A program made the position numbers and the translations under genes. Positions 1 to 64,000 of a stretch of 64,000 nucleotides of DNA are shown here, one piece after another. The notes below the pieces were generated by a model. It had not been told where the DNA came from. It worked only from the letters and a program-made list of their open reading frames with translations, and made no database searches. The stretch spans positions 203,856,001 through 203,920,000 of the forward strand of contig NC_091472.1 in NCBI RefSeq assembly GCF_036971445.1, given 5' to 3'. How positions within the stretch are numbered: the stretch's first letter is position 1; every line of letters begins with the position of its first letter. The DNA comes from Narcine bancroftii. Taxonomy: Eukaryota.

Positions 1-1105
1 GCAAAGGCGATTTTATGGAAGAAAGGGTATAAATTTATACTAAAGCATCCAGCGGTATTGAAAATATTTATTCCAGGACAACAAAACAGACTATTCTCGG
101 ATCCAGAAGAAGCACGAAAATTTGCAGAACAATTACAAAAATAGACTGAGGGAGGAAGACGGGTAATGAGAGTTAAAATGATCACGATTGATATGTATGC
201 GGGTAAAGAGGTATAAGAGTGAATAGAGACAATGAGCATACATGAATGTATCTGTACTTAGAGGAAAATATAGATAGTATAGACAAGAATTAATAAGGGA
301 AGGTAATGGAATAGAGAGAATAAGGAGGGAATTAAAAGAGTGACCTTTGTGACATGAAAAGTGAAATCTTTTCTGGGGGAGGCGGGGTGGGGGGAAATAG
401 CGGTCACTGCAAAATCAGTTGACGCTTGCGAGTGGATTCGCAAATCCAAATGGAGAGGGGAGATGTGGTTGTCCGACAAGGGATAAAGGACAACTCAGGA
501 GGTGAAGGGGAGATTGGGGATAAATAAGATAGAAATAGGAGAATAAGGAAAATGTTGGATGTTGTAGGAATGTTGTCTTATAAAGAGTTGAAAATAAGAA
601 AACAGAAATGGAAAAGGAGGAAAGGTAATGATGGAAAAACGGAAAGAGAAGATAAACAAAATATAAAAGGGCTACGCTGAACTATATGTCTTTAAATATT
701 AATGGAATACATAACCAAATTAAAAGGAAGAAACTACTAAATTTAAATGAATAAATGTATTCCATTAGAAAAAATAACATATAGGTTAAGAAATAATATT
801 GAAATATTCGAACAAGTATAGGAGCCTTACATTAAATACAATAGCGAAAACCTACCGGGGACAAACATTACCTAAGTTGATGGAAGGAGAAGGAAAGAAA
901 AGAATGGACTCAGTAGAATTTCTGGTGTAATTTTGTTGAATGACAACATTGTCTGACTGGCTTAATGCAACCTAGATTGTATACCTAACATGGATGAGAG
1001 GGGGGGGGTGGGGGGGTGGCTTGGGAGGAGGGGGGGGGAGAAAATAAATAGTGTATATCATGGCTAATGTGATTTATGGTGTGAAAAAAAAAGAGAAAAA
1101 AAAAA
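1..1105 (+). mobile_element. L1-clade LINE, 3' part: ORF1 C-terminus, internally deleted ORF2, 3' UTR and poly(A)
   Basis: 1-144 reads AKAILWKKGYKFILKHPAVLKIFIPGQQNRLFSDPEEARKFAEQLQK*, like an L1 ORF1p C-terminus. ~671-745 reads ATLNYMSLNINGIHNQIKRKKLLNL (APE endonuclease start), followed directly by MNKCIPLEKITYRLRNNIEIFEQV*EPY (ORF2 C-terminal motif). A G-rich tract and an A-rich tail follow at 1085-1105. Confidence 0.75.
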
Positions 1106-1924
1106 GCTGTGCACAGGAACACTGAACTGAGATATACAGTGCTGACACTGGCAATGCAAACTCTAAATCAGTATTGGCTGTGTGACTGCAGAACTGGATG
1201 ATGAGATTGCACACTTTATAGAGGAGGACTGTACTGTCAACATTTGTTGGTGCAGTGAATTATCAGATACAACATCTAAAATGGAAGCCAAGTACCACAA
1301 AATAATGAGATTTATTAAAGGTACAAATAATTTTTACAAACATAATGTAATGCCAAAGGCCAGCAATTCCAGACCAAAATATCAGCATTCTCCCAGTCAT
1401 TATCAGGGTTTTGGGATTCCTGCATGGAAGCACAAATCCAGAATTTGCAGACGGCTCTTGCGATTAAATGTCACCAATTCCATGGACTTTTGAACCCCAC
1501 GAGGGATCCAATAGCTGAAAGTGGCTCACTGCAATTAGTGTGCAGGACTAATCTGATGGAGAAACAGTGCAGAAACAAATCGTTTCAGTGCAGGTCTTGC
1601 TATATTAATAGTTTTAAATGATGTTGTTTTTAAATATTTTTAAATGTCTTTGAATGCTTTACAATGTCAGGAACAGTTCAGAATTTAAAAATTAATACTA
1701 TGCCAACTAGCTAAGCTTCAGGGCATAGTTTACTTACCTGTCAAGGTTTATCCAACTGTTTGGTGGGCAGGATTGGAATATGAAGTTATTACACCGAGCA
1801 AAACTACAGGAATGCAGATAATCAAATGGTATTTTTTTTTTTAAAAAGGGGGAACAAGACCATTTATCAATCAAGATAATGCTGGTATGGAGTATCCTTA
1901 TATTTTAGACATTAAATGTAGCTT

Positions 1925-2488
1925 CAACAAAGTGTATATAGATATATATAGATATGTTATTGGGAGATAAATTGGGAAAGGTTGTCAGAGTAGGTCACAT
2001 ACAAACACTTTAAAACAGATCTTATTTCAAATACTGGAGCTCTGCCCTATAATAGGTAGGGGCAGGTTTAGTCAGCAAGACACTGAAGTAGCTGATTAAA
2101 AAGGAACAACAAATCTCTCTGAAAATCGACAAGAACCTTCCTGAGCGGTAACCATTTATCTTTCAAGGACCAAAGCCTGGTGAACTTTATACATGTTAAA
2201 TTCTGTGAACAGTATAAGAATTGCCTACTACCAGTGAACTTGGAAGAATGAGATGGGAGATTGGACTGTGAACCAAAAAACTTTTCTGAACTTACACACA
2301 CATTACATACACGTGCGCTTAGAATTAGAAGGGAGTTAAGTTAGGTTAGTTATGTCAATAGAGATAAGTTAAAGTTTGATTCTATTTTCATGTTTATAGA
2401 TAATTAAAAGTAACTTTTGTTTAAGTTATCATTTGTCATGGTAAATATCTATTGCTGCTAGGTTTTGTGGACCTCTGGGCTCATAACA
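1925..2488 (+). mobile_element. Solo LTR (same family as 51635-51959)
   Basis: Ends ...ctctgggctcataaCA at 2488. Its sequence is the reverse complement of the TG...CA element at 51635-51959. The 5' boundary is approximate. Confidence 0.65.
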
Positions 2489-2493
2489 ATATC

Positions 2494-2833
2494 CAGTGGT
2501 TCTGAACCTTTCTCTTTTTCACTCATATCCCACTTTAAGTATTCCCTATGCCATCGGTGCTCTGTGATTAGTAAAGGATTGCTTAAGGTGGGATGTGAGT
2601 GGGAAGATAAAGTTTGAAACCCACTGTTTTAATCATCCCTCATTGTCTCGTTATGTGCATGGTTTCATAACTCCAAAGGAAATTGGCCAATGACAATTAT
2701 TCTCAAGCAAAATATTTCATTAATAATTGGGTCTGGAGCAGTGGCCCTTCCCACCCACGTCCCACTTTAAGCAATCCCTTACTAATCACAAAGCGCCGAT
2801 GGCAAAGGGATTATTCAAGTAGGGTGTGTGGGT
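2494..2833. mobile_element. Composite hAT/Charlie-like MITE (palindromic unit plus inverted second copy)
   Basis: CAGTGGTTCTGAACCTT...GTTTGAAACCCACTG inverted termini at 2494-2626. 2745-2833 is an inverted copy of the same unit. Confidence 0.6.
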
Positions 2834-2979
2834 TGTAAGAGAATAAATATTGTAAATTGAAAATAAATAAACCAGCTACAGGAAATAAGAAATACAAAAT
2901 CAGGATGCGGACGCGCTTCAGTCTGACCTGCTGTATGTTTCCAGCATTTCTTGGGATTTTTTTTAAAAATTTACACGAG

Positions 2980-3154
2980 TGTCACATTTGTGGCCCGAAA
3001 TGTGAAGTTAATAACACGACTACCGCAGGTTTTACCAGTTAAATATCTCCGTGTCTTTATTCTCCAGTTTTCATTGTTCCTCCATTTCGCGCTCTTCTCT
3101 CTCATACCATCTGACTTCCGGTCAGGTGAATACATCTCATCCATATTCATTACA
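2980..3154 (-). repeat. 3' LTR of Gypsy element
   Basis: Near-identical to 7427-7613, with the polypurine tract at 3155-3165. Confidence 0.9.
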
Positions 3155-3560
3155 TCCCTCCTTTCACCAGAAATAAACTTTACACCTTAATGTTGAAATG
3201 TAAACACCGTCACCTTATCAATATCCCTCGGAACCAACAATTTCAAACTCCTTCTACACATAATGACATAAACATGTCGTAACCAACTGTAATACAATAA
3301 CTCAACTAAACAAAAATGTACTTCATACAGCACTCATATACGCACTTTATGATACATGATCAAATCACTGTCCCAATGTTCTATTATCATTCCAACTGTC
3401 ACAAACTTTCCCTTTCGTGATAATGCAGGCACAATTAGAAATACGGCACAAAGTCTTCGTATCGTTTAGGTGGTTTCCTGTCTCGTTTCGGCCTTCCTGC
3501 GATGCTATCGTCGCCACTCGGTTGTTCACTCTCAGCGTCAGAAACACTGCTCGCTACGGC

Positions 3561-4991
3561 CTAGGGTGTTTCTGCCACTCTGGTCACTTCATCAGGAATG
3601 CTGGTAACTGCCTCGGGAACATCATCTGGTCCCTCAGGTTGAGCATCTCGTATTGGACTTTCAACCACCTCGCTCGATGTCGCTCTGGACTGGTACCTTT
3701 TTAAAGAAGACACATTTTTTTTGTACAGGACTCCAGCCGGAGACTTGACTGTTAACATACTGCCACTTCTGGATACGACAGTGTAGGGTTGATAGTAATA
3801 AGGTGTGTCTAGCTTACCACCATTCTCTTGCCTCACTAGAACATTATCTCCAGGCATGATGTCTGAGTACCTGGCTCCACGTCTCGAATCTGTGTACAGC
3901 TTTGCTGCTCCTTTCTTTTCAGCATCGTGGTCCCTCATCTCCTGGTTGTCCCTGATTTCCTTTATTTCGGGCATTTTTGTGTGGATTTTCCTCCCGAAAA
4001 GCACTTCTGCAGGACTTTTTCCTGTGGTTGCATGAGGCGTTGCCCGATAGACAGCTTCATTAGATAGCAATGCTTGTCGCCAATTTTGTCCTTCTGCGTG
4101 AGCAATCCGTAATCGTTTTTCAATGGACTGATTTTGTCTCTCTACTTCCCCGTTGGCTTGTGGCCATTTTGGAGTTACTTTATGATGGTGGATACCTGTG
4201 GTCCTCATGTATTCAGCAAATGTCTCTGAAATGAACTGTGGACCATTGTCAGAGTATAGCGTAACAGGCAATCCATATCTTGCGAAGATCTCTGCTAATG
4301 CTTGTATTGTTTTTTCAGTGGTCGTTGACCTCATCACAGCATACTCATAGTATCTGCTGTAGTAATTTATCACTACCATGATTGATTCACCAGTCGGTAA
4401 AGGTCCAAGAAAATCAACAGCTACATCGATCCATGGTCCTGTCGGGAGTTGCGTACTCCGGATCGGCTCTGGAGGATTACTCCTACTTGTGATTTGACAC
4501 CCATGGCAGGTTTTGAAGAGTTTCTCTGCGTCTTTATCACAACCTGGCCACCATACTTTACTCCTGAGGTTTTGCTTAGTACCAACAATACCTAGGTGTC
4601 CTTCATGAGCTAAGGATACGATCTTCGGTCTCAACCTCTGCGGTATCACCAATCTACAACCTCTCAATACACACTGTCCGATGCAACAAAGTTTGTCTCT
4701 AATGGGAATGTAAGCCTTGTGAGTACATTTGTCCCATTGTCCACCCTGGATACATTCTCTCACTTCCATAAGTACTGGGTCATGTTCGGACTCTCTCTCG
4801 ACTTCGTTCGTGGTCACAGCTTTCAGTGTCGACTGAATAACTACGAAGCGTACAAAGCTCTCTGCTTCTGTCCCCAATTCTGACTTGGATTGTGGGCATC
4901 CATCCTTCACCAATCTGGACAGCGGATCAGCAATGTTTGCTTTCCCGGCAATATGAACTACTTTATATTTGTAGGGTTGGAGTCGGAGCAC
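3561..4991 (-). pseudogene. Gypsy pol: RNase H end plus integrase (HHCC zinc finger, DDE core)
   Basis: AHEGHLG...CHGC, VDFLGPLP, SDNGPQF, PQANGEVER. Separated from the RT ORF only by an in-frame TGA (ARIE*WVLRLQ), probably CGA>TGA. Confidence 0.9.
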
Positions 4992-4994
4992 CCA

Positions 4995-6245
4995 TCACTC
5001 TATTCTGGCACACAGTTTGGATCTAGCGGCATAGATCACCTCTAATGGCTTATGATCTGTGATGAGTTCAAATTCAATGCCATACAAATATGCATGGAAC
5101 CTATCACAGGCCCATACAAGTCCGAGTGCTTCTTTCTCTGTCTGAGAATATCTCCTTTCCACATCTGACAACGATCTGCTGGTGTAGGCAATGATTCTTG
5201 GTCCTACATCATGCATCTGGACCAACATGGCTCCTAAACCAACAGGACTAGCATCCGCTATGACTTTGGTTGGTGCATCCGGATCATAATATCCAAGAGT
5301 ATCAGCGTCCGTCAGACTTTGCTTCAGCGCTGTGAACGCTTTCTTCTGCTCAGATCCAAAATGGAATAGTACACCTTTCCTGGTTAGTTTCCTTAGTGGT
5401 TCTGCCACTGTAGCAAAGTTAGAGATGAACTTTGCGCAATAATTGACCAATCCCAGGAAACTCCTCACCTCCGTTGCGTTCTGGGGTGCACGTGCATCTG
5501 CAATAGCCTTCACCTTGGCCTCTGCTGGGTTTAGTCCTTCCCGTGTAAGTCTGTGTCCCATGAAGTCCATTTCTGACACACCGAACTGGCACTTGTTTCC
5601 ATTCACGGTAAGGCCTGCCTCCTGTAGTCTAGATAGTACACGCCTCAACCGTCTGTCATGCTCTTCTTTTGTAGGCGCATGAACTATGATGTCGTCAGAA
5701 ATGTTGGCAACTCCAGGAACGCCTTGAATCACTCGATGGATTTCATACTGGTAGATCTCAGAAGCTGCATTAATGCCCAACGATAGTCTCTTGTATCGGT
5801 ACAATCCACAGTGAGTCATAAATTTTGTTACATCTCTAGATTCTGGGTCCAGCTCTAATTGATGATAGCCCCATTTTAAATCAATTTTTGAGAATATTTT
5901 ACTGGTAGTTAACTCCTGAAGTATTTCCTCGACTGTTGGTATAGGGTGTCGTTCTCGAATTATAGCTTCATTGGCCATCCTCATATCAACACACAGTCTT
6001 ATGTTGCCATTTGGTTTGGGCACAATCACTACTGGGCTGACCCATTGTGTCGAATGTTCCACAGGTTCAATAATGTCTTGCGCGATCAACTCTTTAATTT
6101 TGGCTTCAACTCTCCCACGAAGTCCAAACGGAGTTCTGCGCACTGGTTGCGCCTTGGGTTTGACCATTTTGTCCACCGCTAGCTTTAGTTGTCGACCTTT
6201 CAGCTTTCCTACTCCCTGGAAAACTGCGGGGAATTCTTGCTTCAT
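4995..6245 (-). pseudogene. Gypsy pol: reverse transcriptase plus RNase H
   Basis: RLCVDMR, FSKIDLKWGYHQLEL, NISDDII, FLGLVNY, DASPVGLGA, YSQTEKEAL, TDHKPL motifs. Confidence 0.9.
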
Positions 6246-6299
6246 ATCCTCGTATGACTGAACTGAATTGACACGAGCTCCAATATGAAGTATTGCCAG

Positions 6300-7329
6300 G
6301 TCTTGCGCTGCCTGAGTCTACAATGACCTGAACCGTCACACCACCAATTATCACTGGGACCTTCTCATGATGTACATCATTCAATGTAAATTGATAGTAT
6401 CTCGGTCCATCCTGGTTATCATCATCATCGTCACTTTCTGGGACACCGTCTATATGGCGAATAGTGTCTTTCTTTCCAGGATACTTTCCTTTCCCCCAAG
6501 CTTTGCCTTTGGAAGCTGTGTTCTTCCCCTTCTGGTCTGCATTGGACTTGCTTTTGCACTTCTTTGCAAAGTGGTCTTTACCTCCGCACTTTCTGCAAAC
6601 TTTGTCTTTTGCTGGGCAGCATGGGTCTTTTCCAAAATGACCTCTGTTTCCACATCGAAAACACTCCACGTCATGTGTCAACGTATATCTTGGCTGGTTA
6701 TGGCAATGCGAGAGCCTCTTTAACTTGCTGGCTTGAGTTGTCCTTCAGGGTCATGGTATGAAATTGCCCCTCAACAGCCTCTAATGCAGCAGCAATGGCT
6801 AAAGCATCGGTGAGCTTCAACTCAGTCCCTTTTTCCAGCAGACGTCTCCTGAGCTTGTCTGATCTGCAGTGCTGCACGACTTGATCCAATAATTGGTTGT
6901 CCAAATCAGCTGCCATGTAATTGCATCCAACAGCCAGCTGTCGCAATCTCGTCACGTACTGAGCAATCGTTTCTCCATTTTCTTGTTTCGTTCTCCGAAA
7001 CAAATGGCGTTGAAATGTAGCATTCGGTGTCACTACATAGTGTGCATTCAATGCATCGACGGCTTTCTGGTATTCATCCTTCCTTCCTGTATTCAAAAGT
7101 GTCTTAAAAGTTTCCCGAACTGCGGGTCCTGCGGTGAAAAGAAGTAACGCTCTCCTCTGCTCTTTTTGTTCCACCGTACCGCTATCGAGAAATAGGCCAC
7201 GACTGTCGGCGTAGGCTTCAAATTCTTCCAGCCATGCCTTCCACTTCATACTCACAGTGCTTGCATCACCCGTCGGGTCAAAATGAGGAACACCTCGAAG
7301 TGTTAGAAAGTCAGCTTCTGCGCCTGCAT
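6300..7329 (-). pseudogene. Gypsy gag (two Cys/His knuckles) and truncated protease, frameshifted
   Basis: ORF 7255-6698 is gag-like. ORF 6681-6106 has CFRCGNRGH...C and CRKCGGKDHFAKKC, then VIVDSG (protease active site) followed by an internal deletion. Confidence 0.8.
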
Positions 7330-7426
7330 TGAGGAAACTTTTTCAGCCCAAAGCCACTGATTCAAAAATCAAAATGCTTATCACATTGAAGTTCCAAAAT
7401 GTTGTTGTTTTAATCCTCGTCGCCAA

Positions 7427-7613
7427 TGTCACATTTGTGGACCGAAATGTGAAGCTAATAACATTACTACCGCAGGTTTTACCAGTTAAATATCTCCATG
7501 TCTTTATTCTCCAGTTTTCATTGTTCCTCCATTTCGCGCTCTTCTCTCTCTCTCTCATACCATCTGACTTCCGGTCCGGTGAATACATCTCATGCATATT
7601 CATTATCATGACA
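7427..7613 (-). repeat. 5' LTR of Gypsy element
   Basis: Direct repeat of 2980-3154, adjacent to the PBS and to the TSD ACGAG. Confidence 0.9.
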
Positions 7614-7834
7614 ACGAGATCTTCACCCGACCAAAATTGCTTGGTCGATGCGAGTCATGGATGCACACCAACCTGAAAAGAAATTTAAGACCTAAAACTT
7701 ATCAAACGTAGAAACGTTTTTTTTGTGTGTGTGATCATGGTGGTGGGGGGGGGGGTAAGATCATTTAAAATTATCGCTGAACAAGACAAATATCAGAACC
7801 CACTCGTGCGTTGTGTAGCGCAAGCGACACTCAC

Positions 7835-7858
7835 CCTCCAGAATTCAGTGCTCGCCAT
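7835..7858 (-). CDS. C22orf39: C22orf39 (PANTS) first coding exon, MASTEFWR
   Basis: aggATGG Kozak, 8 codons, then a perfect AGG|GTGAGT donor in a CpG-rich region. Matches the 8-aa human first exon (MADGSGWQ) and the syntenic position downstream of UFD1 on the same strand. The remaining exons were not found in the window. Confidence 0.7.
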
Positions 7859-7899
7859 CCTCGCTCTTGTCTGCAGAGCCGCCACCAGGACCTTCGCAG

Positions 7900-8080
7900 C
7901 CAATCACCGAGAGAACCGAAGCACGTGCTTCCTTTTGGAACGAAGCTTGACCAATGGGCGTCCTGGTCCCGCCCGCTACATCGTCACCCGAATTGAAACA
8001 TGAGCAGAGTCCACCAATCGGGGCGAGGGTGATTGCGGTCAATGGGGAGGGGCCGGCAGTACTGAAACTTCCCGCGTAAA
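7900..8080 (-). promoter_or_regulatory. CpG-rich promoter of C22orf39 with CCAAT boxes, GC box and E2F-like site
   Basis: CCAAT at ~7951 and ~8014, CCCGCCC at ~7967 and TTCCCGCG at ~8069, immediately upstream of the exon. Confidence 0.6.
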
Positions 8081-8339
8081 CCTCCAGAGCAGTGACATCC
8101 ACCGTGAACAGGCAGTCTTGCTGGAGGAACTCAGTGAACCTGGTCAGACAGAAATATCCACGAGCAGAAATATGGTCAGTCAACCTTTCGGGTCTGAACT
8201 CTTTATAAGTGGCGATTTCGCCCCTTGCCCGTAAAGGATTCAGACCCTTAACGTTGACTGACACTCTACCCATGGATGCTATCTAGCCTGCTGAGCCCTC
8301 CAGCGATGTTTTGTCTTAATTTTTTTATTTCTTTTTTAA

Positions 8340-8560
8340 ATTTAGACATACGGCATGGCAACACCCCATTTCGGCCCATACATCCAACACCCAATTTACA
8401 ACCTACGGTGGGAGGAAATCGGAGCCCCCGGGGAAAACCCACGCAGACGCAGGGAGAACAAATAAATTCCTTACAGACAGCACCAGATTCGAACCCCGGT
8501 ACTAGTCGCTGGTGCTATAAAGGAGGTGCGCTAACCGCTATGCCAATTGGGCCGCCCAAT
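8340..8560 (-). mobile_element. tRNA-derived SINE
   Basis: Reverse complement of the GGCGGC..GGTTAGCG...GGGTTCGAATC (A/B box) SINE family that recurs in the window. Confidence 0.65.
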
Positions 8561-9088
8561 CATGGCATCCCATGCTTCTCAAGAATCCAGTACCTATGTG
8601 TTTTTTCATACCAAGAGAACTAGGTAGAGTGTTGTCAGAAAACCATCCAAACAAGAAGGATTTTGTGCATGGGGTCGGGAACCACTGGTTTAGAGAGAGA
8701 CAGTATGTGTCAAACACAGGGAAATGGAAATAGCTCAGGTGGGCAACCTGGTCAACATGAACAAGTTGGGTTAAGGGTCTGTTTCCTTCCTGGAATACTC
8801 TGGGACTCCAGGTGAGCAGATGACCTGGACATGGGAAGGATCAGTAATAGGATGCTAAAAACAGCAGTGTAAAAAATACTCACTTGTACATTGTTCCTGG
8901 CCTAACCTACCTTTTTTTTAATAGATGAAAGCTGTTCATACCAGGAGCAGGGTAGAACCTCACTGAAATATTCGGACCTCTCCTGCACCACCCTTGAATA
9001 CTGTGAATACAGTTGGAATCCTTTCAGCCAAATGGACATTATTTTGCATTTTGGTTTCTTTATGGTACTGTTTAGTCAATTATTGATG

Positions 9089-9520
9089 CACTTCTCCGTG
9101 GATTGCCATCTTGTCGTGGTGGAGAAGTTTGTGTGATCCTGAGAGCGATGCCGCCTGGAGCCGTGCTCCTGGTAGGGCTACTCAAGGCGGTAAGGTTGAG
9201 GGTGAGGTCCCTGGCAAAGAACAATCCATCCAAGACCTCAACGATGGGACAGGCAGACGAAGTAACTCTGAACTCAATGGCTATGAAGGCTGCAACAAAT
9301 CCATCAGCCCCAAACGTCATGGTTTCCAAGCCATTGGAATTAGTTGGTGATTTGTGAAGTATCATGTGCTTCTTGAAGTGCAAACATCAAGCACACATTA
9401 GTCTGCGCTCAGTGGGCCACATTCCAAGATTGGACCATAAGCCACTTGAGAGACCATAGGAACGAAGACCACCATCCTTGATCTCGAAGATTAGCCACGA
9501 TAATGATGATCAATGCAAAG
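9089..9520 (+). mobile_element. Probable RTE-clade LINE 5' region or derived non-autonomous element, strongly structured
   Basis: Resembles recalled RTE 5' UTR sequence (gatgccg.ctggagc...ctcctggtaggg...). Several nested stems are visible. Confidence 0.4.
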
Positions 9521-10434
9521 AATCTTTGTGGTTTTCAATTTTCTTTGATTCAGCATCTTAAATGCAATTTGTTTAGAATCCAGAGTTCACTTTTTTCCAC
9601 CTACTATCAATGAAATTACAATTAAATCATGATCCATAACCATATTAAAATGTGTGTCAATTTAGGATGAGTGTGAATCAAAAATTGGTTTATTTCATGT
9701 GAAATATAGTTTTTTGATCATGAGGTGTATCATTTGCAGCAAGCTAAGTGCCTACGATATCAGTAATCTAAGTAAATGAATATTAACTAATACTAAGCTA
9801 ATTATCCCTGCATCAACCAGTTGAGTTCATTAACCTTTTTTTGTGACTAATGGAGGATGAAAAAGGCCAAGTCTAAAGGTTCCTCCCATTATTAAAAGGG
9901 CTCACTGAGCTGTCAATCATCAGTTCCCTTAGATTCATACAGAGGTTGGTAAACATTGAATGAAGTGGCAACAATCAAAGTCGCAATGGACTTCAAGAAA
10001 GGCGGCCCTTGGATAATCAACACGTAGCTTGGATTCGACTTCTATCTGTCCAAAAAAAATTTTGCAGATCGTGTTGCACCTAGTTAGTAATAACTACTGG
10101 AAACAGCTTTCATCCACAGTCGATCAGTTGGAAACTCAAGAGATAGTTGTTGCAATTGTTATTTTTTCCATTTTGTTATTATTCGGAGCTAACACAGCCA
10201 GCCTATTGCAGTTTCCATGCTATCTACACATCAATATGCCTTTTAAGTCACAGAGGATATCACTCCTCACAACTACTTTGTCTTCAGGAACCATCAAAAT
10301 GCTGCTTTGGTTGCCAGAGTCGTGTACAGGATAAAGCCGATGGTAGTTATATTTTTTTCACTTCAATTGCCCTCCTTGCTACCAATAACCCTATTTGAAG
10401 TAAATTTGAATCTGCTTCCAACATAGCTCAATGT

Positions 10435-10815
10435 GATGTGGATTTTGGAGGGTCGCGTGACCTCTCCATCTGAAACCTGGTGGGAATGTGGATGGTGGAG
10501 GGTCACATGGCCAGTCCGTCTGGAACCTGGTGGGAGTGGGGATTGTGGAGGGTTATGTGACCTCTGTCTGGAATCTGGTGGGAATGTCGATTGTGAATGG
10601 TCACGTGGCATCTCCGTCTGGAACCTTGCGGGAGTGTGGAGGGTCACGTGGCCTCTCCGTCTGGAACCCAGTGGGAGTGTGGATTGTGGAGGGTCATGTG
10701 GCATCTCCTTCTGGAACCTGGTGGGGTTGTGGATTGTGGAGGGTCATGTGGCCTCTCCATCTGGAACCTGGTGGGGTGTGGATTGTGGAGGGTCACATGA
10801 CCTCTCTGGAACCTG
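10435..10815. repeat. ~50-bp minisatellite, about 7-8 copies
   Basis: Unit GGATTGTGGAGGGTCAYRTGGCMTCTCCRTCTGGAACCTGGTGGGRKTGT repeated head-to-tail (e.g. starts at 10681 and 10731). Confidence 0.9.
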
Positions 10816-11159
10816 GTTGGAAGTCACATCACCTGCCAATCAAGGTTGGACTCTACCTACCCATTAGTTTACACCTGACCACTGGCCCCTTTTAATCACC
10901 TTGTGATTACTTGTGCCGGACCCTCCTTACTGTACCGTAAAGCCCACCACGTGTAGTAGCTCAGCATCTGTTGCTCTTAGGCCCTGAGATGAACCCTGCA
11001 GTGGACAATGCTGAAGCAGTCATTTGTAAGGTGAGCACTACAGGTTGTACTGTTGTACCTGTAGTTGTAGTTAGTATCTGAGCCATGCCCATGTTAGGCA
11101 AAGAATGGCATGTAATGTATTGTAGTCCTTGGTTCTGATAAGTCAGTGTAAAGAGTTGT

Positions 11160-11400
11160 TAGTATCGGTCGTGTTAAGCCCAATGTGACTGGGTTGTATT
11201 GTGTTTGTGAGAGTGTAAATAGTTACTGGTATTGGTCGTGTTAAGCCCGACGTGACTGCGTTGTACTGTGTTTGTGAGAGTGTAAACAATTACTGGTATC
11301 AGTCGTGTTAAGCCCAATGTGACTGGGTTGGACTGTGTTTGATGTAAACAGTTACTGGTATCGGTTGTGTTAACCCCGATGCAACTGGTTGTACTGTGTT
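11160..11400. repeat. ~67-bp minisatellite, about 4 copies
   Basis: GTCGTGTTAAGCCC recurs at 11168, 11235 and 11302, with a degenerate copy at ~11364. Confidence 0.85.
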
Positions 11401-11538
11401 GCGATCCCCTTGCGTGTGTTTCAATAAAGATAATTTTTGCATTCAGTCTGTGACCAGACCCACTATTCTTTGAACCCACCAAGCTTCTCCTCTCCCACAC
11501 AACACTCACACTGTTCTCCAGATTGTGACAATCTAGAG

Positions 11539-12712
11539 CACACATGTCAAACTCTGGCCCGCGGGCCAAATATGGCCCGCGATATAATTATATTTGGCCC
11601 GCAAGATCATTTAAAAAATGTATTAGAGGTGGCCCGCCCTGCAGCGAGAGCCGATGCTGTTTTTTGGTCATGTCACCCCCACCATCCTCCCCCTTCATTG
11701 CACATCCTTCCCCATTGTAACACGAGAAATTGTAACACGTGAAGTCTGTCAATGTCATCAGCCGGCAAGCCGGTTGGAAGGTTCCCCGCACAACCAGTCA
11801 CTTCTCCCACCTGTCGAGCGGTGCGGCGGATGGGCGAGCGCCTGTGATTTCCTGTCGGCGCGACGGGCACGGCAGGTTGCGCACAGCCCCCGGGCAGCGC
11901 GAGCCCCGCACGACTGGCATCGGACGGCCCTTCCATAGCGCGAGCGCACTTCTCCCGGTCGCCACGGCCTTCAGCGCTTGCACCCGCGCGGACCCCAGGG
12001 ACGGCTGGTTCGGCCCTGCACATGAAGAGAGAGATGGTGGCTGTCCGCAAAGGCTGATCGGCAGCGCGCTGGGCCTGAGTGGGTGGGTAAGCAGGGGTGG
12101 GCAGAGGGTGTAGGTGAGGAGTAATGGGCAGGGGAAGTTATGGTGGTGCGAGGGGCAGTTAGAGGGAGGGATGAGTAGAAGGAGGGGTGGATAGGGAAGA
12201 GGTAAAAGGGGAGGGGCAGGGCGAGTAGGGGAGGGGTGATTAGAGGGTGAGAGACGGGTAGAGGGAGGAACAGGTTGAGGGGAGGCAGTACAGGGGCGTG
12301 TATAGGATGGGGTGGGTAGAGGCAGAGCGAGTGGAGTGAGGGGTGAGTAGAGGTTGGATAAAGGACTGGTCAGGTAGAGGGATGGTGGGTCGAGGCCTAG
12401 AGCCTGAGGAGTGAGCAGGAAATGCTGAGTCCTGATGCAGGCCAAAATGGACACAGCCTGTGAATGCTGACTACATCTCCACAGGGACCAAATAGGTTTC
12501 CCTCAGGTCAAGCAAAGGGTGAACTTGAGCTACCTACTCCTGACCTGTAACATTATCCTCCTAAAGTTATATCCTAAAGTTTAACATTACATATGTTGAA
12601 AGAAGAGAAAACATGCAGATGTTGAAAATTTTCAATAAATATTTAGTTCGGCCCTCGACTTAGTCCAAGTTTTTAATTTTGGCCCTCCGTGAATTTGAGT
12701 TTGACACCCCTG
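11539..12712. mobile_element. Non-autonomous hAT DNA transposon
   Basis: TIRs CACACATGTCAAACTC / GAGTTTGACACCCCTG and a perfect 8-bp TSD ATCTAGAG (11531-11538, 12713-12720). GC- and purine-rich interior with no transposase. Confidence 0.85.
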
Positions 12713-12866
12713 ATCTAGAGCATTGAAAAAATAATGTAACTCCATTTTAATTATCTGCATATATATTTACAGGTTAGTCTGATAATACCTGATTATTGTA
12801 AATTTAGTTTTGAACCAAGAGTTCTTTTTTCCAAGAAACACCAAGTTCTCCAATATCTCCATAATA

Positions 12867-13581
12867 CAGTAAAACCCCAGGTATCTGGAATTCAAACAAC
12901 CAACAGATTCAAGCAACTGGCAAAAAAAAAGGAAAATAAATTTTAAATATTTAAATAGGAATAAAAAATTAGGTAAAAATATACGTTTAAGATTGTAAAA
13001 GTAATACTTCTCTGAAGTAATACATCAACCTTTGGTGAAGATGGGAACAAATATTCAGCCAGCAGTGAGCCTTGGTTGGGCTTTGCTCATAGCAGCTGTT
13101 TGAATAAAGTTGTGTGAAGCAGCAATGGTGTCACCCAGGATAAAGAGCTCTTTGATGCCACTCGTCATTGGGGTGTCGTCATTAAAGTGTCTCCTTGTCC
13201 CTGTTTAGTAAGAGTCGCCTCCAGTCAGAGGCTTCATCTGTAAACTTGGCGGGGGGTGTGAGAAGGGGGTTAATTATCTATGATGTTATTGTTCGTGTTT
13301 CAGGCAGCTCCATGGAGGGGGAGGAACCTGCAGATCCAGTGACAGTTAAGTGTTTTCCAAGAATGTGACTGAAAATAAAGTAAAATGCTTTAAGGTTTAC
13401 ATATTCATGCAAGTGAAATTTGTTCAGTGCATGTACAGTGTAGTATTTTTGTCTTTTAAACTGTTTATTTTAATGCAGGTGTATTAGTTAGCCATTGTTG
13501 GAGTAAGTCTCAAGCAACAGGAAAATACACTTATCTGCATCTTCCAATCCCCATAGGTACTGGATACCAGGGGTTTTACTG
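12867..13581. mobile_element. Non-autonomous Tc1/mariner (Tigger/pogo-like) element
   Basis: TIR CAGTAAAACCCC.GGTATC / GATACCAGGGGTTTTACTG, flanked by TA. Confidence 0.8.
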
Positions 13582-13984
13582 TAGTCCATTGCTGGTACTA
13601 AATTTAGTAAATATTTTCTGCATTCTGTCCCATAAATGCAATTGTCAAACATTGCAAGGTGTCAGGTGCTGTTTGTATGCAACTTCTTGAAGATAAAACC
13701 TCATTCATAACTTGGAGCAATAGGACAACTAACGGAATAGTTAGCCAGTTAAGATATCTCATTTTTAGAGTAATCTGCCTTCTCTTGATAGTTTTACTTA
13801 TCACATCCAAGGGACAATATTGAATGCACTGTTCGTTAGGTGATAAACAATGATGAATCACTGCTAGCCCACCAGCCTCCAAGCGACAACCATTGAAAGT
13901 GTTATGTAGTGAACTTCATTACCCTTTCCCCTTCAGTTTCCATTTCTGGATTTGAATGTATTAGTTAGTTATTCTGACCTTGTA

Positions 13985-14187
13985 CAGTAAAAAAAAACCT
14001 GGTATCCGGCACCTATTGGGATTGTTAGGTGCCGGATAAGTGAATGTTCCGGATGCTTGAGACTCATGGTGCGTGATTGGCAAACTAATGGGAAGGCACA
14101 CCAATTTTAAACTTCCATATTATTTATTTTCTGCATTTTCTTTTTGCTGGTTGCTTGAATTCCAGATAACAGGGGGGGATTTTACTG
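13985..14187. mobile_element. Tigger-like MITE (same family)
   Basis: TA|CAGTAAAA...TTTTACTG|TA, with subterminal sequence shared with 12867-13581. Confidence 0.75.
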
Positions 14188-14585
14188 TATTTAGGTTTTA
14201 TCCAGATTAATGCCCAATTGTAGAGTGATAAGAGATTTCCAGCATTGACTAAATGCTGATAGAAAAAGATGGCTTACTCAAGCCCAAAATGTCAGAAAAC
14301 TGGTTTACTATAAACTAAGATTATATACACAGAGCAAAAGTCACATTTGTAAACACCCAAAGATATTAGGCAGTGACCTGCAGCATCCGATTCCCAGTCA
14401 CTTCAGTCAACCATCAAGTTGTCCTTGAAAACAGCACACAAGAACGAAAGCCAGTAAGAGAGATAGTGCAAAGGATCCCATTCAAGAATTGGTTTTGTTT
14501 TAAAATACAGGGTGAAGCAGTCCTTTCCAGCTCCTCCATCTGTTCCACTTCCCCAAACGAGAAAGGCTGCTTTCCTGTCACAGTC

Positions 14586-14660
14586 CTAAGGCTTCCTTCC
14601 TTTCTTGCGTAAAGACTGTCCTTCTCCAGAGAAGGCAATAAACCGGGTGGTCCCAGAATC
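14586..14660 (-). CDS. UFD1: UFD1 exon 12 ([24 protein letters not shown])
   Basis: cgcag| acceptor, SHP-box-like [11 protein letters not shown] stop. Confidence 0.95.
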   Translation of the reverse strand, partial: DSGTTRFIAFSGEGQSLRKKGRKP

Positions 14661-17600
14661 CTGCGCCAACAGAAATGATCATAAAGATTAATTTAAAAAA
14701 ACTCAACCTGGCTTCGTATAATCAAAGCTGAGCATTTTCCAACATGAAACACTGCCCGAGATTGCCAAGTTGGTGTGTAAGCACTGACTGTTTCAAAGTC
14801 AGGTCATCTGCTGGAAGGAGTGAAGAGATTGTGAGATCCTACTTGTTCAATAAACTTAATTTAAATTGTATATTCTTAAATAATTAACAGAAACCAGTGA
14901 ACTCAGGAGTGTCCGTTCTTCTATTACATCAATAAAACTTAATAAAAATGATCTTTTGCTAACGCATTCCAAATAATTTAGAAATTTGATGCTCGTTGCA
15001 ATATGACAGCTTTTCATATTAATGGAACTTCAAGACTGTGCTGACGACTAGCATAGGTTGCAAGCTCTTTAAAAAAGGTTCCTGCAGATGCTGGAAATCT
15101 GAAACAAAAATAGAAAATGCTCAAATTCAAGCAGTGTCTGAGGAGAGAGGGAAAGAGCCAACATTTCAGGTCTTTGTTCTAGTTTCTCACTCCACAGATA
15201 CTGCTTAACCTGCTGAGTCATTGCAATATTTCTGTTCTCACCGAACCAAGTTAATGCTTCTTGGTGAATGAGCTGGTGAATATTTGTGTCAGATTTGAAT
15301 AGGTTGGATTATTTTAAACTGCGTAGACAACAAGGAGTCATTTTAATTCACCAAGAGGAGCGGGAAGGGTTAAAAACTGTAGAATTAACTCATCATTTTT
15401 ATTGTTAACCCAATCCAAATCTGTACACTTCTGGCATTAATGGAGGTGGGTGAGGGGCTTGACGGTTACTTCCCCCTCAGGGAAACGGCCAGGTTGCTTT
15501 CTGCCTCCATCTATATCTACATTCCAGGTTTATTCTGCCTCAAGAAATCCAGCAACTGAAAGGGGAGGCAAAAGGTAAATGCTTTTGAATATCTATTTCT
15601 GGTTTTGCCCACACTCTCCACTTACAAATATCACAGTGCATTTGAAGAGGTTTTAAACAGTGTCAGCAGAAGGTCATTTTAATCCCCTAGATATTTGATG
15701 GAGGTAATCTGCAGAGAAATCTGGATCAGATGGCAAAATGAACAGGTGGAGTTTAACGCAGACGGGTGTGAGGTGTGGCATTTTGGAAGGACAAACCAAG
15801 AAAGGACATACATGGTAAATGGTGGGGGACTGAATAGTGCGGTAGGACAGAGGGATCTGGGAATATAAATAAATAATTCCCTGAAAGTCACAGGTGGAGA
15901 GGGTTGTAAAGAGGCCTTCATAAATCAAATTGAGTACAGGAGTTGGGAAGTTATGGTAAAGTTATACAAGACATTGGTGAGGCCAAATTTGGAGTATTGT
16001 GTGCAGTTTTGGTCACCTAACTGCAGGAAACATATCAATAAGATAGAAAGAGTGCAGAGAAGATTTACTAGGATGTTGCCTGGACTTCAGGAACTGAGTT
16101 ACAGGGGAGATTTGATAGAGGTATTTAAAATTATGAGGGGGATAGACAGAGTGAATGTAGATAGGTTTTTACCACTGAAGTTACAAACCAGAGGACATGG
16201 GTTGAGTGAAAAGGGAAAACGTTAGGGGGAATATGAGGTGAACTTCTTCACACAGAGAGGGGTGGGGGTGTGGAACGAGCTGCCAGGAGAAGTGGTGAAT
16301 ACGGGCTCAATTTTAACATTTAAGAAGAATTTGGAATTTGGATGGGAGAGGTATGGAGGGCTATGGGCAGAGTGCAGGTCAGTGGCACTAGGGTAAAAAA
16401 TGTTTTGGCACAGATTAGAGGAGCCAAAGGGGGTGGTTCGATGGTTCTAGGTATAGAAAATTATGAGGGGAATAGATAGGAGTAAACACAAGTAGGAGTT
16501 TTCGACAGAGAGTAGATTAGAACAATGGTGATGGGGGAAATGTTTAGGGGGAACTTCTTCATGTAGTGTGGAGTGAGCTACCAGATGAAGTGGTGAATGC
16601 TGGCTCCATTTTGACATTTAAGAAAAATTTGGATAGATACTTGGATTGGGGAGAGGTAACAAGGGCTCTGGTCCTGGTGCAGGTCAATAGGACTGTGCAG
16701 ACTAACAGTTCGGCACTGACTAGACAGGCCAAGGACCTGTTTGTGTGCTTTAGTGTTCCATAGTTCTATGCTTCTAAGAGTTACAAAGGGGACGTAATCT
16801 GTTCACGTTCTCCTGCAATCAAACTTTCCACTCGTGATCCAACTAGTAACCCCAGATAATCTCCCACTGCAATCTAACCATTGAATATTTAACACCGCCC
16901 ATGCTGAAACCATCCAGCCTTCAGCGTGCCTGGCTGCAAGCATGAAAAGGTCTTGTGTATCTGAACACTTTTAAGTGACACATTCTACCCCAGTCACATT
17001 CTCTTATCCCATATCCTCCCATCAGGCAGACAATACTAGAGTTTGAAAATGCACGTCACTGGTTTCAAAGACTTCTTCCAGGCTGTAATCAGACTATTGA
17101 GTGTACCTCTCAGTACAATTCTCTGCCCTTCCTCTGTTTTAACCAAAGCATTCCTCTGCACCACTGTACTTCTCACTTTTATTTTGTTCTCGATGGGTCA
17201 ACATGCCTGTATCGCACGCATTGAAGTTTTTCACTCCACACATGGCAATAAACAATTTACTTGGCCAAAAATCTCACCATGAACCCTACAAAAAAACATT
17301 AACTATCCAATGGTTATGTGGCAACCTAAAGAAGAATTGCAAGAGCATATGGAGTCATATTGGAACGACGGACATGCAATAATTTTATTGAATGGGTGTG
17401 CAGATGGCCTCACCAATCTTTACTTCTGATGACGTCAATGGTATCATCACTGTATAAATGAGATATGGTCTTTTCAGGTATTATGGTGTCTTGTCGAGTC
17501 AGGTACAACATGGCAAGAATGAGACTCTACTCTGCCTCAAGATTCAGGGTACAGCTACATTTTAGATTCTTCTCCTTCCCGTTCTGTTCACTTGATACCC

Positions 17601-20600
17601 AGAGCACAGAGTTCACAATATTGAACAGCCGACTGAACTTTGCACGGAGGACCCAGAATCACAAGTTTCGATGGGCGGCACGGTTGACAGTGGTTAGCGC
17701 AATGCCTTTACAGTGCCAGTGATGGGGACCAGGATTCCTATCTGGCCTTGTCTGGAAAGAGTTTGTATGTTCATCCCACGTCTGCGTGGGTTTTCCCCAG
17801 AAGCTCCAGTTTCCTTCCACCGTTGGAAACGTACTGGTGGCGCAGATTAATTGGGATTAATCTCGTGGGCCAAAATGGCCTGTACCATGCTGCATGTCCA
17901 AATTTAAATGCATTGATTTTTAAGAAGGGAATAATAGAGATAAGCCAAGCTATGAGGGAACAACCCAATTCTGCACCTAACCCTGGAGTTCTCAAGATGG
18001 ATTATGAGCATCTGAAATGAAACATGTTCAAATTTCTCAGCAGCACCATTTCTCAGAGTCATTGCAAGTAGATCCTCTGGCCCAACTCATCCATGATGAC
18101 CAAGATGCTTACCTAAACTAGTCCCATTTGCCCGCGTTTGGCCCATCGCCCTCTAAAATGTTCCTATCCATATACCTGTCTAAACAGCTTTTAAACATTG
18201 CAAAGAGATTCACCTCAGCCACTTCCTCTGGCAGCTTGTCCCACACATCTACCACCCTATGTGAAAAAGGTGCCACTCAGATCCATTGGAAAAATCTTTC
18301 CCCCGTCACCTTGGATCTATGCTCACTAGTTTTAGATTCCTCTACTCTGGCCTCCTATGTTCCAGGGGAAAAGATCTCACCTATCCAGTCTCTCCTTACA
18401 ACTCAAGCCCAGGTTCTTCCATTCAGTCCTTGGGCTCCTGAATGAACTCCACAACAGTGCTCTCATGCTGCCCTTGCAATGTACTGAATTGATCTTTTCA
18501 CTGTAATTGTGCTCTTACTCTCCTGCTTTGTACAGCCGAATTCACATTAGAGTCGACTTGCCAGACTGCTTGTGGAAGAAGCCTTCTCACTGCACTAATT
18601 ATAATCCGACAATAAACTGAACATTGATTGTGAAGCCTTCCAATCCTGGGAACATCCTCGTGATTTCCCCCCCACCGCCCACCCACCCTTTCTAGATGAA
18701 TGGTATCCTTTATATAGTCAGGCAACCAGAATTGCACACAATATTCCAAAAATGGTCTCACCGATGTCTTGTACAGGCTCAGTTACAAATTTCTACGGAG
18801 ATAACAAGTGAAGCTACTTAGCCAAGGTCACCCAGCAGTTCCAGTCCCATCGTCACTATGGCAGTTCAGTTCGAGGTGGGGGGGGGGGCAGGGGTGGAGG
18901 GGAGAAATCAGGTGCAATATTTGACTGACATTAATTCAAAACCCAAGTCAGATTCCAGCATGAGCACCAAGGTTGATGCCAAGAGTGCATCATTTAAACA
19001 ACAAGATCTACCGCATTGCAAAACTTTTGGAGAACTACTTCAAACCCACACAGTAATGATTTACATCTGACATTCACTCACCTCTTCCATTTGTTTTGGC
19101 TGTGGCCTTGAATTCCTGATGAAGGTAATTTTTCCTATTTTGAACTCATAGTTTGGAATTCCTCTGTATGTGCAATGGCAAAAAGTTAGTCTGCAGTTAC
19201 AATGTCCTTGGAATTACAAACACACATCAACCTTTATAAGTTTTCATATATTTGGTGGTTTCAATTGCTATTTAATAGCTTGGACACTCTTTCAATATAA
19301 ATTATAAAAATTAAAATTAATAAAATAGCCTAAATGAAGAAACCAACCTCTCAAAAAGTGAGCACCCCTCAAAAGTCATAAACACCAACAAACTGCAGGG
19401 ACTCCCGTTCATAATCTTGGCTGAGAATTCAACACAGCAATTTCTTGGATGAGATACTAAACATCGAGCCGGCACTCCGGGCGGCGAGTGCAACCAAAGG
19501 CCAGTGGCCCGGGCAGCGGCACTGGCCCCAACAAGAGAACTGGCGGGTGAGCGGCAAGGGTGGCTTTAAGGCCAGCAACCCCCAAATGGCGCTGGCCTTG
19601 CTGCGCATCCAACAGACAGGGACGGCGCGCGGGGAAGAAGGACATTGTTATGCACAAAAGTACCCGCGCGCAGGAAACCCACTTCTGTTATGCATATTGT
19701 ACATGGCAATGGGGGCCAGGGCAGGTACAGTATAAAATTCAGGCCTGAGCCCTGATAAAACTCAGAGGGTAACCTGTCTGCACTACGTGTGTGTGTCTTC
19801 TTTCAAGTAGCAAAAGGAGCTACAACATCTTCTGAAGTGGGAAGTGGAAAGGTTCAATGACACTTTTGAGACTTGCAGTGGGGTTTTACTGGCATCCAGT
19901 ACAACTAGCAATGTCATTAATACAGGCTACGGGACTGTTCTGCCGATACTGGAAATACCAGAATTACTCCGCTCATCAAACAGAAACTCTCCCCGTTATA
20001 TGCCTAACACTGTCCACTTTAGTTTCACTAAAACAGGTTTGTTGGCAACTTACCAGACTTGAATACAAAAAGCTGCAATCATTCCATACATTACTGATAC
20101 TGTACTTTAAAAAGACCATTAGTTTACAGCGCAGGACATGAAAGATATTACCTAACATACAAGTTATGTTTATGTATCCCTATCATCTTTCAGCACACAA
20201 CGAACCTGCCATCATCATCATCCAGGTCGAGAGAAATATTAGGACTACACAGTGTGAAGATCAGATTGCTCTCATCTCAAATTCCTCAATCTTGAGTCAA
20301 CAATGACATCGGTGGTGATTCGGGAATGGGTTATCTGACGTCTCGGAATCATCTAACAGAGTAACGTGGGAGGGAAGAGTATCACAACATGCGTCTTGCC
20401 ACATTGCAGTGTTCTCTATTCTAGGAAGAAATTAGTTTTACTATTTTGTTCCAATTTGCTGACGCATTTTTAATTTTCTTCCTCACATCTGAACCCGCCC
20501 CAATTTTTTTTCATGCTCATTTGAAGATTAATGTCTAAAATTATATATAGTTTCAACCATGATTAACCAAGTGACACAGGGTGAAAATACACTAGTTTAA

Positions 20601-23600
20601 CAGCTGATCAAACATCTCATTACTGCTACTAAATGACTTCAGAGGATTTTTGACCATTCAACTGGTAAAACCATTTTTTTAACTTCAGTTTTGCTGGAAC
20701 CTGCCATGGTCCACATCTTGTACAATGAACAAATTTTCTCTAAGACATCTTTCCCCATGATTTTCTTGCCCCTCTCACTCCTTTTGTTGAAGTCACTGAT
20801 CACTCACCCAAATATGCTCATACAATGACAGAAAGAATGGAGAAAAGAATTGCAAGTGAAAGCTCATCTCAGTGGGTCTTTGGAGATGAGGTGGAACTCC
20901 AAGATGAAGAATGAAGACTGTAGCACATACAATCAAACCACAAAACACAGCCATCCATGGCACCGACATCCAGTTAGATTGTCGAGCTCCAGTACTCACC
21001 TTTTAATATCTTCTGGATTGATTTGTGCTGGACTGGGATCAACTCCTTTCTTCTTTCCATCTAGTCGGTTGCCAGCACCAGTAAATGGCTAAGAACACAA
21101 AAATCAAGGCAATAAGAGCCATTCAATAGGCTTGGGAGCTCCCAGCAAGTCCGATATCAGGTTTCAAAGGGTTGGAGTGGGATTCCAGAGAAACCAAGTG
21201 CTGTGTTTTACCCTCAAGTTTAAGTTATTTCACTTCAAATGCAACCATTCAGCAAGCGAGTTTAGTCAGCATGATATTGCAGCATTTAATAGCCTCCATG
21301 CTGTCAGGTTTTATTCAGGGTCAAGTTTGCAAATATTTCCAGTTAACAAACTGCTGGAAGAATTCAAGAGTCAAGCTGGTGGAAAAAAGAGACGTGTCAA
21401 TGTTTTGAGTCAGGTGAGTGGAGCTGTGCAGTGTATCTATTGCAAGGGGGAGGGGTAGGACAGGACTTGTTGGTGATAGGTGGAATCAGGTGAGGGAAGG
21501 AAAGGAGGGCAGATTGGAGAGGAGATGGGAGGGATGGAAAAGGTGAAGAAGGGGAGAGAGTACCCAAATGGGCTTGTGGGGCTGGGAAAGGAACACTGAG
21601 GCATAGTTTACCCAAAGCTAGGAAATTTAACTGTCTGTCACCTGGTTTAAGACTGGCTGTGGACAGGCAAGTCAGTGTGGGAAAGGGGAAGAGAGTGGAA
21701 ATTACATGCAACCAGCAGCTCAAGCTGGCCACTGCAAACACCTTGCTAGTGTTCTGAAGAAAGTGACAATATTTTCCAGCAACTTGTCTTTTGCATCTGA
21801 AGTCTCTTATTTCTCAGTGTCGAGGGATGCGGAAAATACAGGGAAGGCTGCATTCTTCAGCATTGTCCTGACAACACTTCCTGAACACACAAGCTCTCGT
21901 GGTGACAACAGTATTGGGTTCTACTTTGAAGGAGCAGCTACCTGTGCAGCTATTTACCCTGGCTTTGCTCCAAGCTTGCGTGAACTACTCTGGTGGTGGA
22001 GCTATGTTACAGCATACATAATTTAAGCTACTCATTCCAAACCTTTTAACGGAGGAAAGGTTGTTGCTGCTGCTGGAGAGGGTTAAAAGGTGGAGGACCA
22101 CCCTACCAATTCCCCACCCCCTTGTGGGAACATCTCGTAACAGTGATCATTTGTTCAAAAACTACAACCATCTTCCTTCTTATCATCATGTCTCCAGCCA
22201 CTCTTGTCCTCTCTTTGACCATAATGGACTTTAATGTTGCCAAGGTCTCTGTTGTGCTATAGTTGGCTTAAAACTCCTGGAAGCCAAGAGCAGCCACACT
22301 CAATGGCGACCTCAGCAAATTTAAGTAAAAGCCTCATTCTCTTTCTACCTCATGTGACACAAATATTTTTATGCAGTTGGGAGAAGTACAGAAGAATCCA
22401 AAACTTGACTGATCCACAGGGAAGGGGCGGGGGGGATATAGCTAAAAAAAGGTTGAGAAGGCTCATGTATAGGAAATATCTCGTCCCTCCATCCAGTCAC
22501 ATCAAGGTAACACAAGGCAGAGAATAGGGTTTGCTCAATGGCACAACTCCCTCTGTCAGTGTTCCAACAAGTGGGAGGCAGCTGAAGGCAATTAGTAGGT
22601 GGGCTACATTCTGTCCAATTTCATTTTTTGCAGATGCATCTGAAAGTTTTAGATAAAAGAAATTGTAACTTTATTTTGATATGCAAGAAACAATTTTGAA
22701 TCCAGGCACATAGAAAAGTCAGAAGGTAGCTGGCAAACCTTGTGTAAGGAAGAGACCATTTCAAAAGAAAGCTGACCACAGGCAGCACGGTTAGCACAAA
22801 CCTGTAACAGCGCCAGCAATCGGAGTTTGAATCCCGCGCCGTTTGTAAGGAGTTTGCACGTTCTCTCCGTGTCTGCGTAGGTTTTCCCTGGGAGCTCCAG
22901 TTTCCTCCCACCCTTCAGAACCGTACTGAGGGTGTAGGTTAATTGGGTGTCACGGGCTTGTGGGCCGAGAAGGCTTGTTACTGTGCTGTGTCTAAATTTA
23001 AATTTCCAATGGGTCTGAAGATATTAGAGAGTATACATGAATTGAGACTTTTCCCTGCTTGAGATGACAGATAATTTTATTCACATTAGTTAATTATCAA
23101 GGGCTTGCATATTTAATTACTCAAAAAAAAGAATTGGTGCATGTCATAAGCTTTGCACCAAATCTTGTGATACTCCTGAAGAAGGGCTCAGGCTGGAAAT
23201 GTCAACTGCCTTTTACTTTGTGAGGATACTGCATGTCCTGCCGAGTTTTTTCTTCATTGTTGATATTCTTCATGTTTTCAAAATGGATATTTTATGTAGC
23301 TGCAGGTCCAAGGTAATCTAATACTAAAAATATTTACTAATATCTATTTGTCATTTCTTTTTCTGGCTAGGGTACAGATGCTAGTCTTCTTCCAAAGATA
23401 GACATAACCATAGTTGTGGTGAACTGAGACTCATCTACGAGAGTGAACTAATGTATAATGTCCAGGAGTTTTGAATATTTTTAATTCAAAGATATATCAA
23501 TAGATAGATAGGTGCTTGTTAAGCAAGGAGGTGAAAGGCCATTTTATAAGTGGAAAATAGATAGGTAGGTGCTTGTTAAGCAAGGAGGTGAAAAGCCACT

Positions 23601-26600
23601 TTATAAGTGGAATTGCAGAGCTGACTGTCAGAAAAGCCATTAGTTTTTTTTTAAATGGTAGAGCAGTCTTGAATCACATTAATCCAAATTATACTCTAAT
23701 CTCCTCTCCCTGGATTCTACCCTCTCCTAGGGAACAATTAGAAACAGTCAATCAACTGCCCAACCTGCATACTTTTGGAATATCAGGAGACACCCTCATA
23801 GTCGCAGGCAGAACATGCAAACTTTGCACAGACAGCACTTGGGTCTCTGGCACTACAAGGTGGCAGCTTGACCAGCAGCACAGCTCTGCTTGTCTCAAGA
23901 AAGTTAGATCAAATGCACGACCCCAAGATTAAGCTCAACCAATTGTACTTGATGGGCTGTGGTCTTTTCCTCCAGGTTCGCGTGTACACCATGTAGAGGT
24001 TAGAATAAGATCCACTTTTGGTGCTCGGAGCAGACCAGTCCAAGGTGATAAACAGAAAATTGTCTAGTTTAATAAATTGCTCTAAAACTATAACCAGAAT
24101 CCATTACAGCGCAAGTGTTATTTTAAAAATTTTCTACTTACCCGAAATCCTAAATCAATTGGCACAAAGGCAGCGTGATCAGCTTCCAGATCCTAGAAAC
24201 AATAAACAAAAATACACATTGTACCAATCTTGAATGCAGAGCCAAAATCTCCACAATAGGCTTTTTGCCAAAAGAATATAGGTGATTCAAGATTTAAATG
24301 TCCTTGTTTCCACACCATTCAAGTGTTAGATATGCTTCACGCACCATTTTTTAAGGGATTTTGCTTTTTTTGAAGATTTAAAAAACATTACAAATGGTTG
24401 GTTTTAAAGCATCAAGTAGAAGGGAAATGGATCTCTTTCTCTCTCCACCGTATCTGTTTCAGAATGTGGTCTTCCCCTCCAAGTCATCGGAATTGTTCTT
24501 TGCTGTCACTGATAAAGTTCACACCTGTATCTCATCCATTTCTCATATAGGCCCTTACCCTACCTCCCCCACCCCGAATCCCTCACTTTCCACGCCAACA
24601 GCTTCCGCATCCCACACATTATCTTCTGATGCTTCAGCCCCATCCTACTGCCAGTCACACCTTTCCCTCCCCGCCCCTATCTTCCTACTGTGGGGACCAG
24701 TCTCTTTAAAATTCGCTGGTCTCCTCTCAAGTCTCGATTCAGCTCACCTTTCCATCCACTGAGGCATTCCCCCCTGCAAATTGCAGAAAGTGCAACATTT
24801 CTCCCTACATTGCCCCCATCAGCACCACCCAAGGCTTCGAGGTGAGGCAGAGCTTTACGTGCATTGTCCAACCTAATCTACTGCACTCAGTGCATCCTTC
24901 TCTAAATCAGTGCGACCAAATACAGACTGGGCGACTGCTTCGCCAAACACCTACGCTCAGTTTATAGTTCTAAACTTGAATTCCAAGTACCCAGCAGCAT
25001 TCCTACACTGACACGTCAGTGTTCCGCCTCATCCACTGACAAGGTGAGGCCAAATATAAACTTGAGGAACAGCACATCATATTCCTCCTGTACACCTTTA
25101 AAACCAGTGGAGTGATCATCTATTTTCCATAATTTTAGGTAATATCCCAATTCCACTGTTTCCATCTCTTCTTGATCTACTCCTGTTCTTATTTTCACCT
25201 CATATAACTTACCCCCCCCACACCCCTTCACCACAGTCTCTCCACCCCTCCCACTTTGTCCGATACCCATCACCTCTTTGCCCCATCCCAAGCTCATTTA
25301 CACCTTGAATACTTCACATCCTACTTTGGTCTCGACCAGGGGTTCCAACCCAAAGACGTTGGATGACCATTTCTACCCAAGGATGAATTCCTTGCCGTTC
25401 ACTCAGAATTCCCGCATCTGTAGTTGGCGTTTCTCAAATGAAGGGTCGTCAAGGAAGAAAGAATAAATTGTGCACAAGTATTAGCCTCGATATGAGGAAA
25501 TACCACCCCCCCACCTCTTCTTCACATTTGTTTAAGAATGCAGATGGGGCTATGGCTTAACATTCTGTCCAAAACTAGCACCACCTTCAACTTTGTACTC
25601 TTAACAGAGATGGCAGCAAAAATGTTGGATCAGTATTTTCATTTGCAAAACATGTTTGTTTTTTTTAAATATACATGAACCAGAAAAAAAAAACCATCTG
25701 GGCAAAAAGTGCCCAAAAACAACAAAAACTTGTTCCATTTCTGACTGAAATACTCTTCCATATTATCCAAATCTGACCATCTCAGAATTACAGTGCAGTT
25801 CCATACCGAGGTGTCTTCAGGCTGGTAATGTCTTTCAGGCTCTTTGTAACCCAAGGGGGCATCAAAATCCACCTACACATTAAAAGGGGAAAATATAAAC
25901 CTTGAACTTATACAATGCCACACAAGTTAAAAACAGATAAATAGGTGGAGCGCACTGATGCATTTTCCAGATAAGTGTTGCATTTTTACAATAGACAACT
26001 GAATTTACTGGGGCTGGGTCTAGTGGAAAAGGAACGCTGTCCGAACGCCAGCGTCAAATGACATTATTTCACGCCAGGAATTAACCATCTCTATTCATAT
26101 CCCTGGCGTTTGCTGACACCAGCATGCTGATAAAACCAATGGAAAAGGGACAGCAGAAAAGTCCCCCGTTTCTAGTTGAAGATGGAACAGTCTGATCCCC
26201 AGGGATGAATGTGTTCAGTGGAAAAGCAATTAGCGTCCCAGCGGAAACAGCAGCAAGGGCTTCCTATCCTGTGACACTGCATAACCAATTAACTGGGATG
26301 CCAGTGGAAAATGGGCTTGTGACACTATCTGATCACCACCCACATTTTATTTCACCAGGCCAATGGCACTCCATTTGTAAGCATAAATCAGTTGAGTTAC
26401 AGAGAAACCCCAGTTGGTACACACATTTCTCAGTAGGTATGGGCACTGAATATTCCCAAGTTGCCTCTGCACCATTGGATTTTGATGAGATCAAAATAAA
26501 GGAAAAGATGAAGTATGATTCTTTCTCTTGCCTGCTTTTCAAAAAAGAAATCTCTTATATAATCCTGAAGTGAGGGAACAGTTGTTCTTGGTCATAACAT

Positions 26601-29600
26601 TTGGTCAATTGTCAGACACTCACCATCGGGATTCACAGATCAATAACAGTGATGTGCATCAAGCATCAATGGCTTAAAAAAAGATCAGTCAAAGATGTCA
26701 GAAAAGATCATCTTGGAGCTTCTAATACCATAATACCAAATACAAACATATTGCAAGGGAAGAACCACTGAAGCGTGGTTGATGTACTGGTTAGCACTGT
26801 CTTTAGAGCACCAGCGATTGGGACTGGACCGAGGTTCAAATCCCACGCCGTCTGTAAGGAGTTTGTACATTCACTAGGTGTCTGTGTGGATTTTCTCCAT
26901 GGACTGGTTTCCTCCCATCGTTCAAAAACATACCGGGGTGTAGGTTAATGAGGTGTAAATTGGGCGCACGGACTTGTGGGATGAAATGGCCTGTTATAGT
27001 CTAAATTTTTTTTAAATTATATATAAACTGCAAGGTTTTATTTCAACCCATAGTTTCTACAGTTTGAACCAGATTTCCATTTCCGCATTGAACAACTGGA
27101 AGTGCCATAATACTTTGGATTTCGATTCTCCCCATGAGCAAGTCACAGAGGATGAAATATATAGGAGATGGTCAAATTATTTTGCTGATGTCTATTATAA
27201 CATCAACTCCTTCAACAAGAGTGACTAGTCAAAAGTTGCATAGAAAAAGCTACTAACCAACTTGATATTCAGGCCTGTGGGAAATTTACCATGCAGATGA
27301 AAGATGACATCTTTGGTGGGAATTAGAGCCATGATCATCCAATGCAGGTTGCATACAACCACAGAATTATGACCAAAACCTTGAAGCCCAGTAATTGATC
27401 CCCCAATGATCCAGTGAATATTAGGGGAAATCAGAGGTGGAGAGGGTGAGCGAATTTAAGTTCTTCGGTGTAAAGGTTAAAACCTTGTGTTTTTAAAGTT
27501 TTAGTTAATATTGCGCTAGTCTTTTGTAGTGTTACCATAGTGACTATGATGTAATATGTCGTAATATCCATGCAGACTAACAACATTCTCATTACTCGAC
27601 AACAAGTAAAGGAAGTGTGAGCATGAGAAAATTTTCTTTGAATTTTTTGTTTCTTTAAATTTGTTTATCTATATTTTCTGTGGATCTCTTTAAAGTTTGA
27701 ACTTTATATGCATTTTTTATCTCTATCATACAGTAAACGCAGCTATTCATTGCCATGAAAGTCTGAATGTGAAGTTATGTAAAATGTTAGTCTGTTTTAT
27801 CAACAAATTAAGGCTACATAAAGTAACAGCCACAGAGTTTGATTTGTTGGATTAAAGAGACAAGAAATTCGGAATATCGTAGCTCATGCTTTTGGAAGAT
27901 GATACTTTAAAATTAAAATATATTAGAATAAGTAAAGTGCCATCTAAATTTGGATCTTGGAGAATCTTTCCTGGACCCAACACACTAATGGCATTGTGAA
28001 GAAAGCACGTCATCACCTCTACTTCCTCAGGAATTTGCGGAGATTTTGTACGAATTTAGAAACCCTGGTAAGTTTCTACAGATGTATGGTGTAAAGTGTG
28101 CTGATTGGCTGCATCATGGTCTGGTGTGGGGGACACCAATACCCCCAAAGGGTAAAGCCCTGCAAAAGGTAGTGGGCACAACCCAGGACCTCATAGGTAA
28201 AACCCTCCCTATCATCGAGGACATCTACAGGGAACTATGCCATTGGAGAGCAGCAGCAATCATCAAGGACCCTCACCACCCAGCACATGCTCTGTTCTCA
28301 CTGCTGCCATCAGGAGAGAGGTATCGGTGCCACAAGACTCGCACCCCCAGGTTCAGGAACAGCAGCTAGCCCTCCCCCATCAGACTCTTCAACAACAAAC
28401 TCAATCAGGGACTCACTTAAGGGCTTTTCATTAAAAAAAAAACTCTCTATATTGCACAGTTCATTTTATTTCTATACTTACATGCATACATGGTGAAGTT
28501 TTTTTTTTAAATGCACTACCAATAAATGGTAATTCTATCTCACCCGCACAATTGTTCGTGATGTCATGTATGTACTCTTAACAATAAATCTGAAATCTAG
28601 CTCTGTACACCACTTGGTGAGCTGACTGACTGCACATTGAGAAGGCAACTCGGCTCCTTCTGTTAGAATACATTCATAAAATTAAATGGAGTGAAACTTA
28701 CATTCATATCACACTCGATGATGGAAACAGCTTTGTCTGGTTTAGTTTCCATGACCCGGAGCTCATAGATCTGAAATACAGAGACACTTCAAAACACCTC
28801 TGTTTTGAATTCAGTCAGGCCAAAGAATAGTACGTTGAATTAAATATTACAACATATATATATTGAGTTTGAAACCAATCAGAATGACTTTATACATTGT
28901 ATGTGGTGAGGGCATGATGTTCAGGCCTGTGGGGAAGAGGCAGTTTCAGCTGGATCACAAAATTTTACTCTATCATCAAGCATCTTCCTCTGGTTGAGTG
29001 GTGACAAATATTATGTATATCAATTCCAAGGTAAACTTGTGGGAGGATATGTACCATCTTGATGTAAGTCGGGACTGTCACAGGAAGAGGAGAGGAGTGA
29101 GGGACATGGGACAGCTGCGAGTGTCAGGAACCAGCTTTGGTGAGTGTATTTAGAAAGGGAGTGCAGGGCAATTTAAGGGTTAAACAGAACAGATGATTGG
29201 TGAATACTACCGATAAGGGGCAGTAACAAATAAAAGAGGGGAAGCTTGAGCAGAGCGGCCAGTGTGAGTGGCTCAGGGTAGGAGCGGGATGTATTGTTGC
29301 TTTGGCTCACGAGGCTTCAGCAAGCTGGTTTCCAGTAAGGCAAGACCATTATATTTCAACTAGGAATAGATAATAGAGACAGTAGCTAGGACAGTAGCAT
29401 GTGAGAATTTTGGGACAGCATAATGGTCCCTGATGACTACACCTGCAAGAGGTGCATCCAGCTGCAGCTCCTTGGAGACCGAGTTAGAGAACTGGAGCTG
29501 GATGAACTCCAGATCAAATGGGAGGTAGAGGTAGTGATAGAGATGAGCTTCATGGAGACAGTCACCCTTGAAAGGCAGGAGGCAGGTAGCTACGTGGCTG

Positions 29601-32600
29601 AGAGGAGAGGGAAGGGGAATAGGCAGACAATGCAGAGGACCCCTGTAGCTGTTCCCCACAATAAGTATGTCAATTTGGATACTGCTGTGGGGACGATCTA
29701 CCAGGTACAAATTGTCACATCTCTGGCACAGAGACTGGCCCCTCGGCTCAGAAGAAAAGGGGGGAGAGGAGGAGAGTGATGGTGATTGGGGACTTGTTGG
29801 TTAGATGAACAGATAGGAGGTTCTGTGAACGAGATCGAAGCTCCCGGATGGCATGTTGCCTTCCAGGTTCCAGGGTCAAGGAAGTCTCTGATTGAGTTCA
29901 CCACATTCTGGAGAGGGAGGGGCAGCAGCCAGATGTCGTGGTCCACGTGAAGACCAATGACATAAGACAGGAGTAGTGATGAGGGAATTTACATGAGGAT
30001 GGACAGGGTTGGAATAGCAAACACCACAGAATGTAGGTGAAAGGAGGAAAGTTTAGTGGAAACATCAGGGGTAAGTCCCTCCTCCACCTCCCACATAGAG
30101 TTGTGGGTGCCCAGAAACCCTTGCCAGGGATGGTGGTGGTGGAGGCTGAGGCTGAAACATTAGAGGCATTTAAGAGAATCTTAGACAGGCACATGGATGG
30201 AAGAAAAATGGAGGTTACGAGGTAGGGAGGGTTTAATAATTTTTTTAAAAACTGAATATATGGGTCAGCACAACATCAAGGGGCGAAGGGTCTGTCCTGT
30301 GCTGTCATGTTTTATATTCTCTGTTTTATTGTAAATTACCTCTATTATGTCCCCAGTGCACATGATTGTGTTAGAGGAAAAAAAAATTTCCTTTAAACCT
30401 CATTGCTGACAATCCATTTCCCCCCACCCAATACGGTTTTTAAACATCTGGTTCAAATTGATAAGATTCCTTTCTCTGCAACTTCCGTCAAATATGCTTG
30501 GCTGTGAATGGCTGTCTTGAAGTTGCATATTTAGTAGAAATCACAAGTGCCGTACTTATGACATTCCTTACCCATTTAACACAGGCCACTCACCTTCTCG
30601 TTGTAGTTGATGGCAATGACATCACCAGTGGTTAAGCAGGCAAAGTTCCTCAAGGCATTTTCTAATCTGTGAGTTTAACGTTAAGAGAAAACACTAACTG
30701 CAGGAGCAGAGCTGAATATTAAATATCAGCAAAATTACCAGCAAACAATTTCAGTGCTGAACTCAATGACAGATTTGTGCTGACACACACAAAAAAGACC
30801 TCAAGGACAATCTCTGGGATAGTTCTGAAGAAGGGACTTTGACCCGAAACAATTCCTCAAAGTTGATCACAGAAAACAGGCCCCTTCAGCCCTCATTTAG
30901 CAGGCAGATGTGGATATATCGATGACTACTGTCCACGGAAGACTTCATGAAACTTAATACTGAGGCTACACTGCAAGATACAAACCAGTTAGCCGTGGAA
31001 ATAGGATGGCCAACTTACAGTGGGCCAAGAATATTTAAAAGGGCCTGCAGGATTCTGGAAAAGTCTGGTGGACAGATGAGACCAAGATTAACCTGGATCA
31101 CAGTGATGGCAAGAGCAAAGTGTGGAGGCATAAAGGAATTGCCCAAGATCCAAAGCATACCACCTCATCTGTGAAACATGGTGTTGGGGGTGTCATGGCC
31201 AGGGTACGATTGGCTGCCAGAGGTACTGGCACATTTATCTTCATTGATGATGCAACTACTAATGGCAACAGCAAAATTAATCTGAGGTGTATAGAAACAT
31301 CTTATCTGCTCATTGAAGCAAAGCCTCAAACTCAGTCATCCCTGGGGGCTCCAGTTTCCTCCCACCATTCAAAACTTACTGGGCGTTATATATCTTCTTT
31401 GGCTTGGCTTCGCGGACGAAGATTTATGGAGGGGGTAAATGTCCACGTCAGCTGCAGGCTCGTTTGTGGCTGACAAGTCCGATGCCGGACAGGCAGACAC
31501 GGTTGCAGGGGAAAATTGGTTGGTTGGGGTTGGGTGTTGGGTTTTTCCTCCTTTGTCTTTTGTCAGTGAGGTGGGCTCTGCAGTCTTCTTCAAAGGAGGT
31601 TGCTGCCCACCGAACTGTGAGGCGCCAAGATGCACGGTTTGAGGCGATATCAGCCCACTGGCGGTGGTCAATGTGGCAGGCACCAAGAGATTTCTTTAAG
31701 CAGTCCTTGTACCTCTTCTTTGGTGCACCTCTGTCACGGTAGCCAGTGGAGAGCTCGCCATATAACACGATCTTGGGAAGGCGATGGTCCTCCATTCTGG
31801 AGACATGGCCCACCCAGCGCAGCTGGATCTTCAGCAGCGTAGACTCGATGCTGTCGGCCTCTGCCATCTCGAGTACTTCGATGTTGGTGATGAAGTCATT
31901 CCAATGAATGTTGAGGATGGAATGGAGACAGCGCTGATGGAAGCATTCTAGGAGCCGTAGGTGATGCCGGTAGAGGACCCATGATTCGAGCCGAACAGGA
32001 GTGTGGGTATGACAACGGCTCTGTATACGCTTATCTTTGTGAGGTTTTTCAGTTGGTTGTTTTTCCAGACTCTTTTGTGTAGTCTTCCAAAGGCGCTATT
32101 TGCCTTGGCGAGTCTGTTGTCTCTTTGTCGATCTTTGCATCAGATGAAATGGTGCAGCCGAGGTAGGTAAACTGGTTGACCGTTTTGAGTTCTGTGTGCC
32201 CGATGGAGATGTGGGGGGGCTGGTGGTCATGGTGGGGAGCTGGCTGATGGAAGACCTCAGTTTTCTTCAGGCTGACTTCCAGGCCAAACATTTTGGCAGT
32301 TTCCGCAAAACAGGACGTCAAGCGCTGAAGAGCTGGCTCTGAATGGGCAACTAAAGCGGCATCGTCTGCAAAGAGAGCTGGCTCTGAATGGACACAGATA
32401 GATTAGGTGTAAAGGGCCCTCTTACTGTGCTGTATGTATAAATTTAGTTTTTTTAAAAACCTTCTAGAAGCATGTATGAAAAGTTCGGTTGGCAGACTTT
32501 TGCAATGCCAGCATCTGCAGATTTTTCATTTACCTTTGTAATATGTTATCTTGGGACTTGAGGAAATTCTCAGTCAAGACAGTAATCCCAAAGATATTGC

Positions 32601-35600
32601 TAAAGCAACAAAGGATCTTATCAAAGGTAAAAACTGGAGAATTCTTGAATGGCCAAGTCAGTCACCTGATCTAAATTCAATTCAATATATGGAAGGCATG
32701 CTCAAGAGAAAACCTGAGGGGACAAGCCACCAAAACAAGCAGGAGCTGAAGACGGCTGCAGTAGAGGCCTGGCAGAGCATTGCCAGAGAAGATACTCTGA
32801 ACCTGGTGATGTTGACGCACTTCAAGCACTCCTTGCATGCAAGGGATATGCGACAAAGTACTAAACATGATTTCTTTTATATACATATTATTGCTATATT
32901 ATGGTGCTCTTAAATGAGCGGACCATGTATAAAATGTGCTGTAATTTCTACATGGTTAAACCAAAAGATATACAAATAACCATGAATAAAATCTGGAAAG
33001 TGCACTTTCTTCTTTCTTTGGCTTGGCTTCGCGGACGAAGATTTATGGAGGGGGTAAAAGTCCACGTCAGCTGCAGGCTCGTTTGTGGCTGACAAGTCCG
33101 ATGCGGGACAGGCAGACACGGTTGCAGCGGTTGCAGGGGAAAATTGGTTGGTTGGGGTTGGGTGTTGGGTTTTTCCTGCACTTTAACCACATGAGAACTG
33201 TTTGATTACAAATTTAAAACTGTGGAACACCAGGGCTAATAATGGGGGGGGAAAAAATCTTTGTCCCACCCAAACATTACGCAATGCACTGCAGTATTCA
33301 CTAAGCTTTCTTCACTACTTGACAGGATTCTTGTTTGTCCACAAAATTGATTGGTTCTTCAACATTAATTTATTCCAAGCATTCACTGCATGCACATGTC
33401 CTCCCCTATTCATCCTCACAAAACTATATCACCTCACCCTCATCAAGATAAAATTACATCTGCCATTGCTCTATCTTTGCATAGTCCAAGATCATACTCA
33501 TCATCAACAGCTCCAGTTTTCATGTTATTTTAGACCAGTGGTTCTCAACCTTTCAGCCCTTGATGTTCATTTTTTTTTTAATTACTAAACCCTCCCTAAG
33601 CAAACAGAATGGCAGGACAACTATATTGATTATAAACACCAGCATGCAATTCTAGCCAAACCACTAAGTCAGATCAAAATAACTAGTTTTGACCGACAGG
33701 GTAGAATTTCCTCAAGTCCCAAGATAATATATTATGAAGGTAAATGAAAAATCTGCAGATGCTGGCATTGCAAAAGTCTGCCAACCGAACTTTTCATACA
33801 TGCTTCGAGAAGGTTTTTAAAAAAAACTACATTTAAACATACAACACAGTAAGAGGCCCTTTCAGCCCATGAACACATGCTGCCCAATTACACCTAATCT
33901 ATCTATAACCCCCAGTAAGTTTCGAATAGTGGGAGGAAACTGGAGCCCCCAGGGAAAACTCACAGACATGGAGCGAGCCCTTATAGACAGCACAGGATTC
34001 GAACCCCGGTCCTGATCACTGGCACGATGTTGCACTAACCACTACGCCAACCCCGCCGCCCTCGGTGTTTTACTTACAACGCAGTAAAGCAGATTCCAGC
34101 CATTGAAACTCATGCCCCCCATACAAGTCACAGGAAAAACTGGATTAGAAACGGGATGCTGGCACCCTAATAGCATCACCCTAACTGTGCCACCCATGTA
34201 TGGTTTGGTTAACAAGCATAACTATTTTGATGCTTGTTTCAAGTGCAACCCTTACCCAGTCTCTTAACATGTTACTTCACTTTTGGTATAATGCAACACA
34301 ATACCACTTGACACAAGTCAACTGCAGTATTCAGTGTCACTGTATGTTGAGGCAACATCACCTTTGGGCATTTCAAACTAGTAGATATCACTTTTCACAA
34401 TGAACTAAAAGGGCAATTTAATACATTTTAACAGAGATTCATCTACACTGTGAATGAATTAATGGTGAATGCCATTAAAAAGGACAAACACCAGAATTAA
34501 AAATGGTAAGTGTGACAACTGCAGAGCCAGGAACCAGTTTCAAACTTCAGATGCTACCTCTTTGACAATGACTGGTCAAAATGCCAAGTATGCTGGATAC
34601 TTCTTGCTTCGAAATCTGAATCACAACAGATCAGTGAAATTAACTCTGGTCTTGAATCTGGACTTTCCTATCAGAGAGCAGCAGCCACTCAAACTCTGCC
34701 CCACAAGGTTGACATTTTAGGGCATTGAAAGATTTACAACAATTTACTGCTACATGCATCTAGTCTTTAAATCCTTATTCAGAAATATTATGTTCAATCA
34801 CACATCTTTCGAAGAGCAAACTAGATCTGCATGGATATCAAATTAATTTGATTACAGAAAGATGAAAGACTGCTTCAGTAGTGTAGATTGGAACTGCATG
34901 ACAGTTAATAAGAAAATCTACAGGAGCTGGGGTCTTGTGCAGCGCACAAAAGTGCTGGAGAATCTCAGCAGGTCACGCAACATCAATATGAAGTAAAAGT
35001 TGGTCAATGTTTTGGGCCTGAGCCCTTGTTCAGGCACGATGACTTCCTTTTACTTATGGATGCTGTGTGACCTGCCAGGTACGTCCAGCACTTTGGTAGA
35101 CAAACTATTTCCATACAGTAAACCCACTGGTATCTGGCAACTATAGGGATTGGAAGATCCCAGATAAGTGAATTTGCCGGATGCTTGAGGCAGCGTGTAG
35201 TGTGATTGGCGAACTAAATGCTTGTGTGCACCAATTTTAAACTTTCATATTTTTATCTATTTACTTTCAGTGATTTTTTTTGTTGGTTGCTTGAATTCCA
35301 GATAACAGGGATTTTACTATAAATAGAAGCTCCCTTCCCTAATCTCCATGAAGAAGAAAAAAAAAATAAAACAGCAAGGTAAATACAATTCTGAAAGCTT
35401 CTTCTCCATGGTCCACAGGTAATCAAACTCCAACCGGAAAGTCAAAGCAGCTTTTGAAGTACTAAAAGGATACACGGCTTTGGGATTGGTGATATCGAGG
35501 AAGTCTGGAGCCTGTGGCTGAAACTTGGAATAAGTGGCAACCATGAGGTTTACACTCTCCACCTGGACCAGGCCCCCCTCCTCCAGAAGCAAATTCTGCA

Positions 35601-38600
35601 TCATCTGGAGACAGAAAGGAGTGTGGGTTAAATCATTACAAAGGCAGCAATAAATAGTCATTGTTTCTTTTTTAAATTCTTCAATGCACTCTTGTCATAA
35701 CATATACTATGACCCAACTAATCAGCTGTTTGTCATACACTTACAATGTACAGATGCAATGCAAATCTTACTTGCTGCAGCTCCCCACATACTCAATCCA
35801 TACCAGTAAAATTAACACACAAGAGAGACAAAACAAATAATGAATATTCAGTTCTATGGTGGTCTTGGAGCTGGTTAGGGTAGGACAGTTCAAGAGCCTG
35901 ATAGAACTCAAAAACCACGAGAGAGGAGCAGAATTATGCCCATCAAACCTGCTCTCCCATGGCTAATGTATTCTTCCTTTCAACCGCATTTTCCTGTCTT
36001 CTCATAACCTTTTTGACACTCTTACTAATCAGAATCTATCAACCTCTGCTCTAAATCTACTCAGTGACGTGGCCTCCACAGTCATCTGTGACAAGGATTC
36101 CACAGATTCACCACCCTCTGCCTGAGGAAATTTCTGCTCATCTCTCTTCTAAAGGTACATCCTTTTTATTCTGAGGCTGTACCCATTCGTCTTAGCCTCC
36201 CTCGCTACTGGAAACATCTACTCCACATCCACCTCTTTCAATATTCGACAGCTATTGAGAAAAGCTGTTCTTGAACCTTGGCTGCCAGACTTCAGGCTTC
36301 TGTACCTTCTGCCAAAGGTGATGGCAGCCTCTGAGGATGTTGGCTTCCTTATTAAAGGCAACTCTTCATGAGGATGTGTTCAATGGGGTCGGGGTGGGGT
36401 TGGAGGAAGGTCAGTATTCTGGATGGACTTAGTTATGTCTGCCACTTACATGCTTTTCGAGTGCATCCATTCAAGATTGCAAAACAAGACTCAATATTTG
36501 TTATAGCCTGGGCAGATTTGTGCACCTGTTTAGTCAATTTATGCATAATAACTGACATCCATTTCAACTCCATTTCCTTGTCTTCATTCACCATCACAGA
36601 ATATTGAACATTCAGTACATTACTGTTTTTAATCTTTTACCTAAAGGAGCAACAGAGGTAGGAATGATAAATTCATTTGTGGACCAAGACCTCAGTGTCC
36701 CCTTATGCAATTGGATTCTTGACTTCTTGTCTAATAAGCTGCATTCAGTGGTAACGACATCTCTTCCACAATCACACTCAATACTGCTGCTCCGGAACCA
36801 TGTCCATTCATTCCCCTTCTTTACTCACTCTACATCCATGACTACCCAGCTAAATACTGTTCCACCTCCAGCTCCAAATTTATTGATAACACCAGAGTCA
36901 CGGGCAGGGCGTCAAACACAGAATGCCAAGTAAAAACACAAAATGTTGGAGAAGCTCAGCAGGTCAAACGGTGTCCTTTATGTAGCAAAGGTAAAGATGC
37001 AGAACCAACTATTTGGGCTTGAGCCCTTCATCAAAGTATGAGAAAAATGCCGGCAAGCGTCAGAACAAAAGAGTGGGGGTGGGGGGGGAGAAGAAAGAAG
37101 ATGTTAGGTGGAGAAAGGGGGGCAGGGACAGCAGTAATGAGGGGGAGGATGGATGGCTGGGTGGGTGGAAAGACAGGAAAAGGGGGAGTGGAAAGAAAAG
37201 GCGAGCCGTTTTAATGGAAAGCAGTCAATGTTAATGCCACCTAGCTGGAGAGTGCCCAGATGGAAAGTAAAGTGGTGTTCCTCCAATCTGCAGGTGGTCT
37301 GACAGAATGCCAAGATCAATAAGACTTCAGGAGAGGGAGCAGAGTCGGTGAAGCTTCCGCAGGTCAGGGGGGAAGCTTGTCGGCGTTCACGTTGGGTGAT
37401 CCAACAATGAAGAATGACGGAGCCTATCTTCATTAAAACCTTCCGGGTGCCAGCCCGGCACGGTTATGCAGTAGAAATATCTCCCTATTTCCCCTGCAGA
37501 GTGGCCTGCGCTACCTCGCAGTACTACGGAATCGCAGGATGTGGAACATTAGTGGTGTTGGAACAGGAGGAAGGTGGAATTAAGCTTTTCAGGAGTTTTG
37601 ACTGGAATGATAGTCTTTTTGATGTTACGTGGAGTGAGAATAATGAACATGTCCTGGTTACTGGTAGCGGTGATGGATCTCTGCAGTTCTGGGACACAGC
37701 TGGCCCTCCTGCACCTCTACAAGTCTTCAAAGAACATACTAAAGAGGTTTACTGTGTTGACTGGAGCCAAAGACGAGGAGAACATCTGGTAGTATCTGGA
37801 TCGTGGGATCAGACTATTAAAATATGGGATCCATTGGTAAAAGATTCAGTTTCTACATTCCAAGGACATGAAAGTGTAATTTACAGCACAATCTGGTCAC
37901 CACATATCCCAGGTTGCTTTGCCTCAGCCTCAGGTGATCATACTCTACGAATCTGGGATATAAAGACAGGAGGATCGAGAATAATAATTCCTGCTCATCA
38001 AGCAGAAATTTTGACTTGTGACTGGAATAAATACGATCAGAATTTGCTTGTTACTGGAGCAGTTGACTGCACTTTACGATGTTGGGACCTGAGAAATATT
38101 CGGCAGCCAGTGCATCAACTCGCTGGCCATTCCTATGCGATACGAAGAGTCAAATTTTCTCCCTTTCATGCAAATATATTAGCATCCTGTTCATATGATT
38201 TCAGTGTCAGGTTTTGGGATATTTCCAAACCAGGCTCTGTGCTTGAAACACTTGAGCACCACACAGAGTTTGTATGTGGGCTTGATTTCAGCATACATAT
38301 CCCTGGTCAGGTTGCTGATTGTTCCTGGGATGAGACTGTGAAGATATATATTCCACCTTGCCTTGCATTTAGTCATTAAATTTGGCATCACTGGACAATT
38401 TAGTACATCATGTTCCACTTCCCAAACTACTGTCTCATGTATTTTGTTTAGTTCATGCCCAGCTTTACTGATTATATTTTGTGAACTTGTAAAGCTCTTC
38501 AGCAGTTTAATATACAGTCACTGGAATGTCTGATTTGATGTTTCTGGTACGTGCTGATTTGCATTTAGAGCAAATGCAACTTTTGTTCTTCATTTCGTTC

Positions 38601-41600
38601 CATGCAATTTGTATTATGAGAACAAGATTGAGAAATCGGAACTGCAAACTTCCAGCTTATTTGTCCACGTTACAGAGTGCTTGAGGAGTTGGTGGATAAG
38701 ATTCACAATTAGAAGTTGACCTATTTATATATTGTATAAATTCATTAGTGGATAGCCATTGCAAAAGTTAGAGATGAGTTGGAAATTTGACTTTCTATAT
38801 TTTGTACTTCATATATTTCACCCTGATTTTTGGGTTAACTAACAGAAAGCATTTTCTTGTTTTTCTGGGACTTCATCCAGACTGTAAAACTAAGTCCATC
38901 CCTTAAAAGGACTATGACTAAATTAATTTTAGATTATGATGGGTAGAAGATGGTGGGGTTCCAAGATCAACTGCTAGAAATTGATTTGGAGGAATTGTTA
39001 TAATCACGGATTTCCATAACTGTTTTGCATTATGATTGAAGGATAAAAATACTGTTAATCTTAACTTGAACACTTGCTGCAACAAGAAATTTTATCTAGA
39101 ATTTTGTCTGCTCTGTTACATTTAAGGATATTGTCATTATGAAGTGTATATAAATCTTAATAACATTCAAAGTTATTCACATTTTCAGACTAACATGCTT
39201 GGTTTTCTTAACATCAGCAACAACCATTTACATAGTGTCTTTAATATGGAAAATAAATTGAAGACTTTCTGAGATGTTTAAAAAAAAAAAGGAGAGGGAG
39301 CAGAGTCCACACCATTAACTGCACTGAAATAGAAAGAGTGGATAGCTTCAAGTTCTTCGGAATAAATATCTACGATGACCTGACCTGGACAAGCACATTG
39401 ATATGGCAGTTAAAAGAGGGCATCAATGCCTCCACTTTAAAAAAAAAAGAAAATTCAACATGTCCCTCAACAACTACTACAGATGCACCATCAAAAGCAT
39501 ATATGCTGGGTGCATCACTGCGTGTTATGGGAGCTGTTCTGCTGAAGATCAGAAGCTACAGAAAGTAATGAATGCAGCTCAGAACACAATGAAAGCTTCC
39601 CTCCCCTCCATGGACTCCATTTACATCTCCTGCAGCCTAGGCAAGGCATTCAACACATTGAAAGGCCCATCATACTGAGAAACAATCTTCAACCTCCCAT
39701 CACAGAGAAGACTCTAGTGCAAACATGGGCACAAGAGGACTTAGCTACTTCACCACGACATCAAGCTCCTGAATGAGCTCCACAGAAGTGCTCTCACGTT
39801 GCCCTTGCTTGGTGCTCATTGATCCTTTTTCTCCCCCTGGCAATCTATGGCCTGCAAACTATACTCTTTGCGTGGCTGTATTAATTATTAAAGATAATGT
39901 GTGTGCTTGCAGAAGATCTCTTCTCACTGTTCAAAGTGTAGCGTGACTAATCAGTTTTATTTGCAAAATATTTTTAAATTCAACTATTTAGAGCACCAAC
40001 TTCCCACCTTTCTGAGTCATGTACAATTGTCATTTAATAATTTATGCCTGGGATGGCTCGTTGATTTATTAAGTCTAGACTCCAAAGAAAAGGCATTCCT
40101 GAAGTCATCAAAATAGATAGATGACTGGCCACTGGATTATTGCTGCTATGCCCTGGCACCAAAATGCGGCAAATTCAAGATTTTATTGTCATGTAATAAA
40201 ATAGAAAATGTGATGGTACACAAAATTTCCTGTCATCCACTGCAAGGAAGACACAGATTTGCTATTAGCAGAAATTGCCCAGCATTCCTGACTGACAGAG
40301 AAAGAGAAGGAAAAGAGCGTTCCCCCTCCCAGAGTCGATGCATGTCCATGGCCTCACCTCCAGCCCAAACCAATGGCAACCAAACTCCAGACGCACATCT
40401 CTGACATGATCGCAATGCCTCCAGCACCCTCTCACATCCCAGTTTCCAAAACCTCTTCAGCCAGTCTCTAACAGGCCACAGCATGGTGTAATCCCTTTAA
40501 CTGCAATCGCCCACGCCACACCTTGAGTCACCAACAGCCCACTGCCTGTGTGTTCTTCAGCTCAGAGCACCTCACTAATCTACTGCTGTGGTCACCATCC
40601 CGTAGATAATCTCCTATGCTTCTCAAACTGGGGGTCGGTCTAAGTTTTCTGGTGGCCTGCGTCAGTCCTCTGCTTCCCCGAAGTCTGCAACCCCTCAAGG
40701 CCGCTGCCAAACGTAAACGCTGCCATCTTGGGCCCAGAGCTCACAGTTGCTAGATTTTTAAATAAACCATCGTGGGCTCCATTTGAAGCCAACACGGACT
40801 AAGCGGTTGGACCTAGCAGGGGGAAAAATAAATAAATCGCTGCATCTCTGCTCCCTGTGGGTCTGCACAAGGTGCAGAGCTACCATTACAGCAGCTCCAG
40901 CAGTGCTGCCATTTTTTATGGAATATCAATCTTCACCCAGCCTCAGCTTCCTCTGGAACTGGATACAATATTGTCAAGACAATTAATGCTGCAAATCTAC
41001 ATGGGCAAGCTCCCCAACTCTTCCTCCACTATATCAACAACTACATCGGGGCTGTCTCAGACACCCGTGATGAGTTTGTCAACTTCATTCACTTTGCTGC
41101 CAACTTGCATCCCGATCTCAAATTTACCTGGTCAATCTCTCCCTTTCTTGATCTCTCTGTCCCCATCTCGGGAGACAAGCTTTCCACTGATGTATTTTGT
41201 AAACCTACCAACTCCCACAACCACACTTCTTCACACCCAGTCCCCTGCAAGGATTTTATTCACCTCACAATTACTCCGTCTCCACCTCATCTGTCCCAAG
41301 ATGAATTTTTCCAGTCCTGATCATCTGAAATGTCCGCCTTCTTCCAGAGCCGTGGCTTCCCCTCCACCACCATCTACTCAGCCCTGACCCGCATCTCCTC
41401 CATTTCCTGGTCATCTGCCTTGGCCCCCACCTGCCCCCAGACACAATAAACACAGGATTCCCCTTGTCCTCACCTACCAGCCCACCAACCACTGCATCCA
41501 TCATATTATCCTCTGTAATTTCCACCACCTGCAACATGATCCCACCACTGGGCTCATCTTCCCCTCTCCACCTTCTGTTGGGATAGATCCATGTCTCCCT

Positions 41601-44600
41601 CATCCACTCATCTCTTTCCATCAATCACCTTTCCCTGTATGAAGTGCCACACTTGTGCCCACACCTCCTCCCTCACCACTATTTGGGCCCCAAACAGTCC
41701 TTTCAAAACTTCCCTTCTGTATCTATGGGAGTGATCCATTGCATCTGGTACTCCCTTTCCAGCCCTCTTTACATCGGAGAAACCCAACGCAGACTGGGAG
41801 ATCGCTTCACTGAGCACCTTCACTCCGTCCACATCAGTGACAAGGATCTCCCAGTGGCCAACCTCTTCAATTCCATGCCTCAACTCCCATGCTGATGTGT
41901 CAGTGCATGGCTTCAAGTTTTGTCCCATCAAGACCACCCATAAATTTGAGGAGCAGCACTTGAAACACTCTATAACGCAGGGGGTCCCCAAATATTTTAG
42001 CCCATCAAGTCTTTGATCTCTCATAGACCCCAAGGCACTTAAAAAAAAACTAAATAATAATTAAGTAGACCTGCAGCTTCCATATGTATTAGTGAGGGAA
42101 AATACATGCCATATGCATGGTGTCTGGGCCTCCCAGCAACAACCCAAACTTTGTTACAACACCCCAATTGCCAAGTAACAAATCTGTAAATTAAGCAAGC
42201 AACTGATTACAATAACAGTAAAAAAAACCTTTGCTTCTGGCCGGGAAGATGCCAAACAGAGATGGGTCCAAGTCTTCAGCATCAGGGGCAGCGACTCCAT
42301 TCTTAACATCAGCTGCAGTGCTGCCCGTATTAGAGAAGTCACCTCGGGCTCCTGGGCAGGAGCAGAGGACCGTTGGGCTCCACAATTCTTTCAACCCAAA
42401 AAGTTCAATCAACCCCCTGGCATTTTTTAACCCTTTGGATAATCCCACTGACCCCCAGGGGTTGATATCGACCACTTTGGAGACCCCTACTCTAACTGGA
42501 TGCCATTAAAATCAGTTTCTGCTTGCCTACTCTCCGCTCTCCCTCCTTTACCGTTTCCTTTGTCTTCTTTCCTCCAGCTTTCCACCCCTTCCCTCTCCAT
42601 TCACATAGCCATGTGCCCTCCCTGTTTACTGGTGTGCCTTTGGGACTGTACTCCTCCCCCACCCCCCTCCATTTCCTTCAGGTGCCTACCTACATTTTTT
42701 CAACCCTTAAAGGGTCAAGCCCAAAACGCTGGTTATGGATCTTTATCTGTGCTATACAGAATACACTGATTGACCTGTTGAGTTTCTCCCGCGTTGTGTT
42801 TTAATTCAACTATGGTGTCTGCAAATTTTCGTGTTTCACCACATCTTCAAGACTGCTTATTTAAAAGCTGTGCTGATACTTGTGAATGCCCCTTTCATAT
42901 TCCACGAGAACACCCCCCCACTCACCCAGTGAGGCAGATAACATATTCCTTCCTCAGCCACAAATTCCAAAACGCCACAATGTGTCATTCGATCAGTTTT
43001 CCTGTTGGTAAGTTTAAAGAGCATTGGGTACGTGATGTTCAGTCGACCTGGAAGCACAAATAAAAAATGGTTTCAGTCCAACCACAAAAGGGAGAACAAT
43101 ATTTTAATCATCATTAAAACCATTCAAAATAGAGCAATCATTCCCAAACTTTCCCCCCCACCCAGCTTTGGCTCCCCTCCCCAGGACTCTGCTCAAAGTT
43201 TATAGGCTCCCTTTCCTGTGAAACAGTCAAGTTTTAGTTTCTTCCGTACTTCTCTCTGACTGACTACATTAAAACAATATTTATGTCACTGTCAACTAAT
43301 TGAAAGAGTTTGAGCATCATTTCACAGACTTTATTTCACATCATACATCATGGAGTGCAAGCAGCGGTCTCCACTGCTCACTGACTTTGAAATCTACTTC
43401 TACAAGCACATATTTAATTATACAGAGAGACAAGCAAGCTGTTAAAGAACATAATGGAATAAATTTGTTGAAAACTACATGGTCTTTTACTACAATTTTT
43501 GTATTAAAATCTTTGTTTTGTCTAAGATGAAGGAGAGCGTGTCAATAATCATTGTTAACATCAACAACCACTGTTGGTGCCCTTGATAACTATTAAGCAC
43601 GTCAGCACTTACTTCCTCAGGAGTTTCTGGAGGTTTGGTATGACATCAGAAACCCTGGTAAATTTTTACAGATACGTGGTGGAAAGTGTGCTGACTGGCT
43701 GCATCACAGTCTGGTATGGGGACAGCAATACCCCCTCCCCCCCCCCAAGCGTAAAACCCTCAAAATTTAGCGGACAGTTCAGGATATCACAGGCAAAACT
43801 CTCCCCACCATCGAAAACATCTACAGGGAACACTGCCGCCGGAGAGCAGCAGCAATCAACAAGGATCCACACCACGCAGCACATGCTCTGTTCTCACTGC
43901 TTCCAGCAGGAAAGAGGTATCGGTGCCACAAAACTTGCACCACCAGGTTCAGGAACAGCAGCTACCCCTCCACCATCAGACTCCTCAACAATAAACTCAA
44001 TCAGGATTTAAAGATCTTTGTGCACTTTCGAGATTTTTTAAAATTCTCACCATATTGCAGTTTGTTTACATTTTTTATTTATTTACATGTATATGCTGTG
44101 TATAGTTTCTTTTGCATTACCAAAGAATGGTAATTCTGCCACGCCCACAGGAAACTGAATCTCATGGTTGAATGTGATGTCATGTATGTACTCTGACAAT
44201 GAATCCAAACTCAAACCTTAAATTCTAAATAATATCTCGCTGAGTAGATGCTGTATTAAAATGGGCTTTTATTGGGCAACTATGTTAGTGTCAAATATCA
44301 AAACTGGAGCCTAAACTTTCTTTCACAGAGTGACAGTGTCAACCTTCATAAAATTTGTTCCATTTATACAAGGTGGAAAAAAACCAAGGCTTTTACTTAA
44401 ATGTGCTGTGGCCCACATGGAGAATGGCTGCAAGAGAGGAATGCTGTGTGACCACCAAACCACACAAACAGTTTCAGAGAAAAAAAATCTAGAAGAACAC
44501 CATCTCAAATTCCACTATGGTATGAACAATGAGTCTTCCAATTTCAGGTCATCCACACTCTATGTCCATTTCCCGTCCCCACCAGTCCACCCAAAGACTT

Positions 44601-47600
44601 GGTCCCTTCACCGTCCCTCTCCTCACACTGCCTTGTAATCTAGACCATCCATTCTCAACCTGATGTGACTCTCTTCGGATTCTGCTCACTTCCTTCCCTG
44701 TGAAGCAGTCAAGTTTTATGCTTTCTTCCATTCTGCTCTCCTACTAACTACATAAAAATTATTTTCTGATTTTAGTCCGTAGGCCTCCTTAAATGTGCTC
44801 CTGGGGTGAGGCAGATGGCCCCAGTTAAGAATTGTTGATCTAGACACAGTTAGTGTAGTGGTTAGCACAATGATGTTACAATGCCAGAGACCCAGGTTCG
44901 GATCCCGCGCTGTCTGAATGTTCTCCCCATGTCTGCGTTGGTTTCCTCCGGGGGTTCTAATTTCCTCCCAGCTTCCAAAATTGTATCGGGGTTGTAGGTC
45001 AATTGGGTGGCATGGGCTCATGGTCCGAAAGGGCCTGTAACTGTGATGTCTAAATTATTATTATTTTTTAAATTTAGACCTACAGCACAGTAACAGGCCT
45101 TTTGACCCATGAGCCAGTGCCCCGTAATTGCACCCAATTGACCTACACACTTAGTATATTTTTTTCCAAAGGTGGGAGGAAACCAGAGCCCCTGGGAAAA
45201 ACCCACGCAGAAACACAGGGTTAATGTATAAACTCCTTACAGACAGCACCAGGACTTGAGCCTCAGACCTGATCGCTGGCGCTGTAAAGGCAGTGTGCGA
45301 ACCACTACGCTAACTGTGCTGCCCTTTAGACTCGTGACTATTCCCAACTTCAATCTATATGTCCATCATCCTCATACCTAATCCTTATAGGTTTCATCCT
45401 TATATGGTTCCATCCATCACCCAGCAGTCTCTGCGACATCTTCTATATTTGGCTACCTTGCTTCTACACCCTCAATCCTGGTGCAAGGTCTCAACACGAA
45501 ATGTCAACCATTCAACCTCCACAGATGCTGCTCGGCTTGCCGAATTAATTTACTGCTTCTCTTTATACTTTTAAATACTCAGCAAGTGAAAGGATGAAAT
45601 GTCACTCATACTATTGCTTGGCAGAAAACTTCATATTCACTTAACCATGGTAGAAGGTTGCACATAAATATTTGGGTACTTACTCAGTTGATCCAGAGCA
45701 GATGGCGGCATTATTACTGCACAAGAAGAAACACCAAACACAATGCAAGTTAGTATAATGGAAAACACAGGGCAGCTTAATTTCAGCTTGAAAACTAGAG
45801 AAACACAAACTTTTTACCGTCCACTACCCCACCCGTGGCAAGCGGTGAAGCAAACTGTTCCTTAACCAGAACATCAGAGAATCCCAATGCATCAATTAAG
45901 CTGTTCAACCATTAACAGTGCCAAGAAGTTGGCAACTTCACACTATTAATGATCAACTGATCTTGATTAGACACCAGGAAAGAATTTTCCAAATGCAAAG
46001 AAAACAAAATTAATGTGCTGAATAAATAACAGGAGCTTATTCACCTTTCAATGAAGGATTTCGTTAACAATTATGAGTATTAACATGATTCAGTATTGAG
46101 AAAGATCACATCATTCCTGATATCTATTTTTCCCTTCCTGAACGTACATAACACAGCACAATATCAAGATCCTCTTCAGCTCTGGGAATCTTCCAATGGA
46201 GCTCAGGTTGCAGGGAAGGAAAGATGCAGAGCCAAATAAATATTGGTAGCCTCAGCTCAGTTCTTGGTGAGTATGGACACAAAACAGTTTGCCAAAAAAC
46301 TACCACCCCCCCCAAAAAAAAAAACACTGACAGATTTCCACAGGACATGGAAGGAGCCCTTTGGGCTTATGAAGACTGTGGGGGCTCACAGAGCAATCAA
46401 CTTCCATCAACTGTCCCCCTCCTACACCAAAATTCATTCGTTCATCTGCACATGAACGGCAATTTACAATGCCAACCCATGTCTTCAGGAGGAAGCTCAA
46501 GAGAACCAAAACACTCCAGACAGTACTGGAAGTTAGAATCAAACTCTTGTCTCTAGAATTTTGATGCAGGCAAATGGTGAAAGTCATGCTTGTCCAGCTG
46601 ATTAGCGATCCGTGTGAGTTGAATTCTGTCATACCTATCCGCCCTTCATGAAGTAGGAAACTTCAGAGTTCCGAAGATCAGAACTTGCTGAAAAGTGGCA
46701 CTTGCTTTCATGTCAATGCAATGTAATGTGGATAAAATTACAAGCACTTACTTTTCCCTCCCTTCTCTACATCCGATCGATCACTGCCTGCAAACATTGA
46801 GACAGAGTAGCAGCGGTACTGTGTTGAGAACCGATTCCGAAATGCTTGCGGAATTGCCTGGTCAAACATATTGAAGGCGAACTATATTGAGAAGACACAA
46901 GAGCATTAGGGAAAAAATCTTTTCTTTTTCCAATCTTTTTTATTAGTTTTAATGTACACAAATTACATAGGTATATATGATTAATAAAATAATATCAAAT
47001 TACAAATATCAAATAACAGTAAATAAGGTACATTATTAAAATGGAAGAAAAGGAGAGAAAGAAAAAAAATTTCTAAACAAGAAATCTTATCAGATCTACT
47101 GACCAAGGGAAGGAGTCCACTAAATAATAATGGGGTATTAAAAAAAATAATTAATCTACAAGTTTTTGAAAATAATTGAGAAAAGAAACCCAAAGTGAAA
47201 GAAAATTAAAATTAATTTCAGTAATAGAACATCTAATTTTTTCTAGAGACAGACATGCCATCACATCCTACAGCCATTGAGTATGAGTGGGAGGGACAGC
47301 ATCTTTCCATCCCTGCAAAATGGCGCTTCTAGCAATGAGGGAAGCAAAAGCCACTATGTGGGACCGTGAAGAAGTCGGTGTTAAATCCATTGGCCCACTC
47401 ACTCCAAAAATAACAATGAAAGGCCTAGGAATTGAGTTAGTATCAAGAACTAATGATAAAGTGCAAAATATTCTTGCCAGAAATTAAAAAGAGAAGGGCA
47501 TAACCAAAACACATGATACCTTCCTCAGTTATATGTTCAGAAGAGATGTTCGTACAAAATTTAGCGAACTGAACTTTGGAAAAGTGGGCCCAATGGAATA

Positions 47601-50018
47601 CTTTAAATTGTATTAATGAATGTCTAGCACAAAGAGAAGATGAATGAAAGGAAAATAATATCTCAGGCAAACTATAACCTGTCACAATGAAGAAATACAT
47701 GTGTAAAATATGTTTAATCCTCCGTGGGGTTGCTCTAGAGATTTGGAATAACGTGTCAAATGGTTTTAAAATGTACACTCTTAGTATTTATATTCATCTT
47801 CTTCTAACATTGAATCATCTTCAGGAAGGGAGAAGTAATCCAGATCCACCTCCCATCTCAGGGAATTCTGAGCTGCCACATGATTAGCATCACAGGCTGA
47901 CAGCACATCAGGTGAAACACAAAAGTCTGCAGATGCTGTGATTATAGTAAAAACACACCAGCATGCTGGAGGAACCCAGCCAGCCTTTTCAGTATCCATA
48001 AAAAGCAAAATATATATTGTCGACATTTCAGGCCAGAGCCCTTCTTCAAGGGTTTGAAGAAGGGCTCAGGCCCAAAACATTGGCAATACATCTTTTGCTT
48101 TTTATGGACGCTGAAGAGACTGGCCGGGTTCCTCCAGCATTTCAGTGTGTTTTTAGTGTCATGTTTCAGGTAACTCATAAGGATAGGGTGCATTCCATGG
48201 TATACGCTCACTTGAAGTTAACATTTAAGGTGAAAACAGGCAATCATTTTAGAACAATTCTGTCACTGAGAGAAGTCGAAACAAAGAGAATAAAATAGGT
48301 GAAATAGGGACAAAATGAGGAGCCTCATTTATCCATACAAAAAAGTGGAAGAAATGTCAAAATTCTCATCCCTAAAAAGCTATCGATGTCAGGTCACCCA
48401 AAATATTTGAGTTGCGTGACTAACTCATTCAAGCAATTTCTAAAATGATGTACATTGACATTCAAGAACAACTATCAACATCAAATCACCACTGACTGAA
48501 CCATCAAGGGAGGAAGGAGTAATTTCAACTTAAAAGGAAATTCCCAAACACAGTCAAGTGCAATACTTCTGCTTGTTAAGATACAAAGTACATGACACAA
48601 GCCTACAATATCTCAGCAATTTACAAATAAACAGTGAAATTGCAGGGAATAATTCCAGCATTAATCTTACTAAGGAAAGCTTAAACATCTACAGAACTAC
48701 AATGATCCTACCCACTGTCCTCAACTCATGTTTTATACCAGAGGAGATCACATTTATCCCACTGGTTTTTCAAACAATACCTCATTAGTGTCCCAAGTCA
48801 TTTAACAGGAACATTATCAGCAGAATTGAATGCTGGGTGACAAACATGATCAGACTTTTGAGATGAATGGCCTTCCAGCTTAATGTACTTGATGCACTCA
48901 AATGCATTCATTTCAAAAAGCTACATCCAACTAGATAACGAACTCTTGGAACTACACTCTGATTCACAAAGGGGATGGAAGAGAGGCTGCCAGAGTTGGA
49001 ATCTGGAGCAAACAAAAACAACCTGGTGAAGGAACTCAACAGATCGAGCAGTATCAGTGGGAGAAAAAGATTCGCTAATGTTTTGGCCTGAAGCTTTAAT
49101 CATTCTATTTCTTCCACAGACGCTACTTGATCTGCTGAGGGCCTCCAGCAAATTGTTCTTTTGCTCCATCTTTTAAGAAAACATTTTGAACCCAAAATGT
49201 AGACAGCATCATAGAATTTTGCCCCAAACTATCGACTTTCATCATTCCTTCGGACCTGTCGTTGGTATTTATGGGGGGGGGGGGGGGGGTTCTCACTGCA
49301 TGGGTCACAGACGGATCTCCATAACAACTCTATCCTGCTTTTACCTGCCCTTGGTCAACCACGATCGATGGAGGCTACAACACAAGAGTACTAAAGGCCC
49401 TTTGGTTTAAAGTGAAAAGATAGGAAGTTAACAGAAGTGGATTTTCAAGAAGCTGGTGACCCCACGTTACAAGTTTAAATGAGGATTTTTAAGAATACTA
49501 ACACAATTGAACGGGTTAAGTATTTTTATGTTAAACATTCTTCCTAATGACATCAAGAGCTATCCCAGAACCTCACTGTTAACTTATCCAAGTCTACTAA
49601 CCAGCCTTCACCACTCTACCTGCAGTCTGGTGAACAGAGGATCTCACCTGTATGTACACTGCAAAAATGTACAGTAGCCAAGGAGTGACACAAATGGTAA
49701 TAAATATCAGGTAACTTCAAGAAAGCAATTAAGTAGTTACCTAGTTGCATGACCACACAAACTCTTTCCACAGTTATCAATGATGGTGGCTTGTCATACT
49801 TCGGCATCAAGTCCCTGCCAGTTCTCTATCACCTCCAAGGCACTGCCAAACCCCAGGCAATATCAGAGGCCTTGTTGAGAACCGTCTAAAATACCAGTTC
49901 AACATCCCCACCGTTCAACAATGATTGTGCAGTCTCAAAGCACAAAATCTCATCCCATTAATTCCCCTCCCCCACTGATCACCAGATCCCACCATGCTCG
50001 CCACGGCTAACTCACCAT
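14586..50018 (-). CDS. UFD1: UFD1, ubiquitin recognition factor in ER-associated degradation 1; complete 12-exon CDS, 924 nt, 307 aa
   Basis: Exons 50016-50018, 46752-46881, 45684-45716, 42926-43047, 35474-35604, 30594-30666, 28702-28770, 25807-25872, 24142-24192, 21000-21088, 19082-19163, 14586-14660. All introns are GT-AG with consistent phases. The translation matches recalled vertebrate UFD1 from MFAFNMFD to [13 protein letters not shown]. Confidence 0.96.
15690..16760 (+). mobile_element. CR1-clade LINE 3' fragments (two tandem 3' ends)
   Basis: [19 protein letters not shown]...[14 protein letters not shown]...[11 protein letters not shown]. The 3' segment recurs at 16450-16760. Confidence 0.85.
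17673..17910 (+). mobile_element. tRNA-derived SINE
   Basis: GGGCGGCACGGTTG...GGTTAGCG head and the family body (GTCTGCGTGGGTTTTCCCC). Confidence 0.65.
18060..18780 (-). mobile_element. CR1 LINE fragments
   Basis: [13 protein letters not shown]...IHLERV on the minus strand, plus CR1 3' UTR-like sequence. Confidence 0.65.
19082..19163 (-). CDS. UFD1: UFD1 exon 11 ([27 protein letters not shown])
   Basis: AG/GTGAGT boundaries, 82 nt. Confidence 0.95.
21000..21088 (-). CDS. UFD1: UFD1 exon 10 ([29 protein letters not shown])
   Basis: SHP-box-like [16 protein letters not shown] boundaries, 89 nt. Confidence 0.95.
22780..23005 (+). mobile_element. tRNA-derived SINE
   Basis: GGCAGCACGGTTAGC...GTTTGAATCCC head plus the family body. 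Confidence 0.65.
24142..24192 (-). CDS. UFD1: UFD1 exon 9 ([17 protein letters not shown])
   Basis: tttctag| and |gtaagt boundaries. EADH...LGFR matches recalled human exon 9. Confidence 0.9.
24420..25400 (+). mobile_element. Penelope-like element fragment (decayed)
   Basis: Remnant of the GIY-YIG endonuclease region (..[16 protein letters not shown]..), similar to 40950-41990. Confidence 0.6.
25807..25872 (-). CDS. UFD1: UFD1 exon 8 ([22 protein letters not shown])
   Basis: AG/GT boundaries, 66 nt. Confidence 0.95.
27400..28600 (+). mobile_element. Rex1/L2-like LINE 3' fragment, interrupted by an AT-rich insertion (~27469-27950)
   Basis: [10 protein letters not shown]... resumes at ~27960 as ..LSWTQH... 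and continues ..[23 protein letters not shown].. Confidence 0.7.
28702..28770 (-). CDS. UFD1: UFD1 exon 7 ([23 protein letters not shown])
   Basis: AG/GTAAGT boundaries, 69 nt, identical to the recalled human peptide. Confidence 0.96.
29200..30320 (+). mobile_element. CR1 LINE, internally deleted (ORF1 zinc-finger/esterase part joined to the 3' end)
   Basis: [29 protein letters not shown] and CCLPG-like remnants, followed by CR1 3' sequence from ~30000. Confidence 0.7.
30594..30666 (-). CDS. UFD1: UFD1 exon 6 ([24 protein letters not shown])
   Basis: 73 nt, preceded by a U12-type branch site, GTGAGT donor. Confidence 0.96.
31391..32390 (-). mobile_element. RTE-clade LINE, 5'-truncated
   Basis: [46 protein letters not shown]-terminal cysteine/histidine motif, GAA-type tail. 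Confidence 0.9.
33009..33176 (-). mobile_element. Short RTE 3' fragment with TSD
   Basis: Nearly identical to 31393-31550. TSD TGCACTTT at 33001-33008 and 33177-33184. Confidence 0.85.
33830..34060 (-). mobile_element. tRNA-derived SINE
   Basis: Reverse complement of the GGCGGCGGGGTTGGCGTAGTGGTTAG...GGGTTCGAATCC head. Confidence 0.7.
35116..35319. mobile_element. Tigger-like MITE (same family as 13985-14187)
   Basis: TA|CAGTAAACCC.CTGGTATC ... GATAACAGGGATTTTACT. Confidence 0.7.
35474..35604 (-). CDS. UFD1: UFD1 exon 5 ([43 protein letters not shown])
   Basis: 131 nt, ctccag| acceptor, U12 donor. Confidence 0.96.
37347..39290 (+). other. PEX7: PEX7 processed retrocopy (whole insert: 5' UTR, CDS, ~0.9-kb 3' UTR, poly(A))
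   Basis: Bounded by the 17-bp direct repeat GGAGAGGGAGCAGAGTC (37330-37346, 39291-39307). AATAAA at 39252-39257 and an A tail at 39280-39290. Confidence 0.93.
37414..38379 (+). CDS. PEX7: Peroxisomal biogenesis factor 7 (PTS2 receptor, WD40), intact intronless ORF, 321 aa
   Basis: [76 protein letters not shown] match recalled vertebrate PEX7 end to end. No stops or frameshifts. Confidence 0.95.
40950..42850 (+). mobile_element. Penelope-like element (RT C-terminus plus GIY-YIG), decayed, with a nested MITE
   Basis: [18 protein letters not shown]...[10 protein letters not shown]; [21 protein letters not shown]...[10 protein letters not shown]. Confidence 0.8.
41978..42489. mobile_element. 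hAT-type MITE nested in the Penelope element
   Basis: CAGGGGGTCCCCAAA / TTTGGAGACCCCTA termini. Flanks CTATAACG / CTCTAACT form a degenerate 8-bp TSD. Confidence 0.6.
42926..43047 (-). CDS. UFD1: UFD1 exon 4 ([40 protein letters not shown])
   Basis: 122 nt, ttccag| and |gtgagt boundaries. Confidence 0.96.
43600..44205 (+). mobile_element. Rex1/L2-like LINE 3' fragment
   Basis: [37 protein letters not shown]; homologous to 27960-28600. Confidence 0.8.
44845..45325. mobile_element. Two tRNA-derived SINEs in inverted, tail-to-tail arrangement
   Basis: Plus-strand copy at 44845-45052 and minus-strand copy at 45070-45325. Confidence 0.7.
45684..45716 (-). CDS. UFD1: UFD1 exon 3 ([11 protein letters not shown])
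   Basis: 33 nt, tgcag| and |gtaagt boundaries. Confidence 0.95.
46752..46881 (-). CDS. UFD1: UFD1 exon 2 ([43 protein letters not shown])
   Basis: 130 nt, tag| and |gtaagt boundaries. Confidence 0.96.
46918..47680 (-). mobile_element. L1 LINE 3' fragment (ORF2 C-terminal region plus A-rich tail)
   Basis: [20 protein letters not shown] is typical of L1 ORF2 before the CCHC domain. The T-rich end at ~46920 is the tail on the minus strand. Confidence 0.7.
47948..48155. repeat. ~100-bp-arm inverted repeat (fold-back) made of Penelope-type terminal sequence
   Basis: Arms TAAAAACAC...GAGCCCTTCTTCAA and TTGAAGAAGGGCTC...GTGTTTTTA flank a 4-nt loop at 48050-48053. Confidence 0.85.
50016..50018 (-). 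CDS. UFD1: UFD1 exon 1 coding part (ATG only)
   Basis: gcaaccATG|gtgagt in a CpG-rich region, in phase with exon 2 (TTC...). Confidence 0.85.
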
Positions 50019-50019
50019 G

Positions 50020-50360
50020 GTTGCCTCAGCGCGGTTTCCCCCCTCCCTTCCGATGAGGCAAGACGCCGATAATCAGTTTGGCCTCTGATTCCTCGCTCCC
50101 ACCACTCCAACTAAACAGTCCCTGCCTTCACCGCGCTCCGCCGGAACCGCGACCATACCAGGGAGCCGGCTTCTATTGGCTTAGACCCATCTCGCGGGCG
50201 CTTCATTGGCTGCTTCACAGCGACCAATGCGGCAGAAACTCGGAAGCCCTCGCTGTTGATTGGCTCGTGGAAAGCGCCGTTGACCAATCTATGTGCCGGT
50301 GGCCCTTTAGTCTGCTTTTCCTTGGGCAGTGCAAGGTTTCCCCCCGCCCCACCTCCCGAC
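50020..50360 (-). promoter_or_regulatory. UFD1 5' UTR and CpG-rich promoter
   Basis: Five CCAAT/ATTGG boxes (50175, 50205, 50224, 50259, 50284), an ETS-like CGGAAG (50241) and a GC box (~50342). Confidence 0.75.
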
Positions 50361-51309
50361 GGATGGGAATGGTGAGGAGGTGCTGTACGTTAGCATAACT
50401 TTGGCTCTATGAGCCAAAGGAACGGATAAGAACCCACAGTAGTGCCTATTCTCTTATTTTCTAGCGACTCTAATAGAAGCCATTCAACCCTTCGACTCAA
50501 TGAAGGGTCTCAGAGCCATCTCATTGCGCACATATTATCCCATAACTTGTTTTCCGTCACCACCAATGCCCTCAATTTTCCTCCCAACCATCGGCTGATT
50601 TGCGGAGGAAATGAGAGTCTATCAAATTTGGAGCAAAAAAATCCCAAACTGCTGGAAGAACTCAGATTAACAAGAAACGTCTATGGAAGTAAAGGGATGG
50701 TCTAACAAATCGGGATTAAATTCCACCTGCCGGCTCTCCACTCACCTTTCTACCCTCCTGTAGAATTAAACAACTCCCCTTGCTTTCCATAACACCAACT
50801 TTTCGTCCAGTCTGTAAATTTACAAACCTCTGACATCCAAGTTGTTGATAGACATCACAAAAATAAACAGGTCCCAGCATTGATCTCTCCCATCATTACA
50901 TCCTTCAAAATGCACCGGGTGTTGTAGGTCGATTGGGTGGCACGGATTCATGGGCCTGTTACCGTGCTATATGTTTAAATTTAAAATACTCTTCACTTCT
51001 TATCACTTTGCCAATTTTGGATCCAAGCCCTGGATATCATGAGTACTGTCCCTTCTGAAAGGCACATTTCAAAGATCAGATTTATTGTCAGAGAACATTC
51101 TTTTTCCTGTGGGCCAGGTAGAATTTTCTACTTATTGGTAGTGTAAACTGTACTCATGAAAAAGAAAGATAAACAATAGAGAAATATAAACAAAAGCAAT
51201 GTAAACAACGTGCAATACAATTAAAAAAACATTAAAAATCAGTAATAACTAATGTGCAAAATAAGAGTCCTTAGTGGAATCTCTGATTGACTCCATTGTT
51301 TAGGAATCC

Positions 51310-52240
51310 ACTGGTAGAACAGAAGGATCTGGGAATACAAATACATAATCCCCTGCAAGTGGTGTCAAAAGTTGAAGAGAACTTTTGCATCTTGGCCTTC
51401 ATAAATCAAAGTAATGAGTTGGGATGTTATGGTAAAGTTGTATAAGACATCGGTGAGGCCAAATGTGGGTGTTGTGTGCAGTTTTGGTCACCCAACTACA
51501 GGATAGATATCAATAAGATAGAAAGAGTACAGAAAAGATTTACTAGGATGTTGCCCGGACTTCAGGACTGAGTTACTGGGAAAGATTAAATGGGTTAAGA
51601 CTTTATTCCATGGAACATAGAAGAATGAGGGGATTGTTATGAGTCCAGAGGACCCCAAAACCCAACAGCAACAGAAATTCACCAAGGCAAATGGTTACTT
51701 AAACAATAGTTACTTTTAATTATCTTTAAATATCAAAACAGGATCAAACTCTAATAAGTCTCTACAGGTACCCCCCCCCCACCCCAAAGCTTTTGCAAAG
51801 GTTCTTAGCACCGCCCTGACTAGCTTGAGCAGAGCTCCAGTATTTTAAATGAGATCTGTTCTGAAGTGTTTGTATGTGACCTACACTAAAAACCCTGCCA
51901 CACTTTATCTCCCAAAAACATATCTATATACAATATAAAACACAACATAATCTGTCACAGGATATTTGATAGAGGTATTTAAAATTATGGGGGGGATAGA
52001 CAGAGTAAATGTAGATCAGCTACTGAGAGTAGGTGAGATACAAACCGGAGGTCATGGGTTAAGAGTGAAAGGGAAAAAGGTTAGGGGGAACTTCCTCACA
52101 CCAGAAAGTGGTGGGGAGTGTGGAATGAGCTGCCAGCTGAAGTGGTGGATATGGCTCAATTTTAACATTTAAGGCACATGGGTGGGAGAGATATGGTAGT
52201 CTATGGACTGAGTACAGATCAGTGGGACTAGTCAAAAGTG
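51310..52240 (+). mobile_element. CR1 LINE 3' fragment interrupted by a solo LTR
   Basis: Homologous to 15850-16400. The sequence is continuous across the insertion. Confidence 0.8.
51635..51959 (-). mobile_element. Solo LTR (internally deleted) with 4-bp TSD
   Basis: TGTTAT...GTCACA, flanked by GGAT at 51631-51634 and 51960-51963. Confidence 0.8.
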
Positions 52241-52249
52241 GTTCATGAG

Positions 52250-52985
52250 TGAATTTATTGTTGTAGAGTCCAATGGTGGAGGACAAGCAGCTGTTCCTTA
52301 ACCTAGTGGTGTGAATCTTATGGCATCTATACCATTGTTTGCTGACTGGTGTGGATCCATGATAATTGCTGCTGCCCTCTGAAGGCAGCGTTCCCTGTAT
52401 ATGTACTCAATAGTGGGCAGAGTTTTTCTCATGATGTCCTGAACTGTGCTTAACGCTCAGGGGCATTGGTGTCTCCATACCAGACCGATCCAGCCAGTCA
52501 GCACACTTTACGCCATTCATCTGTAGAAATTTCCCAGGGTTTACGATGTCATACCAAACCTCTGCAAACTCCTGAGGTGCTTTCTTCATGATGTTATTAG
52601 TGTGTTGGGTCCAGGAAAGATCTTCTGAGATAGTGATTCCCAGGAACTTAAATTTGCTCACCCTCTCCACCTCTGATCCCCCAATAATCTCTGGTTTCCC
52701 CTACTTAAAGTCAACAATTAGCTCCTTATTTTTGGTAACATTGAGTGCGATGTTGTTGTTTGTGCAGCATTCAGCCAAATTTTCATTCTCCTCCTGTATG
52801 TTGACTCATTGCCCCATTTCATACAACTCACTACCACAGTATATCATCAGTGAACTTGTAGATGGAGTTATCATACAGAGCCATAGGTGTAAAGCAAGTA
52901 GAGAAGGGAGCTAAGAACACAGTCCTGTGGTGCTCCGCAACTGATGAAGACTGTGGAGTTGTCCTCACTAATTATGGGTCTGGAG
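52250..52985 (-). mobile_element. Rex1/L2-like LINE fragment
   Basis: ERVSKFKFLGITISEDLSWTQH on the minus strand. Confidence 0.75.
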
Positions 52986-53667
52986 GTGCACAAGAATGGT
53001 ATCGGACAGGCAAGCTTGAATTATGAAAAATTGGATAAGCTGAGACTTTTCTCCTTGGAGCGTAGGAAGCCAAGGGAGTAGCTTATAGAAGTTTATGAAA
53101 TCACAGGGAACATAGATAAGGTAAATAGTAACTGTCTTTTTCCCAGGGTAGGGGAATTTTAATCTATATGGACATTGATTTAAGGTGAGAGGGGCAAGCG
53201 GCGAGTGAGATCTTCTTCACACAGAGGGTTTTGGGTACATGGAATGAGCTGCCATTGGCAGGTACAATTTTACTGTTTAAGACATTTGGACAGTGTCATG
53301 GACAGGATAGTTATAGAGCACTATGGGCCGGATGCAGGCAAGTAAGATGAGCATGGATAGAGAACCTAGTCAGCATGGACAAATTGGGTGGAAGGGCCAG
53401 TTTCCACTGTTGACTCCATAACTTGTGTTGAGGAATATTTACCTTATCATAAGTCTTCGGCAATAATGAGAAACTTTCCAATTCACTGAAGGTTTGAGTC
53501 ATCTAGGTGACATCTGAATTCCTTTGTGATCTCATCATGCTGATAGTACAATTATACGAGACATCGACAAAGGTAAAATCACTGCGAGAGGCGGCACGGT
53601 TAGCGTAGCATTTAATGCCAGGAATCGGCACCTGGGTTCGAATCCCATACTGTCTAGGAGTTTGTAC

Positions 53668-54596
53668 TGTTATGATGGACCATGGACAGTTTTCTTTCTG
53701 ACCAGGGCCAGTGATTGACTGTGCAGTGGGAGAAAGGAGCGCGCGCTGAGTGGCGCGCCGGAGTAGCGAGCTGGGAAACTGAACAGCTGTGTGAACCGTG
53801 AGAGCCTTGTGATGAAGCCGCTGGGCTCGCTGAGAGCACGCCCGCTGTTGTCCACCCCTCTCCTTCAATCAGGAGTGCTGAAGACAGGCACCGCAGCAGT
53901 TAAACAATGCCCAGTGCATTGAGGAACAAACTGTCAGTGTGATCACTGGTAGCACCAGCAAAAAGGCAGGAGGCTGAACTGCTCTGTTGAAGAGTGCCAG
54001 CACCGCAGTTCTGACAGATTTTACAATCTGATTCCCAGAGCATGTGTCCGGCCTGTGCTTCTCCAGTCCCCTTACGAGAAGGAGAATTGGTGTCACAAAA
54101 ATCACTTGGTATAACCCAAGGCAGGGTTTTGGAGGAGCGGACTTCATGCTAGTGACTAGGAGGTCACTGTGAGAAACTCCCTTCTGAGAATACTGAAGGT
54201 GGTTGTTACCACACAAGAAACTAAGGAAAGTCTCCAGTATTCACCTGCCAAGGTCATAAGTCTGCTCCATGATAAGTCACCTCTCTCCATGTTCAACTGT
54301 GCACAACTAAACTAAGACATTGAAGCCTGGAGACCAGATTCTGTGAACTGTTCTTTTGACTGAATTACTTGACGAGACTGACTTGGGGCATTTGGGCTGA
54401 GACTGTAATGGTCTGAGTATTTCTTTCACATATTCACTATAAATATCCATTGTTAGCATATAGTTGTCATAAAGGCTTATGTTTGGATGTTGAGTTTATT
54501 GAGATACTTATATTATTGACAGTTGTTAATAAATTTTGAGTTAAACTTAATCCATCTGTTTATGCGTCTCTCAATTGCTGTTGGGGAGGTGTAACA
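53668..54596. mobile_element. Solo LTR inserted into a SINE
   Basis: TGTTA...TAACA termini with flanks GTAC/ATAC. The host SINE head (53590-53667) resumes at 54597-54745. Confidence 0.7.
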
Positions 54597-56439
54597 ATAC
54601 ATTCTCCCCGTGTCTGCGTGAGTTTTTCCCAGGAGCTCCGGTTTCCTCCCAACATTCGAAATGTACCTGGGGTGTAGGTTAATTGCGTGTAAATTGGGCG
54701 GCACAGACTTGTGGGCTGAAATGGCCTGTTACTGTGCTGCGTGTTTATTTTTTCTAAAAAGTGATAAAAGCAAGCTTAAATTATACAATTGCTTTAGAAC
54801 AGGATTACTAACTCCATATTCTCAGGATATTTGTTTAAAAGGATGACACCTTTGACCACTGAAGGGGTGAGTCCAAGCAATATAATTACTAACAAAACAA
54901 TTATCAGTAATTGTAACTAAAAAAGAAGAGGAGAAATCCGTTTTCTTCTGGTGAAAATGATTAGTAACAAGATCCACCTGCAATTAAACAAAACACAGTC
55001 TGCTGGAGGAACCCATCAGATCAAGCAGGAGAAGATAATTGTCAATATTACAGGGCAGTTTCATCCAGATTCGCACATCAGCAGTCTATTGTGTGCCCAA
55101 TAAAGATTATTTCCATGATTATTTTCCATGTAAAATATTCTAATTAAAGCATCAGTCCCCGTGCAGACAAGAATTACATTCTAGAGGTGAGATTTGGTAC
55201 CTTTAATGATGTGACATTTCACTGTTTTTAAAAAAATGTGAATCAGGAAAATTAATCTACTAGCTGGTATTTGAAAGGAAAAAGCTTGTGGTTACTTGAG
55301 CTCATCTGTTAGGAACATCCCTTTGTTCCCTCATTAATTTTACAATCAGTAATTTCTGTCAAAATTGGGATTATCTCTGCAACACTGACAGGTTTTCAAA
55401 TATTACTCTTCTCTCTCTCCCACCTTGACTGCAACAGAAAACTAGCTAATCACTTTCAAAGTTCAAGGGGAAGGTCTCAGACCTAAAACATTAAGTTAGT
55501 GTTCCCACCTCCCCAGATCCTGTCAACTTGCTTAATGAGCATTTGCAGTTTTTATTTCAAATTCCAGCAATGCAGTTTTTCTGATTTGCAGTCAACTACC
55601 ATCAGCTCCGTCCAGACTTTAAATGGCCTGTTGATGGTATTATTTAAAAATTCCGCGACTGTGGGATCTGCACTCAAGATGGCAGCAACCATGAGGGGTT
55701 GCAGAATCCGGGGAAGCAGAGGAGACGACCTACAGGATGGTGACCACTGTGGCTGAAGAACGCACAGGCGGTGAGCGGGCTGTTGGCAACTTGAGGCAAG
55801 GAACCTGTGCAGGCTGAGAGTTGCTGGCAACGGCGGTCGTGGTATTGGTACCAGGCTGTGGACTACTGGAGTCTGGGTGAAGGGGAATCAGAACCGGGAC
55901 GTGAGAGGGTGCTGAGGGCACTGAAGGTTTTCTGATCATGTTGAAGGTTCAGATCTGGAGCTTGGGCTCCCGATGGTTTGACTGGACTCTGTGTGGCTGC
56001 AGGGCTTGTGGCAGCACCGAAGGTGTATCCATGGACACATGGTGACTCTGGGGGCACTCTTTTAGTTCTCCTTGACTGTAAGAGGCACTTCAGTCTAAAG
56101 CAAATTCCATGTAATACTGCACTATTTTTATTACATGACTATAAAGGAATCTTAGTAATATTTTATCTCCTTAGCACAAAATCATTGGACCAAACATCTT
56201 CATTTGCTTTCATCAATAATCCTCTCCATAATTCAAGATTATTTGATTATTATCATGCAATAAAACAAAAACTGTGATTTCACATGAATTTTCCTTTAGT
56301 TGACTGCAAGGCAGACAAAATTCATCATTAGCAAAGTGTCCAGCGCTCCTTACAACCAGAGAAGATGAAGCAAAAGTCCACCTTGTTTCACTGAGTGTCC
56401 ATAGATTGAACTTCTAATTCAGACACTGTACTGACTTGA

Positions 56440-57160
56440 AATTATCAAGTTTATTGTCATCTGATTGCACAAGAACAACCCAACAAAACAGCATTCTCTG
56501 GTCCTCAGTGCAAAACACGCAAACATACAACCAGACATCACACACATACAAACAATACATATACAGGATAAGTATTTCATCTGTATAAATAAATATTGTT
56601 TTGTTCATACGAGAGTCTCCAATTATGAGTGTGAGCAGTTCCTTTGATCATTCAGCATTTTCACTGCCCATGGGAAGAAGCTATTCCTCAGCCTGGTGGT
56701 GCTGGCTCTGTTTCTCCTATACCTCTTCCCCAACGGGGAAAGATGCTGTGTTTAGGGTGGAAGGGGTCCTCAATAATTTTGCATGCCCTCTTCAGACAAC
56801 AATCCTGGTAGATCGCGTCAAATGTAGCGGGGAGGGGGAGTAGAGAGAGAGAGAGACTCCAATGATCCTCTCTGCTGCTCTAATGGTCCTGTGGATTGAC
56901 CTCTGGGCTGTTTCTCTGCAGCAACATTACCACACTGTGATGCAGCCGGCCAGGACACTCACGATAGAATTCCTAGAGAAGGTAAACATAATGGTGGCCG
57001 GTAGCCTTGCCCGCTTCAGTCTTCTCAGGAACTGTAATCGCTGTTGTGCCTTCCTGACCAGTGAGGTCCATGACAGCTCATTAGTTAAGTGAACTTCATA
57101 GAACTTTGTGTTCTCCACTCTCTCTACTAGAGTTGTTGATGTTTAGTGGAGGGTAGTCAT
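56440..57160 (-). mobile_element. Rex1/L2-like LINE 3' fragment
   Basis: VRKAQQRLQFLRRLKRARLP...SIVSVLAGCITVW on the minus strand. Confidence 0.75.
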
Positions 57161-57164
57161 TCCA

Positions 57165-57292
57165 TTACATATATACACACACACATACGTATGCGTGTAT
57201 GCATGTGTACACATATATATGTGTGCCTATGTATACATGTTCATATGAGTGTGTGCATGTACATATGTTTGTTTATATATGTATATAAATAT
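57165..57292. repeat. Alternating purine-pyrimidine low-complexity tract (CA/TA/TG)
   Basis: Visible dinucleotide pattern. Confidence 0.8.
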
Positions 57293-57349
57293 GAAAAGAA
57301 TAAAAGAGTCTGAAGACTAGCTAGGGGAAGAGTCCAGACCAACAAAAGT

Positions 57350-58590
57350 TGTTAATTCGATAAAAGGCTGCAGGCTCAACTGGTCTTTCCATTGTCTATA
57401 TATATTGCCGTTTCAGGCCTGAACCCTTCCTCAAGTTAATCAGAATCAGCCAGAAGCAGGAAATCTCATAAAATCTCCCTTCTCCCCACCAATTGTCCCC
57501 TTGAGACCTACCCCTGTGACCTGTCCTCACACCTCCTCCCTCACCATCATTCAGTGCTCCAAACTGTCTTTCCAAGTGAAGTTGCAGGGGTCGTCTACTG
57601 CATCTGGTGCTCCCATGAGACTGGGCGAAGACCGAGAGATCGCTTTGTTGAGCACCTCGGCTCGGTCCACTGCAATAGCATGGATCTCCCAGTGGCCACC
57701 CATTTCAATTCTTCACCCCATTCCCTTGCTGGCATGACTGTCCATGGTCTCATGCACTGCCAGAGAGAAACCATTCACAAATTGGAGGAATAACACCTCA
57801 TTTTCTGACTGTGCACCCACCAACTGGATGGCATTAACAATGACTTCTCTGGCTTTCATTAAAACCTGCCACCCTTCCCCTAACTCTGTCTCTCCCTTCC
57901 CTGTGTCCTTTTGCAAACATGATAAATTCTTACCTCGTCCATTATCATAAGCAATTTACACCTTCTGTTGGTCTGGATTCCATCACCAACCAGCATTATC
58001 TGAATTCTGAAACTTCCTGCTTCTGGATTATTCTTTGAAGAAGGGCTCAGGCCTGAAACACCGGCAATATATCTTTGTTTCCTATAGGCACTGGGAAGAC
58101 TGGCTGAGTTCCTCCAGCATTTTGGTGTTTTTATTATGGTAAGAGAATTGATTTTGGTTCTCAGAAAGGTGGTAGAGGGATAAAGGAAGAGAGACAGAGC
58201 TGGGGTAAAGGATATGGAGATAGAAGGGTGGTTTAAACAGAAACCTGAGAAGTCGATGTTAATGCCATCCAGTTGGATGGTGCCAGTTAGAAGATGAGGT
58301 GTTGTTCCTCCAATTTGTGGGTGGTCATAGTCTGGCAGCGCACAAGGCCATGAACAGATATGTCAACAAGGGAATGGGTTGGAGAATTGAAATGGGTGGC
58401 CACTGGGAAATCCATGCTATTGCAGTCTCTCCGATGTATCCCTTTTGTTCGTTTGATCTCCTCCCCCTGCCAGTCTTGTCTTTATTCTGCCGCCTTATTC
58501 CTTGAGGAAGAGCTCAGACCCAAAACATCAGTAATATATCTTTATCTCAGAGGGACACTGCAAGACCAGCTAAGTTCCTCAAGCTGGTTC
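57350..58590. mobile_element. Penelope-like fragments in both orientations
   Basis: VVYCIWCS..RRPRDRFVEHL.SV..DLPVATHFNS on the plus strand (57500-58130) and an inverted copy at 58140-58430. Confidence 0.75.
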
Positions 58591-58899
58591 ATATCACACA
58601 GAGCAGGTCAAGAGGCAGAAGCTGTCATTTGTTGTCCTGTAGCTGTCAGGAGTAAGTTAAGATGGATTGTGTTTTTGGCTCCTCTAGCTTTTCGGACCTC
58701 CTCCCCTCCCCCCTCCTCCCCTCTCCTCTCCCTCCCCTCCCTCCCCCACAGAGTGGTCGATCCCTCTACCTGTGTCCCCTACTGACCACTGCCCTAGCGG
58801 CCTTCCCCCACTTTGCATTTCCTTCACTCTCGACCAAGGGCCCCGACCAAAGCCGCTGACCGACAATTTCTGCCCAAGCCGCCAAATCCCCTCCAACAT

Positions 58900-59230
58900 C
58901 TCGCCGTCTCCTCACGTTCCCTGACATCAGCATTCTTCTCGACGCCGTCCCCTCATCCCTAACGCGTCATTTGATAGGTCACAGATTACGCCCAATCAGA
59001 CGGCGCTCTTTCCATCCGAAGAAAGAGTGACCAATCCGAAAAGCCTCACGGTGTGCCCTATATCCAATCGGAGAGCAAACAGTCGAGTCTCCGTCCAATC
59101 AACCAAGTCCGTTGGCTCGGTTGTCGTCTGCGGTCCCGTCCAATCAGCTCGCTCGTTGCGCACGCCGCATTGGCGCCAACTTTGAGAGGAGCGGGTTGTG
59201 CGGCTGCTTGGACGTTATCGGCGGCGAATT
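58900..59230 (+). promoter_or_regulatory. CDC45 CpG-island promoter: CCAAT array plus E2F site
   Basis: CCAAT at 58992, 59031, 59064, 59095 and 59140. TTGGCGCC (E2F) at 59170. Confidence 0.8.
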
Positions 59231-59281
59231 ATGTTCGTGTCGGATATACGGAAAGAGTTCTATGATGTGTTGTTAAACCAG
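59231..59281 (+). CDS. CDC45: CDC45 first coding exon (MFVSDIRKEFYDVLLNQ)
   Basis: Matches recalled human MFVSDFRKEFYEVVQSQ, with a CAG|GTAAGG donor, head-to-head with UFD1 as in other vertebrates. Exon 2 was not found in the window. Confidence 0.92.
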
Positions 59282-59639
59282 GTAAGGGTGGTCGCGGATG
59301 AAACGGCGCTCAGGCCTGACGTGTGATGAAACACGACAGGCTGTGGACGACATGCTGGAGGAGCTCGGCCGGTCCTGTCAGCAACTATGGGTATCAAAGA
59401 TCTATTACCTGAGCCCTTCTTCAAGGAAAGAGCAGAATCCAAACTTTCGGCCCTTTCATGTGGCCTCAACACTCCAGGGTAAAGCTGCATCATTTCCCCC
59501 CTTGTGGCTAAAGGCACACTCACCTGAAGCGCCTCCGGGGTGTCGAGGCCAACCCTCCTCTGGGAGGGATCATCGGAGGAGTGCCGCGCTCCGCCGACGC
59601 ACCTGAATGTGCAGCTGTGAGCAGTTGCCTGGGGCCGGC

Positions 59640-59852
59640 CCCCCCCCCCCCCCGGCGCTGCCTGACCGCTGCCGGCCCCCCTGGCGCTGCCTGACCGCAA
59701 CCCCACCCTGGCGCTGCCTGACCGCAACCCCACCCCGGCGCTGCCTGACCGCAACCCCCCACCACCCCGACGCTGCCTGACCGCAACCCCCCACCACCCC
59801 GGCGCTGCCTGATCGCAACCCCCCACCACCCCGGCGCTGCCTGACCGCACCC
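59640..59852. repeat. GC-rich VNTR, 7 copies of a 27-32 bp unit
   Basis: Core GGCGCTGCCTGACCGC at 59654, 59683, 59710, 59737, 59769, 59801 and 59833. Confidence 0.9.
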
Positions 59853-60689
59853 ACGCTTGGGGCAGGGGCGAACATCGGGGAGATGCTAGTATGGGCTGTT
59901 ACAACACAGCTGGCCACTCTGAAGCTCAAAACACGGCATAGCAATGACGGTGTTTCTTACCCATAATTCCCCAAGCAGCTGGAACTGTTGTGGGAAACAC
60001 AGCAGTTCCATTTGCGTGAGGGATTGTGGGTATGGGAGACCGTCATTGTTATGCTGCATTTTTATGACGGGTGACACTGCGGCACCAGTCACCAAGCCTC
60101 CATCAGATCTGATGATGCCTCTGGATGTAAATAGGCCTTTTCAGGTGGACCAGTTAATGCTGTAGCAGCCTTTTAGGGCTGCCACTTGAAAGGAGGTCCA
60201 CAAGTTAAGATCTGCTCCGGCCGCAAGGCGAAGGGTCCACCTTAAAGGGCTTAATGAGGGAGGAGTCGAGACCAACAAAAGGTGTTGATATAAGGGACGA
60301 GGTAAGAATTGATCCGTTTTGTACGAAAGGAGACAGGGAAGGGAGTGCAGATATGTTTTTTTACATTTAAATAATGTTATTTTTGTAATCAATTTTTGCA
60401 CATACTTTCCAGAGTGGCCGTTCACACAGAACAACCTATGTACGGATATAGCTGCATGTTTAGACTAAGTACCTTGCGTGCAGTACTTATGTAGGCTGGA
60501 TGTAGGTCGACGTTGCCCGTTACATCATATTCCTTAGCCCATTGTTGTGGATCACTTGCAGTTCAGTTTAGGTGCCACATGTAAAAATTTGGAATGGGAA
60601 TGAGTCACTCATTTCCATTCCAATCTTTTTCCACAGACTACATTCTGGGAATTTGGGAATAATTTCTCAGAATACAGCAGCTGTGTGGG

Positions 60690-61000
60690 GGGGGAAAAAA
60701 AGACAAATGGTAGGGAAAGGTGATGGGGGAAGAAGTGAAGGGGGCATTTTAATGAAAGTCAAAGAAGTCAATATTAATGCCATCCAGTTGGAGGCTGCCC
60801 AGTTGGAAGATGAGGTGTTGTTCCTCCAATTTGTGGCACTGTCTGGCAGTGCATGATACCATGGACAGATGTGTCGATGAGGGAATGGGATCAGGAATTG
60901 AAATGGGTGGCCACTGGGAGTATTGCTACGGACAGAGCCGAGGTGCTCAACAAAGCGATCTCCCAGTCTCTCAGATGTCGAGGAGACCACAACAGGAGCA
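60690..61000 (-). mobile_element. Penelope-like fragment
   Basis: ERLGDRFVEHLGSV on the minus strand. Confidence 0.7.
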
Positions 61001-61262
61001 CACCTTGGTCAATTGTGGCTTCATCTTCTGCACTGCATGGCTTCCTAATGATTGTCTGGAGGAACTCTGCCGATCTCACAGCTAAAGATATATTTGATTT
61101 CAGATTTATTGTCAAGAGTACATTCTTGACATCACATACAACCCTGAGATTCTTTTTTTCTGTGGGCGAGGCTGAATTGCCACGTTGGTAGTGCAAAAAA
61201 AAAGCTGAACACATTGTATACATGTATTAGTGACATTTCAGACATGAGCCCTTCCTCAAGGT

Positions 61263-64000
61263 TGTGAACTGGGATTCACTAGAAGTGTGCTGTCTTAACA
61301 ATTGGTCTCATCTCCTGGCTGCTCCCCCGGGGGCCCATATATAATCTTGGTTTCCTGCCTAAACCCAGAACCCCTCTGAAGCCTGTTCATGAACCCTACA
61401 TGTGTTGTAAGCTAATAAAAGCATTAGTTTTCCCTCCAGTCAAGTGTGAGCTTTAACTATGCTATAAATTTATTAACTTACAAACAAGGATGGAGCCGTT
61501 ATTCAAGCCCAGTAGGCAGTTCATAGACCCTCCCCCCAGTCCCCCGACACGGCTGAGGAGTTCGCTCATTGGCTATACTCGCTCATTGGCTATACTACTT
61601 CCACGCCTACCTGAACGCGTCCAGGGATGTCTTCCAAACAGATGAACTCCGGAGGTTGGCACTCATCTTGAGGGTAGGGATAAAGGGGTACGCAGTCGTC
61701 CAAGACTGCCCGACGTACAAGGCCACTGTTGAGGCACTTAAGGCCCCGATCAAGGTCCTAGCGAGGCACCAGTTCGCCCTAGGCTGCCATCGGCCCAGAG
61801 AGTTGACTGATGACTACCTGCTAGATCTGCAGACACTGGCTAAGAAGTGCAGGTATGAGGCTGCTTCGGGCTGTGTCCAGGAAGATGAACAGATCCGGGA
61901 CACCCTCGTCGTAGGGGTCTGCTCAAAGTATGAGAGGCAATGACTGCTCGAGTCGGGAAGAAAGCAGCTCACTAGCCACGTTGAGCTGGCCAAATCACTG
62001 GAACAGGCCAGTCTCAAGAACTACGACCTTGATGCCAGCGAACTTGCAGTTTCGGATGAGTACCTCCAAGTACCAGCTGCTCTCTCGATGGTGGCCCCTG
62101 CTCTAATGGCTGCCGCTTTCCAAGCCCGAGAATGCTTTATCTGCAGCAAGGGACAGCACTCCTGTGCCCACTGCCTGGGCAAAGACTCGGCATGGTCCAG
62201 CTGTGGGAAGAAGGGACATTGGGCGAGGGTCTGCTGTGCGAAGGGAGGTCCGGGGAAGTCTATGGCCTGTACCGCTCATGGATCAGATTCCAGTCCCAAG
62301 CCCTCTGCCTCAGACTTGCTCGAGGTTACTTGCTGCGCATCATGCCGCATACGGAAACGGCGCGAAAAGGCTCGGTGGCCATCTTGCAGCAGCTCGATTT
62401 TGAATTCAGCGCCATCATCATTGTCAGAGGAGGAAGGATGACGGCCATCTTGCCGCGCCACAAGGTCAGCACCATCTTGCCTGCACGGGTCAACTCAGGA
62501 TGGAGGGGGCCACTTGAGGGAAGAACATGGCGTCTCTGGCAACCTGGCATCGCTGGTCCTCGACCAGAATAGACCTCGCCAGCTCAGCGACTTGATGGTG
62601 ACGGTGAAGGTAAACGGACATTCGACCAAGTGTCTGCTTGACACCGTCTCCATGGAAAGTTTCATAGACTCACGGACTGTGCAAAAATATGACTTAAAAT
62701 GTACCCTAATTAAGAATCTTCCTAGCATCCCAGTCCCATTTGGCGCGTGTTCAGAAACATTGTATAGTTCATTTGTCATTTGAAGGGGGGGAATTTAGTA
62801 AATTTCGCATGTACATTGTAGATGAATTGTGTGCTCTGATATTGTTGTGCCACCTTAAAAGTGTGACCTTGGAGTTTTCTGGTCCCCTTCCCTCAGTAAC
62901 AGTTTGGAATGGAGGGCCCTCAAAACCAGGACCCACTTGCAGCCTCTCCACCCTGAACATCGACCCCCACCTCTGTTCCCAAACCTGTCTGCTGACTAAG
63001 CTCATCGCCACAAAGAGCAGGAGGTACAGTGTGGCAGTCAGGGAGTTTATAAAGTCGGAGACCCAGCCCCTGCTGGAGGAGGGGATCATTGAACCCAGTA
63101 CCAGCCCGTGGAGAGGGCAAGTGGTGGTTGTAAAGGGGGAAAACAAGTCCAGGTCAGTGATTGACTATAGACAAATAATTCACTGATACACACTCGCATT
63201 TCGGGTATCGCGCACTATCGGGTCTATTCAACTATCGACCTGAAAGCTGCCTGTCACCAGCTGCCAATCCGTTCAGAGGTCTGCCTGTTCACAGCATTTG
63301 AGGCTATCAGTTCTGGAGGGTCCCTTTCGGTATTACCATTGGGGTGTCTATTATCTGTAAGGCTGTCTATTATCCAGCGGCAGATGGACAGGGTGGTGGA
63401 CGAGTACGGGTTAAAGGCTACCTTCCCCTACTTCGACAATGTCAGCATCTGTGGTCCCCACAGTGGAAGACCATGATGCCAATTTCCAGAACTTTCTTCA
63501 CGCGGCAAGAGTCCTGAATCTCATTTACAATTCTGACAAGTGTGTATTCAGGACTACACAACTGGCTATCCTTGGCTACGTGGTGGAGAATGGTGTCATT
63601 GGCCCTGACCCTGCTAGGATGTGCCCCCTTTTAGAGCTTCCCCTCCCCAGAACCACAAAGGCTTTGAGGAGATGCCTGGGGTATTTTTCATATTACGCCC
63701 AGTGGGTCCCTCAATACGCCGACAAGGTTTGTCCCCTCTTAAAGGCCACCACTTTCCCCCCTTTCAGCCGAAGCCCAGACAGCTATTAGTTACCTTCGAA
63801 GTTACATTGCAAAAGCCGCCATGCATGCGGTAGACGAAAATGTATCTTCCAGTGGAAAGTGATGCTTCGGTCGTAGCCCTGGTCGCTACTCTCAATCAGG
63901 CAAGCAGGCTGGTTGCCTATTCTCACGGATGCGTCAAGGCCACGAGCTCTGGAACCCATCTGTGGAAAAGGAGGCTTAGTCTATTGTATATGCCGTAAGG
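61263..64000 (+). mobile_element. Decayed Gypsy LTR retrotransposon (5' LTR, gag, protease, RT, start of RNase H), runs off the window
   Basis: LTR-like 61263-~61466 with AATAAA. gag has CFICSKGQH and CGKKGHWARVC; protease CLLDT; RT has IIEPSTSPW, VIDYRQ, PYFDNV, CLGYFSYY. Multiple frameshifts and stops. Confidence 0.85.

Follow-up and report, generated by a model that had tools for sequence, protein, structure and literature searches.

Functional or replacement (orphan) retrogenes are reportedly exemplified by PGK2 and GLUD2, and L1-mobilised processed pseudogenes form the other closely comparable class in vertebrates. For cartilaginous fishes, a retrocopy survey gives 14,081 retrocopies, of which 95.7% are species-specific and 15.7% carry an ORF. 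What is accessible of the literature on PEX7 retrocopies and processed pseudogenes contains nothing on the present locus. Here, we describe a copy of PEX7, a gene of peroxisomal import, in an electric ray, which we read, with a probability of about 0.85, as a young full-length processed copy of a spliced PEX7 mRNA, likely pasted by L1 and most likely a silent passenger.

Structure of the copy and its host intron

The window (the whole 64-kb stretch of DNA analysed) contains a stop-free, intronless PEX7 ORF of 321 aa on the + strand. The features of the locus are as follows.

35605–42925, − strand: UFD1 intron 4, the host intron, antisense to the copy
36681–36930, + strand: upstream piece of the host repeat, old, 69–83% identical to its siblings, likely a LINE
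36931–37301, − strand: older second insertion, 80–83% identical to its siblings, flanked by a 13-bp duplication (36918–36930 and 37302–37314)
37330–37346, + strand: left target-site duplication (TSD), extending to 18 bp with the shared A at 37329
37347, + strand: non-templated G, likely cap-derived, from alignment to the parent; the parent base is T and the target base C
37348–37413, + strand: 5′ UTR, equal to parent exon 1 by alignment; its first base is likely the parent transcription start
37407–37436, + strand: out-of-frame uORF of 9 codons overlapping the PEX7 start, common to copy and parent
37414–38379, + strand: intronless PEX7 CDS, 321 aa, from the ORF and the parent alignment
After 37537, 37595, 37746, 37824, 37933, 38040, 38154, 38210 and 38310, + strand: parent exon joints in the copy CDS
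38380–39277, + strand: 3′ UTR, with 5 differences from the parent
39252–39257, + strand: AATAAA polyadenylation signal
39278–39290, + strand: TT, mismatching the parent, then the A11 tail (39280–39290)
39291–39307, + strand: right TSD
39291–39675, + strand: downstream piece of the host repeat, 71–80% identical to its siblings

The sequence-only reading had listed a 321-aa intronless PEX7 ORF, a 67-nt 5′ UTR, a 3′ UTR of about 900 nt, an AATAAA 22 nt ahead of an 11-A tail and a perfect 17-bp TSD, and all of these were recovered. The 5′ leader is indeed 67 nt long (37347–37413), with 66 nt matching the parent and a mismatching first G. The two TSD 17-mers are identical, and scanning both strands of the window revealed no further occurrence. 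The extra G, the extra TT and the second insertion with its 13-bp duplication just upstream had been missed earlier. The second insertion may be Penelope-like.

UFD1 is encoded on the minus strand, with a candidate exon 1 ATG at 50018, exon 2 from 46881 and exon 3 near 45711. Exon 4 ends at 42926 and exon 5 starts at 35604; these bracket the insert, and the PEX7 copy therefore lies in intron 4, as had been proposed. Since this antisense position means that the copy would be transcribed in antisense with every UFD1 transcription, the UFD1 pre-mRNA might yield antisense PEX7 RNA, or UFD1 splicing or transcription might be disturbed. Two ATTAAA motifs occur on the UFD1 strand of the insert (38506 and 39240), but AATAAA is absent from that strand of the insert, and the named UFD1 protein has exon 4 joined normally to exon 5. 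Spliced-out introns are also mostly short-lived, and such a cis or antisense effect is considered very improbable.

The sequences flanking the insert belong to a single repeat that the insert interrupts: at 5 of 11 sibling loci, both flanks align in register around one 17-mer. The splitting of a decayed repeat claimed by the sequence-only reading was thus confirmed, and its naming as a LINE can be held only tentatively, with sub-cut-off Pfam matches to PF09004 in 2 of 7 sibling pieces and a Pfam match in none of the 3 flank pieces of the window. Putative reverse transcriptase (RT)-like motifs were recognised in the host repeat. The upstream repeat may contain a hammerhead-like motif, but an Rfam search of 36500–40000 returned no match.

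The encoded protein is 99% identical to the named PEX7 P0241 and matches 17 other chondrichthyan PEX7 proteins over the full length at 81–91% identity. It contains WD40 repeats, and comparison with the solved PTS2 receptor (PDB 3w15 chain A, a WD40 propeller) gave an E value of 5e-52. The copy is therefore predicted to encode a full-length WD40 propeller closest to PEX7. Its protein is recorded in NCBI and UniRef, which reflects a gene call and not expression.

Parent gene and divergence

The intron-containing parent that the sequence-only reading had proposed to look for was found at G000:C15:202229787-202302003. It has 10 exons, GT-AG boundaries at 9/9 introns and an open CDS, and it lies on a different chromosome (C15) from the copy (C9). 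All nine introns are exactly absent from the copy, and 9/9 joints fall at the parent GT-AG boundaries. The A11 tail behind the poly(A) signal is absent from the parent DNA. A third PEX7 locus was not found by protein and DNA searches of the genome. The parent upstream region is CpG-rich, and none of the parent upstream sequence is present in the copy.

Copy and parent differ at 9 of 1,930 nt (99.5% identical; 0.47% different), with 4 differences in 966 coding and 5 in 964 non-coding positions, all of the latter in the 3′ UTR (CDS versus UTR, p = 0.75). The coding changes comprise 2 synonymous and 2 non-synonymous differences (ratio, 0.37; p = 0.30), and with four coding differences no test of selection on the copy was significant. 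At the protein level, the copy has Leu58 and Ala301 where the parent has Ile and Val, and there is no further amino-acid difference. The neutral chance of an open ORF is 0.83–0.89 with 2 changes on the copy branch and 0.67–0.77 with 4.5. With the mutation rate of the epaulette shark (7e-10 per base per generation), the copy could be 0.2–6 million generations old. The earlier claim of a very young processed copy holds.

Among the matches listed for the outgroup run X10, the parent letter was lacking at 7 of the 9 differing sites, both amino-acid changes included (7 versus 2, p = 0.18). By this comparison, the older sequence would be that of the copy and the changed one that of the parent, in which case the copy itself may not have acquired any non-synonymous change. 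At two of the seven sites apparently derived in the parent, however, the parent has a CpG, where copy and outgroup may have decayed separately, and X10 may hold a third letter beyond the matches listed.

These observations bear on the idea that the copy is a nascent functional retrogene, driven by a borrowed promoter in some tissue such as the germ line or embryo and held by selection for PEX7 dose or for an older form of the protein. The whole ORF, both UTRs and the poly(A) signal are in place, the possible age is as given above, and X10 suggests that both amino-acid differences arose in the parent line, with Ala301 being common to 14 of the 17 other chondrichthyans. However, the copy variants at both 58 and 301 also occur in relatives and appear to be tolerated, the selection tests were non-significant, and the CpG sites and a hidden X10 letter weaken the polarity. 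The CpG-rich upstream region of the parent was also left uncopied, and old repeats precede the copy.

Sequencing-run evidence

Eight of the 15 available runs were examined (X1 and X4–X10), and the RNA nature of X5–X8 and X10 is presumed, as the runs have no RNA record. In X6, X7 and X8, which come from one study, spliced contigs carried the parent letter at 9/9 differing sites, although contigs hide minor or tissue-restricted alleles and their strand is unreadable. Because these contigs cross exon joints, they derive from parent RNA. X5 had almost no coverage over the CDS. No RNA-type contig covers either joint of the copy, which has no evidential weight since a filter removes records. Three short contigs matching the copy were found in X9 (organism B; depth, 2.4–2.8). 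They agree with the copy at 38516, 38527 and 38859 and show a single gap of 2 letters, but the depth is too low to separate the copy, a parent allele and carry-over.

Parent PEX7 is intact, spliced and expressed. The suggestion that the copy replaced a lost or dead parent as the PTS2 receptor gene is thus refuted by the ten-exon gene on C15, and nothing was found in its favour. The other earlier proposal, a retained and transcribed retrogene, gained no support from the contigs of X6–X8, which count against a nascent functional retrogene as well; we regard the latter as unlikely. Slightly less likely still is its strongest form, in which the copy would be expressed in an unsampled tissue and under purifying selection, keeping the ancestral PEX7 protein inside and against the essential UFD1, with the two amino-acid changes having been acquired by parent PEX7. 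Conversely, the sequence-only reading had expected a recent passenger to have a parent near-identical across CDS and UTR and no copy-specific transcripts. The near-identity was found, and the RNA-type contigs had only parent letters, with minor transcripts hidden from them. Given the near-identity to an intact, expressed parent, the copy most likely represents a recent passenger of the ordinary kind.

An assembly artefact or cDNA contamination was also considered, and the DNA runs X1 and X4 do come from one sample, possibly the assembled one. However, a read-derived contig (39248–39580) spans the 3′ joint at a depth of 4.8, with 4.7–5.0 in the flanks and a depth of 8 in X4, and contigs common to copy and parent stop exactly at 37348 and 39277. 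A duplication, nine letters of its own and a split repeat are impossible from a cDNA mis-join, making this explanation highly improbable. The depths of the contigs, as a rough guide, agree with sample S1 carrying the insertion on both homologues, which would also suit a functional retrogene. No joint skipping the insert (empty site) was present among the matches listed for X4, X6, X7 and X10. A joint from 36787 to 39290 was rejected as an empty allele, having a 23-letter side that fits sibling repeats.

Insertion mechanism and comparison with known retrocopies

PF02994 of L1 was matched by 72 of 150 scored candidates in this genome, and of 150 RT matches scored, 11 fell within stop-free frames of at least 1,256 codons. 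The L1 elements are about 6 kb long, with ORF1 and ORF2 (RT plus zinc-knuckle). Twenty sampled L1 copies differed pairwise by 0.7–3.6%, exceeding the copy–parent difference, and none of the 20 had a whole ORF2. Duplications of 9–16 bp flanked 16/16 measurable L1 copies, with three leading purines in 15/16. The PEX7 duplication is likewise purine-led and, at 17–18 bp, slightly longer; this comparison covers the resident L1 family alone among the LINEs of this genome. L1 is the likely agent because a young genomic L1 family makes similar duplications, in line with the L1-type retroposition proposed earlier. The retrocopy survey attributes retroduplication outside mammals to CR1 or Tx1 elements, and the agent is therefore unproven. 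Other intronless gene pieces in this genome include RPS3A at 2 loci and RPS8 at 1 locus.

In the proposed course of events, the L1 endonuclease would nick the target at a pyrimidine/purine step, and reverse transcription of PEX7 mRNA would be primed from its poly(A) tail. On reaching the mRNA cap, the enzyme would add one G, and second-strand cleavage 17–18 bp away would create the duplication. The copy, having no promoter of its own, would be transcribed barely or never, and its ORF would be open because merely 2–4 or so substitutions have occurred on it so far. An extra non-templated 5′ G is a known mark of capped full-length mRNA (PMC11702581); a whole-word search of PMC7353768 found no passage on it.

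With functional or replacement retrogenes, the PEX7 copy shares an intact ORF with UTRs. It differs in that no own transcript, selection signal or recruited promoter was seen and the parent is alive. Neither PEX7 locus fits the candidate X of this species, described as a 103-Mb chromosome, and there is no out-of-X pattern; with a parent contig of 255 Mb and a C9 of >318 Mb, out-of-X compensation was ruled out. The locus would carry greater weight only if the copy proved both expressed and selected.

The likeness to L1-mobilised processed pseudogenes of vertebrates extends to exact intron loss, a poly(A) tail after the signal, a long TSD, a pyrimidine/purine nick, an extra 5′ G, a new chromosome and the lack of the parent promoter. 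The copy differs in being found in a ray rather than a mammal and in being full length (1.93 kb, compared with retrocopy lineage medians of 375–674 bp) and open. Its nick site is G-rich, in contrast to the TT/AAAA of human L1. The PEX7 copy is thus most likely a textbook young retrocopy. It suggests where transcription of parent PEX7 starts and where its transcript is polyadenylated, could be used as a presence/absence marker across Narcine populations, and calls for caution in annotation and read mapping, as a 99.5% identical copy may pass as a second PEX7 gene. It provides a clean example of rays producing mammal-style full-length retrocopies, with junction marks like those of the resident young L1.

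PEX7 retrocopy and its parent gene

A scan of the window identified an uninterrupted ORF of 321 codons within UFD1, a minus-strand gene whose exon 4 ends at 42926 and whose exon 5 begins at 35604; the intronless PEX7 unit is therefore antisense in intron 4. This placement, the duplication and the polyadenylation features described in the sequence-only reading were all located:

37330-37346 and 39291-39307: target-site duplication, a perfect 17-mer (18 bp counting a shared A)
37414-38379, plus strand: PEX7 ORF
39252: AATAAA, 22 nt upstream of an 11-A run
36918-37314: older second insertion including a perfect 13-bp duplication, inside the same host repeat, 29 bases upstream of the left PEX7 duplication

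The ORF protein contains WD40 repeats, matches the solved PTS2 receptor 3w15 and has PEX7 proteins as its closest relatives, the closest named one being PEX7 of the electric ray Narcine bancroftii. An out-of-frame ATG 7 bases ahead of the PEX7 start, present in the copy and in parent exon 1, opens a 9-codon frame (37407-37436) that could dampen PEX7 translation.

Searching the ray's genome assembly (G000) at both protein and DNA level revealed one other PEX7 locus, on contig C15. This is the intron-containing parent that had been sought: its ten exons spread over 72 kb, all nine introns are GT-AG and the CDS is open. Distant WD40 matches at G000:C9:105293728-105294162 (285-codon open frame) and C24:15717908-15718246 (225-codon) may represent further intronless WD40 genes or copies. 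The copy differs from the parent at 9 of 1,930 bases with zero gaps: two synonymous changes, Leu/Ile 58, Ala/Val 301 and five changes in the 3' UTR. In an alignment of 19 PEX7 proteins selected out of 32 listed (isoforms and partial records excluded), the 17 other chondrichthyans had Ala 14 times and Val three times at position 301, and position 58 was Ile in four, Leu in three and Phe in one of eight batoid rows; both residue pairs thus differ from one relative to another. With 99.5% identity to a living ten-exon gene, no introns, a tail and a 17-18-bp duplication, the suggestion of a very young processed copy was borne out, and we conclude that this is a genuine, young and unusually complete retrocopy.

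Insertion site and junctions

The copy-parent match starts at 37348, and the preceding base is G in the copy, T in the parent and C in the target. According to the available text of PMC11702581, full-length L1 insertions typically have an additional G at their 5' junctions that derives from the mRNA cap. Because the match starts in a CpG-rich stretch of the parent (observed/expected 0.9-1.0), it likely marks a parent transcription start. On the 3' side, the match extends to 39277, and between it and the tail stand two T, which would be explicable by a 3-base indel relative to the parent or by tail decay.

The flanking 17-mer had no further occurrence within the 64-kb window. At five of 11 other loci of the host repeat, the left and right flanks are in register and the 17-mer is present once, the pattern of an empty site. 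The earlier claim of a split, decayed LINE thus held for the split, whereas the LINE identity is tentative: PF09004 fell below its Pfam cut-off in two of seven sibling pieces, none of three window pieces matched Pfam, and a related window piece aligns at E 3e-7. The upstream insertion belongs to an abundant repeat and is 371 bp long (7,931 candidates; 80-83% identity to the best 39 others); it is an element in which an Rfam search found nothing and whose ends we take to be Penelope-like. Identity to relatives (71-80% for the host repeat, against 80-83% and 99.5%) gives the order host repeat, upstream element, PEX7 copy. Elsewhere in the window, minus-strand 3561-7249 holds gag-, RT/RNase H- and integrase-like ORFs of an LTR retrotransposon with long open frames, presumably Gypsy-type.

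Expression, selection and age

Fifteen sequencing runs were listed and eight compared, all as contigs. In DNA run X1, a contig with depth 4.8 spans the 3' joint (4.7-5.0 in the flanks, 10-13 in parts shared by copy and parent), and parent letters account for 5.6 of 10.6 and 6.0 of 11 depth at two sites. Run X4, from the same sample, S1, had depth 8 at the joint and 14-18 across shared parts. These depths, a rough guide, are consistent with the insertion being real and present on both homologues of S1, which may be the assembled animal.

The earlier reading had also considered a retained retrogene with its own transcripts. Spliced contigs from three runs of one study, presumed RNA (X8, X6 and X7), carried the parent letter at 9/9 sites. 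Expression of the parent, as the dominant transcript, follows from this, a minor transcript of the copy being possible at this contig level. dN/dS between copy and parent was 0.37, from two and two changes (p = 0.30), and CDS and non-coding divergence were similar (p = 0.75). The chance of an intact ORF in a neutral copy was 0.67-0.89, given 2-4.5 changes on the copy branch and an assumed indel ratio of 0.1-0.2. On the other side, outgroup run X10 (97 differences across about 1,836 bases) has, among the rows listed, the parent letter at two of nine sites and lacks it at seven, including both amino-acid changes. This polarity suggests that the copy retains older sequence, counter to the passenger reading, but the split of seven against two has p = 0.18, and CpG sites of the parent make up two of the seven. 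The parent (C15 exons 2, 9 and 10) seems to have 5-7 letters absent from the outgroup, both amino-acid changes included, versus 2-4 in the copy. Overall, the copy is most likely a passenger, with a probability of about 85%, and a nascent retrogene is possible but improbable. Copy and parent are separated by about 9% of the divergence to X10, and the epaulette shark rate reported in the available part of PMC10587355, borrowed from another order, gives an age of 0.2-6 million generations.

Candidate agent and comparison with known retrocopies

The same genome contains two additional intronless RPS3A loci and one additional RPS8 piece. A frameshifted intronless RPS3A copy (G000:C8:208112154-208112741) is located some 11 kb upstream of the likely parent's exons, strangely close by for a retrocopy. 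For cartilaginous fishes, the available text of one survey gives a total of 14,081 retrocopies, of which 95.7% are species-specific and 15.7% have an ORF (bioRxiv 10.64898/2026.06.26.734816), and that of a second gives a comparable picture (10.64898/2026.06.24.732306). The copy's protein already has records in NCBI and UniRef. A literature search for PEX7 retrocopies or processed pseudogenes found, among the records listed, nothing on this locus; the supplements of the two surveys may list it. As far as the available text goes, the 103-Mb candidate X of Narcine bancroftii (10.1101/2025.02.26.637739; PMC12265721) fits neither the copy locus nor the parent locus.

The genome holds a young L1 family: PF02994 was matched by 72 of 150 scored candidates, and stop-free frames of at least 1,256 codons contain 11 of the 150 scored RT matches. 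Twenty loci chosen for open ORF1 (L042-L061) are ~6-kb elements with RT and zinc-knuckle domains, 0.7-3.6% apart, none with a whole ORF2. They show an ~800-bp ORF1-ORF2 gap, a GAAA-type tail rather than pure poly(A) and a variable extra 5' G. Duplications were exact in all 16 loci with a placeable 3' end (9-16 bp, median 13.5; four loci dropped), beginning with three purines in 15 and preceded by a pyrimidine in 13, the latter partly forced by the purine-rich tail. L1 is likely the agent that inserted the PEX7 copy, although the first survey, in its available text, names CR1 and Tx1 as retroduplication drivers outside mammals. In sequence (C then AGG), the PEX7 insertion site resembles those of the resident L1 family; its 17-18-bp duplication is slightly longer than their 9-16 bp.
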